Source: Minisyncoccota bacterium (lineage in GTDB: Bacteria > Patescibacteriota > Minisyncoccia > Phycocordibacterales > SW-6-46-9). From it: a DNA stretch of 35,343 nucleotides. The notes below the pieces were generated by a model, which did no database searches, was not told where the DNA came from, and was given only the letters and a program-made list of their open reading frames with translations. Of the stretch, positions 1-35,343 are shown piece by piece. The stretch spans positions 1 through 35,343 of the forward strand of contig JBBDUH010000041.1 in the NCBI GenBank assembly GCA_040904005.1, written 5' to 3'. Numbering within the stretch: the stretch's first letter is position 1; each line of letters begins with the position of its first letter. The position numbers and the translations under genes were made by a program.

Positions 1-577
1 TCAGAGTCGGGTTAGTCGGTCCTAAGGGGATCCCGAACGGGGCACCCGATGGACATACGGTCAATATTCCGTAACTTCCGCTGGACAGATGGAGTGACGG
101 AGTTGAGTACGGCAGGCAGACTATTGGATGTCTGTTGGTCTCGTAAGGAAGATGCTTAGGTAAATCCGGGCATCATTAATTCTAAGCGTTGCCAAGATTG
201 CTACCTTCGGGTAGCGAAATCTGCCGGAGCCAGCTTCCAAGAAAAGCTTCTATGGTTAATCCAGTTGGAAACCGTACCCAAAACCAACACAGGTGCTCAG
301 GTCGAGTAGACCACGGCGAACGAGTGAATGTTCCTCAAGGAACTCGGCAAAAAAGCAGCCGTACCTTCGGAATAAGGCTTCCCTGTCTACCTTCGGGTAG
401 GTAGGGCGCAGCGAAAGTTTCTCTAACAACTGTTTATCAAAAACACAGCTCCCTGCGAACTCGAAAGAGAAAGTATAGGGGGTGATGCCTGACCAATGCC
501 AGAAGGTCACATACGGAGGGTCAATGCTTTGCATTGGCTAGACTGTATAAGCCCTGGTGAATGTCGGCCGTAACTAT

Positions 578-1446
578 AGACATGACCGTTGTAGTTACGT
601 AAAGGGTGTAATAACCCTTTGCCTCAACAGCACCGAGCAAAACCTTTTTGTTTAGCTCTTGCTTTTGCGGGTAAAAAAATTCTGCTATATGCGGGAAAAT
701 CTGAAGTATCCAGCACTACTCACGTGATAGTCGATCACGAAGTAACAATGTGTCTGGTGCAGACAATCCGCAGGAAAGACTTCTGCTTTCAACCTTTACC
801 ATGGAAAAGAAATGGTTAGAAAAGATTGAAACAAAACATGGTTTCTACATAGCTGGCTTCACGGACGGAGAAGGAAGCTTTAATGTCTCAGTGAAGAAAA
901 GAAAAGACTATGTAAATAACTGGAAGCTGGCTGCCTCCTTTAATATCTCTCAAAAGGACAGAGTTATTCTGGCCTGGATAAAGAAGATATTAGGATGCGG
1001 TAGCTTACGAGAGAGGAAAGACGGAATGGTTTATTATGAAGTGACAAATATTAGGTCACTGCATGAAAAAATCGTTCCCTTCTTCAAGAAGTTCTCTTTT
1101 CTCTCAGCTCGAAAAAAACAAAACTTTGCTATTTTCAAAAAGATAGTAAAACTAATGTACGAAAAAGAACACTTGGATCCAGAGGGATTCAAGGAAGTTC
1201 TAAAACTCCGCGCAAAACTGAATTATGATGCCGGAAGGAAGCGAAAGTACACATTAGAAATGTTTAATCAAGCAGAAGAATCCTCAGAGACTAATACGCA
1301 GAACGACTCATAAGCCCAACGCCTATTTATGAGTTGAAGATAGAGTCCGATCTTTGTGGCGACACAAAGTCCCGATGTTTACAGTCGGGACTCCGACCGC
1401 GCAAGTGTGTCGGGGTTAACACCAGAAGATTGCTACCTTTATACAG
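578..1446 (+). mobile_element. Group I intron inserted after the U equivalent to E. coli 23S U1917 (helix 69), carrying a homing endonuclease ORF
   Basis: Removing 578..1446 restores gtaactat|aacggtcc exactly. The 5' exon ends in U (577) and the intron ends in G (1446). An 8-bp P1 forms between exon 570-577 gtaactat and intron 591-598 gtagttac, including the splice-site U.G wobble. A J8/7-P7-like aagatagagtccgatc lies at 1338-1353. Confidence 0.85.
801..1313 (+). CDS. LAGLIDADG homing endonuclease, single-motif (I-CreI-like homodimer type)
   Basis: FYIAGFTDGEGSFNVSV motif near the N-terminus, about 170 aa, layout collinear with I-CreI-type enzymes. The ORF lies wholly inside intron 1. ATG at 801 is preferred; a GTG at 750 is possible. 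Confidence 0.85.
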   Translation: MEKKWLEKIETKHGFYIAGFTDGEGSFNVSVKKRKDYVNNWKLAASFNISQKDRVILAWIKKILGCGSLRERKDGMVYYEVTNIRSLHEKIVPFFKKFSFLSARKKQNFAIFKKIVKLMYEKEHLDPEGFKEVLKLRAKLNYDAGRKRKYTLEMFNQAEESSETNTQNDS

Positions 1447-1951
1447 AACGGTCCTAAGGTAGCGTAATTCCTTGTCGGGTAAGTTCCGACGTGCATGAAT
1501 GGCGTAATGATTAGAGAACTGTCTCGAGGAACAGCTCGGTGAAAATGCGATGCCGGTCAAAACGCCGGCTACCTGCAGCAGGACGAAAAGACCCCGGGAG
1601 CTTTACTGTAGTTATTTATTGAGGCTGCGTCGTCTCGTGTACAGCATAGGCGGGAGACTTTGACTTGGGGGCGCCAGCCCTCAACGAGTCGCCAATGGAA
1701 TACCGCTCACGAGCGGCGTAGTTTCTAACCAGCAGGAGAACCCTGTTGGGACAGTGGGTATCGGGCAGTTTTAGTGGGGCGCTATCCTCCCAAAAAGTAA
1801 CGGAGGAGTCTACAAAGGTCAGCTAGGCGTGGATGGAAACCATGCCGATAGTGCAAAGGCATAAGCTGGCTTAACTGCAAGACGGACGAGTCGAGCAGGC
1901 GCGAAAGCGGAGCTTAGTGAACCGAAGGCTTTCTTTAGACGAAGCCTGAGA

Positions 1952-1986
<35 letters not shown>

Positions 1987-2061
1987 GTTGCGCCTAAGCG
2001 TTCAGAGCGACGGCGCAGTTCGGCACCTCGATGTCGGCTCGGCTTATCCTGGGGCTGAAGC

Positions 2062-2094
<33 letters not shown>

Positions 2095-2314
2095 AAGCCA
2101 CGCGAGCTGGGTTCAGACCGTAGAGTGAGTGAGGAGACTCATACATTCTGCTGTCTGAATCAACATGACATTAGTCTTTTCGACCATAAAAGTGATACAT
2201 CAACCTGATTTACGGCGGTCCCCTGCCTTTTTACAAAGAAGTGGGGAGAAAAAGCTGGTTCAATTCGGGAGAATCCTCCAGATTAGAAATAATGCTGAGG
2301 ATAATACCGAGGGA

Positions 2315-2717
2315 GGTGTTGTTGGCTTCATTGTGGAAATATTTGAAGGATTACGTATCCTTCAGTGGGTGACGCTCACAAATGGAAAGTGGTGAAGAAA
2401 GATGTAGAGGGAGGATTAAATACCCTCTCGAGAAAAACCACCAGTCCGAGCGTGCATTTTACTAACTATATTCTGTCTGCAACTCGACAGAACCTCGTCA
2501 AAAGACGGCGGTTAGTTGTAAATGTGAGAAGGTAACTTCTCCACCCTATGAAATTCATTTGGGCTGCTAGCTCAACGGTAGAGCATTCTCAACGTAAGAG
2601 AGCGATTGACCGGGTTCAAGTCCTGTCCCAGCCCCTAATGAATTTTCATCCACACTAATTTCCATTGGTAAGCATATACTTCACAAAGCTTGCCTCCACA
2701 ATGAAGCCAACAACACC
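2315..2717. repeat. Perfect 23-bp inverted repeat (arms 2315-2337 and 2695-2717) enclosing 357 nt of intron 2
   Basis: ggtgttgttggcttcattgtgga is the exact reverse complement of tccacaatgaagccaacaacacc. Confidence 0.85.
2561..2634 (+). ncRNA. tRNA-like cloverleaf (pseudo-tRNA, anticodon-position CGU = Thr-like) embedded in intron 2
   Basis: GGGCTG acceptor strand pairs with CAGCCC. Canonical T8 A9 GCTC-AACGGTA-GAGC D arm with A14, G18 G19 and A21. TTCTC-AACGTAA-GAGAG anticodon arm. GGGTTCAAGTCC T arm. Defects: A at position 33, a C-C mismatch at 7-66, one extra C before the acceptor 3' strand, and no discriminator or CCA context. Confidence 0.4.
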
Positions 2718-2964
2718 CCTGTAGAGACTAAACACCAGCCTCACTCCGTAAGGAGAATGAGAAGCTATAGTCCGATCCCGCCCGAAATGGCGGCGTTTCA
2801 AGCCTCGTGCTTGAAGCTACAATTGCGTAAGACAGGTTGGTCTCTATCCGCTGTAGGCGTCGATTCTTGAAGGGTGTTCTCCCTAGTACGAGAGGACCGG
2901 GAGGAACTAGCCTCTGGTGTATCGGCTGTCGTGCCAACGGCAGTGCCGAGTAGCTATGCTGGGA

Positions 2965-3003
<39 letters not shown>

Positions 3004-3158
3004 CTAAGATTAGGAATCATTAAGACCCGTAGGAGACGACTACGTTGATAGGCTCTCGGTGTACGTGTAGCAATACACTCAGCCATGGAGTACTAATTCG
3101 TCGGACGTTTCCCGTAGGAATTGTGTGGATCACAGAGGTGGTAGATTTAATGTACATG

Positions 3159-3259
3159 GCAGTTGTACGCAGGTACTGAGGGTGGGGGTACAGGCACTTC
3201 GGTGCTCTGCCCCACCGCCAGTCTTCGGACCGGTTTTCTCGGTACGTGCGTATAGCTGC
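3159..3259 (+). other. Self-contained long helix in the 23S-5S spacer with two UUCG-capped internal hairpins
   Basis: 3159-3180 pairs with 3238-3259: 22 positions, 1 mismatch, 3 G.U. Internal hairpins are gcac-ttcg-gtgc within ggtgggg...ccccacc, and gtc-ttcg-gac. Confidence 0.5.
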
Positions 3260-3286
3260 TATAAAGCTATATCGTTGAGGTTTTTA

Positions 3287-3396
3287 TTCTGGTGACTTGG
3301 CGGAGGGGTAACACCTGATCCCATTTCGAACTCAGCAGTTAAGTCCTCCAGCGCCGATGGTAGTCCTCACGGGCAAGAGTAGGTCGTCGCCAGAAT
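3287..3396 (+). rRNA. rrf: 5S rRNA
   Basis: ttctggtgac...gtcgccagaat terminal helix. Conserved cacctgatcccatttcgaactcag, agcgccgatggtag and agagtagg blocks. About 110 nt. Confidence 0.9.
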
Positions 3397-3410
3397 AAAG
3401 GTCTCAACAA

Positions 3411-3436
3411 AAAGCTCCCGTGAGGGAGTTTTTTTA
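3411..3436 (+). terminator. Rho-independent terminator of the rRNA operon
   Basis: ctccc-gtga-gggag hairpin followed by a run of 7 T. Confidence 0.7.
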
Positions 3437-3475
3437 TTGCTGATAATAATCCGTCTTTAAGCTATACTATAGCTA

Positions 3476-4243
3476 ATGCAGTGGCGTACGCGAAGAAAAC
3501 TTACCTACACACTCATCGCTCTCCTGCCGCTTTTGCTTGTGGCGGGAGTCGTGTATGTTGCCACCTTTTTCCCCGAGCCAACCTGCTTTGACGGCGAACA
3601 GAGCGGCGATGAGACCGGCATTGATTGCGGCGGTAGTTGCGCGCTGGTTTGCCAGGCACAAACGAGTGCAGCGTCGGTTGTTTGGGATAGAGCCTTCCAG
3701 GTTGGTGGAGATGTTTACAGCCTGGCTGCCTACATCGAAAATCCAAATACAGATCTAGTGGCCGAGGATGTTTCGTATATATTCCGCCTCTATGATAAGG
3801 ATAATATTTTTATTACCGAGCGACGCGGGAGCACCACTCTACTGCCACAGGCGACTAACATTGTTTTTATTGGTGGGGTAGATACAAATGGTCGCGTGCC
3901 GAGTCGGGCTGTTTTCTCCTATGAGGAATCACCATTCTGGCAGCAGGCTGAGATTACTGGTGTAGATTTTGCTATCACTAACCGCAGTCTAACAACTGGC
4001 AACAACCCGCGGCTTTCCTTTGCGATCACGAACCGTAATAATCAGCCATTTTTCAATGTAGAGCTTACCGGTATTGTTTTCACGGCTGGTGGTGAGGCGG
4101 TTCACATTTCGCAGACACTTATTGACCGGCTTGATGTCGAGGAGTCAACCAACGTTGTCTTTACGTGGCGAGAGTCTTTCTCTGCTGCTGATGGCCCGTA
4201 TCGGACCGAGATAATTCCGACCGCTTACCAGATCGAGAGGTAA
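3476..4243 (+). CDS. Hypothetical membrane-anchored protein with Cys-rich extracytoplasmic N-terminal motif
   Basis: 255-aa ORF. One N-terminal TM helix (LIALLPLLLVAGVVYVATFF), then CFDGEQSGDETGIDCGGSCALVC. No family recognised. Confidence 0.6.
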   Translation: MQWRTRRKLTYTLIALLPLLLVAGVVYVATFFPEPTCFDGEQSGDETGIDCGGSCALVCQAQTSAASVVWDRAFQVGGDVYSLAAYIENPNTDLVAEDVSYIFRLYDKDNIFITERRGSTTLLPQATNIVFIGGVDTNGRVPSRAVFSYEESPFWQQAEITGVDFAITNRSLTTGNNPRLSFAITNRNNQPFFNVELTGIVFTAGGEAVHISQTLIDRLDVEESTNVVFTWRESFSAADGPYRTEIIPTAYQIER

Positions 4244-4268
4244 GGCTAGAGTTACTTTCTTCCATCCC

Positions 4269-5444
4269 GTGCTTACACAAATACGCAACCAATTTAGACA
4301 TATTGACTGGATACTTCTTGCCGCCACGTTGCCCATCATGGCCGGGGGTTTGGTTACAATGCGTCCTCTAGGTGATGGTGACAGTCTTTACTCACAGCAA
4401 CTGGTCTGGATAATCTTATCAATTTTTATATTTTTCGTCGCTGCACTTGGGACGTACCGGTTTCTGCGCCGCCGAGCCGTTATTATCACAATTTTCTTAG
4501 CCGCTGTTGCTGCACTTATTCTGGTCACCCTTACCGGAACAATTGCCGGTGGTGCGCAAAGTTGGTTTGATCTTGGGCCATTTCGAGTCCAACCGGCAGA
4601 ACCGGCTAAGCTAGCAATAATAATTATTCTGGCCAAGTACTTCGATCGTCGGCATGCCTTGATACATAATTTCCGTCACATTATCATTTCTGGTCTCTAT
4701 GCCTTCCTGGTAGCCGGCTTAGTTTTTCTTCAGCCTGACTTCGGTTCAGCCATTATTATTGCCGCAATTTGGTTTGGGATGATTCTTATTGCTGGTATTT
4801 CTTTACGGCATGTTCTGGTTCTTATCGCCGCTGCGCTGCTTGTTTTCACCCTTCTCTGGACAGTTGGATTCACCACTGAACAGAAGGAGCGTGTCACCTC
4901 CTTTACCAATCCAGTTACTGATCTGCAGGGTGCTGGTTACAATGCTCGGCAGGCCATGGTGGCTGTTGGCTCTGGCCAGCTTCTAGGAAAGGGGATTGGG
5001 TATGGCACTCAGTCGCGTCTTTCCTTTCTACCGGAGCACCAGACAGACTTCATATTTGCTGCCTTTGCTGAGGAGTGGGGCTTTGTCGGGGTTCTGATTC
5101 TGCTACTACTTTTTGGAATCATCTTTTGGCGGATCGCTAACCTAGCTTTGGCTGGGGAAACACAGTTTGAACGCCTGTTCGGTGCCGGTGTATTTATTTT
5201 TTTACTTACGCATGTGGTGATGCATGTCGGAATTAATCTTGGCCTGCTGCCGGTTACAGGCACCACCTTGCCGTTTATGTCTTACGGGGGAAGTCATTTG
5301 TTAGTTGAGTTTTTAGCGCTCGGAATACTGGTTGGTATGCAGCAGTATCGACGAGCAGGAAATATTTCTCGATTGTCTTTTTCTGATCTTCCCGAAACTT
5401 CTGAACGTGGTATTATGCGGGAAAACGACCATGCCAAAAGTTAA
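4269..5444 (+). CDS. SEDS-family peptidoglycan glycosyltransferase (FtsW/RodA/SpoVE)
   Basis: Polytopic 391-aa ORF with QPAEPAKLAIIIILAKYF, LPEHQTDFIFAAFAEEWGFVG and TGTTLPFMSYGGSHLL signatures. GTG start. Confidence 0.85.
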   Translation: MLTQIRNQFRHIDWILLAATLPIMAGGLVTMRPLGDGDSLYSQQLVWIILSIFIFFVAALGTYRFLRRRAVIITIFLAAVAALILVTLTGTIAGGAQSWFDLGPFRVQPAEPAKLAIIIILAKYFDRRHALIHNFRHIIISGLYAFLVAGLVFLQPDFGSAIIIAAIWFGMILIAGISLRHVLVLIAAALLVFTLLWTVGFTTEQKERVTSFTNPVTDLQGAGYNARQAMVAVGSGQLLGKGIGYGTQSRLSFLPEHQTDFIFAAFAEEWGFVGVLILLLLFGIIFWRIANLALAGETQFERLFGAGVFIFLLTHVVMHVGINLGLLPVTGTTLPFMSYGGSHLLVEFLALGILVGMQQYRRAGNISRLSFSDLPETSERGIMRENDHAKS

Positions 5445-6768
5445 AAACACACCTTACGGTCTTCTTTTCTTGGGCGATCTCGCGCTACTCTCCTTATCGT
5501 TGTACGCAACACTTACATTTCGCTACTGGGAAACGCCAGGAAAGGAACTGCTCGCCGATCACTTCACGGCATTCTCTGCTTTGTTTATCGTCTGGCTACT
5601 GGTCTTCTTTGTGGCTGGTCTATATGATCGTCGGACTCTTTTCCTACCGGAGTCCTTATGGCAGCGTATCCTGCGCATCCAGATCGTTAACAGCATTATT
5701 GCGGTTCTGTTTTTCTACACAATTCCCTTTTTCGGCATCGCTCCCAAGACAAATCTATTTATATACTTAGTGGTCTCGTTTGTGCTTTTGGTGGCGTGGC
5801 GGTACTGGGCACAGGCACTTTTGCGCTCGCGTAGTCCACAGCAGGTTCTGCTTATAGCACCACAGTCGATTGGACAGGAGGTTTCTAATAAATTGATGCA
5901 AGGTGGATATGGATTGGAGGTAGTGGATCATCTCAATCCCGACGACCTATCTGCAGAAGATCTTTACCGACAGGCACGGATTATTATTGATTCAGCCCCG
6001 GTTTCTTTCGTGGTAATTGATATGCAGCACAGAGTTATTGAAGCGGTTTTGCCAAAGCTACATAATTTTTTGTATGCGAATATTGATTTCGTTACTCTCG
6101 ACTCACTCTATGAGTTAATCTTTGACCGTGTAGCAATGGATCGGCTTGATCACGAGTGGTTAATTAAAAACATTCATCAAACTCCACACACTGCTTACGA
6201 TACCCTTAAGCGCGGTATGGATATTCTTATTGCCTGTGTTCTCGGCCTGCTGTCCCTGCCGTTTTATGTGGTAGTAGCTCCGTTTCTACTTTTCTCGGGC
6301 GAAACAACACTTTTCTCTCGCCAGGAACGGCTGGGTCAAGGCGGGAAGGCCTTCACTATTTATAAGTTTCGCACCATGCTGTTTGCCAACAAGACAAGAG
6401 AGGAAGGAAACCGGGTGACAAAGATTGGGGAACTGCTGCGTAAAACACGTATTGACGAGCTACCCCAGATACTGAATGTCATTACCGGAGATATGTCCTT
6501 CATTGGTCCGCGGCCAGAGTTTCCGGGGCTTGTTGATGTGTATGTCGGAAAAATCCCGTACTTCAATGCCCGCCACTTAATTAAGCCAGGCATCTCTGGC
6601 TGGGCCCAGCTTCTGCACACCGATCCGCCCAAGCATGAAGCCGAGGTGGAGAAGGCACGGATGAAGCTCGCTTATGATCTTTACTACGTTAAGAACCGTT
6701 CCTTTATGCTTGATATTAAAATTGCTCTCTGGACACTGCGAGTTCTTGCCTCTCGTTCGGGCAGGTAA
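5431..6768 (+). CDS. Polyprenyl-phosphate glycosyl-1-phosphate transferase (bacterial sugar transferase, WbaP/EpsB-like)
   Basis: N-terminal TM block plus a C-terminal sugar-transferase domain: KRGMDILIACVLGLL, YKFRTM, IDELPQILNVITGDMSFIGPRPE. ATG 5431 (MPKVKN) is chosen over the 5332 ORF start and overlaps the upstream stop by 14 nt. Confidence 0.8.
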   Translation: MPKVKNTPYGLLFLGDLALLSLSLYATLTFRYWETPGKELLADHFTAFSALFIVWLLVFFVAGLYDRRTLFLPESLWQRILRIQIVNSIIAVLFFYTIPFFGIAPKTNLFIYLVVSFVLLVAWRYWAQALLRSRSPQQVLLIAPQSIGQEVSNKLMQGGYGLEVVDHLNPDDLSAEDLYRQARIIIDSAPVSFVVIDMQHRVIEAVLPKLHNFLYANIDFVTLDSLYELIFDRVAMDRLDHEWLIKNIHQTPHTAYDTLKRGMDILIACVLGLLSLPFYVVVAPFLLFSGETTLFSRQERLGQGGKAFTIYKFRTMLFANKTREEGNRVTKIGELLRKTRIDELPQILNVITGDMSFIGPRPEFPGLVDVYVGKIPYFNARHLIKPGISGWAQLLHTDPPKHEAEVEKARMKLAYDLYYVKNRSFMLDIKIALWTLRVLASRSGR

Positions 6769-6770
6769 AG

Positions 6771-6950
6771 TTATCTATGGCGGAGAGTGCTAGTGCGAAA
6801 CTCTAGTAGCGACTTGAGTCGAAGGCGTGAAGTGGTTATTTCGGGAGATAAGAATTCTGAACTTCGGAAGCCGCGAGCACTCCGCAAGTCGAAGCGCTCG
6901 CTTTATCTGCCGGCTTGAGCCGTTTGACTCCCTGGTTTTTCGATAGATAA
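6771..6950 (+). ncRNA. Candidate structured RNA or repeat element in the 298-nt ORF-free gap before secD (identity unknown)
   Basis: Nested long-range pairings: ttatctat 6771-6778 with atagataa 6943-6950, and gcgga..gtgc 6780-6790 with gcactccgc 6877-6885. Twin hairpins cgac-ttga-gtcg (6810-6821) and cggc-ttga-gccg (6911-6922). Direct repeat agtcgaag occurs twice. Confidence 0.25.
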
Positions 6951-7066
6951 GTAATTTGACAGAGAAAGCCGCCCATCACCTCCTCTATCAAGATGCTGGA
7001 CTTCATATGGACATTTGTTTTGAGTACTAATTGTAAAATGCTGGTCTATTTGCTAAGCTGTAAAGA

Positions 7067-8458
7067 GTGACAAAGGTTCGTATTACAGCCATTTTGATTC
7101 TCATCGCCAGCGTTGCGCTAGGTTTTTTTGTATACAACACGGAGGCCGACGATGACTCTCCTTACCATCTTCAGTACGGCCTCGATCTTTCTGGTGGGGC
7201 ACACCTTGTTTATCAGGCCGATGTTTCTGGTCTAGACTCCTCTCAAATTGATCCGGCGATGTCTTCGCTGCGTGACATCATTGAGCAGCGGGTAAATGCG
7301 CTTGGCGTTTCTGAGCCATTAGTGCAGGTTGAGGAGAGTAGCATCAGTGGTGAGACGTACCACCGACTCATTGTGGAGTTGCCAGGAGTACAGGACGTTG
7401 AGGAGGCCAAGGCACAGATTGGCGAAGCACCACTGCTTGAGTTTAAGTTGCAGGTCAATCGAGCCAGTAGTCAGACGTTTGAGTTAGGGGAAGACGGTGT
7501 TGTTGCTACTTCTTCCGGGACAAATACTGTAGCTGATAATTATGAATCGACTGAGCCAGCTCTCACTGGTCGTTATGTAGAGAGTGCTCAGGTGCAGTTC
7601 GGTGGCTCCCAAGGGCTTTCAAATGAACCGGTAGTACTACTAAATTTTGATAAAGAAGGAGGTGAGATCTTCTCGCGGATTACTCAGGAGCATACTGGTG
7701 AGGTGCTTGGCGTATTTCTCGATGGCGAGCTCATCTCTAGCCCAGTCATCCAGCAGCACATTACTGGTGGTACCGCTCAAATTAGCGGTAGTTTCACCAC
7801 AGACGAGGCGCTTGAGCTGCGTGATCAGTTGAATCTCGGAGCTCTTCCGGTGCCGGTTGAGGTTGTTTCTGAACAGACTGTTGGTGCTTCCTTGGGGCAG
7901 GCGGTAAAAGAAGATGGCATTAAGGCCGGGATCATTGGTCTTATTATTGTCTCAATTTTTCTCATTCTCTGGTACCGCCTACCAGGACTGGTGGCGGTGG
8001 GTTCCTTGGCTATCTACATTCTTTTAATGCTCTTGATTTTCAAGCTGATTCCGGTAACACTGACAGCCGCTGGAATCGCTGGCTTCATTCTCTCTATCGG
8101 TATGGCGGTCGATGCTAATGTGCTCATCTTCGAGCGCATCAAAGAAGAGCTGGGTAATCCGAATACCACGATGCGTGATGTTGTTGAGGAAGGCTTCTCA
8201 CGGGCCTGGCCATCAATTCGTGATGCCAACATCTCCAGCATCATTACCGCTATCATTCTTTTCTACATTGGTACCACTCTGACGCAGGGCTTTGCTGTCA
8301 CCTTTGGGCTCGGAGTTATGGTCAGTATGTTGACGGCGATCTCTATCAGCCGCACCTTCCTGATTGCTGTGGCTGGAGAGACACGCACAAAGATCAAGCA
8401 CACTTTATTTGCCCCCGGACTCCGCACTGGCAATGAGTTTAATGAACACACCGACTAA
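7067..8458 (+). CDS. secD: Protein translocase subunit SecD
   Basis: N-terminal TM, periplasmic domain with GLDLSGGAHLVYQAD, and a C-terminal 5-TM block with GMAVDANVLIFERIKEEL. GTG start. Confidence 0.9.
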   Translation: MTKVRITAILILIASVALGFFVYNTEADDDSPYHLQYGLDLSGGAHLVYQADVSGLDSSQIDPAMSSLRDIIEQRVNALGVSEPLVQVEESSISGETYHRLIVELPGVQDVEEAKAQIGEAPLLEFKLQVNRASSQTFELGEDGVVATSSGTNTVADNYESTEPALTGRYVESAQVQFGGSQGLSNEPVVLLNFDKEGGEIFSRITQEHTGEVLGVFLDGELISSPVIQQHITGGTAQISGSFTTDEALELRDQLNLGALPVPVEVVSEQTVGASLGQAVKEDGIKAGIIGLIIVSIFLILWYRLPGLVAVGSLAIYILLMLLIFKLIPVTLTAAGIAGFILSIGMAVDANVLIFERIKEELGNPNTTMRDVVEEGFSRAWPSIRDANISSIITAIILFYIGTTLTQGFAVTFGLGVMVSMLTAISISRTFLIAVAGETRTKIKHTLFAPGLRTGNEFNEHTD

Positions 8459-8459
8459 C

Positions 8460-9428
8460 ATGATCGTTATTAAGTACAAAAACATATTCTTAGCCATTGG
8501 CGCTTTAATCATTGCTGCTGCTATTGCTATTATCAGTATCTTTGGCCTTTCTTTCGGTATCGACTTTACGGGCGGCTCAATTCTGGAGGTCAGCTTTGTT
8601 GGTGATCGTCCAGGGATCACTGCAACCGAGGATGCCGTTGCTGGAGTTGGTATTGAGAGTGTTTCGGTACAGCCGACTGGCGAAAATGGCTACATAATTC
8701 GCTCATCCTTCCTCCAGGAGGGTCAGCGCAGCCAAGTACTAACTGCGTTAGCTGATATTTCTGGTACCTCAACCGAGGCAGCAACAACCAGCACCAGCAC
8801 AGCATCAGAAGGGGTAACCACAATCGGAAATGTGACCGAGAATCGTTTCGCCTCCATTGGTCCGACAGTTGGGAGCGAGTTAGCTCGTTTAGCCATTTAC
8901 GGCATCATTGCCGTTGTTCTTGCCATCATTCTCTTCGTCACCTTTGCCTTCCGCAAGGTATCCAAGCCAATCTCTTCCTGGATGTATGGGTCAGTCGCGA
9001 TCGCTGCTCTTATTCACGATATTATGGTGCCGACCGCCGTCTTTGCAATTCTTAGGGTTACCATCGGTGCTCAGGTTGACCTGTTGTTTGTGATGGCGCT
9101 GTTGGCGATTCTTGGCTTCTCTGTTAATGACACCATCGTTGTTTTTGACCGTATCCGCGAGAATCTGCACGAAACCTACGAAAAAAATCGTGGCGAAAGC
9201 TTCGCTGACACTGTCGGCAAAAGCCTCACACAAACGTATGCTCGCTCTATCAATACTTCTCTTACCACTCTGACTGTCCTGCTCTTTCTGTATCTGCTGG
9301 GTGGTGAGTCGACACAGCTTTTTGCCCTCACCCTACTCGTTGGTGTAGTCGCTGGTACATATAGCTCTATTTTCATCGCGAGTCCATTGCTTGTTAAGAT
9401 TAGGGAGTGGCAAAAAAACTCCGACTAA
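8460..9428 (+). CDS. secF: Protein translocase subunit SecF
   Basis: GIDFTGGSILEV and FSVNDTIVVFDRIREN motifs. ATG 8460 directly follows the secD stop; ATGs at 8433 and 8442 are alternatives. Confidence 0.9.
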   Translation: MIVIKYKNIFLAIGALIIAAAIAIISIFGLSFGIDFTGGSILEVSFVGDRPGITATEDAVAGVGIESVSVQPTGENGYIIRSSFLQEGQRSQVLTALADISGTSTEAATTSTSTASEGVTTIGNVTENRFASIGPTVGSELARLAIYGIIAVVLAIILFVTFAFRKVSKPISSWMYGSVAIAALIHDIMVPTAVFAILRVTIGAQVDLLFVMALLAILGFSVNDTIVVFDRIRENLHETYEKNRGESFADTVGKSLTQTYARSINTSLTTLTVLLFLYLLGGESTQLFALTLLVGVVAGTYSSIFIASPLLVKIREWQKNSD

Positions 9429-9472
9429 CCGCACTTGCCTCGTAGCCGGCTTTGCTATAGTACCGGGGTAGG

Positions 9473-9520
9473 TCTATATGTATCGCCAGCACTCTTCTTG
9501 TTAAGATTAGAGAGTGGTAG
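9473..9520 (+). pseudogene. Duplicated fragment of the secF 3' end (12 recognisable codons plus stop)
   Basis: atcgccagcactcttcttgttaagattagagagtggtag translates to IASTLLVKIREW*, compared with the secF C-terminus IASPLLVKIREWQKNSD*. The core cttgttaagattagRgagtgg matches at 21 of 22 positions, offset 108 nt. Confidence 0.65.
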
Positions 9521-9643
9521 AAGAATGCTGATTAGGATTTTAATACTTGACAAAGTATGTATGAATGTTAAGGTAATAGTCAGAAACTAAAACAAGGCGC
9601 TCTTTTTAGCGCTCTCATTTAAAATCAACAAGAGGTATATGAA

Positions 9644-10468
9644 ATGGAAAGCTTTCCAATTTATATCGCAATTGACGATATTTCCGATGCGCAGGCGGTT
9701 GGTGTCATGAATATCGACCAACATCTGAAAAATATTCAGGAAGGGGACAGGATAAGACTTCATATTGAAATACATCGCCCCAGAATGTTTTCTTTTTCGG
9801 TTGATGGCGCAAAGAATGTTACCGGAAGGAAGGATTATGCTGAAGATGGCACCCGGAAGAGGTACAGGCAAACTATCCCAGTAAAGAAAACAAATCCCAG
9901 CAAAGAGTCTAGCCGGCAAAGTGGAATTTTACACACTGAAAATTCCCAGAACAACATTCGCCTCATAGAATTTAAGGATGAGGGAGAGGTAGAGATATGG
10001 GAGGTCGCAGTCATTTCTCGCTACGGAAAATTTTTCCTCACGACACAGAGAGTTTACAGCTTCTTCTGTCGTCGTGAAGATCAATCTCTAATATCAGAAC
10101 GTTTTGGCCCAGAAAGTCCAAATGCTTGGCCACAACTGATGGACTACATGGAGTTTTCGCTGAAAGAAAGAGAACTTTTTGCTGGTCTTCCCGAGTTCTG
10201 TAAAGAGAGGTTGAATCCGCCGATGATTCCAGAGGAAGAAAATATTGGAGTTGTTATCTGGTTTAATGTTCGCACCGGCGTTGGTATGATTCTGACAAAA
10301 GAAGGTGAATCCAGGGTCTATTTCTATGACCTCGAAATTACCGAAAGAGGTCCTGGTTTTCTCTATCCTGGTGAGAGAGTGTCTTACGAAGAGATCACTC
10401 TTCCACCTAGAGAGGATTCCCATTCAACATCCATACAAAGACAAGCAGTGGGTGTTTGCCTGCTGTAA
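9644..10468 (+). CDS. Hypothetical protein with a C-terminal cold-shock-domain-like (OB-fold) segment
   Basis: 274-aa ORF with SD (agaggt) upstream. The C-terminal GVVIWFNVRTGVGMILTKEGESRVYFYDLEI...GFLYPGERVSYEEI parallels CspA-type GxVKWFNxxKGFGFI...VFVH...G.xV.F.. spacing. The N-terminal 200 aa are unrecognised. Confidence 0.55.
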   Translation: MESFPIYIAIDDISDAQAVGVMNIDQHLKNIQEGDRIRLHIEIHRPRMFSFSVDGAKNVTGRKDYAEDGTRKRYRQTIPVKKTNPSKESSRQSGILHTENSQNNIRLIEFKDEGEVEIWEVAVISRYGKFFLTTQRVYSFFCRREDQSLISERFGPESPNAWPQLMDYMEFSLKERELFAGLPEFCKERLNPPMIPEEENIGVVIWFNVRTGVGMILTKEGESRVYFYDLEITERGPGFLYPGERVSYEEITLPPREDSHSTSIQRQAVGVCLL

Positions 10469-10489
10469 TTGGCTCATTCATTTAAATCT

Positions 10490-10526
10490 GGCCTGTGCTA
10501 TTAATTTAGCACGGGCCTTTACTTTG
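10490..10526 (+). terminator. Rho-independent terminator after the 274-aa ORF
   Basis: 11-bp stem ggcctgtgcta/tagcacgggcc (one G.U), loop ttaatt, then tttactttg. Confidence 0.6.
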
Positions 10527-10574
10527 ATTACAAGAAGCGGTATTATGAACGTCGTATTGCGCCCGAAAGGGTGC

Positions 10575-10611
10575 TTTATGTCTAAAAAAACATGTTTTTG
10601 TTAGACATAAA
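10575..10611. promoter_or_regulatory. 37-nt near-perfect palindrome upstream of secE (operator or hairpin candidate)
   Basis: tttatgtctaaaaaaacatgtttttgttagacataaa reads as its own reverse complement apart from one central-arm mismatch. Confidence 0.4.
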
Positions 10612-10684
10612 TTTCTGTGATCGCATCCTGCTTTAACTTTAACGGGTTTGCGAACACTCATTCAAAGGTAGATAAAATAAAAAA

Positions 10685-10867
10685 ATGATGAAACCGATCA
10701 AGTATCTCAAAGAAGTACAGCACGAACTAGGGAAGGTCAGCTGGCCAACCCAGCGTCAGTCAGTGTACATCACCGCTTTGGTGATCGTTCTTTCTGTAGG
10801 CATTGCTTACTACTTGGGAGCTTTTGACCAGATTTTTACCGCTATTTTCCAAAACTTCGTCCTCTAA
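10685..10867 (+). CDS. secE: Preprotein translocase subunit SecE
   Basis: 60 aa. KYLKEVQHELGKVSWPT followed by a single TM. Canonical position before nusG. Confidence 0.85.
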   Translation: MMKPIKYLKEVQHELGKVSWPTQRQSVYITALVIVLSVGIAYYLGAFDQIFTAIFQNFVL

Positions 10868-10870
10868 TAT

Positions 10871-11437
10871 ATGAGTGAAACTGATACAAACAACAATCTT
10901 CTCGCTGAAGATGATAGCAAGCACTGGTACGCGATTCATACCTATGCCGGGTATGAGGATGCTGTGGCTCGCAATCTACAGCAGCGTATCGACAGCATGG
11001 ACATGGGAAATCTTATTTTCGATGTCATTGTCCCAACCAAGCAGGTGATGAAGGTGAAGCGCGGTAAGCGCGTTGAAGAGCAGGAACGCATCTATCCGGG
11101 TTATGTTTTGGTACAGATGAAGATCACCGAGGACTCCTGGTACGTGGTGCGTAATACACCACGAGTGACCGGCTTCGTTGGCTCCGGAACACAACCAGAC
11201 CCTCTTGCAGCCTACGAGGTAAAGGAACTATTCAGTCAGATGAGCGCTGACTCTACTGAGCACGAGATCAATCTTTCTGAAGGCGATGCTGTACGCGTCA
11301 TCAACGGACCCTTCGACGAGCTCGAGGGGACTGTCTCCGAGATTGATCGGGAGCGCGGTAAGGTGAAGGTGCTCGTCAACATGTTTGGTCGTGAGACTCC
11401 AGTTGAACTTGATTTTCTTCAGGTTCAAAGTATTTAG
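10871..11437 (+). CDS. nusG: Transcription termination/antitermination factor NusG
   Basis: WYAIHTYAGYEDAV NGN start, PGYVLVQM, and a C-terminal KOW (GDAVRVINGPFDELEGTVSEID). Confidence 0.9.
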   Translation: MSETDTNNNLLAEDDSKHWYAIHTYAGYEDAVARNLQQRIDSMDMGNLIFDVIVPTKQVMKVKRGKRVEEQERIYPGYVLVQMKITEDSWYVVRNTPRVTGFVGSGTQPDPLAAYEVKELFSQMSADSTEHEINLSEGDAVRVINGPFDELEGTVSEIDRERGKVKVLVNMFGRETPVELDFLQVQSI

Positions 11438-11560
11438 GAAAAATAAGGAGTAAAAATTTTTTACGACTATATTTTTCTTAACCCGCGCCCTCAATCACTT
11501 GATTTTAGTACGCAAAATAGTACACTTTAGAAGCTACAAAATACCTAATAAGCTAGAAAC

Positions 11561-11983
11561 ATGGCTCAACTACAACGAACAATGAAACTGCAGATCAAAG
11601 CTGGCCAAGCCAGTCCGGCTCCTCCCATTGGACCGGCCCTTGGTCAGGTTGGTGTTAATATTGGTGAGTTTGTCACTCGTTTCAATGAAGCTACGGCTGA
11701 GATGGGTGGTGATCTAATCCCAGTAGTTATCTCTGTTTACGACGATCGTAGTTTTGATCTTGAGTTCAAGTCTCCGCCCGCTTCTAGTCTTATCCTTAAG
11801 AAGGCCGGTATCAAGAGCGGTGCTGCTGACATTTTGAACGAAGTAGCTGGATCCATCACCAAGGCGCAGGTACGTGAAATCTCTGAGCAGAAGTTCGCTG
11901 ATCTTTCTGCTAACGACCTCGAAGCCGCCGACAAGATCATCATGGGCACGTGTAGAAGTATGGGTATTGAGGTAAAGGGTTAG
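11561..11983 (+). CDS. rplK: 50S ribosomal protein L11
   Basis: [34 protein letters not shown] is the L11 N-terminal signature. 140 aa. Confidence 0.95.
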
Positions 11984-12090
11984 TTATTATGCTTCTAACC
12001 AATAAAAAATCTATCTGGTCATCTTTTGTAAACACATCTGTCTAACTGAGGGCAGATGTTGTAAAATACTTTAAATTATTGTTTTCCAGC

Positions 12091-12113
12091 ACCTGCCTTT
12101 GGCAGGTTTTTTA
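12091..12113 (+). terminator. Rho-independent terminator immediately after rplK
   Basis: acctgcc-ttt-ggcaggt followed by ttttt. Confidence 0.75.
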
Positions 12114-12138
12114 ATTGGAATCTAAAAACGGAGGAAAA

Positions 12139-12543
12139 GTGATAGTTCTTTCACAAACTAAACAGGAAGAAGTAATTAGAGAAGCAAAAAGCCATACTGG
12201 AACTCCTTATTCTCGTCGGAGTTTTAACTGCGAGCACTTTGTTCGGCTAGTTTATAAAAAGGTTTTAGGTTCTTCGAAGCTTCCGTGCTTGTCGAAGAAT
12301 CTCAGAGAAGGAGATCTAAAATACCATCAAGACCATGATTATTGCTTCAGAGGTTATGTTCTTTACCTTGTTAAGAAAGATAGAGTTGAAATGAAGCGCT
12401 GTAGTCATCTCGCGATTCTAAACCAGGAAACAGTAATTCACTGTAGCTATTATTTTGGAAGTTGTGTTGTAGAGACTGATCTATATGAGATTCTCTCAAA
12501 ATATCGACTCTCTACCTTAATTAATAAAAGCAAGACTACGTAA
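12139..12543 (+). CDS. Small NlpC/P60-superfamily (papain-like) cysteine hydrolase, no signal peptide
   Basis: GTPYSRRSFNCEHFVRLVY provides the catalytic Cys in an NCEHF context. Downstream SHLAILNQETVIHCS provides His...His in canonical Cys-then-His order. GTG 12139 is preceded by ggagga; the track ORF starts at TTG 12115. Confidence 0.55.
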   Translation: MIVLSQTKQEEVIREAKSHTGTPYSRRSFNCEHFVRLVYKKVLGSSKLPCLSKNLREGDLKYHQDHDYCFRGYVLYLVKKDRVEMKRCSHLAILNQETVIHCSYYFGSCVVETDLYEILSKYRLSTLINKSKTT

Positions 12544-12635
12544 GTCTTGCTTTTTTGTTTTACAAAAATTGTATTTCTTGTATGCTAGAAGCTAGAACAA
12601 ATTTGTAACTTTAAAATATAAAGAAGGAGGTCCAC

Positions 12636-13277
12636 ATGGACGTTATACACAATCATCCTAGATGGGGTAAGCTCGTTGAGGCTTGTTCACAAGTTCCGCC
12701 AACTAAAATTGAGTCTAATAACAAGAAAACCCGCCTCAAGCGCTGGGAACCATACGTAAAAGCTGGATATGCAGTGCACCATCAGACAGTCACTGATCAT
12801 CTTGTTCTGGTAAAGCAGGCTGTAGCACCGATGGTAGTGGACGCACTTGCAGATCTTAATGAACTCAGCAGGAGAGAGATAATGGATAAGTTGGAAGACT
12901 ATCATTCTGCTGATACGGTTTCTTTCGATAACCACGATTTTTCAACGCCAAAAGAAGACCTTGTAGTTGAGGCAATTATGCGCATTACCTGCCTGTGCTA
13001 CGCATTCAGTCAGAATCTTTTACTGGAGGAAAAAAGCCCCGGAAATTCAGAGCAGATTCTGGTTGATACCTTAAATTTAGAAGGCCCTCATCTCGATCGA
13101 CTTTCTGGATCACTAAATGGTTTTTTGAAAGAATTTTGGCCGGATGAGATTAGCCGAGCCTGCTGTGAATTTGTGGAAGGCCGGGTTGAAAAAACTCCCA
13201 ATCTCACCCACAAGGCTAATGATTTCAGTGGTAATCCAAAGGTTTGGGAGCCAGTTCAGTTAGTGATGCCAGTTTAA
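12636..13277 (+). CDS. Hypothetical protein (213 aa), no recognisable domain
   Basis: Strong SD aaggagg 6 nt before the ATG. Clean ORF ending at a bidirectional terminator. Confidence 0.6.
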   Translation: MDVIHNHPRWGKLVEACSQVPPTKIESNNKKTRLKRWEPYVKAGYAVHHQTVTDHLVLVKQAVAPMVVDALADLNELSRREIMDKLEDYHSADTVSFDNHDFSTPKEDLVVEAIMRITCLCYAFSQNLLLEEKSPGNSEQILVDTLNLEGPHLDRLSGSLNGFLKEFWPDEISRACCEFVEGRVEKTPNLTHKANDFSGNPKVWEPVQLVMPV

Positions 13278-13293
13278 TCAAAATCGTAAACTC

Positions 13294-13332
13294 AATCCCT
13301 TGTCAGTCATATGGCAAGGGATTTTATTTTTT
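13294..13332. terminator. Bidirectional hairpin terminator between convergent genes (213-aa ORF and folA)
   Basis: aatcccttg/caagggatt 9-bp stem followed by ttttatttttt. It overlaps the folA stop. Confidence 0.6.
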
Positions 13333-13839
13333 CTCCAGGGTCAAAAAAGTGTACTCTAAACTATCACCATGACTTTCTCTGGATACTTCGTTAAATTGGT
13401 CTTCATACTTTGGAAAGAAGGTATCGCCTCTATCATCAGAATCAACTAAGGTTAAGTATAGTTTATCGGTCTTTGGCAGTGTCTGCTCATAGATAGTCGC
13501 GCCGCCGATGATAAAAAGCTCGTTCTGATCATTTCCTTCTGACCATTTCTTTGCATAAGCAACTGCTTCATCCAGGCTGTGCTTTAACACTCCACCAGGA
13601 GCTCCGTACACTTCATCGCGAGTAAGCACAATGTTCTCTCTTCCTGGTAGCGGACGTACACTCTCCGGCAGTGACTCCCAGGTTTTTCGGCCCATAATCA
13701 CCGCTTTGCCGCTAGTTAGTTGTTTAAAGCGCTCCAGGTCTTCAGGGATATGCCAGAGTAATTCATTACCTTTTCCAATCTGTCGTTGACTTCCCAGTGC
13801 TGCAATGGCGCTAACTGTAATGTCATTATTCTCACTCAT
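13324..13839 (-). CDS. folA: Dihydrofolate reductase
   Basis: ISAIAALGSQRQIGKGNELLWHIPEDLERFKQLTSGKAVIMGRKTWESLP...RPLPGRENIVLTR matches the DHFR core. 171 aa. Confidence 0.9.
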   Translation of the reverse strand: MSENNDITVSAIAALGSQRQIGKGNELLWHIPEDLERFKQLTSGKAVIMGRKTWESLPESVRPLPGRENIVLTRDEVYGAPGGVLKHSLDEAVAYAKKWSEGNDQNELFIIGGATIYEQTLPKTDKLYLTLVDSDDRGDTFFPKYEDQFNEVSRESHGDSLEYTFLTLEKK

Positions 13840-13841
13840 TA

Positions 13842-13859
13842 CTTCTAGTATACTAGAAG
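13842..13859. promoter_or_regulatory. Perfect 18-nt palindrome containing TATACT on both strands, between divergent folA and the nucleotidyltransferase gene
   Basis: cttctagtatactagaag. On the minus strand TATACT ends 7 nt before the folA ATG. Confidence 0.45.
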
Positions 13860-13868
13860 TAAGAAAGA

Positions 13869-14507
13869 ATGTGGTTAACTTTTAAGTTTATGTCTGAAAA
13901 ACATTTCATTGAGCATAGGATACTTTTTGGTCAAAAATCAAACTTGCCAAAAAGATTTAGTTCTGACCATGAAACAACTAAAGAGCTTATAGAAAGATAT
14001 CGTTCTATGGGGAAAAAGATCGTTCTTACTCAAGGATCTTTTGACATGATCCATATTGGACATGCACGATATTTGGAGGAAGCAAAAAAACACGGGGATA
14101 TTCTGCTCGTGGGCATTGATAGCGATGAAAAGGTAAGAAGCCGAAAAGGCGAACATCGCCCAGTTGTTCCTCAGGAAGAACGTTTAGAGATGCTCGTGCA
14201 TCTTCGCTCAGTTGATTTAGTGACCATTAAAGAACACTCAGATCCTAAATGGCATCTAATAAAAATCGTCCGCCCTGACATTCTTATTATTACTGAGCGA
14301 ATGGATTACTCAGAGGAAGCAAAAAAGGAGCTAGAAAAACTATGCGGAAAAATTGTACTACTTCAGTCTCAGGCAACAACCAGCACCAGTGCTCGTGTTC
14401 GAAATCTGCATACCAGTGGGGCTGATAATGTCACTAAGCGGATAATGGAAAAGTTCCCCACCTTGGTAGCAGAAGTGTTTGAGGAAGTTAAGAATAAGAA
14501 TATTTAA
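13869..14507 (+). CDS. Cytidylyltransferase-like nucleotidyltransferase (RfaE domain II / RibL-like)
   Basis: KIVLTQGSFDMIHIGHARYLEEAKKHGDILLVGIDSDEKVRSRKGEHRPVVPQEERLEMLVHLRSVDLV contains the HxGH motif and the fold pattern. The start could instead be ATG 13890. Confidence 0.7.
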   Translation: MWLTFKFMSEKHFIEHRILFGQKSNLPKRFSSDHETTKELIERYRSMGKKIVLTQGSFDMIHIGHARYLEEAKKHGDILLVGIDSDEKVRSRKGEHRPVVPQEERLEMLVHLRSVDLVTIKEHSDPKWHLIKIVRPDILIITERMDYSEEAKKELEKLCGKIVLLQSQATTSTSARVRNLHTSGADNVTKRIMEKFPTLVAEVFEEVKNKNI

Positions 14508-14509
14508 TT

Positions 14510-15406
14510 ATGCGAGTCGTTATCGCCTATGTTCCGGTAATTCATTCAGGGTATTTAAAGTTTTTTGAAAAGTATTCAGATGCAGACCAAATCTATATTT
14601 TTGGAGGGGAGATAATAGATAAGTTTGATTATCTACGAAAAGAAATTAGGGCCATCGCTCCAGAGGAGGCAAAAGTAGCCCTAGAAAGATTGCTTGGAAG
14701 AGAGATTATAATTCTTGATCTTGATAATCTTTCGAAGCTGACTGGCAGTAACCTAAAGGAAATTATTGCTCATCGTGAGGATGTTACAGAGGAGTTACTC
14801 ACAGACCACTTTCTTGATACGAAAATTACTTATGACAATATCTTTCTACGTTGGAATAGAGAAAATGCTACTAAAAAGATCGATGTTTCTCCCGGGACAG
14901 TTATTGAAGCCGATAAATTCACTAAAGAAATTTTAGGAAAAGCCTTCGAAGTCGCAGAAGGGAGCTCAGATTGGTGGTTGCAGGTAGGGGCTGTGGTAGT
15001 GAGAGATGAGCAGGTGATTCTTTGTGGTCATAATCGTGGCGACCAATCGCGGCATCAGGTCTGGAGCGAAGGAGATCCACGCAACTGCTTCTGGCAAGGG
15101 GTAAACATAGATCTCTCTACCTCTCTGCATGCGGAAAGGGTGGTTATATCAGAAGCAGCCAGAAAGGGAATTGCCTTAGAAGGCGCTTCTTTATACGTTA
15201 CTCATTTTCCTTGCCCAACCTGTGCCAAGGCAGTTGCTTCTGCTGGGATAAAGAAACTTTATTATGCTCAAGGATATGCAGTGATTGACGGCCAGAGTGC
15301 TCTTGAAAACAAAGGGGTAGAAATAATAAAGGTGAACGGGATTGATGCTCTAGAAAAAGGAGATGAATTTATTCCTTACTCAGAAAAGAAAAAAGCGTCT
15401 GCATAA
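14510..15406 (+). CDS. Two-domain protein: N-terminal nucleotidyltransferase-like domain (degenerate HxGH) fused to a dCMP/cytidine deaminase zinc-binding domain
   Basis: C-terminal HAERVVISEAARKG...THFPCPTCAKAVASAGIKKLYY gives the H-A-E and PCxxC zinc motifs. N-terminal VVIAYVPVIHSGYLKFFEKY resembles a HIGH-type motif in which the last His is Tyr. Confidence 0.7.
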   Translation: MRVVIAYVPVIHSGYLKFFEKYSDADQIYIFGGEIIDKFDYLRKEIRAIAPEEAKVALERLLGREIIILDLDNLSKLTGSNLKEIIAHREDVTEELLTDHFLDTKITYDNIFLRWNRENATKKIDVSPGTVIEADKFTKEILGKAFEVAEGSSDWWLQVGAVVVRDEQVILCGHNRGDQSRHQVWSEGDPRNCFWQGVNIDLSTSLHAERVVISEAARKGIALEGASLYVTHFPCPTCAKAVASAGIKKLYYAQGYAVIDGQSALENKGVEIIKVNGIDALEKGDEFIPYSEKKKASA

Positions 15407-15441
15407 CTATGCAGACGCTTTTGGTTAGAATTAATTGTAGG

Positions 15442-16068
15442 TTAGAGCCTTTCTTTTACATGATTAAACTCTTCCTCTGTCAGAATATTTTTTATCACTT
15501 CGTCATCCCCAGGTTCAACCTTTGATTGACGCAGCTTTTCGAATATTCGCACCCGTTTCTTTGTGGATGCTATTTTCTCTAAATCTTTAGCTAGAGTTGC
15601 TTTCACGTTTCCAGTTTCGTCCGGGATGATAATGTTGGCATGAAGGTGACGAATACTGCTGGCATTCCTTGCTGGGTTTCCATACCGCATTACAAACCCA
15701 CCTCCACTGACATCAATTTGCACTTCGCCACTCATGGCAAAAAAACTAAGTTCTCCGATAGCTTGCCAGTCATTTTTCGTCATGTCCATAATGTGCGTAA
15801 TATGACGTTCTGGAGCTATTATCAGGTGTCCGGAGGTGTGACTGTGCGAGTAAGGGTTGTGCCACATAACCCACTCAAATCCAGGCACTCCTTTCTTGCA
15901 GATTACTTTGTTAAGCTTCGGGTCTCTGTGCTCAGGACAGAATTTACAGACTCCTTCTCTGATCCATTCGATCATTTCCAGAAATTGCTTGTAACTTCGT
16001 GAACCGTTCAGTATCGAGGCTATATCTTCATCACTGAAGTTTAGCCCTGCGAGTTTAATATCTCTCAT
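15442..16068 (-). CDS. HIT-superfamily protein, transferase-like variant (HxHxN), with a CxxC element
   Basis: VCKFCPEH ... GHLIIAPERHITHIMDM ... IRHLHANIIIP. Paralogous to the next gene. SD ggagga upstream. Confidence 0.6.
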   Translation of the reverse strand: MRDIKLAGLNFSDEDIASILNGSRSYKQFLEMIEWIREGVCKFCPEHRDPKLNKVICKKGVPGFEWVMWHNPYSHSHTSGHLIIAPERHITHIMDMTKNDWQAIGELSFFAMSGEVQIDVSGGGFVMRYGNPARNASSIRHLHANIIIPDETGNVKATLAKDLEKIASTKKRVRIFEKLRQSKVEPGDDEVIKNILTEEEFNHVKERL

Positions 16069-16132
16069 CTCGAATCCTCCATTTGTTTTTTATAGGTGCA
16101 GTTCGGTGACTACAATACATTATTTCGGGTCT

Positions 16133-16597
16133 TCAGTCAATATTATTAGGGTGACCAATTTTAAACTTCACTTTTTCTCCAGCAGAGAGGTCGGGCTCTA
16201 TAAGATGAGCGTGGAGGTGCGTGACTGTACTCCCATAGTTTCCGTCTTCATTAGGAACCCCAAAACGCATCGTCAAACCCCCTCCTTTAATGTGACCTTT
16301 CTTTGAAGCAAGCTGGAAGAGCTCAATGAGCTCTCTGCCTGCCTCGGGCGACAAGTCATTAATATGCTCAATATGCTCTTTATAGATCACAAGGTAGTGA
16401 TTAAGGGTATTGTCATAAGGCCATTGATTTTCAGTCAGTAGCCAATAATCTCCCTGTTCTATGATTTCTTTCTTATGATACTTTGCTAGGTTTTCTTCAC
16501 AGAAAGGACAGACGCCGTCATCATCTATCTGCTCCATTACCTGCTTTTGGTCTTCCAGTCGTGCGTGGTTTTTGTCAATAAATTTATTTTCACTCAT
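16133..16597 (-). CDS. HIT-family nucleotide hydrolase/transferase (Ap4A-phosphorylase-like), full HxHxHxx motif
   Basis: VCPFCEEN ... NHYLVIYKEHIEHINDL ... VTHLHAHLIEP. One of only two TGA-terminated genes noted in the window. Confidence 0.65.
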   Translation of the reverse strand: MSENKFIDKNHARLEDQKQVMEQIDDDGVCPFCEENLAKYHKKEIIEQGDYWLLTENQWPYDNTLNHYLVIYKEHIEHINDLSPEAGRELIELFQLASKKGHIKGGGLTMRFGVPNEDGNYGSTVTHLHAHLIEPDLSAGEKVKFKIGHPNNID

Positions 16598-16600
16598 GGA

Positions 16601-17530
16601 TTAAATAGCTACCGGAATTCCTTTAATTCCCGGGTGAGGTTCGTAGTCGCTTAGTTGGAAGTCTTCATAACGGAAGTCAAACAGATCCTTCTTTTCAGTG
16701 TTTATCTTCATAGTAGGGAATGGCTTAGAGTCTCTCTCTAGCATCTTCTTCACTGTCTCCACCTGGTCAATGTATATATGGGCATCAGAAATACTATGGA
16801 CGTACTCGTAAGGCTCCAGACCGGTCACGTGAGCAATAGCAAGAGTTAGCGCTGCGTACTGAACGATATTAGAAGGTACACCGATAGGTAAATCTCCAGA
16901 GCGCTGCATCATGTGAAGTGTCAGCTTTCCGTCGATAACTCTAATGTGAACCCATCCATGACAAGGGCAAACAGTGACTTTCTGCTTCTTGCCTTCTCCG
17001 CGGATTGTGTACTGAGGGATCCAGGGAGTTATAAAGTGTGTTCGTAGGTGTGGAAGTTCTCGTATCTGCTCAATAATGTTTTGAAATTGGTCATAAGATC
17101 CTCCATCAGCAGTAGGGAAGTCATGGAAGGCGGCTCCGTAAGATCCGGGTCCAATATCACCAGTCTCAAGCCCTCTTTTGCTGCATTTTGCTTCTGTTAC
17201 CCACGGATCCCACCAGTGACAGCCAAAGTCAGCAAGGCCTTCTTTTGTGCGCACTCCATTTATGAAAGCAAAGATCTCTCCAACAGCTTGCTGCCAAACG
17301 GTTGGCTTCCCACTTATGTCAGGAGCCATGTTTCGTTCCGTTATTAGCGGGAATCCTTCACTGAATTTGAAGTGCATCGGACTAGGTGCAATTTTGGCTA
17401 GCGAATCAACCTCTTGCTGGCTAATCCCTTGGTTGCCTTGTTCAAGAATTTCGTTTAATACTCTCTTGTAATCGTTACTAGGTTCTCTTTCTCCTACTGG
17501 TTTTGCATTAGTTATATCCCTAAAATTCAT
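16601..17530 (-). CDS. thyA: Thymidylate synthase family (ThyA fold), divergent
   Basis: CPCHGWVHIRVIDGKLTLHMMQRSGDLPIGVPSNIVQYAALT...SDAHIYIDQ...FRYEDFQLSDYEPHPGIKGIPVAI is collinear with E. coli ThyA. Catalytic Cys, R166, D169, N177, H207, Y209 and the C-terminal PVAI are present. Confidence 0.8.
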   Translation of the reverse strand: MNFRDITNAKPVGEREPSNDYKRVLNEILEQGNQGISQQEVDSLAKIAPSPMHFKFSEGFPLITERNMAPDISGKPTVWQQAVGEIFAFINGVRTKEGLADFGCHWWDPWVTEAKCSKRGLETGDIGPGSYGAAFHDFPTADGGSYDQFQNIIEQIRELPHLRTHFITPWIPQYTIRGEGKKQKVTVCPCHGWVHIRVIDGKLTLHMMQRSGDLPIGVPSNIVQYAALTLAIAHVTGLEPYEYVHSISDAHIYIDQVETVKKMLERDSKPFPTMKINTEKKDLFDFRYEDFQLSDYEPHPGIKGIPVAI

Positions 17531-17761
17531 GATGTTTTATATTATTTCTTTATACTAATCATACTACAATTATTCTGAAGGGTATGAGTGCAAAGTAAAT
17601 AGTCTCCAAGTCAAACCTGCCTATCGATATTTGCTGTTATACTTCAAGTTACGAGGAATGGCTTAAAGTTTAGAGTAAAAATACTTAAAAAGCTGTAAAT
17701 TTATCACTTCTGTTTTATTCTTGTTCTTGTGGTAAAGGATCTACTGGTACTGGAAAATAAT

Positions 17762-19024
17762 ATGGAATACAAAAATCTCAAAACTGAAGACAAGGAGATA
17801 TACGAAGCCGTGGTTGGTGAGCGTGAGCGTCAGGCTAAGACGCTGAACTTAATTGCCTCGGAAAACTACACCAGCCAGGCCGTCCATGAAGCGACAGCAA
17901 GCCGGCTGGCAGAGAAGTACGCTGAGGGCTACCCGGGCCGGCGCTACTACAGTGGGCAAAAATTTGCCGATCAGGTCGAAAGTCTAGCAATCGAGCGAGC
18001 CAAGGAGCTCTTTGGTGCAAAGTACGCCAATGTTCAGCCGCTTTCCGGGGCACCAGCCAACCTGGCCGTCTACTTCGCTCTTCTCGAGCCGGGAGATACT
18101 GTTCTCGGTATGGATCTCTCTCACGGTGGGCATCTTACTCACGGTCATCCGGTCACACTTCCAGCCCATGTCTTTAACTTCGTCCGCTACGGTATGAAGG
18201 ACGTCACAACCGGCGAGATTGATTACGACGCGCTGCGTGAGGTAGCAAAAAAGGAGCAGCCGAAGATTATTCTGGCTGGCTTTTCAGCTTACTCCCGTGA
18301 GCTCGACTACAAAAAGTTTAAAAAAATCGCTGACGAGGTAGGAGCTATCAGTATGATGGATGCGGCGCACATCGCTGGTCTGATCGCCGGCGGTGCTCTG
18401 GCAAATCCATTAGAGGTTGGTTTTGATGTGATGACCTGCACCACTCACAAGACACTGCGCGGTCCGCGCGGCGGGCTTATCCTGAGTCAGGATGAGGAGA
18501 CAGCCGCAAAGATTAATAAGGCCGTTTTCCCGGGTCTGCAGGGTGGTCCGCATATGAACTCCATTGCTGCTAAGGCCGTTGCTTTCCGCGAGGCAGCAAC
18601 AGAAGAGTTCGCAAGCTACGCCAAGAAGGTAATAGCGAATGCGCAGGCAATGGCCGAAGTCTTTACCGACCAAAAGGCGACTATCATTGCCGGTGGAACC
18701 GACAATCATCTGATGCTTATCGACGTAGTAGAATCCTTCGGCATTGGTGGAGATAAAGCACAAGAGACACTGGAGGCGGTTGGCATCACGCTTAATAAAA
18801 ACGCTATTCCGGATGATGAGCGGTCCCCAATGGATCCCGCAGGAGTGAGGATCGGTACACCTGCCATTACCACGCGTGGTTTTGATGAGGAAGCCAGCCG
18901 TGAGCTTGCTGGGCTGATCTGTACTCTCCTGGCTGACCCGGAAAATGAAGCTCTGCAGGCGCAGACTGCTGAGAAGGTAGCCACCCTCGCCGCCGCTCAT
19001 CCGATCCCGAACTCATTTGTATAA
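17762..19024 (+). CDS. glyA: Serine hydroxymethyltransferase
   Basis: NLIASENYTSQAV, EGYPGRRYYSG and TCTTHKTLRGPRGG (PLP lysine motif). ATG 17762 is preferred to the 17729 ORF start. Confidence 0.95.
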   Translation: MEYKNLKTEDKEIYEAVVGERERQAKTLNLIASENYTSQAVHEATASRLAEKYAEGYPGRRYYSGQKFADQVESLAIERAKELFGAKYANVQPLSGAPANLAVYFALLEPGDTVLGMDLSHGGHLTHGHPVTLPAHVFNFVRYGMKDVTTGEIDYDALREVAKKEQPKIILAGFSAYSRELDYKKFKKIADEVGAISMMDAAHIAGLIAGGALANPLEVGFDVMTCTTHKTLRGPRGGLILSQDEETAAKINKAVFPGLQGGPHMNSIAAKAVAFREAATEEFASYAKKVIANAQAMAEVFTDQKATIIAGGTDNHLMLIDVVESFGIGGDKAQETLEAVGITLNKNAIPDDERSPMDPAGVRIGTPAITTRGFDEEASRELAGLICTLLADPENEALQAQTAEKVATLAAAHPIPNSFV

Positions 19025-19032
19025 ATTTTTCA

Positions 19033-20790
19033 ATGATTATCGATACGATAAAAAATTCCCTTAAAGCGGCTCTAGAAGCTCTTGATATTTTCACTGGTGT
19101 TGAAATCCAGTTGGAGCATCCAGCTGATCTCTCTCATGGAGACTATGCTTGTAATGTTGCTATGCAGCTTGCCGGCGAGATAGGCACCAACCCGCGTGAG
19201 TTGGCCAAGAAGATTGTCGCAGAGCTTGAGCAAAATCTACCCGCAGAAATTGCTTCAGTCGAGGTCGCCGGCCCGGGCTTCATCAACTTTCACCTCTCTC
19301 CGGCCTTCTTTGCTCAGAGTCTGCAGGAGATAGTTACGGCGGGTGCCGACTTCGGTCGCAGTGATCGGTTGGGCGGGCAGAAGACAATTTTTGAGTACAC
19401 GACCCAGAATCTTATGAAGGAGTTTCATGTCGGCCACCTGATGAGCCACGTCATTGGCAATGCCATCGCTAATATCTATGATTCTCAGGGCGCTGAGGTC
19501 AGGCGTGATAGCTACCAAGGCGACGTTGGTATGCACATCGCTAAGGTTGTCTGGGCTATCTGGAAGGATAAAGATACTCAAGAGCCGTTTCCTGATACAG
19601 CAGATACCCCGCAAAAAAAGGCAAAGTATCTAGGTATGAAGTATAGCTTTGGGGATAAAATGTATGCTCCTAAAGATGAAGATCTTGCAGGGTTTAGTGA
19701 AGGAAAAGAAAAGAATCAAGAAGAGATAGAGGAAATAAATAAAAAGATATACAAAAAGAGTGATTCGGAAATAAATGAATTTTATGAAAAAGCCTGCGCT
19801 TGGAGCCTCGAGAGTTACCAGTCGCTTTATGATCGCCTCGGCGTCGAGCTCGACTGGCAGTTTTTTGAGTCCGAGACAGCGCCGGTCGGCAAAGCGATTG
19901 TAGAGAAAGGACTTGATAAAGGCGTCTTTGAGGAAAACGAGGGCGCTGTCATCTATCGCGGCGATGAGGAGGAGGGCTTGCACACACGTGTTTTCATCAA
20001 CTCAGCGGATATCCCAACCTATGAGGCCAAGGACCTCGGGCTGATGCAGCTCAAGCACGACGCGTACGCATATGATGAGGCAGTGATATTTACCGCCAAC
20101 GAGCAGAACGAGTACTTCAAGGTCGTGCTGGCCGCAGCCAGGGAGGTTATCCCTGAGCTAGCAGAGAAGACCACTCACATCGGCCACGGTATGCTCCAGC
20201 TCACAGATGGAAAAATGTCCTCCCGCACCGGCAATGTACTGTCTGCCGCTGAACTTTTAAATACAGTAAAGGAAAAGGCTGAGGCAAAAATCAGCGAGCG
20301 CAAAGCTGGGGAAGTAAAGAGTGGCACGGCAGAGCTAATTGCCCAGGCCGCTATTCGTTATGCGATTCTTAAGCAAGACGCTAGCAGAAATGTAATCTTT
20401 AATGTTGAACAGTCGTTATCCTTCGAAGGCGACTCTGGTCCGTATCTGCAGTACACCTTTGCACGTTGTCGGTCGCTCCTGGCTAAGGCTGGCGATGGTG
20501 GTCTAGAGCCGTCAGTGGAGTTGCTAGAAGCTGGAGAAGCCACAGCAGTAGAAAGGCTTCTCTACCGCTTCCCGGCAGTCGCACATCAGGCGGCTGACAA
20601 GTACGCGCCACATCTAGTAGCTACATATCTCCATGAGCTGGCAAAAAGCTTCAACTCCTTTTACGGCAGTACACAGATAATTAGTGATGCCGCCGCTGCG
20701 GGCTACCGCCTTGCCATCACAGAGGCGACGGCCCAGGTGCTCGAAAACGGGCTCAAACTACTTGGTATCAAGGCACCAGAGAAAATGTAG
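19033..20790 (+). CDS. argS: Arginyl-tRNA synthetase
   Basis: N-terminal Arg_tRNA_synt_N-like region, EFHVGHLMSHVIGNAI (HIGH), anticodon-binding C-terminus ending in ...KM. 585 aa. Confidence 0.85.
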   Translation: MIIDTIKNSLKAALEALDIFTGVEIQLEHPADLSHGDYACNVAMQLAGEIGTNPRELAKKIVAELEQNLPAEIASVEVAGPGFINFHLSPAFFAQSLQEIVTAGADFGRSDRLGGQKTIFEYTTQNLMKEFHVGHLMSHVIGNAIANIYDSQGAEVRRDSYQGDVGMHIAKVVWAIWKDKDTQEPFPDTADTPQKKAKYLGMKYSFGDKMYAPKDEDLAGFSEGKEKNQEEIEEINKKIYKKSDSEINEFYEKACAWSLESYQSLYDRLGVELDWQFFESETAPVGKAIVEKGLDKGVFEENEGAVIYRGDEEEGLHTRVFINSADIPTYEAKDLGLMQLKHDAYAYDEAVIFTANEQNEYFKVVLAAAREVIPELAEKTTHIGHGMLQLTDGKMSSRTGNVLSAAELLNTVKEKAEAKISERKAGEVKSGTAELIAQAAIRYAILKQDASRNVIFNVEQSLSFEGDSGPYLQYTFARCRSLLAKAGDGGLEPSVELLEAGEATAVERLLYRFPAVAHQAADKYAPHLVATYLHELAKSFNSFYGSTQIISDAAAAGYRLAITEATAQVLENGLKLLGIKAPEKM

Positions 20791-20840
20791 AAAATAGTTG
20801 TTATATAACAGATTATATAACAAACGAAAGTTCCATATAA

Positions 20841-20880
20841 AAATCTCTGACCAGTAATAATGGCCAGAGATTTTGTTTTA
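20841..20880. terminator. Hairpin terminator shared by convergent argS and the 133-aa minus-strand ORF
   Basis: aaatctctg/cagagattt stem with an inner cca/tgg, followed by tgtttta tttt. Confidence 0.55.
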
Positions 20881-21279
20881 TTTTCTATAGGCAGCGAATT
20901 GCTGCCTAATTATTTCGTTTATTTCGGTGTCCATCCATCGTGCTGCTATATCAATTTCAAGTTCGGTCAACTCGCTCATCTTTCTACATAAATGAGTTGC
21001 TTTCTCCACCTGACTTTTCTCACTTTTGAGGCTGTTGATAAAGTTGTTTCCAGCAAAGAAGGAGTTAACAATATCAGTCAGTTCCAAACTTTCGAGTAAA
21101 ACCAGCTTGTCATTTTCTGATTTAACAGCTTCACTTCCAAGCGGCCAATTACTTTCAGATAAGTGCTCCATGACAACCTTCTTCTGTCCGTGACCCATGG
21201 TGTCGTTGGTTGGGTAGGAGTCTAGCAAACCTACTATGTACGCTGCCCGCAAGAGCAATCGTTCTTTTATTTCGATCAT
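20878..21279 (-). CDS. Hypothetical protein (133 aa)
   Basis: Clean ORF with no recognised motif. Lies downstream (minus strand) of the repeat array. Confidence 0.5.
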   Translation of the reverse strand: MIEIKERLLLRAAYIVGLLDSYPTNDTMGHGQKKVVMEHLSESNWPLGSEAVKSENDKLVLLESLELTDIVNSFFAGNNFINSLKSEKSQVEKATHLCRKMSELTELEIDIAARWMDTEINEIIRQQFAAYRK

Positions 21280-21361
21280 TTTCTATTTTTAGGTTTTTTG
21301 GGTACAGTTCTACCCCTAATAATAGCGGCTTTACCCTCTTTTTGCAAGAGATATAAGCTTT

Positions 21362-21438
21362 GTCAAATAAATGGCCAGACATTCGTCTTGGAAATATCCC
21401 ACTATTCGCAAAATACGAATAGTGGCCATTTATTTGTC
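21362..21438. repeat. Inverted repeat gtcaaataaatggcc / ggccatttatttgtc (14 of 15) enclosing two hairpins
   Basis: Arms at 21362-21376 and 21424-21438. The interior contains agac-attc-gtct and the perfect 10-bp ccactattcg-caaaata-cgaatagtgg. Confidence 0.8.
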
Positions 21439-21685
21439 TATCTGCACTTCGTTCGGATATGGATGCAAGCGACCATATCGCTCACTCCGCTTGATAGTCA
21501 AAGGTTGCGAGACCTCGCCACTAGTTATCTATTTGTCTACCAGCGTTTCGCTCGGACATAAATACAAGTGTTTATGTCGCTCGCTCCACTCGATGAGTAG
21601 ATTTATCAATCTACCTACCTGCACTGCGCTCGAAAATAAATATAAATGCTTATTTTCTCGCTCCGTTTGGTAGTCAACTCATCCG
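21431..21685 (+). repeat. Three tandem degenerate units: conserved flanks around a hairpin whose stem sequence differs in every unit
   Basis: Unit pattern is ..tttgtcta.c.gc..TTCGyTCGG-[stem-loop]-CGCTCrCTCC..t.gaTAGTc. The stems are atatgg/ccatat (21457-21478), acataaa/tttatgt (21556-21577) and gaaaataa/ttattttc (21632-21657). Confidence 0.8.
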
Positions 21686-21705
21686 TTTTTTAACCAAATC
21701 AGAGC

Positions 21706-21736
21706 AAATAAAAAGCCCTTGAAATTATTCAAGGGC
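21706..21736 (-). terminator. Rho-independent terminator of the small minus-strand ORF
   Basis: gcccttgaa-atta-ttcaagggc with tttttattt on the minus strand. Confidence 0.75.
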
Positions 21737-21752
21737 CGGAAAATGTTAGCGG

Positions 21753-21950
21753 TTAGTTAGGTATATGCGGCGCGTCTGCTCGGCTACCGGGTGGTGGTTG
21801 CTGTAGCCGTCTTTGGGCGGCTGAGTTGTTCCACGTCTGCATCTTGTCAACAGCTTTGACGCTGTGGTTAGTTAGTTTGCTGACGTATAGCCGGTGGCAG
21901 TTGCTTTGTCCGTCTGTCTTGGGAACCTTAATGAATGGGTTGTCATCCAT
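21753..21950 (-). CDS. Small hypothetical protein (65 aa)
   Basis: gaggtg SD 3 nt before the ATG, and its own terminator. No recognised motif. Confidence 0.45.
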   Translation of the reverse strand: MDDNPFIKVPKTDGQSNCHRLYVSKLTNHSVKAVDKMQTWNNSAAQRRLQQPPPGSRADAPHIPN

Positions 21951-22063
21951 GTACACCTCGTCTTTTTGTTAAGAAGCCTAGTTCCTTTATATCGTAGCAA
22001 ACCTTTCGTTTTTCAGCAAAATACTCCCGAAGTAGCCCGTAAATATGTTACTCTTGTACATAT

Positions 22064-25000
22064 ATGAGTGACGAAAAACGAGAGAAGTCAGAAGTGGCTA
22101 AGCGCGAGGAGGAGACTTTAGAATTCTGGCGCGAAAACAACATCTTCGAAAAGACGCTTGCCAAAGAAGCGCCACAAGGTGAGTTCGTTTTCTATGACGG
22201 CCCACCATTTGCTACCGGACTGCCGCACTATGGGCACATTCTTCCCGGTACAATCAAGGATGTCATTCCTCGTTTCAAGACTATGCAGGGCTATCACGTA
22301 GAGCGCCAGTGGGGTTGGGATACACATGGATTACCGCTAGAAAATCAGGTGGAGGAGCACCTTAAGCTGGAAACAAAAAAGGATATTTCTGAGTACGGCA
22401 TTGGTAAATTTAACAAGGTAGCGAAGGACTTCGTGCTGCAGTATGCAGAAGACTGGAAACGAATTATTCCTCGCACCGGTCGCTGGGTGGATATGGACAA
22501 CGACTACCGCACCATGGATTCCAGCTACACCGAGAGTATCTGGTGGGCCTTCAGTGAGTTAAATAAAAAGGAGCTTATTTATGAAGGCTTTAAGTCGATG
22601 CATGTTTGTCCGCGCTGTGAGACACCACTATCAAATTTTGAGGTAAATCAAGGCTACGTCGAGCAGAAGGATATCGCTGTGACCGTAAAGCTACCACTGA
22701 CTGATGAGCCGGGCACCAGTCTTTTGGTCTGGACAACTACACCATGGACACTCCCAGGAAACATGGCCGTAGCAGTGAATCCCGAATTAATATACGCAAA
22801 AGTTTCTTCTAAGGATGAGAATTTCATTGTTGCTAAGGAAATGACAGTTGATATTTTTAAGGACAATAATTTCGAAATCATTGCAGAATTTCTGGGCAAG
22901 GAACTCGTGGGTAAGGAGTATCAACCGCCATTTAGCTACTTTCAGGACAAGGATATCGAGAACAAAGAGAATGCCTGGCGGGTGTACGGGGCCGACTTCG
23001 TTACCCTCGAGGAGGGTACTGGTCTGGTCCACATTGCACCCGCCTTTGGCGCCGATGACCTCGCTTTGGCCGAAGAGCACAGTATTCCCATCGTTCATCA
23101 CGTGACCAAAGCGGGAGAATTCACCACTGACGTTAAGGACTTTGCCGGTATGAAGGTCAAGCCGCGTGATGAGGGCAATGAAGAGCATCTGACGGCCGAT
23201 ATTGAGATCCTGAAGCACTTACTTGATAAGGACCTCATGTTTGCTAAGGAAAATATCCATCACCAGTATCCACTTTGCTGGCGCTGCAATACGCCGCTTT
23301 TAAACTACGCCACCACCTCCTGGTTTGTAGAGGTCAGCTCGTTCAAGGACGATCTGGTTGCTGCTAATGATAAGATCGGCTGGGTCCCAAAGGCTATTGG
23401 CTCCAATCGATTCGGTAACTGGCTGGAAGGTGCGCGCGACTGGGCGATTTCTCGCGAGCGCTTCTGGGGTGCACCACTGCCGGTGTGGAAGTCAGAAGAT
23501 GGAGAAGAACTTGAGATAATTAGCTCGCTTGCCGATCTCAAGGAGAAAACCAAAAGCTCCAACACCTTCTTTGCAATGCGGCATGGTGGGGCCGAACATA
23601 ATAAGGCGGGTGTTATTGACAGCTCTGATCCAGAAAAGGTTGGTCTAACACCTGAAGGAGAGAAGGGAGTTAAAGAAAGTACCGGTGATTTAACCGGAGT
23701 TGATCTTATTTTTGCATCCCCATTTCGCCGCTGTCGGGAAACAGCCGCAATTATTGCTAATGAAGTTGGGTTGTCTGAGGACCAGATTATTACTGATGAC
23801 CGGATTCGTGAGTACGACTTTGGTGACTTCGAGGGCAAACCGATTGACGATTACCGCCAGTGGCGCGATGTGCAAGATGATTTTTATACAACTAAAATTC
23901 CCGGTGGTGAGAGCTTTATGGACCTAAAGCGACGCGCTGGTGAGTTTCTTTACGATATCGATGAAAAGTATCAGGATAAAAATATTCTTATCGTATCGCA
24001 CGGCTGGTTTATAGAGGTCTTGCCGGCAATTCTTGAAGGGGCTGATACTAAGAGAGCAGTTGAGCTGTATGAAAAGAGTAAGGTGGACCCGGGCCACATA
24101 GAACCTTTCTCTTTCTCTCTGTTGCCTCATAACGAAGACTTCGAGCTCGACCTTCATCGTCCGTATATTGATGAGATCACCTGGGAAACAAACGGGAAAA
24201 AGCTGCAGCGCATCGACAGTGTCTTCGACTGCTGGTTTGAGTCTGGCTCTATGCCGTACGCGTCTAAGCACTATCCGTTCGCTGATAATGATTTTTCACC
24301 AGATGAAGGCAAGGGCTACCCGGCTAACTTTATCTCCGAAGGCCTCGATCAGACACGGGGCTGGTTTTACTCATCTCTAGTGCTTGGCGTCGGGCTATTT
24401 GGTAAGTCTCCATATGAGAATGTGATTGTGAATGGATTAGTTATGGCAGAGGATGGGCAGAAGATGAGTAAATCAAAGCAAAATTACCCGCCCGTAACCG
24501 ACATTCTTGATAATCAGGGCGCTGATGCGCTACGCTTCTTTTTGGTAAATTCTCCATTAGTACGTGGAGAGAATGTCAGCCTCTCTACTGGTGATGTAGA
24601 TGAGGTGGTTAAGAAGGTAATGCATCGTCTTAGCAACACATACTCATTTATTGCGATGTACAGCACCACAGAAGAGCGTGAGGCTGCACAAAAACAAGAG
24701 ATAGAGGTAGAGAATGTTTTAGATCGCTGGATCATGGTTTGTCTTAACCAACTAATCCAGAATGTTACTGCTGGGCTAGAGAGTTATCAGATCGACAAAG
24801 CCACTAAGCCAATCGTTGATTTCATCGATGATCTCTCCACATGGTATGTCCGTCGCTCTCGTGATCGTATCCGTGGCAAAGAAGGTGCTGATCGTGATCA
24901 GGCCATTAAAATAATCTTACATGTATTGGAGCAGGTATCTAAAGTGTTAGCACCGTTTATGCCATTTCTGGCTGAGAGGTTGTATCAGGATGTAACTCTT

Positions 25001-25582
25001 AAGCAAGAAGAGGAAAGCGTCCACCTAACTGATTGGCCCTCCTTCGCTAAAGCTTCGGAGGACAAGCCGAAGGCGGATGCTTACAAGGACTCTGATACGT
25101 TGCTGGCCGATATGCGCGTGCTGCGTGAAGCTGTCTCGCATGCCCATGATCTGCGCAGTCAGGCCGGCATCAAGGTACGTCAGCCGCTAGCAAAGCTATC
25201 GCTGCGGGATGACCGTCTTAAGGGCAAGGATGAGCTGTTGGAAATCCTCGCTGACGAGGTGAATGTCAAGGAGATTGCTTTTGATACCGCGCTTGTCTCG
25301 CCGGCTGCGCTTGATACCGAGCTCACCGCTGACCTCAAAGAGAAGGGAGTGGTGCGCGAGCTTATTCGCACCGTCCAACGTCTACGCAAAGAGGCCGATC
25401 TTGACCCGACTGAGTCTATTACCCTGGCAGTTGAGACCGACCCAGCTGGTCAGAAGCTTCTGGAAGCTCACACCGACGAGATCGCCGAAACAGCCACTGT
25501 CGCCGAGCTTTCCTTTACTGATGTTACCGACGGTGCTGAAGTCACTGAGCACGATCTCTCATTTACGGTGAAAATACTATAA
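22064..25582 (+). CDS. ileS: Isoleucyl-tRNA synthetase (type 2-like) with an inserted histidine-phosphatase domain
   Basis: PHYGHILPG (HIGH), TTPWTLPGN, WAISRERFWGAPLPVW, DCWFESGSMPY and KMSKSKQN (KMSKS). 1172 aa. Inserted RHG-type domain at about aa 497-690. Confidence 0.9.
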   Translation: MSDEKREKSEVAKREEETLEFWRENNIFEKTLAKEAPQGEFVFYDGPPFATGLPHYGHILPGTIKDVIPRFKTMQGYHVERQWGWDTHGLPLENQVEEHLKLETKKDISEYGIGKFNKVAKDFVLQYAEDWKRIIPRTGRWVDMDNDYRTMDSSYTESIWWAFSELNKKELIYEGFKSMHVCPRCETPLSNFEVNQGYVEQKDIAVTVKLPLTDEPGTSLLVWTTTPWTLPGNMAVAVNPELIYAKVSSKDENFIVAKEMTVDIFKDNNFEIIAEFLGKELVGKEYQPPFSYFQDKDIENKENAWRVYGADFVTLEEGTGLVHIAPAFGADDLALAEEHSIPIVHHVTKAGEFTTDVKDFAGMKVKPRDEGNEEHLTADIEILKHLLDKDLMFAKENIHHQYPLCWRCNTPLLNYATTSWFVEVSSFKDDLVAANDKIGWVPKAIGSNRFGNWLEGARDWAISRERFWGAPLPVWKSEDGEELEIISSLADLKEKTKSSNTFFAMRHGGAEHNKAGVIDSSDPEKVGLTPEGEKGVKESTGDLTGVDLIFASPFRRCRETAAIIANEVGLSEDQIITDDRIREYDFGDFEGKPIDDYRQWRDVQDDFYTTKIPGGESFMDLKRRAGEFLYDIDEKYQDKNILIVSHGWFIEVLPAILEGADTKRAVELYEKSKVDPGHIEPFSFSLLPHNEDFELDLHRPYIDEITWETNGKKLQRIDSVFDCWFESGSMPYASKHYPFADNDFSPDEGKGYPANFISEGLDQTRGWFYSSLVLGVGLFGKSPYENVIVNGLVMAEDGQKMSKSKQNYPPVTDILDNQGADALRFFLVNSPLVRGENVSLSTGDVDEVVKKVMHRLSNTYSFIAMYSTTEEREAAQKQEIEVENVLDRWIMVCLNQLIQNVTAGLESYQIDKATKPIVDFIDDLSTWYVRRSRDRIRGKEGADRDQAIKIILHVLEQVSKVLAPFMPFLAERLYQDVTLKQEEESVHLTDWPSFAKASEDKPKADAYKDSDTLLADMRVLREAVSHAHDLRSQAGIKVRQPLAKLSLRDDRLKGKDELLEILADEVNVKEIAFDTALVSPAALDTELTADLKEKGVVRELIRTVQRLRKEADLDPTESITLAVETDPAGQKLLEAHTDEIAETATVAELSFTDVTDGAEVTEHDLSFTVKIL

Positions 25583-25590
25583 TACTTATT

Positions 25591-26181
25591 ATGTCTTACC
25601 GCGTTTACGAAACTCCGGCGCTTGTTGTCAGCCGCTGGCCGTATGGAGAGGCCAATTTTCGTCATCTTTTGTATACACGTGATCTGGGTCGAATATACGC
25701 CACCGCCCAGGCTGTGCGCAAGGTTGCCTCAAAACTTGCTCCGGCCTTACAGGTTGGGAGTCGGAGTAATGTCTCTCTTGTCTGTGGCAAGAGTGGCTGG
25801 CGCCTGGTCGGAGCAACAGCACAGCAGAACTTTCTCTTAGCAACTCCACTCGCCAAGCAGGCTGTGATTGAGCGGTTTTTACGACTACTGACTTATCTAG
25901 TTCCGGATCAACAGGTAGACCAGGAGCTATATGAAATAGTTTCCGCCGGCCTGGAGGCAGTGGCGGCAAGCCAGAGCAAGCAAGAGATTAAGGCCAGTGA
26001 GCGTCTCCTGGTACTACGTTCACTTGTTCAGCTTGGTTATGCTCCCAGTCCAGAAGCACCCGAGCTTGAGCCTTTTATTCGCGGTTTCAACTACACCGAT
26101 GAAGTAGTTACCGCCTTTATACCTTTAGCAAGCAAGGCAGTTCAGCAAATAAATGAATCACTGAAAACTATCCAGCTATAG
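25591..26181 (+). CDS. recO: DNA repair protein RecO-like (short form, no zinc finger seen)
   Basis: The N-terminal OB pattern ALVVSRWPYGEANFRHLLYTRDLGRIYATAQAVRKVASKL and a helical C-terminal half resemble RecO. 196 aa is shorter than typical. Confidence 0.5.
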   Translation: MSYRVYETPALVVSRWPYGEANFRHLLYTRDLGRIYATAQAVRKVASKLAPALQVGSRSNVSLVCGKSGWRLVGATAQQNFLLATPLAKQAVIERFLRLLTYLVPDQQVDQELYEIVSAGLEAVAASQSKQEIKASERLLVLRSLVQLGYAPSPEAPELEPFIRGFNYTDEVVTAFIPLASKAVQQINESLKTIQL

Positions 26182-26184
26182 AAC

Positions 26185-26193
26185 TGGTATAAT
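26185..26193 (+). promoter_or_regulatory. Extended -10 TGGTATAAT placed 7 nt before ATG 26201 (leaderless-type arrangement)
   Basis: Exact TGnTATAAT consensus. No SD between it and the start codon. Confidence 0.45.
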
Positions 26194-26200
26194 ACTGTTG

Positions 26201-28132
26201 ATGAGTCAGTCCTCTGAAAGCAACATAGAAAGAATGCGTCGTCGCCTCGACTCTCGTGGAGAGTCTGGTGGAGATTTTGCAGAAGGCAAGCTATCTTCTA
26301 CTGATAGATCATCAGTAGAAGATAATTGGGAGCACGACGAACCACCATACGACGACTCCCCGCCGGTTTCTGATCCTGAAGACAGCGGCGGGATGTCTTT
26401 TCTAGATAAGATGCTACTCTACTCAAGCATATTTTTCGTACTTGCTTTTGGATTTGCTATTTTTTATGTCGGCACTGGAGGTGGTGATATTTCCCCAGAC
26501 AAGGTCAGTATTACAATCTCTGGTCCAGATGCGGTAAGTGCTGGCGCTACTGTAGATTTCACTGTCAGTATTACTAATCAAAATAAAGTCTCTCTTGAGG
26601 AGGCTGAGCTAGTGATTATTTATCCAGAAGGTACGCGTAATCCCGACAATACTGGCGAGGAGCTAAGACGTTTACGTAAACCAATTGGGACAATTACTTC
26701 CGGGCGCACAACTCAGCAAACAGTCACTGCTAGTCTATTTGGTGAGCAAGGTCAGGTGAGAACTCTGGAGATACGATTGGAGTACAAGGTGGCTGAGTCC
26801 AATGCCATCTTCTCTGCAGGCAATGAATATGAGATAGAGATAACCGAAGCTCCAGTATCAATCACGGTCGATATTCCTAAGGAAATCACCCCAGGCCAGT
26901 CATTTACCACTGAAGTTAAGGTTAGCTCCAATGCATCGCAGACACTGAATGATGTTCTCCTAGAAGTTCACTATCCATTCGGCTTCTCTCCTGAGCGCGT
27001 CTCTCCTGATCCGGTGTACCGACAGTCTGTTTGGAACCTCGGCGACATCTCTCCTGGCGCTGAGCGTGTGGTCGAAATCCGAGGCTTCTTTATTGAAGGC
27101 AGCAATGCTAAAGAACAGACGTTCCGCTTTAATGTTGGCACTGCGCAGGTGGCAGACACAACCGCCATCGGCACTCTGTTTGCCGCTCAGGATGAGGTTG
27201 TCTCACTCAAAGCGCCGTTTATCGATCTTGGCCTAGACTTAAATATGAGCGAGAGAAGCGGCAGTGGAAATCTCGAGATTAATGGTCGGTTAAGCTGGCT
27301 CAGTAATCTTAACAGTCTGGTGCGCGGCGGTGAGGTGATTTTGGAGATAGCTGGCGAAAGTGTTGATTACAGCAGTGTTCGTCCTGAAGATGGGTTGTAT
27401 GATGCCGGAACAAGGTCAATAGTCTGGAGTTCACAAACTAATAGCGAGCTGACAACAATATCTCCAGGAGACAGCGGTGAGTTTAGTTTTAAGTTTTCTA
27501 CGCGAAAGACACAGCTGCTGGCGGATATTGCTGAGAACCCAATCATTGTTCTAACCCTGCGTATGCAGGCTAGTGCTCCCGACAGCAGCACGTTGCCAGA
27601 TCAGGTAACAGCCAGTCTTCAGCAGGAGATTCGTCTGCCAACAGTTCTGCGTCTAGCGGCCAGCACACTTCATGAAGACGGGCCGTTTACCAACACCGGC
27701 CCGGTCCCCCCAGAAGTGGATGAGGAGACAACCTACACGCTTCATTTGGTAGTTTCAAACACCACCAACGAGATTACCAATGCTCAGTTCTCAGCAGCTC
27801 TCCCGGCCTATGTTGAGATTAACGGATCTCCATCTCCGAGTGGTGATGTATTTTCTTATAATGAAGTTTCTGGGCGAGTACAGTGGAAGATCGGCACAAT
27901 TCCAGCCGGAGCCGGCTACAACACTAGCCCGAAAGAGTTGTTTATCCCGGTTGTTCTGCGACCAACTCAGAATCATGTCGGTAGCGAGTTGCCGCTCCTG
28001 GAGGATATTTCCGTAACTGGTATGGATACATCACGCGAAACCACGATTCAGGTAGATAATATCCCGGTACCAACCACCCAGCGCGATGATCTGCGGGCTG
28101 GCGATCAGGAAACTGGCAAGGTTCAGCCGTAA
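26201..28132 (+). CDS. Large membrane-anchored surface protein, beta-sandwich-repeat-like, unknown function
   Basis: Acidic N-terminus, one TM (LLYSSIFFVLAFGFAIFYV), then about 550 aa rich in T/S/V/E beta-strand patterns (ISGPDAVSAGATVDFTVSITNQN...). Confidence 0.6.
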   Translation: MSQSSESNIERMRRRLDSRGESGGDFAEGKLSSTDRSSVEDNWEHDEPPYDDSPPVSDPEDSGGMSFLDKMLLYSSIFFVLAFGFAIFYVGTGGGDISPDKVSITISGPDAVSAGATVDFTVSITNQNKVSLEEAELVIIYPEGTRNPDNTGEELRRLRKPIGTITSGRTTQQTVTASLFGEQGQVRTLEIRLEYKVAESNAIFSAGNEYEIEITEAPVSITVDIPKEITPGQSFTTEVKVSSNASQTLNDVLLEVHYPFGFSPERVSPDPVYRQSVWNLGDISPGAERVVEIRGFFIEGSNAKEQTFRFNVGTAQVADTTAIGTLFAAQDEVVSLKAPFIDLGLDLNMSERSGSGNLEINGRLSWLSNLNSLVRGGEVILEIAGESVDYSSVRPEDGLYDAGTRSIVWSSQTNSELTTISPGDSGEFSFKFSTRKTQLLADIAENPIIVLTLRMQASAPDSSTLPDQVTASLQQEIRLPTVLRLAASTLHEDGPFTNTGPVPPEVDEETTYTLHLVVSNTTNEITNAQFSAALPAYVEINGSPSPSGDVFSYNEVSGRVQWKIGTIPAGAGYNTSPKELFIPVVLRPTQNHVGSELPLLEDISVTGMDTSRETTIQVDNIPVPTTQRDDLRAGDQETGKVQP

Positions 28133-28156
28133 CGGTATTACTTAAAAGTTAGTTCA

Positions 28157-28165
28157 TGGTATGAT
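28157..28165 (+). promoter_or_regulatory. Extended -10 TGGTATGAT placed 6 nt before ATG 28172
   Basis: TGn plus TATGAT. No SD. Confidence 0.4.
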
Positions 28166-28171
28166 TTGTTT

Positions 28172-29212
28172 ATGGATATAACAACTATTCGCATCAACTC
28201 AGGCACCATTATCCGCGTTATTCTTTTTCTGGCACTGGCGTACTTGCTCTACGAGATTCTCGACATAATTCTCGTTGTGTTAGCGGGAGTAGTGATTGCT
28301 TCAGCTATCGAGCCAGCAATTCGCTTCTGTGGGCGTCATCATATTCCGCGTATACCCGCCGTTATTGGTATGTATGTGTTTGGTGCCTTGGCGGTGTTTG
28401 CTGGGGTGTACTTCTTTCTCCCACCAATCATTGAGGATTTAACGAACATTATTTCGCAAGCCCCGGAATACATCCGCACCCTTCAACTCGAGAGCACCTT
28501 CCTGAGTGAGTCGGGAACACTGTCTGTCTCTGAGATACTTAATAATCTCCGCGACGTGGCCTTGCAGGGAGGCGAGGATGTCATTAGTTTTGTCAGTTCC
28601 ATTTTCGGCGGGATTATTAGCTTCTTCTTGATCCTAACTCTAGCCTTTTATCTCTCTATTCGCGAAGGTGGCATTGAGCAGTTCATTCGCCTCATTTCTC
28701 CAAGTGCGCATGAAGATTATGTTTCTGATCTCTGGCACCGCTCGCAAAGAAAGATTGGTCTCTGGCTGCAGGGCCAGTTTATCGTGATGTTTCTGGTCGG
28801 ACTGCTGGTCTATATTGGGCTCACAATTATCGGCGTGCCGAACGCGCTACTCCTGGGAATCCTGGCCGGACTGTTTGAGATTATTCCGTTTGTTGGTCCA
28901 ATCCTTGCCGCCATCCCGATCGTTGGATTTGCGGCCTTGAGTGGCGGGCTATCCTTGGCCTTGATGGCGACTGGTCTCTTCATCATCGTTCAGCAGATCG
29001 AGAATAATTTCCTCAGTCCAGTGGTGGTGAATAAGGTAGTTGGCGTGCCACCGATCATCGTTATCCTAGCTGTGGTGATTGGTGGTAGCCTGGCGGGATT
29101 CCTCGGAATTCTTTTGGCGGTACCACTAGCTGCAGCTTTGATGGAGTTTGCTCATGATGTTGATAGTGTTAAGCACAACGAGCGCCAGGACAGACTGGAT
29201 GAAACAGTTTAG
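28172..29212 (+). CDS. AI-2E family transporter (PerM/UPF0118)
   Basis: 8-TM pattern with LFIIVQQIENNFLSPVVVNKVVGVPPIIVILAVVIGGSLAGFLGILLAVPLAAAL. Confidence 0.8.
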   Translation: MDITTIRINSGTIIRVILFLALAYLLYEILDIILVVLAGVVIASAIEPAIRFCGRHHIPRIPAVIGMYVFGALAVFAGVYFFLPPIIEDLTNIISQAPEYIRTLQLESTFLSESGTLSVSEILNNLRDVALQGGEDVISFVSSIFGGIISFFLILTLAFYLSIREGGIEQFIRLISPSAHEDYVSDLWHRSQRKIGLWLQGQFIVMFLVGLLVYIGLTIIGVPNALLLGILAGLFEIIPFVGPILAAIPIVGFAALSGGLSLALMATGLFIIVQQIENNFLSPVVVNKVVGVPPIIVILAVVIGGSLAGFLGILLAVPLAAALMEFAHDVDSVKHNERQDRLDETV

Positions 29213-29260
29213 TTTACTACCTAGTGTCCCAGACCCCTAGAACCCTAACCTCCTAGTCTT

Positions 29261-30748
29261 ATGACCGACGATACCGATAACAGCACTCAAGAGTATAAAT
29301 ACATCACGACGACACTGCCGTACATAAATGGCCAGCCGCATCTTGGCCACGCCTTTGAGTTTGTGCGCGCCGATGCTGTGGCACGCTTCAAACGTCTTGA
29401 GGGCTTTACGGTCTTCTTTAATACCGGTACCGATGAGCACGGGCAGAAGGTGCTAAAGCAGGCCGAGGAGGAAGGTTTGTCAGTGCAGGAATTTGCCGAC
29501 AAGTACAGTCAGAATTTCAAGGATCTTTTGGCTGATCTTAGTATCTCCAACGATGCCTTTGTTCGCACTACTGATACTGCTCACAAGCAGGCAGCACAGG
29601 CTTTTTGGCAGCGCTGTGATGATAACGGCGATATTTATAAAAAGAAGTACCGAGGCCTTTACTGTGTCGGCTGTGAGCTGTTTGTCAGTGAAAAGGATCT
29701 TAATGAGGAAGGGGAGTGTCCGGATCATCCCGGCCAGGATCCACTTGAGATTGAGGAGGAGAACTACTTTTTTCGCTTCTCCAAGTATCAGGATGAACTT
29801 CTTAAACTCTACGAAGAAAATCCAGATTTTGTCGTTCCTAATGGTCGTTTCAATGAGATCAAGCGTTTTGTTGAGGGTGGGCTAGAGGACTTCTCTATTT
29901 CACGCGTGGCCGAGAAGATGCCTCATGGTGTACCGGTGCCGGGCGATGACAGTCAGGTGATGTACGTCTGGTTTGATGCTTTAAGTAACTATATTTCCAC
30001 CCTTGGCTGGCCAGAAGACGAGGAGAACTTTACCCACTTCTGGGCTGAGGGTGCACCGCTGCAGTTCTGTGGCAAGGACAATATTCGTCAACAGGCAGCA
30101 ATGTGGCAGGCGATGCTTCTGTCTGCTGGGCTACCGCCATCAAACCAGATTGTCATTCATGGTCACATCAAGAGTGATGGACGCAAGATGAGTAAGTCGG
30201 TTGGGAATGTTATTGATCCGCAAGAGATAATCACTGAGTACGGCGCGGACGTTCTGCGCTACTATCTGTTGCGACACCTACATCCGTTTGAGGATCCAGA
30301 TATGACGCTTGAGTCAATCAAGGAAGCCTACAATGCCAATCTTGCTAACGGGCTCGGTAATCTTGTTAGTCGAGTTGTGAATATGTATGTCTCCTATGAT
30401 GTTGAGGTTGCCATCGATCACGAGGCTGATGTGGCGCTTGAGCAGAAGGATGGCGCAGCACTGGTCGAGTTCATTAACTCCTACCGCTTTGATAGAGCCT
30501 TAGACTACATCTGGGCCGAGATTGCCCACCTTGATGTCTTCATCGCCGAGAATGAGCCGTATAAGCTGATTAAGTCAGATGACCCGGCGCAGGTAGAGGA
30601 GGCCAAGCAGGCGGTGGCTTACCTGGTCCTCCGACTTTTTGATATTGCTTCCATGCTCACACCCTTCATGCCCGAGACAGCGGCGGAGATTAAGCGAGTG
30701 ATTGCGGCGAAGGAGAAGCCGGAACCCCTCTTCGAGCGGAAAGAATAA
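29261..30748 (+). CDS. metG: Methionyl-tRNA synthetase
   Basis: PYINGQPHLGHAFEFVRADAVARF (HIGH), a CxxC...CPDH knuckle, and KMSKSVGN. Confidence 0.9.
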   Translation: MTDDTDNSTQEYKYITTTLPYINGQPHLGHAFEFVRADAVARFKRLEGFTVFFNTGTDEHGQKVLKQAEEEGLSVQEFADKYSQNFKDLLADLSISNDAFVRTTDTAHKQAAQAFWQRCDDNGDIYKKKYRGLYCVGCELFVSEKDLNEEGECPDHPGQDPLEIEEENYFFRFSKYQDELLKLYEENPDFVVPNGRFNEIKRFVEGGLEDFSISRVAEKMPHGVPVPGDDSQVMYVWFDALSNYISTLGWPEDEENFTHFWAEGAPLQFCGKDNIRQQAAMWQAMLLSAGLPPSNQIVIHGHIKSDGRKMSKSVGNVIDPQEIITEYGADVLRYYLLRHLHPFEDPDMTLESIKEAYNANLANGLGNLVSRVVNMYVSYDVEVAIDHEADVALEQKDGAALVEFINSYRFDRALDYIWAEIAHLDVFIAENEPYKLIKSDDPAQVEEAKQAVAYLVLRLFDIASMLTPFMPETAAEIKRVIAAKEKPEPLFERKE

Positions 30749-30750
30749 CA

Positions 30751-30860
30751 GCCAGATTTTGCTCGCTTCTCTGTTGCTTCCTACAGTGCGCATTCACCGC
30801 ACCTGTTCGTGCGGCTCATTGTGCGCTTCAGTCGCGCCGCGAATCGACCTAAAATCTGGC
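30751..30860. repeat. 10-bp perfect inverted repeat (gccagatttt / aaaatctggc) enclosing a 90-nt GC-rich non-coding segment
   Basis: Arms at 30751-30760 and 30851-30860. The interior has ccgcac-ctgttc-gtgcgg and a repeated gtgcgcwttca. Confidence 0.6.
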
Positions 30861-30884
30861 GGTTATTATAGCGATGATTGTATA

Positions 30885-30911
30885 TAAAAAACCGACTCAG
30901 TTTTGAGCCGG
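30885..30911 (-). terminator. Rho-independent terminator of the minus-strand membrane ORF
   Basis: On the minus strand: ccggctca-aaac-tgagtcgg followed by tttttta. Confidence 0.6.
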
Positions 30912-30941
30912 CTCTTGGGTTGTTATTCTATTCCAGAGTTT

Positions 30942-31325
30942 TTAAGAAATTGTTGTAATAAAACCTTTCTTTTTCTCTACTTTGTCTACTCTGACGGTAT
31001 AGTGGTATCCAAGAAAGCAGAGAATAAAGTAAGGAATTACCAAAATGGGGAGATAGAGTAATGTGTTCTCTATGTATCCAGTAATTAACACTGGGATAAT
31101 TACTGTTACAACACCTAAAAATCCGGCAAGATTTAAATTTGTCTTGATTTTTTCTACTCCTAATAATAACCCGCTTGATACAAGGGCTATTCCGATTGCG
31201 ATCATTGCATCAGAGAATGATTTTAGTTGTGGTCCGTTTATCACTAGAAGTGCAAAACAGTTTAAAGTTATTGCCGTTAAGGTAAAAAGCATAACTATGA
31301 ACGAGTTTCTCTTTGGTTTTTTCAT
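30942..31325 (-). CDS. Hypothetical integral membrane protein (about 4 TM)
   Basis: 127-aa hydrophobic ORF, AT-rich, with its own terminator. Confidence 0.55.
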   Translation of the reverse strand: MKKPKRNSFIVMLFTLTAITLNCFALLVINGPQLKSFSDAMIAIGIALVSSGLLLGVEKIKTNLNLAGFLGVVTVIIPVLITGYIENTLLYLPILVIPYFILCFLGYHYTVRVDKVEKKKGFITTIS

Positions 31326-31512
31326 TGTCGTAGGATTTCGTTGCGATTGTTGTTGTGAAAGAAATGATTTATCTACACAGTACTGATTTGAGCTTAAAAG
31401 TCAACCTATTTTCTTGCCTTGCCCTCCCGTAGCCTTGTGCGAAGGAGGGATTCTTAAATCTTATCTCTTATCTCTTTCCTCATTACGTTACATACTATAT
31501 GCTACACGTTAC

Positions 31513-32343
31513 ATGTCTTTAGACTACATCGATGCCCATGCACATCTCAACTTTGACGCCTTCGACTTCGACCGAGCGGAGGTAATTGCTGATATGCACG
31601 AAGAGGGAGTGGGAGCGATAAATATCGGTATTGATGTCGCTACAAGTGCAGAGTCAATCGCGTTGGCCAAGGAGAATAAGCACATCTGGGCGTCGGTTGG
31701 CTGCCACCCGACCGAGGTAAGAAAGGATTTCTCTACCCAGCCCTTTCTGGACATGATAAAAGAAGATAAGCAAAGTTGTGCAACACTCGGTGTTGCACAA
31801 AGGGTGGTGGCGGTCGGTGAGTGTGGGCTTGATTACTTTCGCGCCACTAATCGCGATGCCGATAATCAGAGGCTTCAGCGCGAGGCGTTTGCCGCCCAGA
31901 TAGAGCTGGCTCTCATAGAGGACCTACCGCTCATCCTTCATCTGCGCCCACAGGAAGGCAGTATGGATGCCTACAAGGAGGGGTTGGATATTCTTGAGTA
32001 CTACAGCCGCGATCATGGCGATAAGCTCCGCGGCACCGCCCACTTCTTTGTTGGTGATGAAGATATCGCCCGTCGCTTCCTTGATCTCGATTTTTATATC
32101 TCTGCTACTGGTGTTGTCACCATCAGTGAATCCATCGCCCGAGTGTTTGCTGGTATCCCGATCGGCCGTCTTCTGGTCGAAACTGACGCACCCTTCGCAG
32201 CGCCGCTGCCACACCGCGGTCAGCGCAACGAACCGGCCTATGTAAGGCACATAACGGCCTATCTTGCTGATTTAAAGGGCATTTCCTCCACAAAACTAGC
32301 TGAGACCCTTCTTTCCAACACACAGCGCTTATTTGCGCTCTAA
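31513..32343 (+). CDS. tatD: TatD-family metal-dependent hydrolase/DNase
   Basis: YIDAHAHLNF start motif, GECGLDYF, LILHLR and ETDAPF. ATG 31513 is preferred to the 31414 ORF start. Confidence 0.85.
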   Translation: MSLDYIDAHAHLNFDAFDFDRAEVIADMHEEGVGAINIGIDVATSAESIALAKENKHIWASVGCHPTEVRKDFSTQPFLDMIKEDKQSCATLGVAQRVVAVGECGLDYFRATNRDADNQRLQREAFAAQIELALIEDLPLILHLRPQEGSMDAYKEGLDILEYYSRDHGDKLRGTAHFFVGDEDIARRFLDLDFYISATGVVTISESIARVFAGIPIGRLLVETDAPFAAPLPHRGQRNEPAYVRHITAYLADLKGISSTKLAETLLSNTQRLFAL

Positions 32344-32357
32344 ATCGTCGATTTTAC

Positions 32358-32386
32358 TTGCGAACGAGTAGCGAAAGTGGTACGCT
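32358..32386 (+). promoter_or_regulatory. Candidate promoter TTGCGA-17-(TGg)TACGCT ending 6 nt before the rpsF ATG
   Basis: Spacing and the extended -10 TG are read directly from the sequence. Confidence 0.35.
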
Positions 32387-32392
32387 ACGCGC

Positions 32393-32779
32393 ATGGCAAA
32401 CACAGACACAAATGAACGCACAAATTTCTATGAGATTGGTTATTTACTCGCCCCAACTATTCCCGAGGGCGAGGTGATGGCCGCCGAAGTAGATTTCCAC
32501 AGCAAGATTACATCAAGCGGTGGTGATATCCAGGCTTCAGAATCTCCGGAAATGCGTGAGCTTTCTTATGAAATTGAGGTAAAGGATGAAGGAGAAAAAC
32601 ACTCCTTTAGTAGTGGTCAGTTTGGCTGGGTGCAGTTCTCGCTTGACCCTGAGAACCTTGACGCTGTTGAATCCATTTTTGTAAAAAACGAAGATGTGAT
32701 CCGTCATCTCTTGGTAACTGTTGATAAAGAGAACATTGGTGTAAAGCCAGCCCAGCAGGAAACCACCAAAGAGGAGTAA
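32393..32779 (+). CDS. rpsF: 30S ribosomal protein S6
   Basis: NFYEIGYLLAP...RELSYEI pattern, with the rpsF-ssb-rpsR context. Confidence 0.8.
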   Translation: MANTDTNERTNFYEIGYLLAPTIPEGEVMAAEVDFHSKITSSGGDIQASESPEMRELSYEIEVKDEGEKHSFSSGQFGWVQFSLDPENLDAVESIFVKNEDVIRHLLVTVDKENIGVKPAQQETTKEE

Positions 32780-32875
32780 TGATTCTCTTCATTGTCTAGC
32801 AGTTTTTTGTGCGACAATAGAGTCGTACTTAAAGACTTTAGTAACAACGCTTTCTCACTTATTATAAAAAGCTAG

Positions 32876-32917
32876 AAAGTTTATCGCGTTCGACGCGACC
32901 TATAACCTAACAAGCTA
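32876..32917 (+). repeat. Copy 1 of a 42-nt upstream element (before ssb)
   Basis: aaagtttatcgcgttcgacgcgacctataacctaacaagcta differs at one position from the copy at 33640-33681. It contains the palindrome tcgcgt-tcg-acgcga. Confidence 0.85.
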
Positions 32918-32924
32918 ACTCAAT

Positions 32925-33368
32925 ATGTATCTAAACAAAGCGATGATAATTGGAAATCTTACGCGTGACCCAGAGCTCAAGAGTCTGCCGAGTGGTACTC
33001 CGGTCTGCAACTTTTCAGTCGCCACCAACCGCTACTACAACGATAGCGATGGCAACCGCCAGGAGGATACAAACTTCCACAACATTGTTGTCTTTGGTCG
33101 GCAGGCCGAGACCACAGCGCAGTATCTTACCAAGGGCTCTATGGCGCTGATTGAGGGCCGTATTCAGACTCGCAGCTGGGAGGGAGACGATGGTAAGCGC
33201 AATTACCGCACCGAGATTGTGGCCGACAGTATTCAGTTTGGTCCGCGTGGTAGCGAAAGTGGTGGAGGGTCTTACAACCAAACCAAGGCCAACAAGAATG
33301 ATGACTCTAACCAGGAGATTGATTATCCGGATGATGAGGACATCACACCAGAGGACATCCCCTTCTAA
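32925..33368 (+). CDS. ssb: Single-stranded DNA-binding protein
   Basis: MYLNKAMIIGNLTRDPELK OB start, and an acidic tail ending DIPF. Confidence 0.95.
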   Translation: MYLNKAMIIGNLTRDPELKSLPSGTPVCNFSVATNRYYNDSDGNRQEDTNFHNIVVFGRQAETTAQYLTKGSMALIEGRIQTRSWEGDDGKRNYRTEIVADSIQFGPRGSESGGGSYNQTKANKNDDSNQEIDYPDDEDITPEDIPF

Positions 33369-33639
33369 CGCTGTATTTGGCAAATTTCTTTAGAATCTTC
33401 TCCGTAACTTAATCGCGGTATTCTCTCTATACCGCTCATAGCGTTACTCAAAGATTCTGCGAACTTTACGTAAATCCAGGCGCTAGAAGTCTTCGTTCGC
33501 GAACTCCGCACAGATCTAAAGTTTAAAACCAAATCTAAATCCTATACCCTATTTCCTAATTCCTATTGAGCCAGTAGGCGAAATCTGCTAAGCTGATACT
33601 TGTACGTATCTAAAAATTTTAATAAGATCTAATTACTAA

Positions 33640-33681
33640 AAAGTTTATCGCGTTCGACGCGACTTATAACCTAACAAGCTA
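33640..33681 (+). repeat. Copy 2 of the 42-nt upstream element (before rpsR)
   Basis: aaagtttatcgcgttcgacgcgacttataacctaacaagcta. Confidence 0.85.
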
Positions 33682-33685
33682 GAAA

Positions 33686-33883
33686 ATGTCTGATTACTTC
33701 GAAGAGAACCAAATAAATCATATTGACTACAAGGACACCACTACCCTTGAGCGTTTTCTGACCGAGCACGGTCGCATTCAGCATCGTCGCGATACCGGCC
33801 TGACTGCCCGTCACCAGCGCGAGGTAGCCAAAGCTATCAAGCGTGCTCGCTTCATGGCTCTACTCCCGTACGTGGTTCAGTAG
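33686..33883 (+). CDS. rpsR: 30S ribosomal protein S18
   Basis: [50 protein letters not shown]. Confidence 0.9.
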
Positions 33884-33920
33884 AAAATCTGTATCGTGTA
33901 GCGTATAACGTATAGCTAAC

Positions 33921-33943
33921 ACCGCCAATATCGGCGGTTTTTG
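33921..33943 (+). terminator. Rho-independent terminator after rpsR
   Basis: accgcc-aatatc-ggcggt followed by ttttt. Confidence 0.7.
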
Positions 33944-34009
33944 TAAATAAGTGCCGGAAAACTTTTACGAGCTTTGCTTGTAAAAGTACCGTTGCACGAA
34001 TTTATGTCC

Positions 34010-34069
34010 GAATGATGTCATCGACATGACATCATTCCTGGACGAAGTGTCGATAGACAAATAAATGCC
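34010..34069 (-). repeat. Reverse-complement copy of the 21.4-kb repeat module (12-bp hairpin plus conserved 30-nt flank)
   Basis: acgaagtgtcgatagacaaataaatgcc (34042-34069) compares with the reverse complement of 21425-21453, acgaagtgcagatagacaaataaatggcc. It is preceded by the perfect hairpin gaatgatgtcat-cgac-atgacatcattc. Confidence 0.75.
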
Positions 34070-34129
34070 TAATATTCGCAGTGTTTGCAAAAATTTTGAT
34101 TCTTCTTAGAAGAACATCTCGCCATTTAT

Positions 34130-34157
34130 TTGACAAATAATTACAATGCTGTATTAT
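34130..34157 (+). promoter_or_regulatory. Candidate sigma70-type promoter TTGACA-16-TATTAT inside the right arm of an inverted repeat
   Basis: ttgaca at 34130-34135 and tattat at 34152-34157. About 50 nt upstream of ATG 34208. Confidence 0.45.
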
Positions 34158-34207
34158 TGTTTGCAGAGAAGTTCTTAAAAAATAATCCCAACTCAATCCC
34201 TGATGTT

Positions 34208-34603
34208 ATGAAAAAAGCCCACGGAATTACCCTGTCCTTTGTAACTATCGCCAATATTCTTGTAACATTTTTATTGTTCAGTCACTTACCAGAACAGTTA
34301 GCCACCGTTCTGTCAGTATGGATAGCCGTCGTAGTATTTGCTTGCACTTTATTACTACTAGAGTATTCCGGTGGTATTCTTTCTCAAACGAGAGGGACAG
34401 TTAAAGCTCCTTTCCTCGGGTTAGCTGCAGGGGCATTAATGGTAAGCTCCATAATGTTTCCTTTCGCGTGGATGAGCAATGATATATCAGGATTTACTTT
34501 TCTGACTTACTTGGCCGTTATTGGTGCTATGACCACATACTATCTTCGCAAAGAAGAGAAGTTCGAACACACTCCCACAATTATCTGGGAGCGGGATAAA
34601 TAA
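34208..34603 (+). CDS. Hypothetical integral membrane protein
   Basis: Four hydrophobic segments. ATG 34208 is preferred because the track start TTG 34130 is the TTG of the TTGACA box. Confidence 0.5.
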   Translation: MKKAHGITLSFVTIANILVTFLLFSHLPEQLATVLSVWIAVVVFACTLLLLEYSGGILSQTRGTVKAPFLGLAAGALMVSSIMFPFAWMSNDISGFTFLTYLAVIGAMTTYYLRKEEKFEHTPTIIWERDK

Positions 34604-34620
34604 TTAATTTGTTTCAAAAC

Positions 34621-34659
34621 AAAGCCGGTGCTTACTTCCAAGCACCGGCTTTCTTTATT
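34621..34659 (+). terminator. Rho-independent terminator, copy 1 of a near-identical pair
   Basis: aaagccggtgctt-acttcc-aagcaccggcttt (13-bp stem), then ctttatt. Confidence 0.8.
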
Positions 34660-34742
34660 GACTTTTATTTTTACTAGTGTATCTTTACTTTAAACGCTGT
34701 TTAAAAACTTAATTAAAACTCAAAACCAAAAACAGGAGACAC

Positions 34743-35231
34743 ATGCTTTTTGTTACTTCTTCCGACTCTCCGAAAGGAAGTCAACTATTAACACCAAGAT
34801 CCGATCCATTTTTTAGCGACTGGGCTGTTGCTATTATGGGAGCAATTACCCTGTTCGTTCTTGGATCTGTTCTGCAATTTATTTACCCAGCAGACCCTAG
34901 CAGTAGGACCGAAATTATTGATTTCGTCTCCTTTTTTGCAGCTAATGGTCCCTTGGTAGAATGGTTGGTCGGGGGTATTGTTGCAATTGCTGTGCTTTTC
35001 CCGATAGGTTGGACCACAGTCAGGTCATTTAAGTATAAATATCCTGATAGACGGTTCTACCCGACAATAGGCCACGAAATTCTAATAATTGCCTACCTTG
35101 GGAGTGTTTTCGTTGCTGCATCATCCAAAACACTGTTTACAGTCTCTGGAATGCAAGATATTGCCATTATGTTTTATATCTTTATTCCGGGTCTCGTAAT
35201 ATGTTTTTACCTTCTATATAAAGAGGGTTGA
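34743..35231 (+). CDS. Hypothetical integral membrane protein
   Basis: 162 aa, 4-5 TM. SD aggag 5 nt upstream. TGA stop. Confidence 0.55.
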   Translation: MLFVTSSDSPKGSQLLTPRSDPFFSDWAVAIMGAITLFVLGSVLQFIYPADPSSRTEIIDFVSFFAANGPLVEWLVGGIVAIAVLFPIGWTTVRSFKYKYPDRRFYPTIGHEILIIAYLGSVFVAASSKTLFTVSGMQDIAIMFYIFIPGLVICFYLLYKEG

Positions 35232-35245
35232 GACAGAACATTAAC

Positions 35246-35284
35246 AAAGCCGGTGCTTACTTCTAAGCACCGGCTTTCTCTTTG
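35246..35284 (+). terminator. Rho-independent terminator, copy 2 of the pair
   Basis: aaagccggtgctt-acttct-aagcaccggcttt, identical to 34621-34653 except for one loop base. Confidence 0.8.
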
Positions 35285-35343
35285 ACCAGGATGCAAAACT
35301 TCTCTGAGACCTTAAAGCGAGCGCTACTGTTTTCTTTTTACTT

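Follow-up and report, generated by a model that had tools for sequence, protein, structure and literature searches.

Cloverleaf-like folds that lack decoding features are known from several longer RNAs. MALAT1 mascRNA and the plant mitochondrial t-elements are tRNA-like elements in long transcripts that are cut by RNase P and RNase Z, and the bacterial YrlA Y RNAs contain a tRNA-like domain. Group I introns are themselves tied to the recognition of tRNA-like shape through CYT-18, which recognises their tRNA-mimicking P4-P6 core. The Cr.LSU intron of the Chlamydomonas chloroplast, which carries I-CreI, occupies what we take to be the same 23S insertion site as the intron considered here.

Introns in rRNA are frequent among CPR bacteria, and position 2593 of the 23S rRNA (E. 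coli numbering) is a group I intron site in the CPR survey, with a LAGLIDADG gene usually present (PMC11270868). A tRNA sequence as the cargo of a group I intron has been described in fungal mitochondria, as in atp6-i1 of Ophiostoma minus, which holds a tRNA-Ile (PMC7902536).

Here we analyse a tRNA-like cloverleaf at positions 2561-2634, within the group I intron that interrupts a 23S rRNA gene at position 2593. It lies in a 35,343-nucleotide stretch of DNA (contig JBBDUH010000041.1 of assembly GCA_040904005.1), which we call the window; all intron features given below are on the + strand. Our analysis suggests, with moderate confidence, that the cloverleaf is a tRNA-derived and possibly tRNA-Thr-like passenger, and that the insertion in which it sits, at the tip of the P6 hairpin, is young and lineage-specific.

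The locus resembles the CPR introns at 2593 in its site, its intron class and its large insert in a peripheral loop, but where the usual cargo of those introns is a LAGLIDADG gene, the P6 cargo here is some 400 nt of non-coding, structured sequence that includes the cloverleaf and has no endonuclease remnant (PMC11270868). With the fungal mitochondrial introns it shares a tRNA sequence as group I cargo; there, however, the tRNA is called by standard tools and lies beside an endonuclease gene in introns of organelle protein genes, whereas the cloverleaf in the window scores below threshold, is extended by a helix at its base and belongs to a bacterial rRNA intron (PMC7902536). The survey of CPR rRNA introns makes no mention of tRNA, and we found no case of a tRNA-like sequence in a bacterial intron in the literature. 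The initial annotation, for its part, was not aware of a description of this arrangement for bacterial rRNA introns.

The comparison with non-decoding cloverleaves is looser. The mascRNA and t-elements are likewise cloverleaf-like folds in longer RNAs, but they are conserved, and experiments have demonstrated how they are processed, whereas the cloverleaf in the window is a predicted fold that is not conserved and is held by a helix at both ends. In the CYT-18 case it is the conserved intron core that mimics a tRNA in three dimensions, with no cloverleaf sequence involved; the window, in contrast, has an actual tRNA-type sequence, placed in a peripheral insert that is dispensable. YrlA is a bacterial non-coding RNA with modules resembling D and T arms on a long stem, but that stem, as we understand it, does not continue from the acceptor stem, as the extension in the window does.

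Genomic context and host intron

The window begins inside a bacterial 23S rRNA gene, which the Rfam LSU model matches from position 1, and has a 5S rRNA at 3288-3395 (Rfam). The rRNAs are followed by housekeeping genes for RodA/FtsW, a sugar transferase, SecD, SecF, SHMT, ArgRS and IleRS. The top relatives of RodA are labelled Candidatus Paceibacterota, Parcubacteria or Patescibacteria, and therefore we place the host organism among the CPR bacteria, in the Paceibacterota of the Patescibacteria. The window's own RodA protein is not on record. The isoleucyl-tRNA synthetase gene (22064-25582, 1172 aa) has a His_Phos_1 (histidine-phosphatase) domain at residues 504-664 (E = 7.5e-30), an unusual domain insertion that splits the two matched parts of the catalytic domain.

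Another group I intron interrupts the same 23S gene at E. coli position 1917 (window 578-1446, between exon ends CUAU and AACGG); it scores 37.8 bits against RF00028 at 1121-1369. Its ORF at 750-1313 encodes a LAGLIDADG_1 homing endonuclease (Pfam E = 6e-22) with more than 1000 homologues, the majority of them on short metagenome contigs. An intron with a LAGLIDADG gene of this kind is what has been described for CPR bacteria (PMC11270868).

The intron that hosts the cloverleaf is 704 nt long (2122-2825). Its assignment to group I, as proposed in the initial annotation, is borne out by the P1 hairpin, by the terminal G, by the P7 and J8/7 motifs and by the RF00028 scores of its homologues. The exons, once joined, read ...CAGACCGU followed directly by CGUAAGACAGG..., which we take to align with E. 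coli ...ACGU2593 and C2594GUGAGACAG, in a numbering checked against the landmarks A2602, U2609 and C2611. In the P1 hairpin (2112-2159), found both as an inverted repeat and in the minimum-energy fold, the end of the 5' exon and the start of the intron face the internal guide sequence across a GAGA loop; the exon end UUCAGACCGU pairs with the guide sequence and leaves a U2121.G2150 wobble at the 5' splice site. The final base of the intron is G2825, the terminal G expected of a group I intron.

The part of the core that lies 3' of the insert (2726-2772) is delimited by a partial RF00028 alignment and by stretches that are invariant in relatives. It comprises the 5' strand of P7 (GACUA, 2726-2730), the P3' strand, the P8 hairpin (2740-2761) with its GUAA loop, J8/7, and the 3' strand of P7 (UAGUC, 2768-2772). 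The segments AGACUAAAC (2725-2733) and AAGCUAUAGUCC (2762-2773), which span P7 and J8/7, fit the RF00028 model and are invariant in the relatives. The window's copy of the intron scores only 10.9 bits on RF00028, against a gathering score of 50, because the P6 insert interrupts the alignment; homologous introns reach 52.9 (L159), 39.2 (L161) and 26.9 bits (L003). The intron itself appears intact, since the core flanks are 77-89% identical to those of the relatives, and it would presumably be self-splicing. Position 2593 is within the peptidyl-transferase region, and therefore removal of the intron is needed for a working ribosome.

An intron segment upstream of the insert, CAACCUGAUUUACG (2201-2214), could pair with the 14 nt at which the 3' exon begins (2826-2839), the complementarity being 86%. 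L001, L003 and L013 have it without change, L161 almost so, and in L166 it is less conserved. The segment may thus bind the 3' exon through an extended contact of the P10 kind.

Related introns and the P6 insertion

We obtained the 23S 3' regions of relatives by way of the neighbouring RodA gene and of the LAGLIDADG gene in the upstream intron. A homologous intron at 2593 is present in five lineages: L001/L159 (GCA_040905385.1), L003/L013, L161/L162, L166/L167 and L168 (GCA_007117035.1). For the three closest lineages (L001, L003, L013, L161 and L162) the BLAST alignment with the window ends at 2311 and restarts at 2720. The flanks of the L159 intron are 82-89% identical to the window, as measured on L001, which is the same contig. 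The gap is wider in the alignment with L166/L167, where the insert is absent, and it is also absent from the L168 intron, which is too diverged for BLAST alignment. In multiple alignments all five lineages have a P6 hairpin of 16-31 nt in place of about 408 nt, and it is the RF00028 alignment of L159 that assigns this variable hairpin to P6, answering the question of which paired element hosts the cloverleaf. Judged from these alignments, the cloverleaf is part of a lineage-specific expansion of P6.

The tRNA-like match is missing from the relatives as well. The introns of the three relatives scanned, L161, L003 and L159, have no RF00005 match at E <= 1, and there are no tRNA genes in the relatives' loci. 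Since both insert and match are missing, the cloverleaf does not belong to the conserved domains of the intron family. The description of the cloverleaf as an integrated domain of the intron RNA is therefore right as to topology but has to be narrowed: it belongs to an insertion of about 408 nt in P6, without which five related introns are found.

Additional sequence occurs at other peripheral sites in these introns. L003 (about 7851-7925) and L013 (about 141-215) have an AT-rich palindrome of about 70 nt immediately past the 5' splice site, and L168 (about 5340-5480) has more than 100 extra nt in its P2 region. Gains of inserts thus recur in this intron family, the relatives having palindromic insertions elsewhere in the periphery.

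The closest relatives of all contribute little to this comparison. The contigs of L165 and L169, whose RodA is 94-95% identical, end inside the 3' end of the 23S gene, short of the intron, and L160, a contig from run SRR27977661, although 100% identical to the window across its own first 477 nt, covers only window position 3024 onward. Nearly all contigs of this lineage and its relatives (L160, L165, L169, L012 and others) break at about 2970-3024, in a conserved 23S stretch, and therefore the intron regions of the closest relatives are missing from public assemblies.

The expansion itself (about 408 nt, 2312-2719, bounded by the BLAST gaps) is closed by a stem of 23 perfect base pairs between 2315-2337 and 2695-2717, two strands that are 100% complementary as an inverted repeat and are predicted to pair with a probability of about 1.0; beyond a bulged A the stem gains 3 bp more (2311-2313 with 2718-2720). 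The remainder of the insert, without resemblance to a tRNA (2338-2547), contains a hairpin at 2344-2364, a long bent hairpin at 2372-2453, a three-way junction at 2454-2525 (72 nt) and a hairpin at 2526-2541 capped by the GNRA-type tetraloop GUAA. Without the cloverleaf, this part is strongly structured when folded (z = -5.6), none of 200 shuffled sequences being equally stable. No coding signal was detected in it: there are stop codons in all frames of the insert, and no Pfam match in the ORFs of the intron is significant. A search of the insert with 4227 Rfam families returned no RNA family other than the sub-threshold tRNA match. We also considered a decayed homing-endonuclease gene in P6 and rejected it, given the Pfam result and the negative scores of all six frames against a profile of 121 LAGLIDADG proteins.

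The palindromic character of the insert extends to its pairing. The 23-bp closing stem and the 12-bp extension below the cloverleaf have no G.U pairs and are essentially perfect inverted repeats. The insert folds equally well from either strand (-113.7 vs -115.3 kcal/mol) and has about 7% G.U pairs, whereas in the related intron cores the sense strand is favoured by 5-11 kcal/mol and G.U pairs make up 11-15%. This strand symmetry and the paucity of G.U pairs weakly favour, as far as predicted folds go, recent palindromes made at the level of DNA over long selection at the level of RNA.

The cloverleaf and its tRNA resemblance

The cloverleaf (2561-2634), with CGU at the anticodon position, is delimited by its RF00005 match, by the ARAGORN call at the 90% threshold and by alignment to tRNA-Thr genes. 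Its sequence and its helical extension are as the initial annotation had given them, and the folds agree. The acceptor stem GGGCUG/CAGCCC (2561-2566 with 2629-2634) has 6 bp, followed by a C2567.C2628 mismatch at 7-66, in place of a regular 7 bp. U8 and A9 precede the D arm GCUC-AACGGUA-GAGC (2570-2584). The anticodon arm UUCUC-AACGUAA-GAGAG (2586-2602) places CGU at 2593-2595 in a loop of the usual 7 nt, but position 33 is A rather than U. After a variable region that we read as CGAUU (2603-2607) comes the T arm GACCGGG-UUCAAGU-CCUGUC (2608-2627), whose stem is not a regular 5 bp: its extra bases appear as a bulge in one reading, and as a 7-nt variable loop with a mismatch in that of ARAGORN. 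All four stems still pair, and direct reading finds all the tertiary nucleotides kept (U8, A14, G18, G19, A21, U54, U55, C56, A58 and A15-U48).

At its base the cloverleaf runs into the helical extension, in which 2548-2559 pairs with 2637-2649, a pairing recognised as an inverted repeat and in the folding of the 102-nt piece. The extension has 12 bp and one bulged U, or a 10-bp register when the whole insert is folded. Both ends of the cloverleaf thus continue into a helix of 10-12 bp, with no discriminator, no encoded CCA and no free ends. The predicted folds leave U2560 (position -1) and C2635-U2636 unpaired, as a small internal loop that separates the acceptor from the extension. From A33, the irregular T stem, the C.C mismatch at 7-66 and the lack of free ends and CCA, we judge that the element can no longer function as a decoding tRNA.

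How strong is the resemblance to a tRNA? RF00005 aligns 2561-2634 end to end (model positions 1-70) at 19.2 bits, under the gathering score of 29. The E-value of this match is 0.4 over 851 nt and 4227 families; recomputed for the tRNA model alone, it comes to about 1e-4 on the 851-nt stretch and, over the entire window, to about 0.004. ARAGORN at default settings reports 0 genes and misses the cloverleaf, but at a 90% threshold it calls tRNA-Thr(cgt) at 2562-2635, the sole call in 35 kb; looser thresholds give 4 calls (85%) and 20 calls (80%) in the same 35 kb. The resemblance to a tRNA therefore exceeds chance, yet it lies under the thresholds at which tRNA genes are called, and the relaxed search proposed in the initial annotation succeeds with ARAGORN only as far as this permissive setting and with RF00005 falls short of the gathering score.

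Folding is consistent with the cloverleaf. The 102-nt piece (2548-2649) folds as a cloverleaf on the extension with z = -2.75, 3 of 200 shuffled sequences being as stable, and the cloverleaf is retained in the minimum-energy fold of the whole intron. In context, the predicted pair probabilities average 0.97 in the acceptor, 0.81 in the D stem, 0.65 in the anticodon stem and 0.87 in the extension, with weaker values of 0.4-0.7 in the T stem. The initial annotation would have counted as refuted by a covariance score no higher than noise together with a lack of conservation in homologous introns; of these only the second is found, the homologues not having the element, while the score is above noise.

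As to its source, the loop AACGUAA differs from that of tRNA-Thr(CGU) at positions 32 and 33 only. In nine phage loci ARAGORN typed nine tRNAs that match it in D arm and T loop, and five of these are tRNA-Thr. In the fetched sample 10 of the 25 nearest real tRNAs are tRNA-Thr, although this sample is biased, since it was chosen for sharing the D arm and T loop. Bacterial tRNA-Thr acceptors typically have C2-G71, whereas the cloverleaf has G2-C71. The best identity of the cloverleaf to any fetched tRNA is about 80%, and no source gene was found among the fetched tRNAs. A tRNA-Thr-like origin, for which the CGU triplet and the shared arms are the chief grounds, is accordingly no more than suggestive because of the missing source gene, the 80% best identity and the bias of the sample.

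Searches for other copies of the insert were negative. The 35-kb window and the fetched relatives have no second copy, blastn against phage and plasmid records gave no match, and neither did IMG/VR viral contigs scanned for the stem and for the A33-type loop. When metagenomes were scanned for this D arm and T loop at a longer spacing, the matches listed were ordinary tRNAs only, none of them matching the intron. A scan of the genome collection with the conserved P7-P8-P7' core pattern recovered only the already known relative JBBDRP010000002.1, a six-frame translated chimeric protein query made from the whole intron had no matches, and exact look-up of ten spurious intron ORFs found none in the collection. 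The absence of the insert elsewhere is weakly established by these searches, and because they turned up neither a source tRNA gene nor a second copy of the insert, neither its origin nor its age is demonstrated.

Discussion

Our results are best explained, in our judgement, by a decaying copy of a tRNA that was captured by the intron, rather than by a working part of the intron, because the insert is lacking in five related introns. Of the three suggestions in the initial annotation (a captured and decayed tRNA gene, a handle for RNase P or RNase Z, and a mimic that recruits a protein), the captured gene fits best, given the sub-threshold score and the absence of the insert from relatives. Capture would have occurred at the level of DNA, into the P6 loop. 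The cloverleaf would since be transcribed within the pre-23S rRNA and leave with the intron during self-splicing, and its present state would be neutral. The insert would be tolerated because the P6 stem of 26 bp keeps its roughly 360 nt off the catalytic core.

How could a mere passenger have kept all the nucleotides of the L-shape? Their retention fits selection for shape as well as it fits a recent capture, and the structured remainder of the insert, with its GNRA-capped hairpin, would speak against a mere passenger, as these predicted structures resemble functional peripheral domains of introns. We nevertheless regard it as unlikely that the cloverleaf is a selected functional module, whether an RNase P/Z handle by which the excised rRNA intron would give off a tRNA-like small RNA, or a dock for a tRNA-binding protein in a CPR bacterium of reduced genome. 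As a processing handle it would be cut by RNase P 5' of G2561 and trimmed by RNase Z or exonucleases after C2635, before or after splicing, so that the intron RNA is broken up or a tRNA-like small RNA is released. The stacked acceptor and T helices, the intact T loop and the predicted unpaired U2560 and C2635-U2636 would suit such cuts; but leader and trailer are locked in a helix of 10-12 bp, the acceptor-T stack is irregular, and the five related introns without a cloverleaf are presumably still spliced out. A leader and trailer locked in a helix hinder RNase P, and we consider both the handle and either of its outcomes improbable. Docking of a tRNA-binding protein (an aminoacyl-tRNA synthetase, a CCA-adding enzyme or a modification enzyme), which might either keep the enlarged intron stable or target it for decay, seems to us less probable again. 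The L-shape nucleotides are there for such a protein, CGUAA at the anticodon position agrees with the tRNA-Thr loop at 5 of its 7 bases, and Neurospora CYT-18 is a precedent for splicing assisted by a synthetase. CYT-18, however, binds the P4-P6 core and not an appended cloverleaf; a synthetase would be less likely to recognise an element with A33, with G2-C71 and with no free 3' end, and the related introns manage without any cloverleaf.

The least credible reading of all is a tRNA-Thr(CGU) gene that still works inside the intron, its product maturing from the RNA after excision: the relaxed ARAGORN call names this tRNA, and fungal mitochondrial group I introns do host tRNA genes (PMC7902536), but the score is under the RF00005 gathering score, default ARAGORN finds nothing, and A33, the irregular T stem with its extra bases and the 7-66 mismatch all count against it. 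Hardly more credible would be that the resemblance is due to chance or that assembly produced an artefact. The case is a single one, on a metagenome-assembled contig and with a sub-threshold score; against this stand the E-value of about 1e-4 for the tRNA model on the stretch and the sole ARAGORN call at 90% in 35 kb, and the insert takes the place of the P6 tip, keeps the register of the stem and leaves the core undisturbed. L160, which was assembled independently, agrees with the window at 100% identity, but only from 3024 onward, which is outside the insert. The palindromes call for one further comparison, with a foldback or MITE-type non-autonomous element, either the insert or the cloverleaf with its 12-bp repeats, that landed in the P6 loop. 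Nested and essentially perfect inverted repeats of 23 bp (2315-2337/2695-2717) and 12 bp, the strand-symmetric fold and the palindromic insertions at other peripheral sites of the relatives' introns would all agree with such an element. It would be expected to leave other traces, however: no target-site duplication is seen at 2311/2312 and 2719/2720, where the flanks ...CGAGGGA and CCUGUAG... have no direct repeat, and no second copy was found in the window, the fetched relatives, phage and plasmid records or IMG/VR contigs. We therefore hold a mobile element to be unlikely too, on a par with a functional module, and retain the captured tRNA copy as the preferred reading.

If the cloverleaf is a mere passenger, as we favour, the peripheral loops of CPR rRNA introns acquire foreign sequence, with cargo that goes beyond endonuclease genes, and a tRNA copy can persist in a nearly foldable state in an intron loop. 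There are consequences for annotation as well: inserts of this kind drop introns under the Rfam threshold (10.9 bits here, vs 52.9 in a relative), and near-threshold tRNA calls can arise from them inside rRNA genes. If, on the other hand, the cloverleaf were functional, this would apparently be the first bacterial intron, as far as we have found, to host a tRNA-like RNA, and the turnover or the splicing of the intron would be tied to the tRNA-processing machinery. As a functional module it would mean, more generally, that a bacterial group I intron can host a non-coding RNA, and the structured insert of 360 nt would then be a new RNA domain.

Follow-up and report, generated by a model that had tools for sequence, protein, structure and literature searches.

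A histidine-phosphatase domain inserted in-frame in a Patescibacteria isoleucyl-tRNA synthetase, and its split and fused relatives

Why would a histidine phosphatase lie within the catalytic body of an isoleucyl-tRNA synthetase (IleRS), and what could it do there? The question is raised by one window, the 35,343 nucleotides of contig JBBDUH010000041.1 (Minisyncoccota bacterium, assembly GCA_040904005.1), in which a preliminary description made from the sequence alone had placed such a domain between conserved blocks of ileS. Few enzymes known are as conserved as the aminoacyl-tRNA synthetases and, to our knowledge, new catalytic domains in their core are rare, the gain of extra domains being mostly discussed for eukaryotes. 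The preliminary description knew of no account of such an architecture and, indeed, our literature search found no paper describing a phosphatase within IleRS. However, it is not rare: such sequences are already abundant in public databases under generic names. The window architecture is one state of a wider association between a phosphatase and IleRS, found in split, fused and multi-site forms.

The host enzyme and the limits of the insert

The window holds a single ileS, whose reading frame is continuous over 1172 codons with both the HIGH and the KMSKS signatures, as first claimed. Neither a T-box nor any other Rfam family was found upstream of it. The parts of the gene are the following.

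22064..25582, + strand: ileS, 1172 aa plus stop, uninterrupted; type-2 (eukaryote-like) IleRS with insert
22064..23551, + strand: IleRS aa 1-496; first Rossmann half, CP core, CP1 editing domain, CP2, CP2-CP3 linker and first half of CP3
22223..22237, + strand: HIGH signature PHYGH, aa 54-58; H55 and G57 invariant, H58 in 119/120 homologues
23552..24148, + strand: His_Phos_1 insert with linkers, aa 497-695; PF00300 match, limits from alignment to insert-less solved IleRS
24149..25579, + strand: IleRS aa 696-1172; second half of CP3 (DLHRPYID...), second Rossmann half, KMSKS, anticodon-binding domain and DUF5915 C-terminal domains
24461..24475, + strand: KMSKS signature, aa 800-804

The protein matches the ileS equivalog model TIGR00392 with 872.1 bits (cut-off 621.4), and the class I signatures and CP1 editing motifs are all found in it, the latter as WTTTPWT (aa 223-229) and GTGLVHIAP (aa 318-326). 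Its best solved relatives are the human, yeast and Candida IleRS and Priestia megaterium IleRS2. E values run from 1e-215 to 1e-189 against the human, Candida, yeast, IleRS2 and Thermus enzymes, versus 6e-95 to 3e-77 against IleRS1 proteins, and the fold comparison agrees, with a TMt of 0.77-0.91 to type-2 IleRS versus 0.70-0.75 to IleRS1. PF19302, the DUF5915-type C-terminal domain, is present, as expected of a type-2 enzyme rather than the zinc-binding domain of IleRS1. The order of the domains (CP1 editing domain, CP2, CP3, DUF5915 C-terminal domains) is that of the solved type-2 IleRS, the mupirocin-resistant type (P. megaterium IleRS2, 8C8U-8C9D, and the yeast, Candida, human cytosolic and Thermus thermophilus enzymes). 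With the domain limits taken from PMC7191050 and PMC7955072, the CP2-CP3 linker falls at aa 457-469. Residues 1-496 align with residues 14-492 of human and 18-498 of Candida IleRS, residues 696-1172 pair with the human enzyme from residue 498 on, and the C-terminal part carries the Pfam matches Anticodon_1 (aa 887-1043) and DUF5915 (aa 1082-1171). The AlphaFold model of the whole protein has a mean pLDDT of 93 and a pTM of 0.87. Our best reading is that the window encodes a working type-2 IleRS.

Between the two aligned parts, PF00300 (His_Phos_1) matches aa 504-664 (E 7.5e-30, 104.5 bits, cut-off 21.7; 109 bits when the insert is searched alone), and the tRNA-synt_1 match is split into two stretches that flank it. 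The alignment to the solved human and Candida albicans chains breaks at aa 495/496 and restarts at aa 693/696, with about five residues opposite, and the insert is thus aa 497-695, or nucleotides 23552-24148; the limits first proposed (23555-24135, aa 498-690) were essentially right. These 199 residues replace about five in the central loop of the CP3 subdomain, 28 residues past the CP2-CP3 linker. In the solved IleRS where it has been measured, CP3 has 62-68 residues, uninterrupted by any such enzyme domain, and in yeast IleRS the CP2-CP3 linker lines the pocket for tRNA A76 and reveromycin (PMC7191050, PMC7955072).

Could the insert be a product of chimeric assembly, of a frameshifted gene pair, or an intein-like element removed from the mature protein? 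The unusual architecture is all that speaks for this, apart from the fact that LAGLIDADG, DUF559 and IS200 elements do enter essential genes of these genomes. Against it, the same in-frame junctions are found in 120/120 best full-length homologues (Paceibacteria), from independent assemblies, with an insert of uniform length (197-206 aa), and the GC content is continuous over the region. Furthermore, the independent assemblies that show the architecture number in the hundreds, with contigs of 0.6-1.6 Mb and one complete genome among them. The junctions, between ...LKEKT and KSSN... and between ...DFEL and DLHRP..., have no terminal His-Asn, and the protein gave no Hint, intein or LAGLIDADG match in Pfam, so that the reported absence of intein signatures holds. 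No remnant of a phosphatase gene was found in the 780-bp region upstream of ileS or elsewhere in the window. An artefact or a mobile element is hardly credible here: misassembly, frameshift and intein are each ruled out by the homologues, the uniform length, the lack of a Hint match and the continuous GC content, and the insert is confirmed as a real, intact in-frame histidine-phosphatase domain within IleRS.

Catalytic residues, fold and family of the domain

All the histidine-phosphatase motifs quoted in the preliminary description are present, and the residues that would carry the reaction map as follows.

23579..23587, + strand: RHG motif (R506, nucleophile H507, G508), aligned with the RHG of PhoE
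23729..23731, + strand: R556, second Arg of the phosphate pocket, invariant in 120/120
23810..23812, + strand: E583, predicted proton donor, invariant in 120/120 and aligned with the Glu of the PhoE 'LRE'
23999..24001, + strand: H646, second His of the phosphate pocket, invariant in 120/120 and in all 332 domain copies

R506 and H507, like the three residues listed after them, are invariant in the 120 best full-length homologues (Paceibacteria), and N513 and E616 are also preserved, which bears out the claim that the catalytic set is kept. The arginine pair proposed in ASPFRRCRETA stands in part: R556 is invariant, but R555 and R558 vary. The residue that follows RHG is Gly in the window protein and Glu in 108 of the 120 homologues. 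Among the 332 domain copies of all architectures, the full set (acid = E or D) is kept in 328; the R and H of RHG are both present except in two (R to K in P0477, a truncated match in L072), and position 583 is mostly Asp, with Glu in a minority, in the group of split and Nealsonbacteria-like proteins. Pairwise identity among the homologues is 40% for the insert versus 59% for the IleRS body. Counted from the nucleophile, R556, H646 and E583 stand at +49, +139 and +76, in agreement with R58, H149 and E82 of a solved histidine phosphatase, the riboflavin-pathway HFP; R58 of the Aquifex HFP is the counterpart of R556 (PMC12051542). On these residues, the insert is probably catalytically competent.

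Structure prediction has the insert folding independently of the rest of the protein, and it enters the catalytic body at the surface. Modelled alone it reaches a pLDDT of 95.8 and a pTM of 0.92, and in the context of the whole protein a pLDDT of 91-98. Foldseek places this model, with probability 1.00, in the alpha/beta fold of the small branch-1 histidine phosphatases PhoE (1H2E/1EBB), CobC (3HJG, 6E4B, 6NRU), the phosphoserine phosphatase PspA (4IJ5) and HFP (9MMH), with a TM of 0.72-0.78 and an rmsd of 2.4-3.1 A for the nearest of them. These closest structural neighbours are all small-molecule phosphatases; they share with the insert the catalytic R-H-G, N, R, E and H and a sequence similarity of E about 1e-10, and are about 200 aa long, as is the insert, versus 230-250 aa for dPGM. 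Unlike them, the insert has no characterised orthologue, and its place is inside an aminoacyl-tRNA synthetase or, as a separate gene, just ahead of one.

None of the named families tried accommodates the domain. Its scores stay below the cut-offs for dPGM (pgm_1 TIGR01258, 15.5 bits versus 81.7; dPGM_arch NF038349, 70.7-74.9 versus 225; GpmB NF002901, 47-52 versus 261), for the alpha-ribazole phosphatase CobC (TIGR03162, 87.3-92 versus 162.9), for PspA (49-54 versus 350) and for the curated SixA model. The PADLOC defence-system models gave no match, and in PHROGs the sole match is a phage histidine-phosphatase family with no assigned function. Automated labels nevertheless call such domains phosphoglycerate mutase (K15634), PhoE or SixA, which could put a spurious glycolytic step into metabolic reconstructions of these organisms.

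Split, fused and multi-site forms

The nearest free-standing relatives of the insert are encoded by genes lying directly upstream of an insert-less ileS, which they overlap (by 4-8 nt) or abut. In split-type IleRS a loop of 8-13 residues stands where the insert would be. In a genome scan seeded with six close free-standing proteins, and whose 80 loci are therefore biased towards their subgroup, 74 GTDB species loci were informative: 50 are split-adjacent, 16 fused and 8 unlinked, the phosphatase being linked to ileS in 89%. The link is thus not obligatory; in the eight unlinked loci no ileS follows the phosphatase gene for 3 kb or more downstream, and its neighbours (Mrr, MGMT-like, DUF5320, MazG) showed no consistent partner. 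The order ArgRS...ileS-RecO-surface protein is common to the window and to the split loci. Gene order is generally conserved in Patescibacteria, however, so that adjacency by itself says little about a joint function. The fused inserts nest among the split phosphatases, the distances of insert and IleRS body are correlated (Spearman 0.47), all copies that are embedded in a larger protein, among the 150 best relatives of the insert, lie within IleRS and in no other synthetase, and not one of 54 adjacent pairs is joined end to end.

The split forms also bear on the idea that the domain is in practice a pseudo-enzyme, which mainly stabilises CP3 after the loss of its zinc knuckle. The knuckle cysteines, present in the CP3 of Thermus and in split-type relatives, are absent from the window protein. 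In the window-like clade both CxxC motifs that would flank the insert are missing from 91 of 109 sequences, and not one sequence retains the pair, whereas the split and Nealsonbacteria-like fused IleRS mostly keep them (both CxxC in 36/65, at least one in 62/65), and the whole-protein model predicts a rigid placement of the domain. However, the Nealsonbacteria-like fused clade has zinc knuckle and insert together, free-standing forms exist, and the catalytic residues stay invariant while the remainder of the insert diverges. We consider such a structural replacement very improbable.

A second lineage, with records named Gracilibacteria and Peregrinibacteria, carries His_Phos_1 at sites A, B and/or C, with up to three copies per protein. 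Two of these loops were located in the window protein by local HMM parsing, with Pfam scans in addition for site B, and both are empty there.

24281..24307, + strand: site B loop, about aa 740-748, between HYPF and YPANFI
24677..24709, + strand: site C loop, about aa 872-882, just before Anticodon_1

Site C is occupied by His_Phos_1 in 60 of the 117 second-lineage clusters, alone in 45 and with other sites in 15. Site B of related IleRS hosts His_Phos_1, GNAT, HAD, P-loop kinase or alpha/beta-hydrolase domains; in one protein (P0443) a HAD phosphatase, which is not homologous, stands there in place of His_Phos_1, and in several (P0444, P0459, P0465) a P-loop kinase (AAA_33 / AAA_18) occurs together with the phosphatase. 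DUF559 endonuclease and IS200-transposase domains are also inserted in these IleRS, at site A or in the editing domain. No conserved operon surrounds the second-lineage ileS in the five loci compared.

Since the loops also host GNAT, kinase and hydrolase domains, they may merely tolerate passengers. The phosphatase could then be a housekeeping enzyme for a sugar phosphate, phosphoserine or a nucleotide, whose gene lay upstream of ileS by chance and was captured into permissive loops, with IleRS providing expression and a scaffold and no mechanistic coupling between the two. The DUF559 and IS200 insertions, the eight unlinked loci, the conservation of local gene order regardless of function and the metabolic phosphatases among the structural neighbours all fit this explanation. 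We hold it possible but on the unlikely side: it does not readily account for the 89% linkage, for internal insertions at three sites in at least two lineages when the trivial end-to-end fusion is never seen, for the confinement of the embedded copies to IleRS, or for the non-homologous HAD phosphatase at the same site.

Three known systems offer comparisons. The CP1 editing domain of IleRS, ValRS and LeuRS is a precedent for a second catalytic domain inside the Rossmann fold of the same enzymes, and synthetases are recognised as preferred hosts of domain insertion (PMC13114784). However, CP1 is an ancient and universal domain whose target is the product of the enzyme itself, whereas the phosphatase is confined to certain lineages, is found free-standing as well, shifts between loops and is not known to be linked to the chemistry of aminoacylation. 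The family NF040702 ('isoleucine--tRNA ligase, N-acetyltransferase domain-containing') is the curators' precedent for an IleRS lineage with an extra enzyme domain. Relatives of the window protein likewise carry a GNAT at site B. The window protein itself has no GNAT match, and it (309.5 bits) and the GNAT-bearing Patescibacteria IleRS (245-321) score far below the cut-off of 1999 and therefore belong to a different lineage. Lastly, in the bifunctional RNase H / acid phosphatase NF005567, whose type we take to be Rv2228c of Mycobacterium tuberculosis, a CobC/PhoE-like phosphatase shares a chain with an enzyme that acts on nucleic acid. Its phosphatase half is matched by the insert with 68-70 bits, far under the family cut-off of 326, and that protein is an end-to-end fusion with another partner enzyme.

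A phosphatase at the aminoacylation site

What, then, would a phosphatase do at IleRS? We favour, with a probability of roughly 0.55, the reading that the domain is an active phosphomonoesterase of the PhoE/CobC-like kind, dedicated to IleRS as its partner throughout Patescibacteria and here hard-wired beside the aminoacylation site. The CP3-borne enzyme, PhoE/CobC/PspA-like, would hydrolyse phosphomonoesters via a phospho-His507 intermediate; the preserved catalytic set suggests that it is active. In many species the phosphatase has a gene of its own, which overlaps the start of ileS or abuts it, and in the window's clade and others it is built into a surface loop of the synthetase. The insertion would fix the phosphatase next to the aminoacylation site, a position that the free protein would also take. 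We infer this hard-wired position from the absence of end-to-end joining despite adjacency, and from the recurrence of the domain at a few loops around the second Rossmann half. One job would be common to the free and fused forms, and that job is probably coupled to IleRS. The preliminary description had suggested a nucleotide, a tRNA end or an inhibitor as the target, and each of the three is conceivable. The substrate that we propose is a guess, made with low confidence: a nucleotide-type phosphomonoester arising at the synthetase, for example AMP or a 2'/3'-phosphorylated nucleotide or tRNA end.

One specific version of such a job is repair, in which the tethered phosphatase would strip a 2'/3'-phosphate or cyclic-phosphate product from a damaged nucleotide or from the acceptor end of tRNA-Ile, so that IleRS, having its own means of healing ends, could charge it. 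The insertion adjoins the linker that lines the A76 pocket, and the weak similarity to the phosphatase half of NF005567 (68 bits) points the same way, as does the use of either His_Phos_1 or a HAD phosphatase at the same site B. The P-loop kinases found alongside the phosphatase recall the pairing of kinase and phosphatase in phage T4 polynucleotide kinase-phosphatase. We nevertheless judge repair improbable. In the window's clade the domain is acidic (median pI 5.5), and the pI values of insert and IleRS body go together; a charge that follows body and proteome lends no support to direct RNA binding. The close structural neighbours all act on small molecules, no defence-system model matched, and a tRNA 3'-phosphorylation specific to Ile is not known to us from any of these bacteria.

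In conclusion, a major bacterial radiation has one synthetase coupled to a phosphatase, and this in hundreds of its species. The interchangeable forms of this coupling (a neighbour gene, three loops, multiple copies and, once, a non-homologous phosphatase) are a natural experiment, which suggests that a phosphatase activity is wanted at IleRS, and the reason for the partnership, of which we found no published description, is a directly testable question. The split type includes a cultured organism, Ca. Microsyncoccus archaeolyticus (PMX.50), as well as the Nealsonbacteria record CP179888.1, and each of the two forms is represented by complete genomes. The insertion loops are also naturally validated permissive sites in a class I synthetase, of use for enzyme engineering. 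A more far-reaching proposal, which we rate as rather unlikely, is that the phosphatase is a third catalytic activity of Patescibacteria IleRS, not a passenger, and works on the enzyme's own substrates, in processing of the tRNA-Ile acceptor end or of a bound nucleotide. It may, for instance, remove a blocking 2'/3'-phosphate or clear AMP, joined in some lineages by a kinase, a GNAT or a hydrolase. If this were true, the synthetase of these organisms would contain a module of its own for repair or for clearing a product.

The host synthetase and its insert

The ileS gene and its insert occupy the following positions in the window.

22064..25582, + strand: ileS, an uninterrupted ORF of 1172 aa (read from the window)
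23552-24148, + strand: inserted histidine-phosphatase domain, aa 497-695 (gap relative to solved IleRS lacking the insert)
23435-23551 and 24149-24220: CP3 flanks of the insert, without zinc-knuckle cysteines (CxxC motif comparison)

The host is a complete IleRS. Indeed, it matches TIGR00392 with 872 bits (cut-off 621) and carries the class I signatures PHYGH (aa 54-58) and KMSKS (aa 800-804) as well as the editing motifs WTTTPWT and GTGLVHIAP. Among solved proteins it comes closest to the eukaryotic cytosolic IleRS, to IleRS2 of Priestia megaterium and to the Thermus enzyme (E 1e-215 to 1e-189), whereas bacterial type-1 IleRS match much more weakly (E 6e-95 or worse). A fold search concurs with this ranking, and the host is therefore a type-2 IleRS. 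The other class I synthetases of the window, ArgRS (19033-20790, 585 aa) and MetRS (29261-30748, 495 aa), have an ordinary domain content; among these enzymes the extra domain is confined to IleRS. The 780-bp non-coding stretch 5′ of ileS (21280-22063) contains three degenerate direct repeats at 21426-21677 (about 50-70 nt, 78-99 nt apart, 69-75% identical, each with an internal hairpin) and, at 21364/21423, a 14-nt inverted repeat without mismatches; neither an Rfam match nor a phosphatase gene remnant was found in it.

Pfam places His_Phos_1 (PF00300) at aa 504-664 (E 7.5e-30, 104.5 bits, cut-off 21.7) and breaks the tRNA-synt_1 match in two around it. Alignments to human and Candida IleRS end at aa 495/496 and restart at 693/696, with about 5 residues passing in the solved chains, which delimits the insert to aa 497-695. 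In Candida numbering the insertion point lies between residues 498 and 503, that is, between the beta-hairpin and the two helices of the CP3 subdomain (473-534) (PMC7191050). CP3 is preceded by the CP2-CP3 linker, ARDWxxSRxRxWG, whose window copy (aa 457-469) lies 28 residues upstream of the insert and which in yeast IleRS helps to form the pocket that takes up tRNA A76 and reveromycin A (PMC7955072). AlphaFold gave confident models of the full-length protein (mean pLDDT 93, pTM 0.87; insert 91-98) and of the insert alone (pLDDT 95.8, pTM 0.92). The structural neighbours of the latter, PspA, CobC, HFP, PhoE and glucosyl-3-phosphoglycerate phosphatase (TM 0.72-0.78), are compact small-molecule phosphatases. 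Its scores fell under the curated model cut-offs for dPGM, CobC, PspA and SixA, and we file it as a histidine phosphatase without assigned specificity, not as a mutase. The preliminary description had claimed such a domain in frame within a continuous ileS that keeps HIGH and KMSKS; this is borne out, and the alignment to type-1 and type-2 IleRS and the structure prediction that it proposed yielded the limits of the insert, the type of its host and a domain that folds confidently in context and alone.

An artefact or an intein is effectively excluded. GC content is unbroken across the insert region, and the Pfam scan of the window IleRS matched no intein or Hint family, in agreement with the earlier claim that intein signatures are absent. 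Moreover, the proposed survey of orthologues found PF00133 and PF00300 together in 120/120 of the best full-length homologues, which are 49-76% identical to the window IleRS and have inserts of 197-206 aa. By record name, often generic, they come from Paceibacterota, Kaiserbacteria, Campbellbacteria and Parcubacteria, several on contigs of 0.6-0.8 Mb.

Its conservation shows that the intact active site of the insert is under selection. Pairwise identity among the 120 homologues is 40% for the insert against 59% for the IleRS body; even so, R506, H507, R556, E583, E616 and H646 never vary, nor do T529, G532, S552 and R624, and the catalytic residues are preserved as had been claimed. The conserved residues align to those of the PhoE catalytic site, with the spacing of R8, H9, R58, E82 and H149 in a solved histidine-family phosphatase, in which His takes the phosphate and Glu is the proton donor (PMC12051542). 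Across all architectures, 328 of 332 domain copies retain the catalytic set (Glu or Asp as the acid). The phosphatase is predicted to be active.

Elsewhere in the window, the 3′-terminal 1557 positions of the 23S rRNA model are spread over 2184 nt (1-2184), about 630 nt of it extra sequence with an ORF (750-1313, 187 aa) whose product has a homing-endonuclease domain of the LAGLIDADG type (E 6e-22). It resembles the intron-type or insertion-type elements reportedly present in rRNA genes of CPR bacteria. The 5S rRNA (3288-3395) follows about 1.1 kb 3′ of the 23S match end; this spacer is unusually long, and neither an ORF of at least 90 aa nor an Rfam match was found in it.

Split and fused forms

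P0103 and P0072 (195-198 aa), the free-standing proteins most closely related to the insert, have their genes directly 5′ of an insert-less ileS (949-953 aa), on the same strand and with gene calls overlapping by 4-8 nt. RecO and DUF11/CLIPPER genes lie 3′ of ileS at these loci as in the window, where no second copy or remnant of the phosphatase was found. When a single genome per GTDB species was scanned, with aligned free-standing proteins as query, relatives turned up at 316 places; the best 80 of these were parsed by means of one profile for the insert and one for each half of IleRS.

Arrangement at the best 80 of 316 places (found via patterns of one free-standing subgroup; not a random sample)
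Phosphatase gene immediately upstream of ileS: 50 loci, with a tandem pair of such genes at 2 of them
Domain inserted at the CP3 site: 16 loci
Phosphatase, no ileS within 3 kb or more downstream: 8 loci
Contig too short to tell: 6 loci

Phosphatase and ileS are kept together in 66 of the 74 informative species from these 80 loci. No end-to-end fusion was found in 54 adjacent pairs: the two proteins never share a reading frame, and the IleRS profile match begins between 24 nt ahead of the phosphatase stop codon and 36 nt beyond it. Nealsonbacteria-named genomes show both states (CP179887.1, a complete genome, is fused and CP179888.1 split), and in the cultured Ca. Microsyncoccus archaeolyticus the two genes are split. 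Two tandem free-standing genes occur in three species, upstream of ileS at loci L032 and L039 and on a contig that ends before any ileS at L060; in P0247, a partial IleRS, His_Phos_1 matches four times, once ahead of the final stretch of CP2 and then as a tandem triplet at the CP3 site. The phosphatase domain thus duplicates locally.

Neighbour-joining trees, distance-based and indicative only, group the window-like inserts in a single clade of 127, nest the Nealsonbacteria-like fused inserts among free-standing phosphatases, and interleave fused and split forms in the IleRS-body tree, with at least 7 parsimony changes. Together with the correlation of insert and body distances (Spearman 0.47), this suggests that phosphatase and IleRS body co-diverged and that split and fused states interconverted more than once. 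The two fused clades share the site and a similar C-terminal linker, F..LP.N...EL then D(L/F)HRPYID. The CxxC motifs around the site, as in Thermus CP3, are mostly kept by split-type and Nealsonbacteria-like IleRS (both in 36/65, at least one in 62/65); in the window-like clade 91/109 have none on either side and no protein has both. The window's clade has thus lost the CP3 zinc-knuckle cysteines (CxxC...CxxC). That the insert serves a purely structural role following this loss is very improbable, as the active site is invariant and one clade retains both zinc knuckle and insert.

Other loops and other domains

An insert-only search returned 889 clusters (50% identity) at E 1e-10 or better; IleRS houses 87 of the best 150, and no other synthetase houses any of them. 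Some IleRS without a CP3 insert carry the phosphatase elsewhere, such as P0315, a search with which led to a second lineage. Its records bear the names Gracilibacteria, Peregrinibacteria and Peribacteria, and many of them lie on contigs of 0.6-1.6 Mb.

His_Phos_1 occupancy in 117 clusters of the P0315 family (A, CP3; B, loop between HYPF and YPADF, window aa about 740-748; C, before the anticodon-binding domain, window aa about 872-882)
C only: 45/117
A only: 39/117
None: 13/117
B + C: 10/117
B only: 5/117
A + C: 3/117
A + B + C: 2/117

Other enzymes occupy these loops in relatives: a serine alpha/beta hydrolase at site B (P0433), P-loop kinases (AAA_33, AAA_18, Zeta_toxin) at site B or C (P0444, P0459, P0465) and, in one protein without His_Phos_1, a HAD-superfamily phosphatase at site B (P0443). 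A GNAT acetyltransferase domain, at site B wherever mapped, is found in many Patescibacteria IleRS, usually alongside the phosphatase (P0383, P0394, P0396, P0423, P0463, P0148, P0307). The NCBI model of IleRS with GNAT (ileS_w_GNAT) describes a different IleRS lineage; the window protein is under its cut-off, as are the GNAT-bearing relatives (245-321 bits against 1999). GNAT toxins acetylating Ile-tRNA are known, so that GNAT-bearing IleRS merit attention.

Domains of the kind found in selfish elements stand in frame, as the genes are called, within the IleRS P0459, P0395, P0408, P0409, P0465 and P0307: DUF559 (Vsr-like endonuclease) lies at site A or within the editing domain, and the editing domain also takes in a Y1 transposase domain of IS200 type. 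At one locus on a 1.3-Mb contig (L086:4001-10374), ileS with a site-C phosphatase precedes four overlapping genes, for a glyoxalase-fold protein, a YbaK-type tRNA_edit deacylase, a second free-standing His_Phos_1 protein and the threonine dehydratase IlvA, which catalyzes the first step of isoleucine synthesis; this set is absent from four other loci of the second lineage.

Proposed role and annotation

The physical or genetic link between the two proteins persists in several interchangeable forms, and the phosphatase is probably a dedicated partner of IleRS. As the split genes overlap or abut, end-to-end fusion should be the easiest event; it was never seen while internal insertions recur, which suggests that position on the synthetase matters. 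The CP3 insertion would fix the docking place of the free phosphatase, beside the mouth of the aminoacylation site.

Could the domain be a mere passenger? The loops are permissive, and selfish elements enter the editing domain and site A of these IleRS as well; moreover, the order of genes is conserved in any case, and at 8 loci the phosphatase is not coupled to ileS. However, phosphatase and ileS are strongly linked, end-to-end fusions are absent, insertion recurs at three sites, a HAD phosphatase can stand in for the domain, and among the best 150 of 889 clusters no synthetase but IleRS hosts it, so that a passenger is less likely than a dedicated partner. A function in tRNA-end or nucleotide repair, suggested by the position of the insert and by the kinase-phosphatase pairs, is distinctly less probable: the charge of the insert merely tracks the proteome, its structural neighbours act on small molecules and no defence-system model matched.

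The fold neighbours and the small cap argue for a small phosphomonoester as the probable substrate. PhoE-type enzymes accept nucleotides such as AMP, and our guess would be a nucleotide-centred role. Such a role would be in keeping with the HAD phosphatase that occasionally takes the place of the domain and with the NMP-kinase-like domain found alongside it.

Phosphatase and synthetase are each members of well-known families, and inserted domains, CP1 among them, are a familiar feature of class I synthetases (PMC13114784). Hundreds of phosphatase-bearing IleRS are already in public databases under generic names, and one JGI label reads 'isoleucyl-tRNA synthetase/phosphohistidine phosphatase SixA/...GNAT'. 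Our literature search, which reached few subscription journals and whose silence is not proof, found no description of a phosphatase in or beside IleRS. We rate the system as a multi-domain synthetase with an unexplained, lineage-wide partner enzyme. Automated annotations name the embedded domain phosphoglycerate mutase (K15634), PhoE or SixA (P0023, P0018, P0383), and metabolic reconstructions of these bacteria may therefore count the IleRS insert as a glycolytic enzyme.
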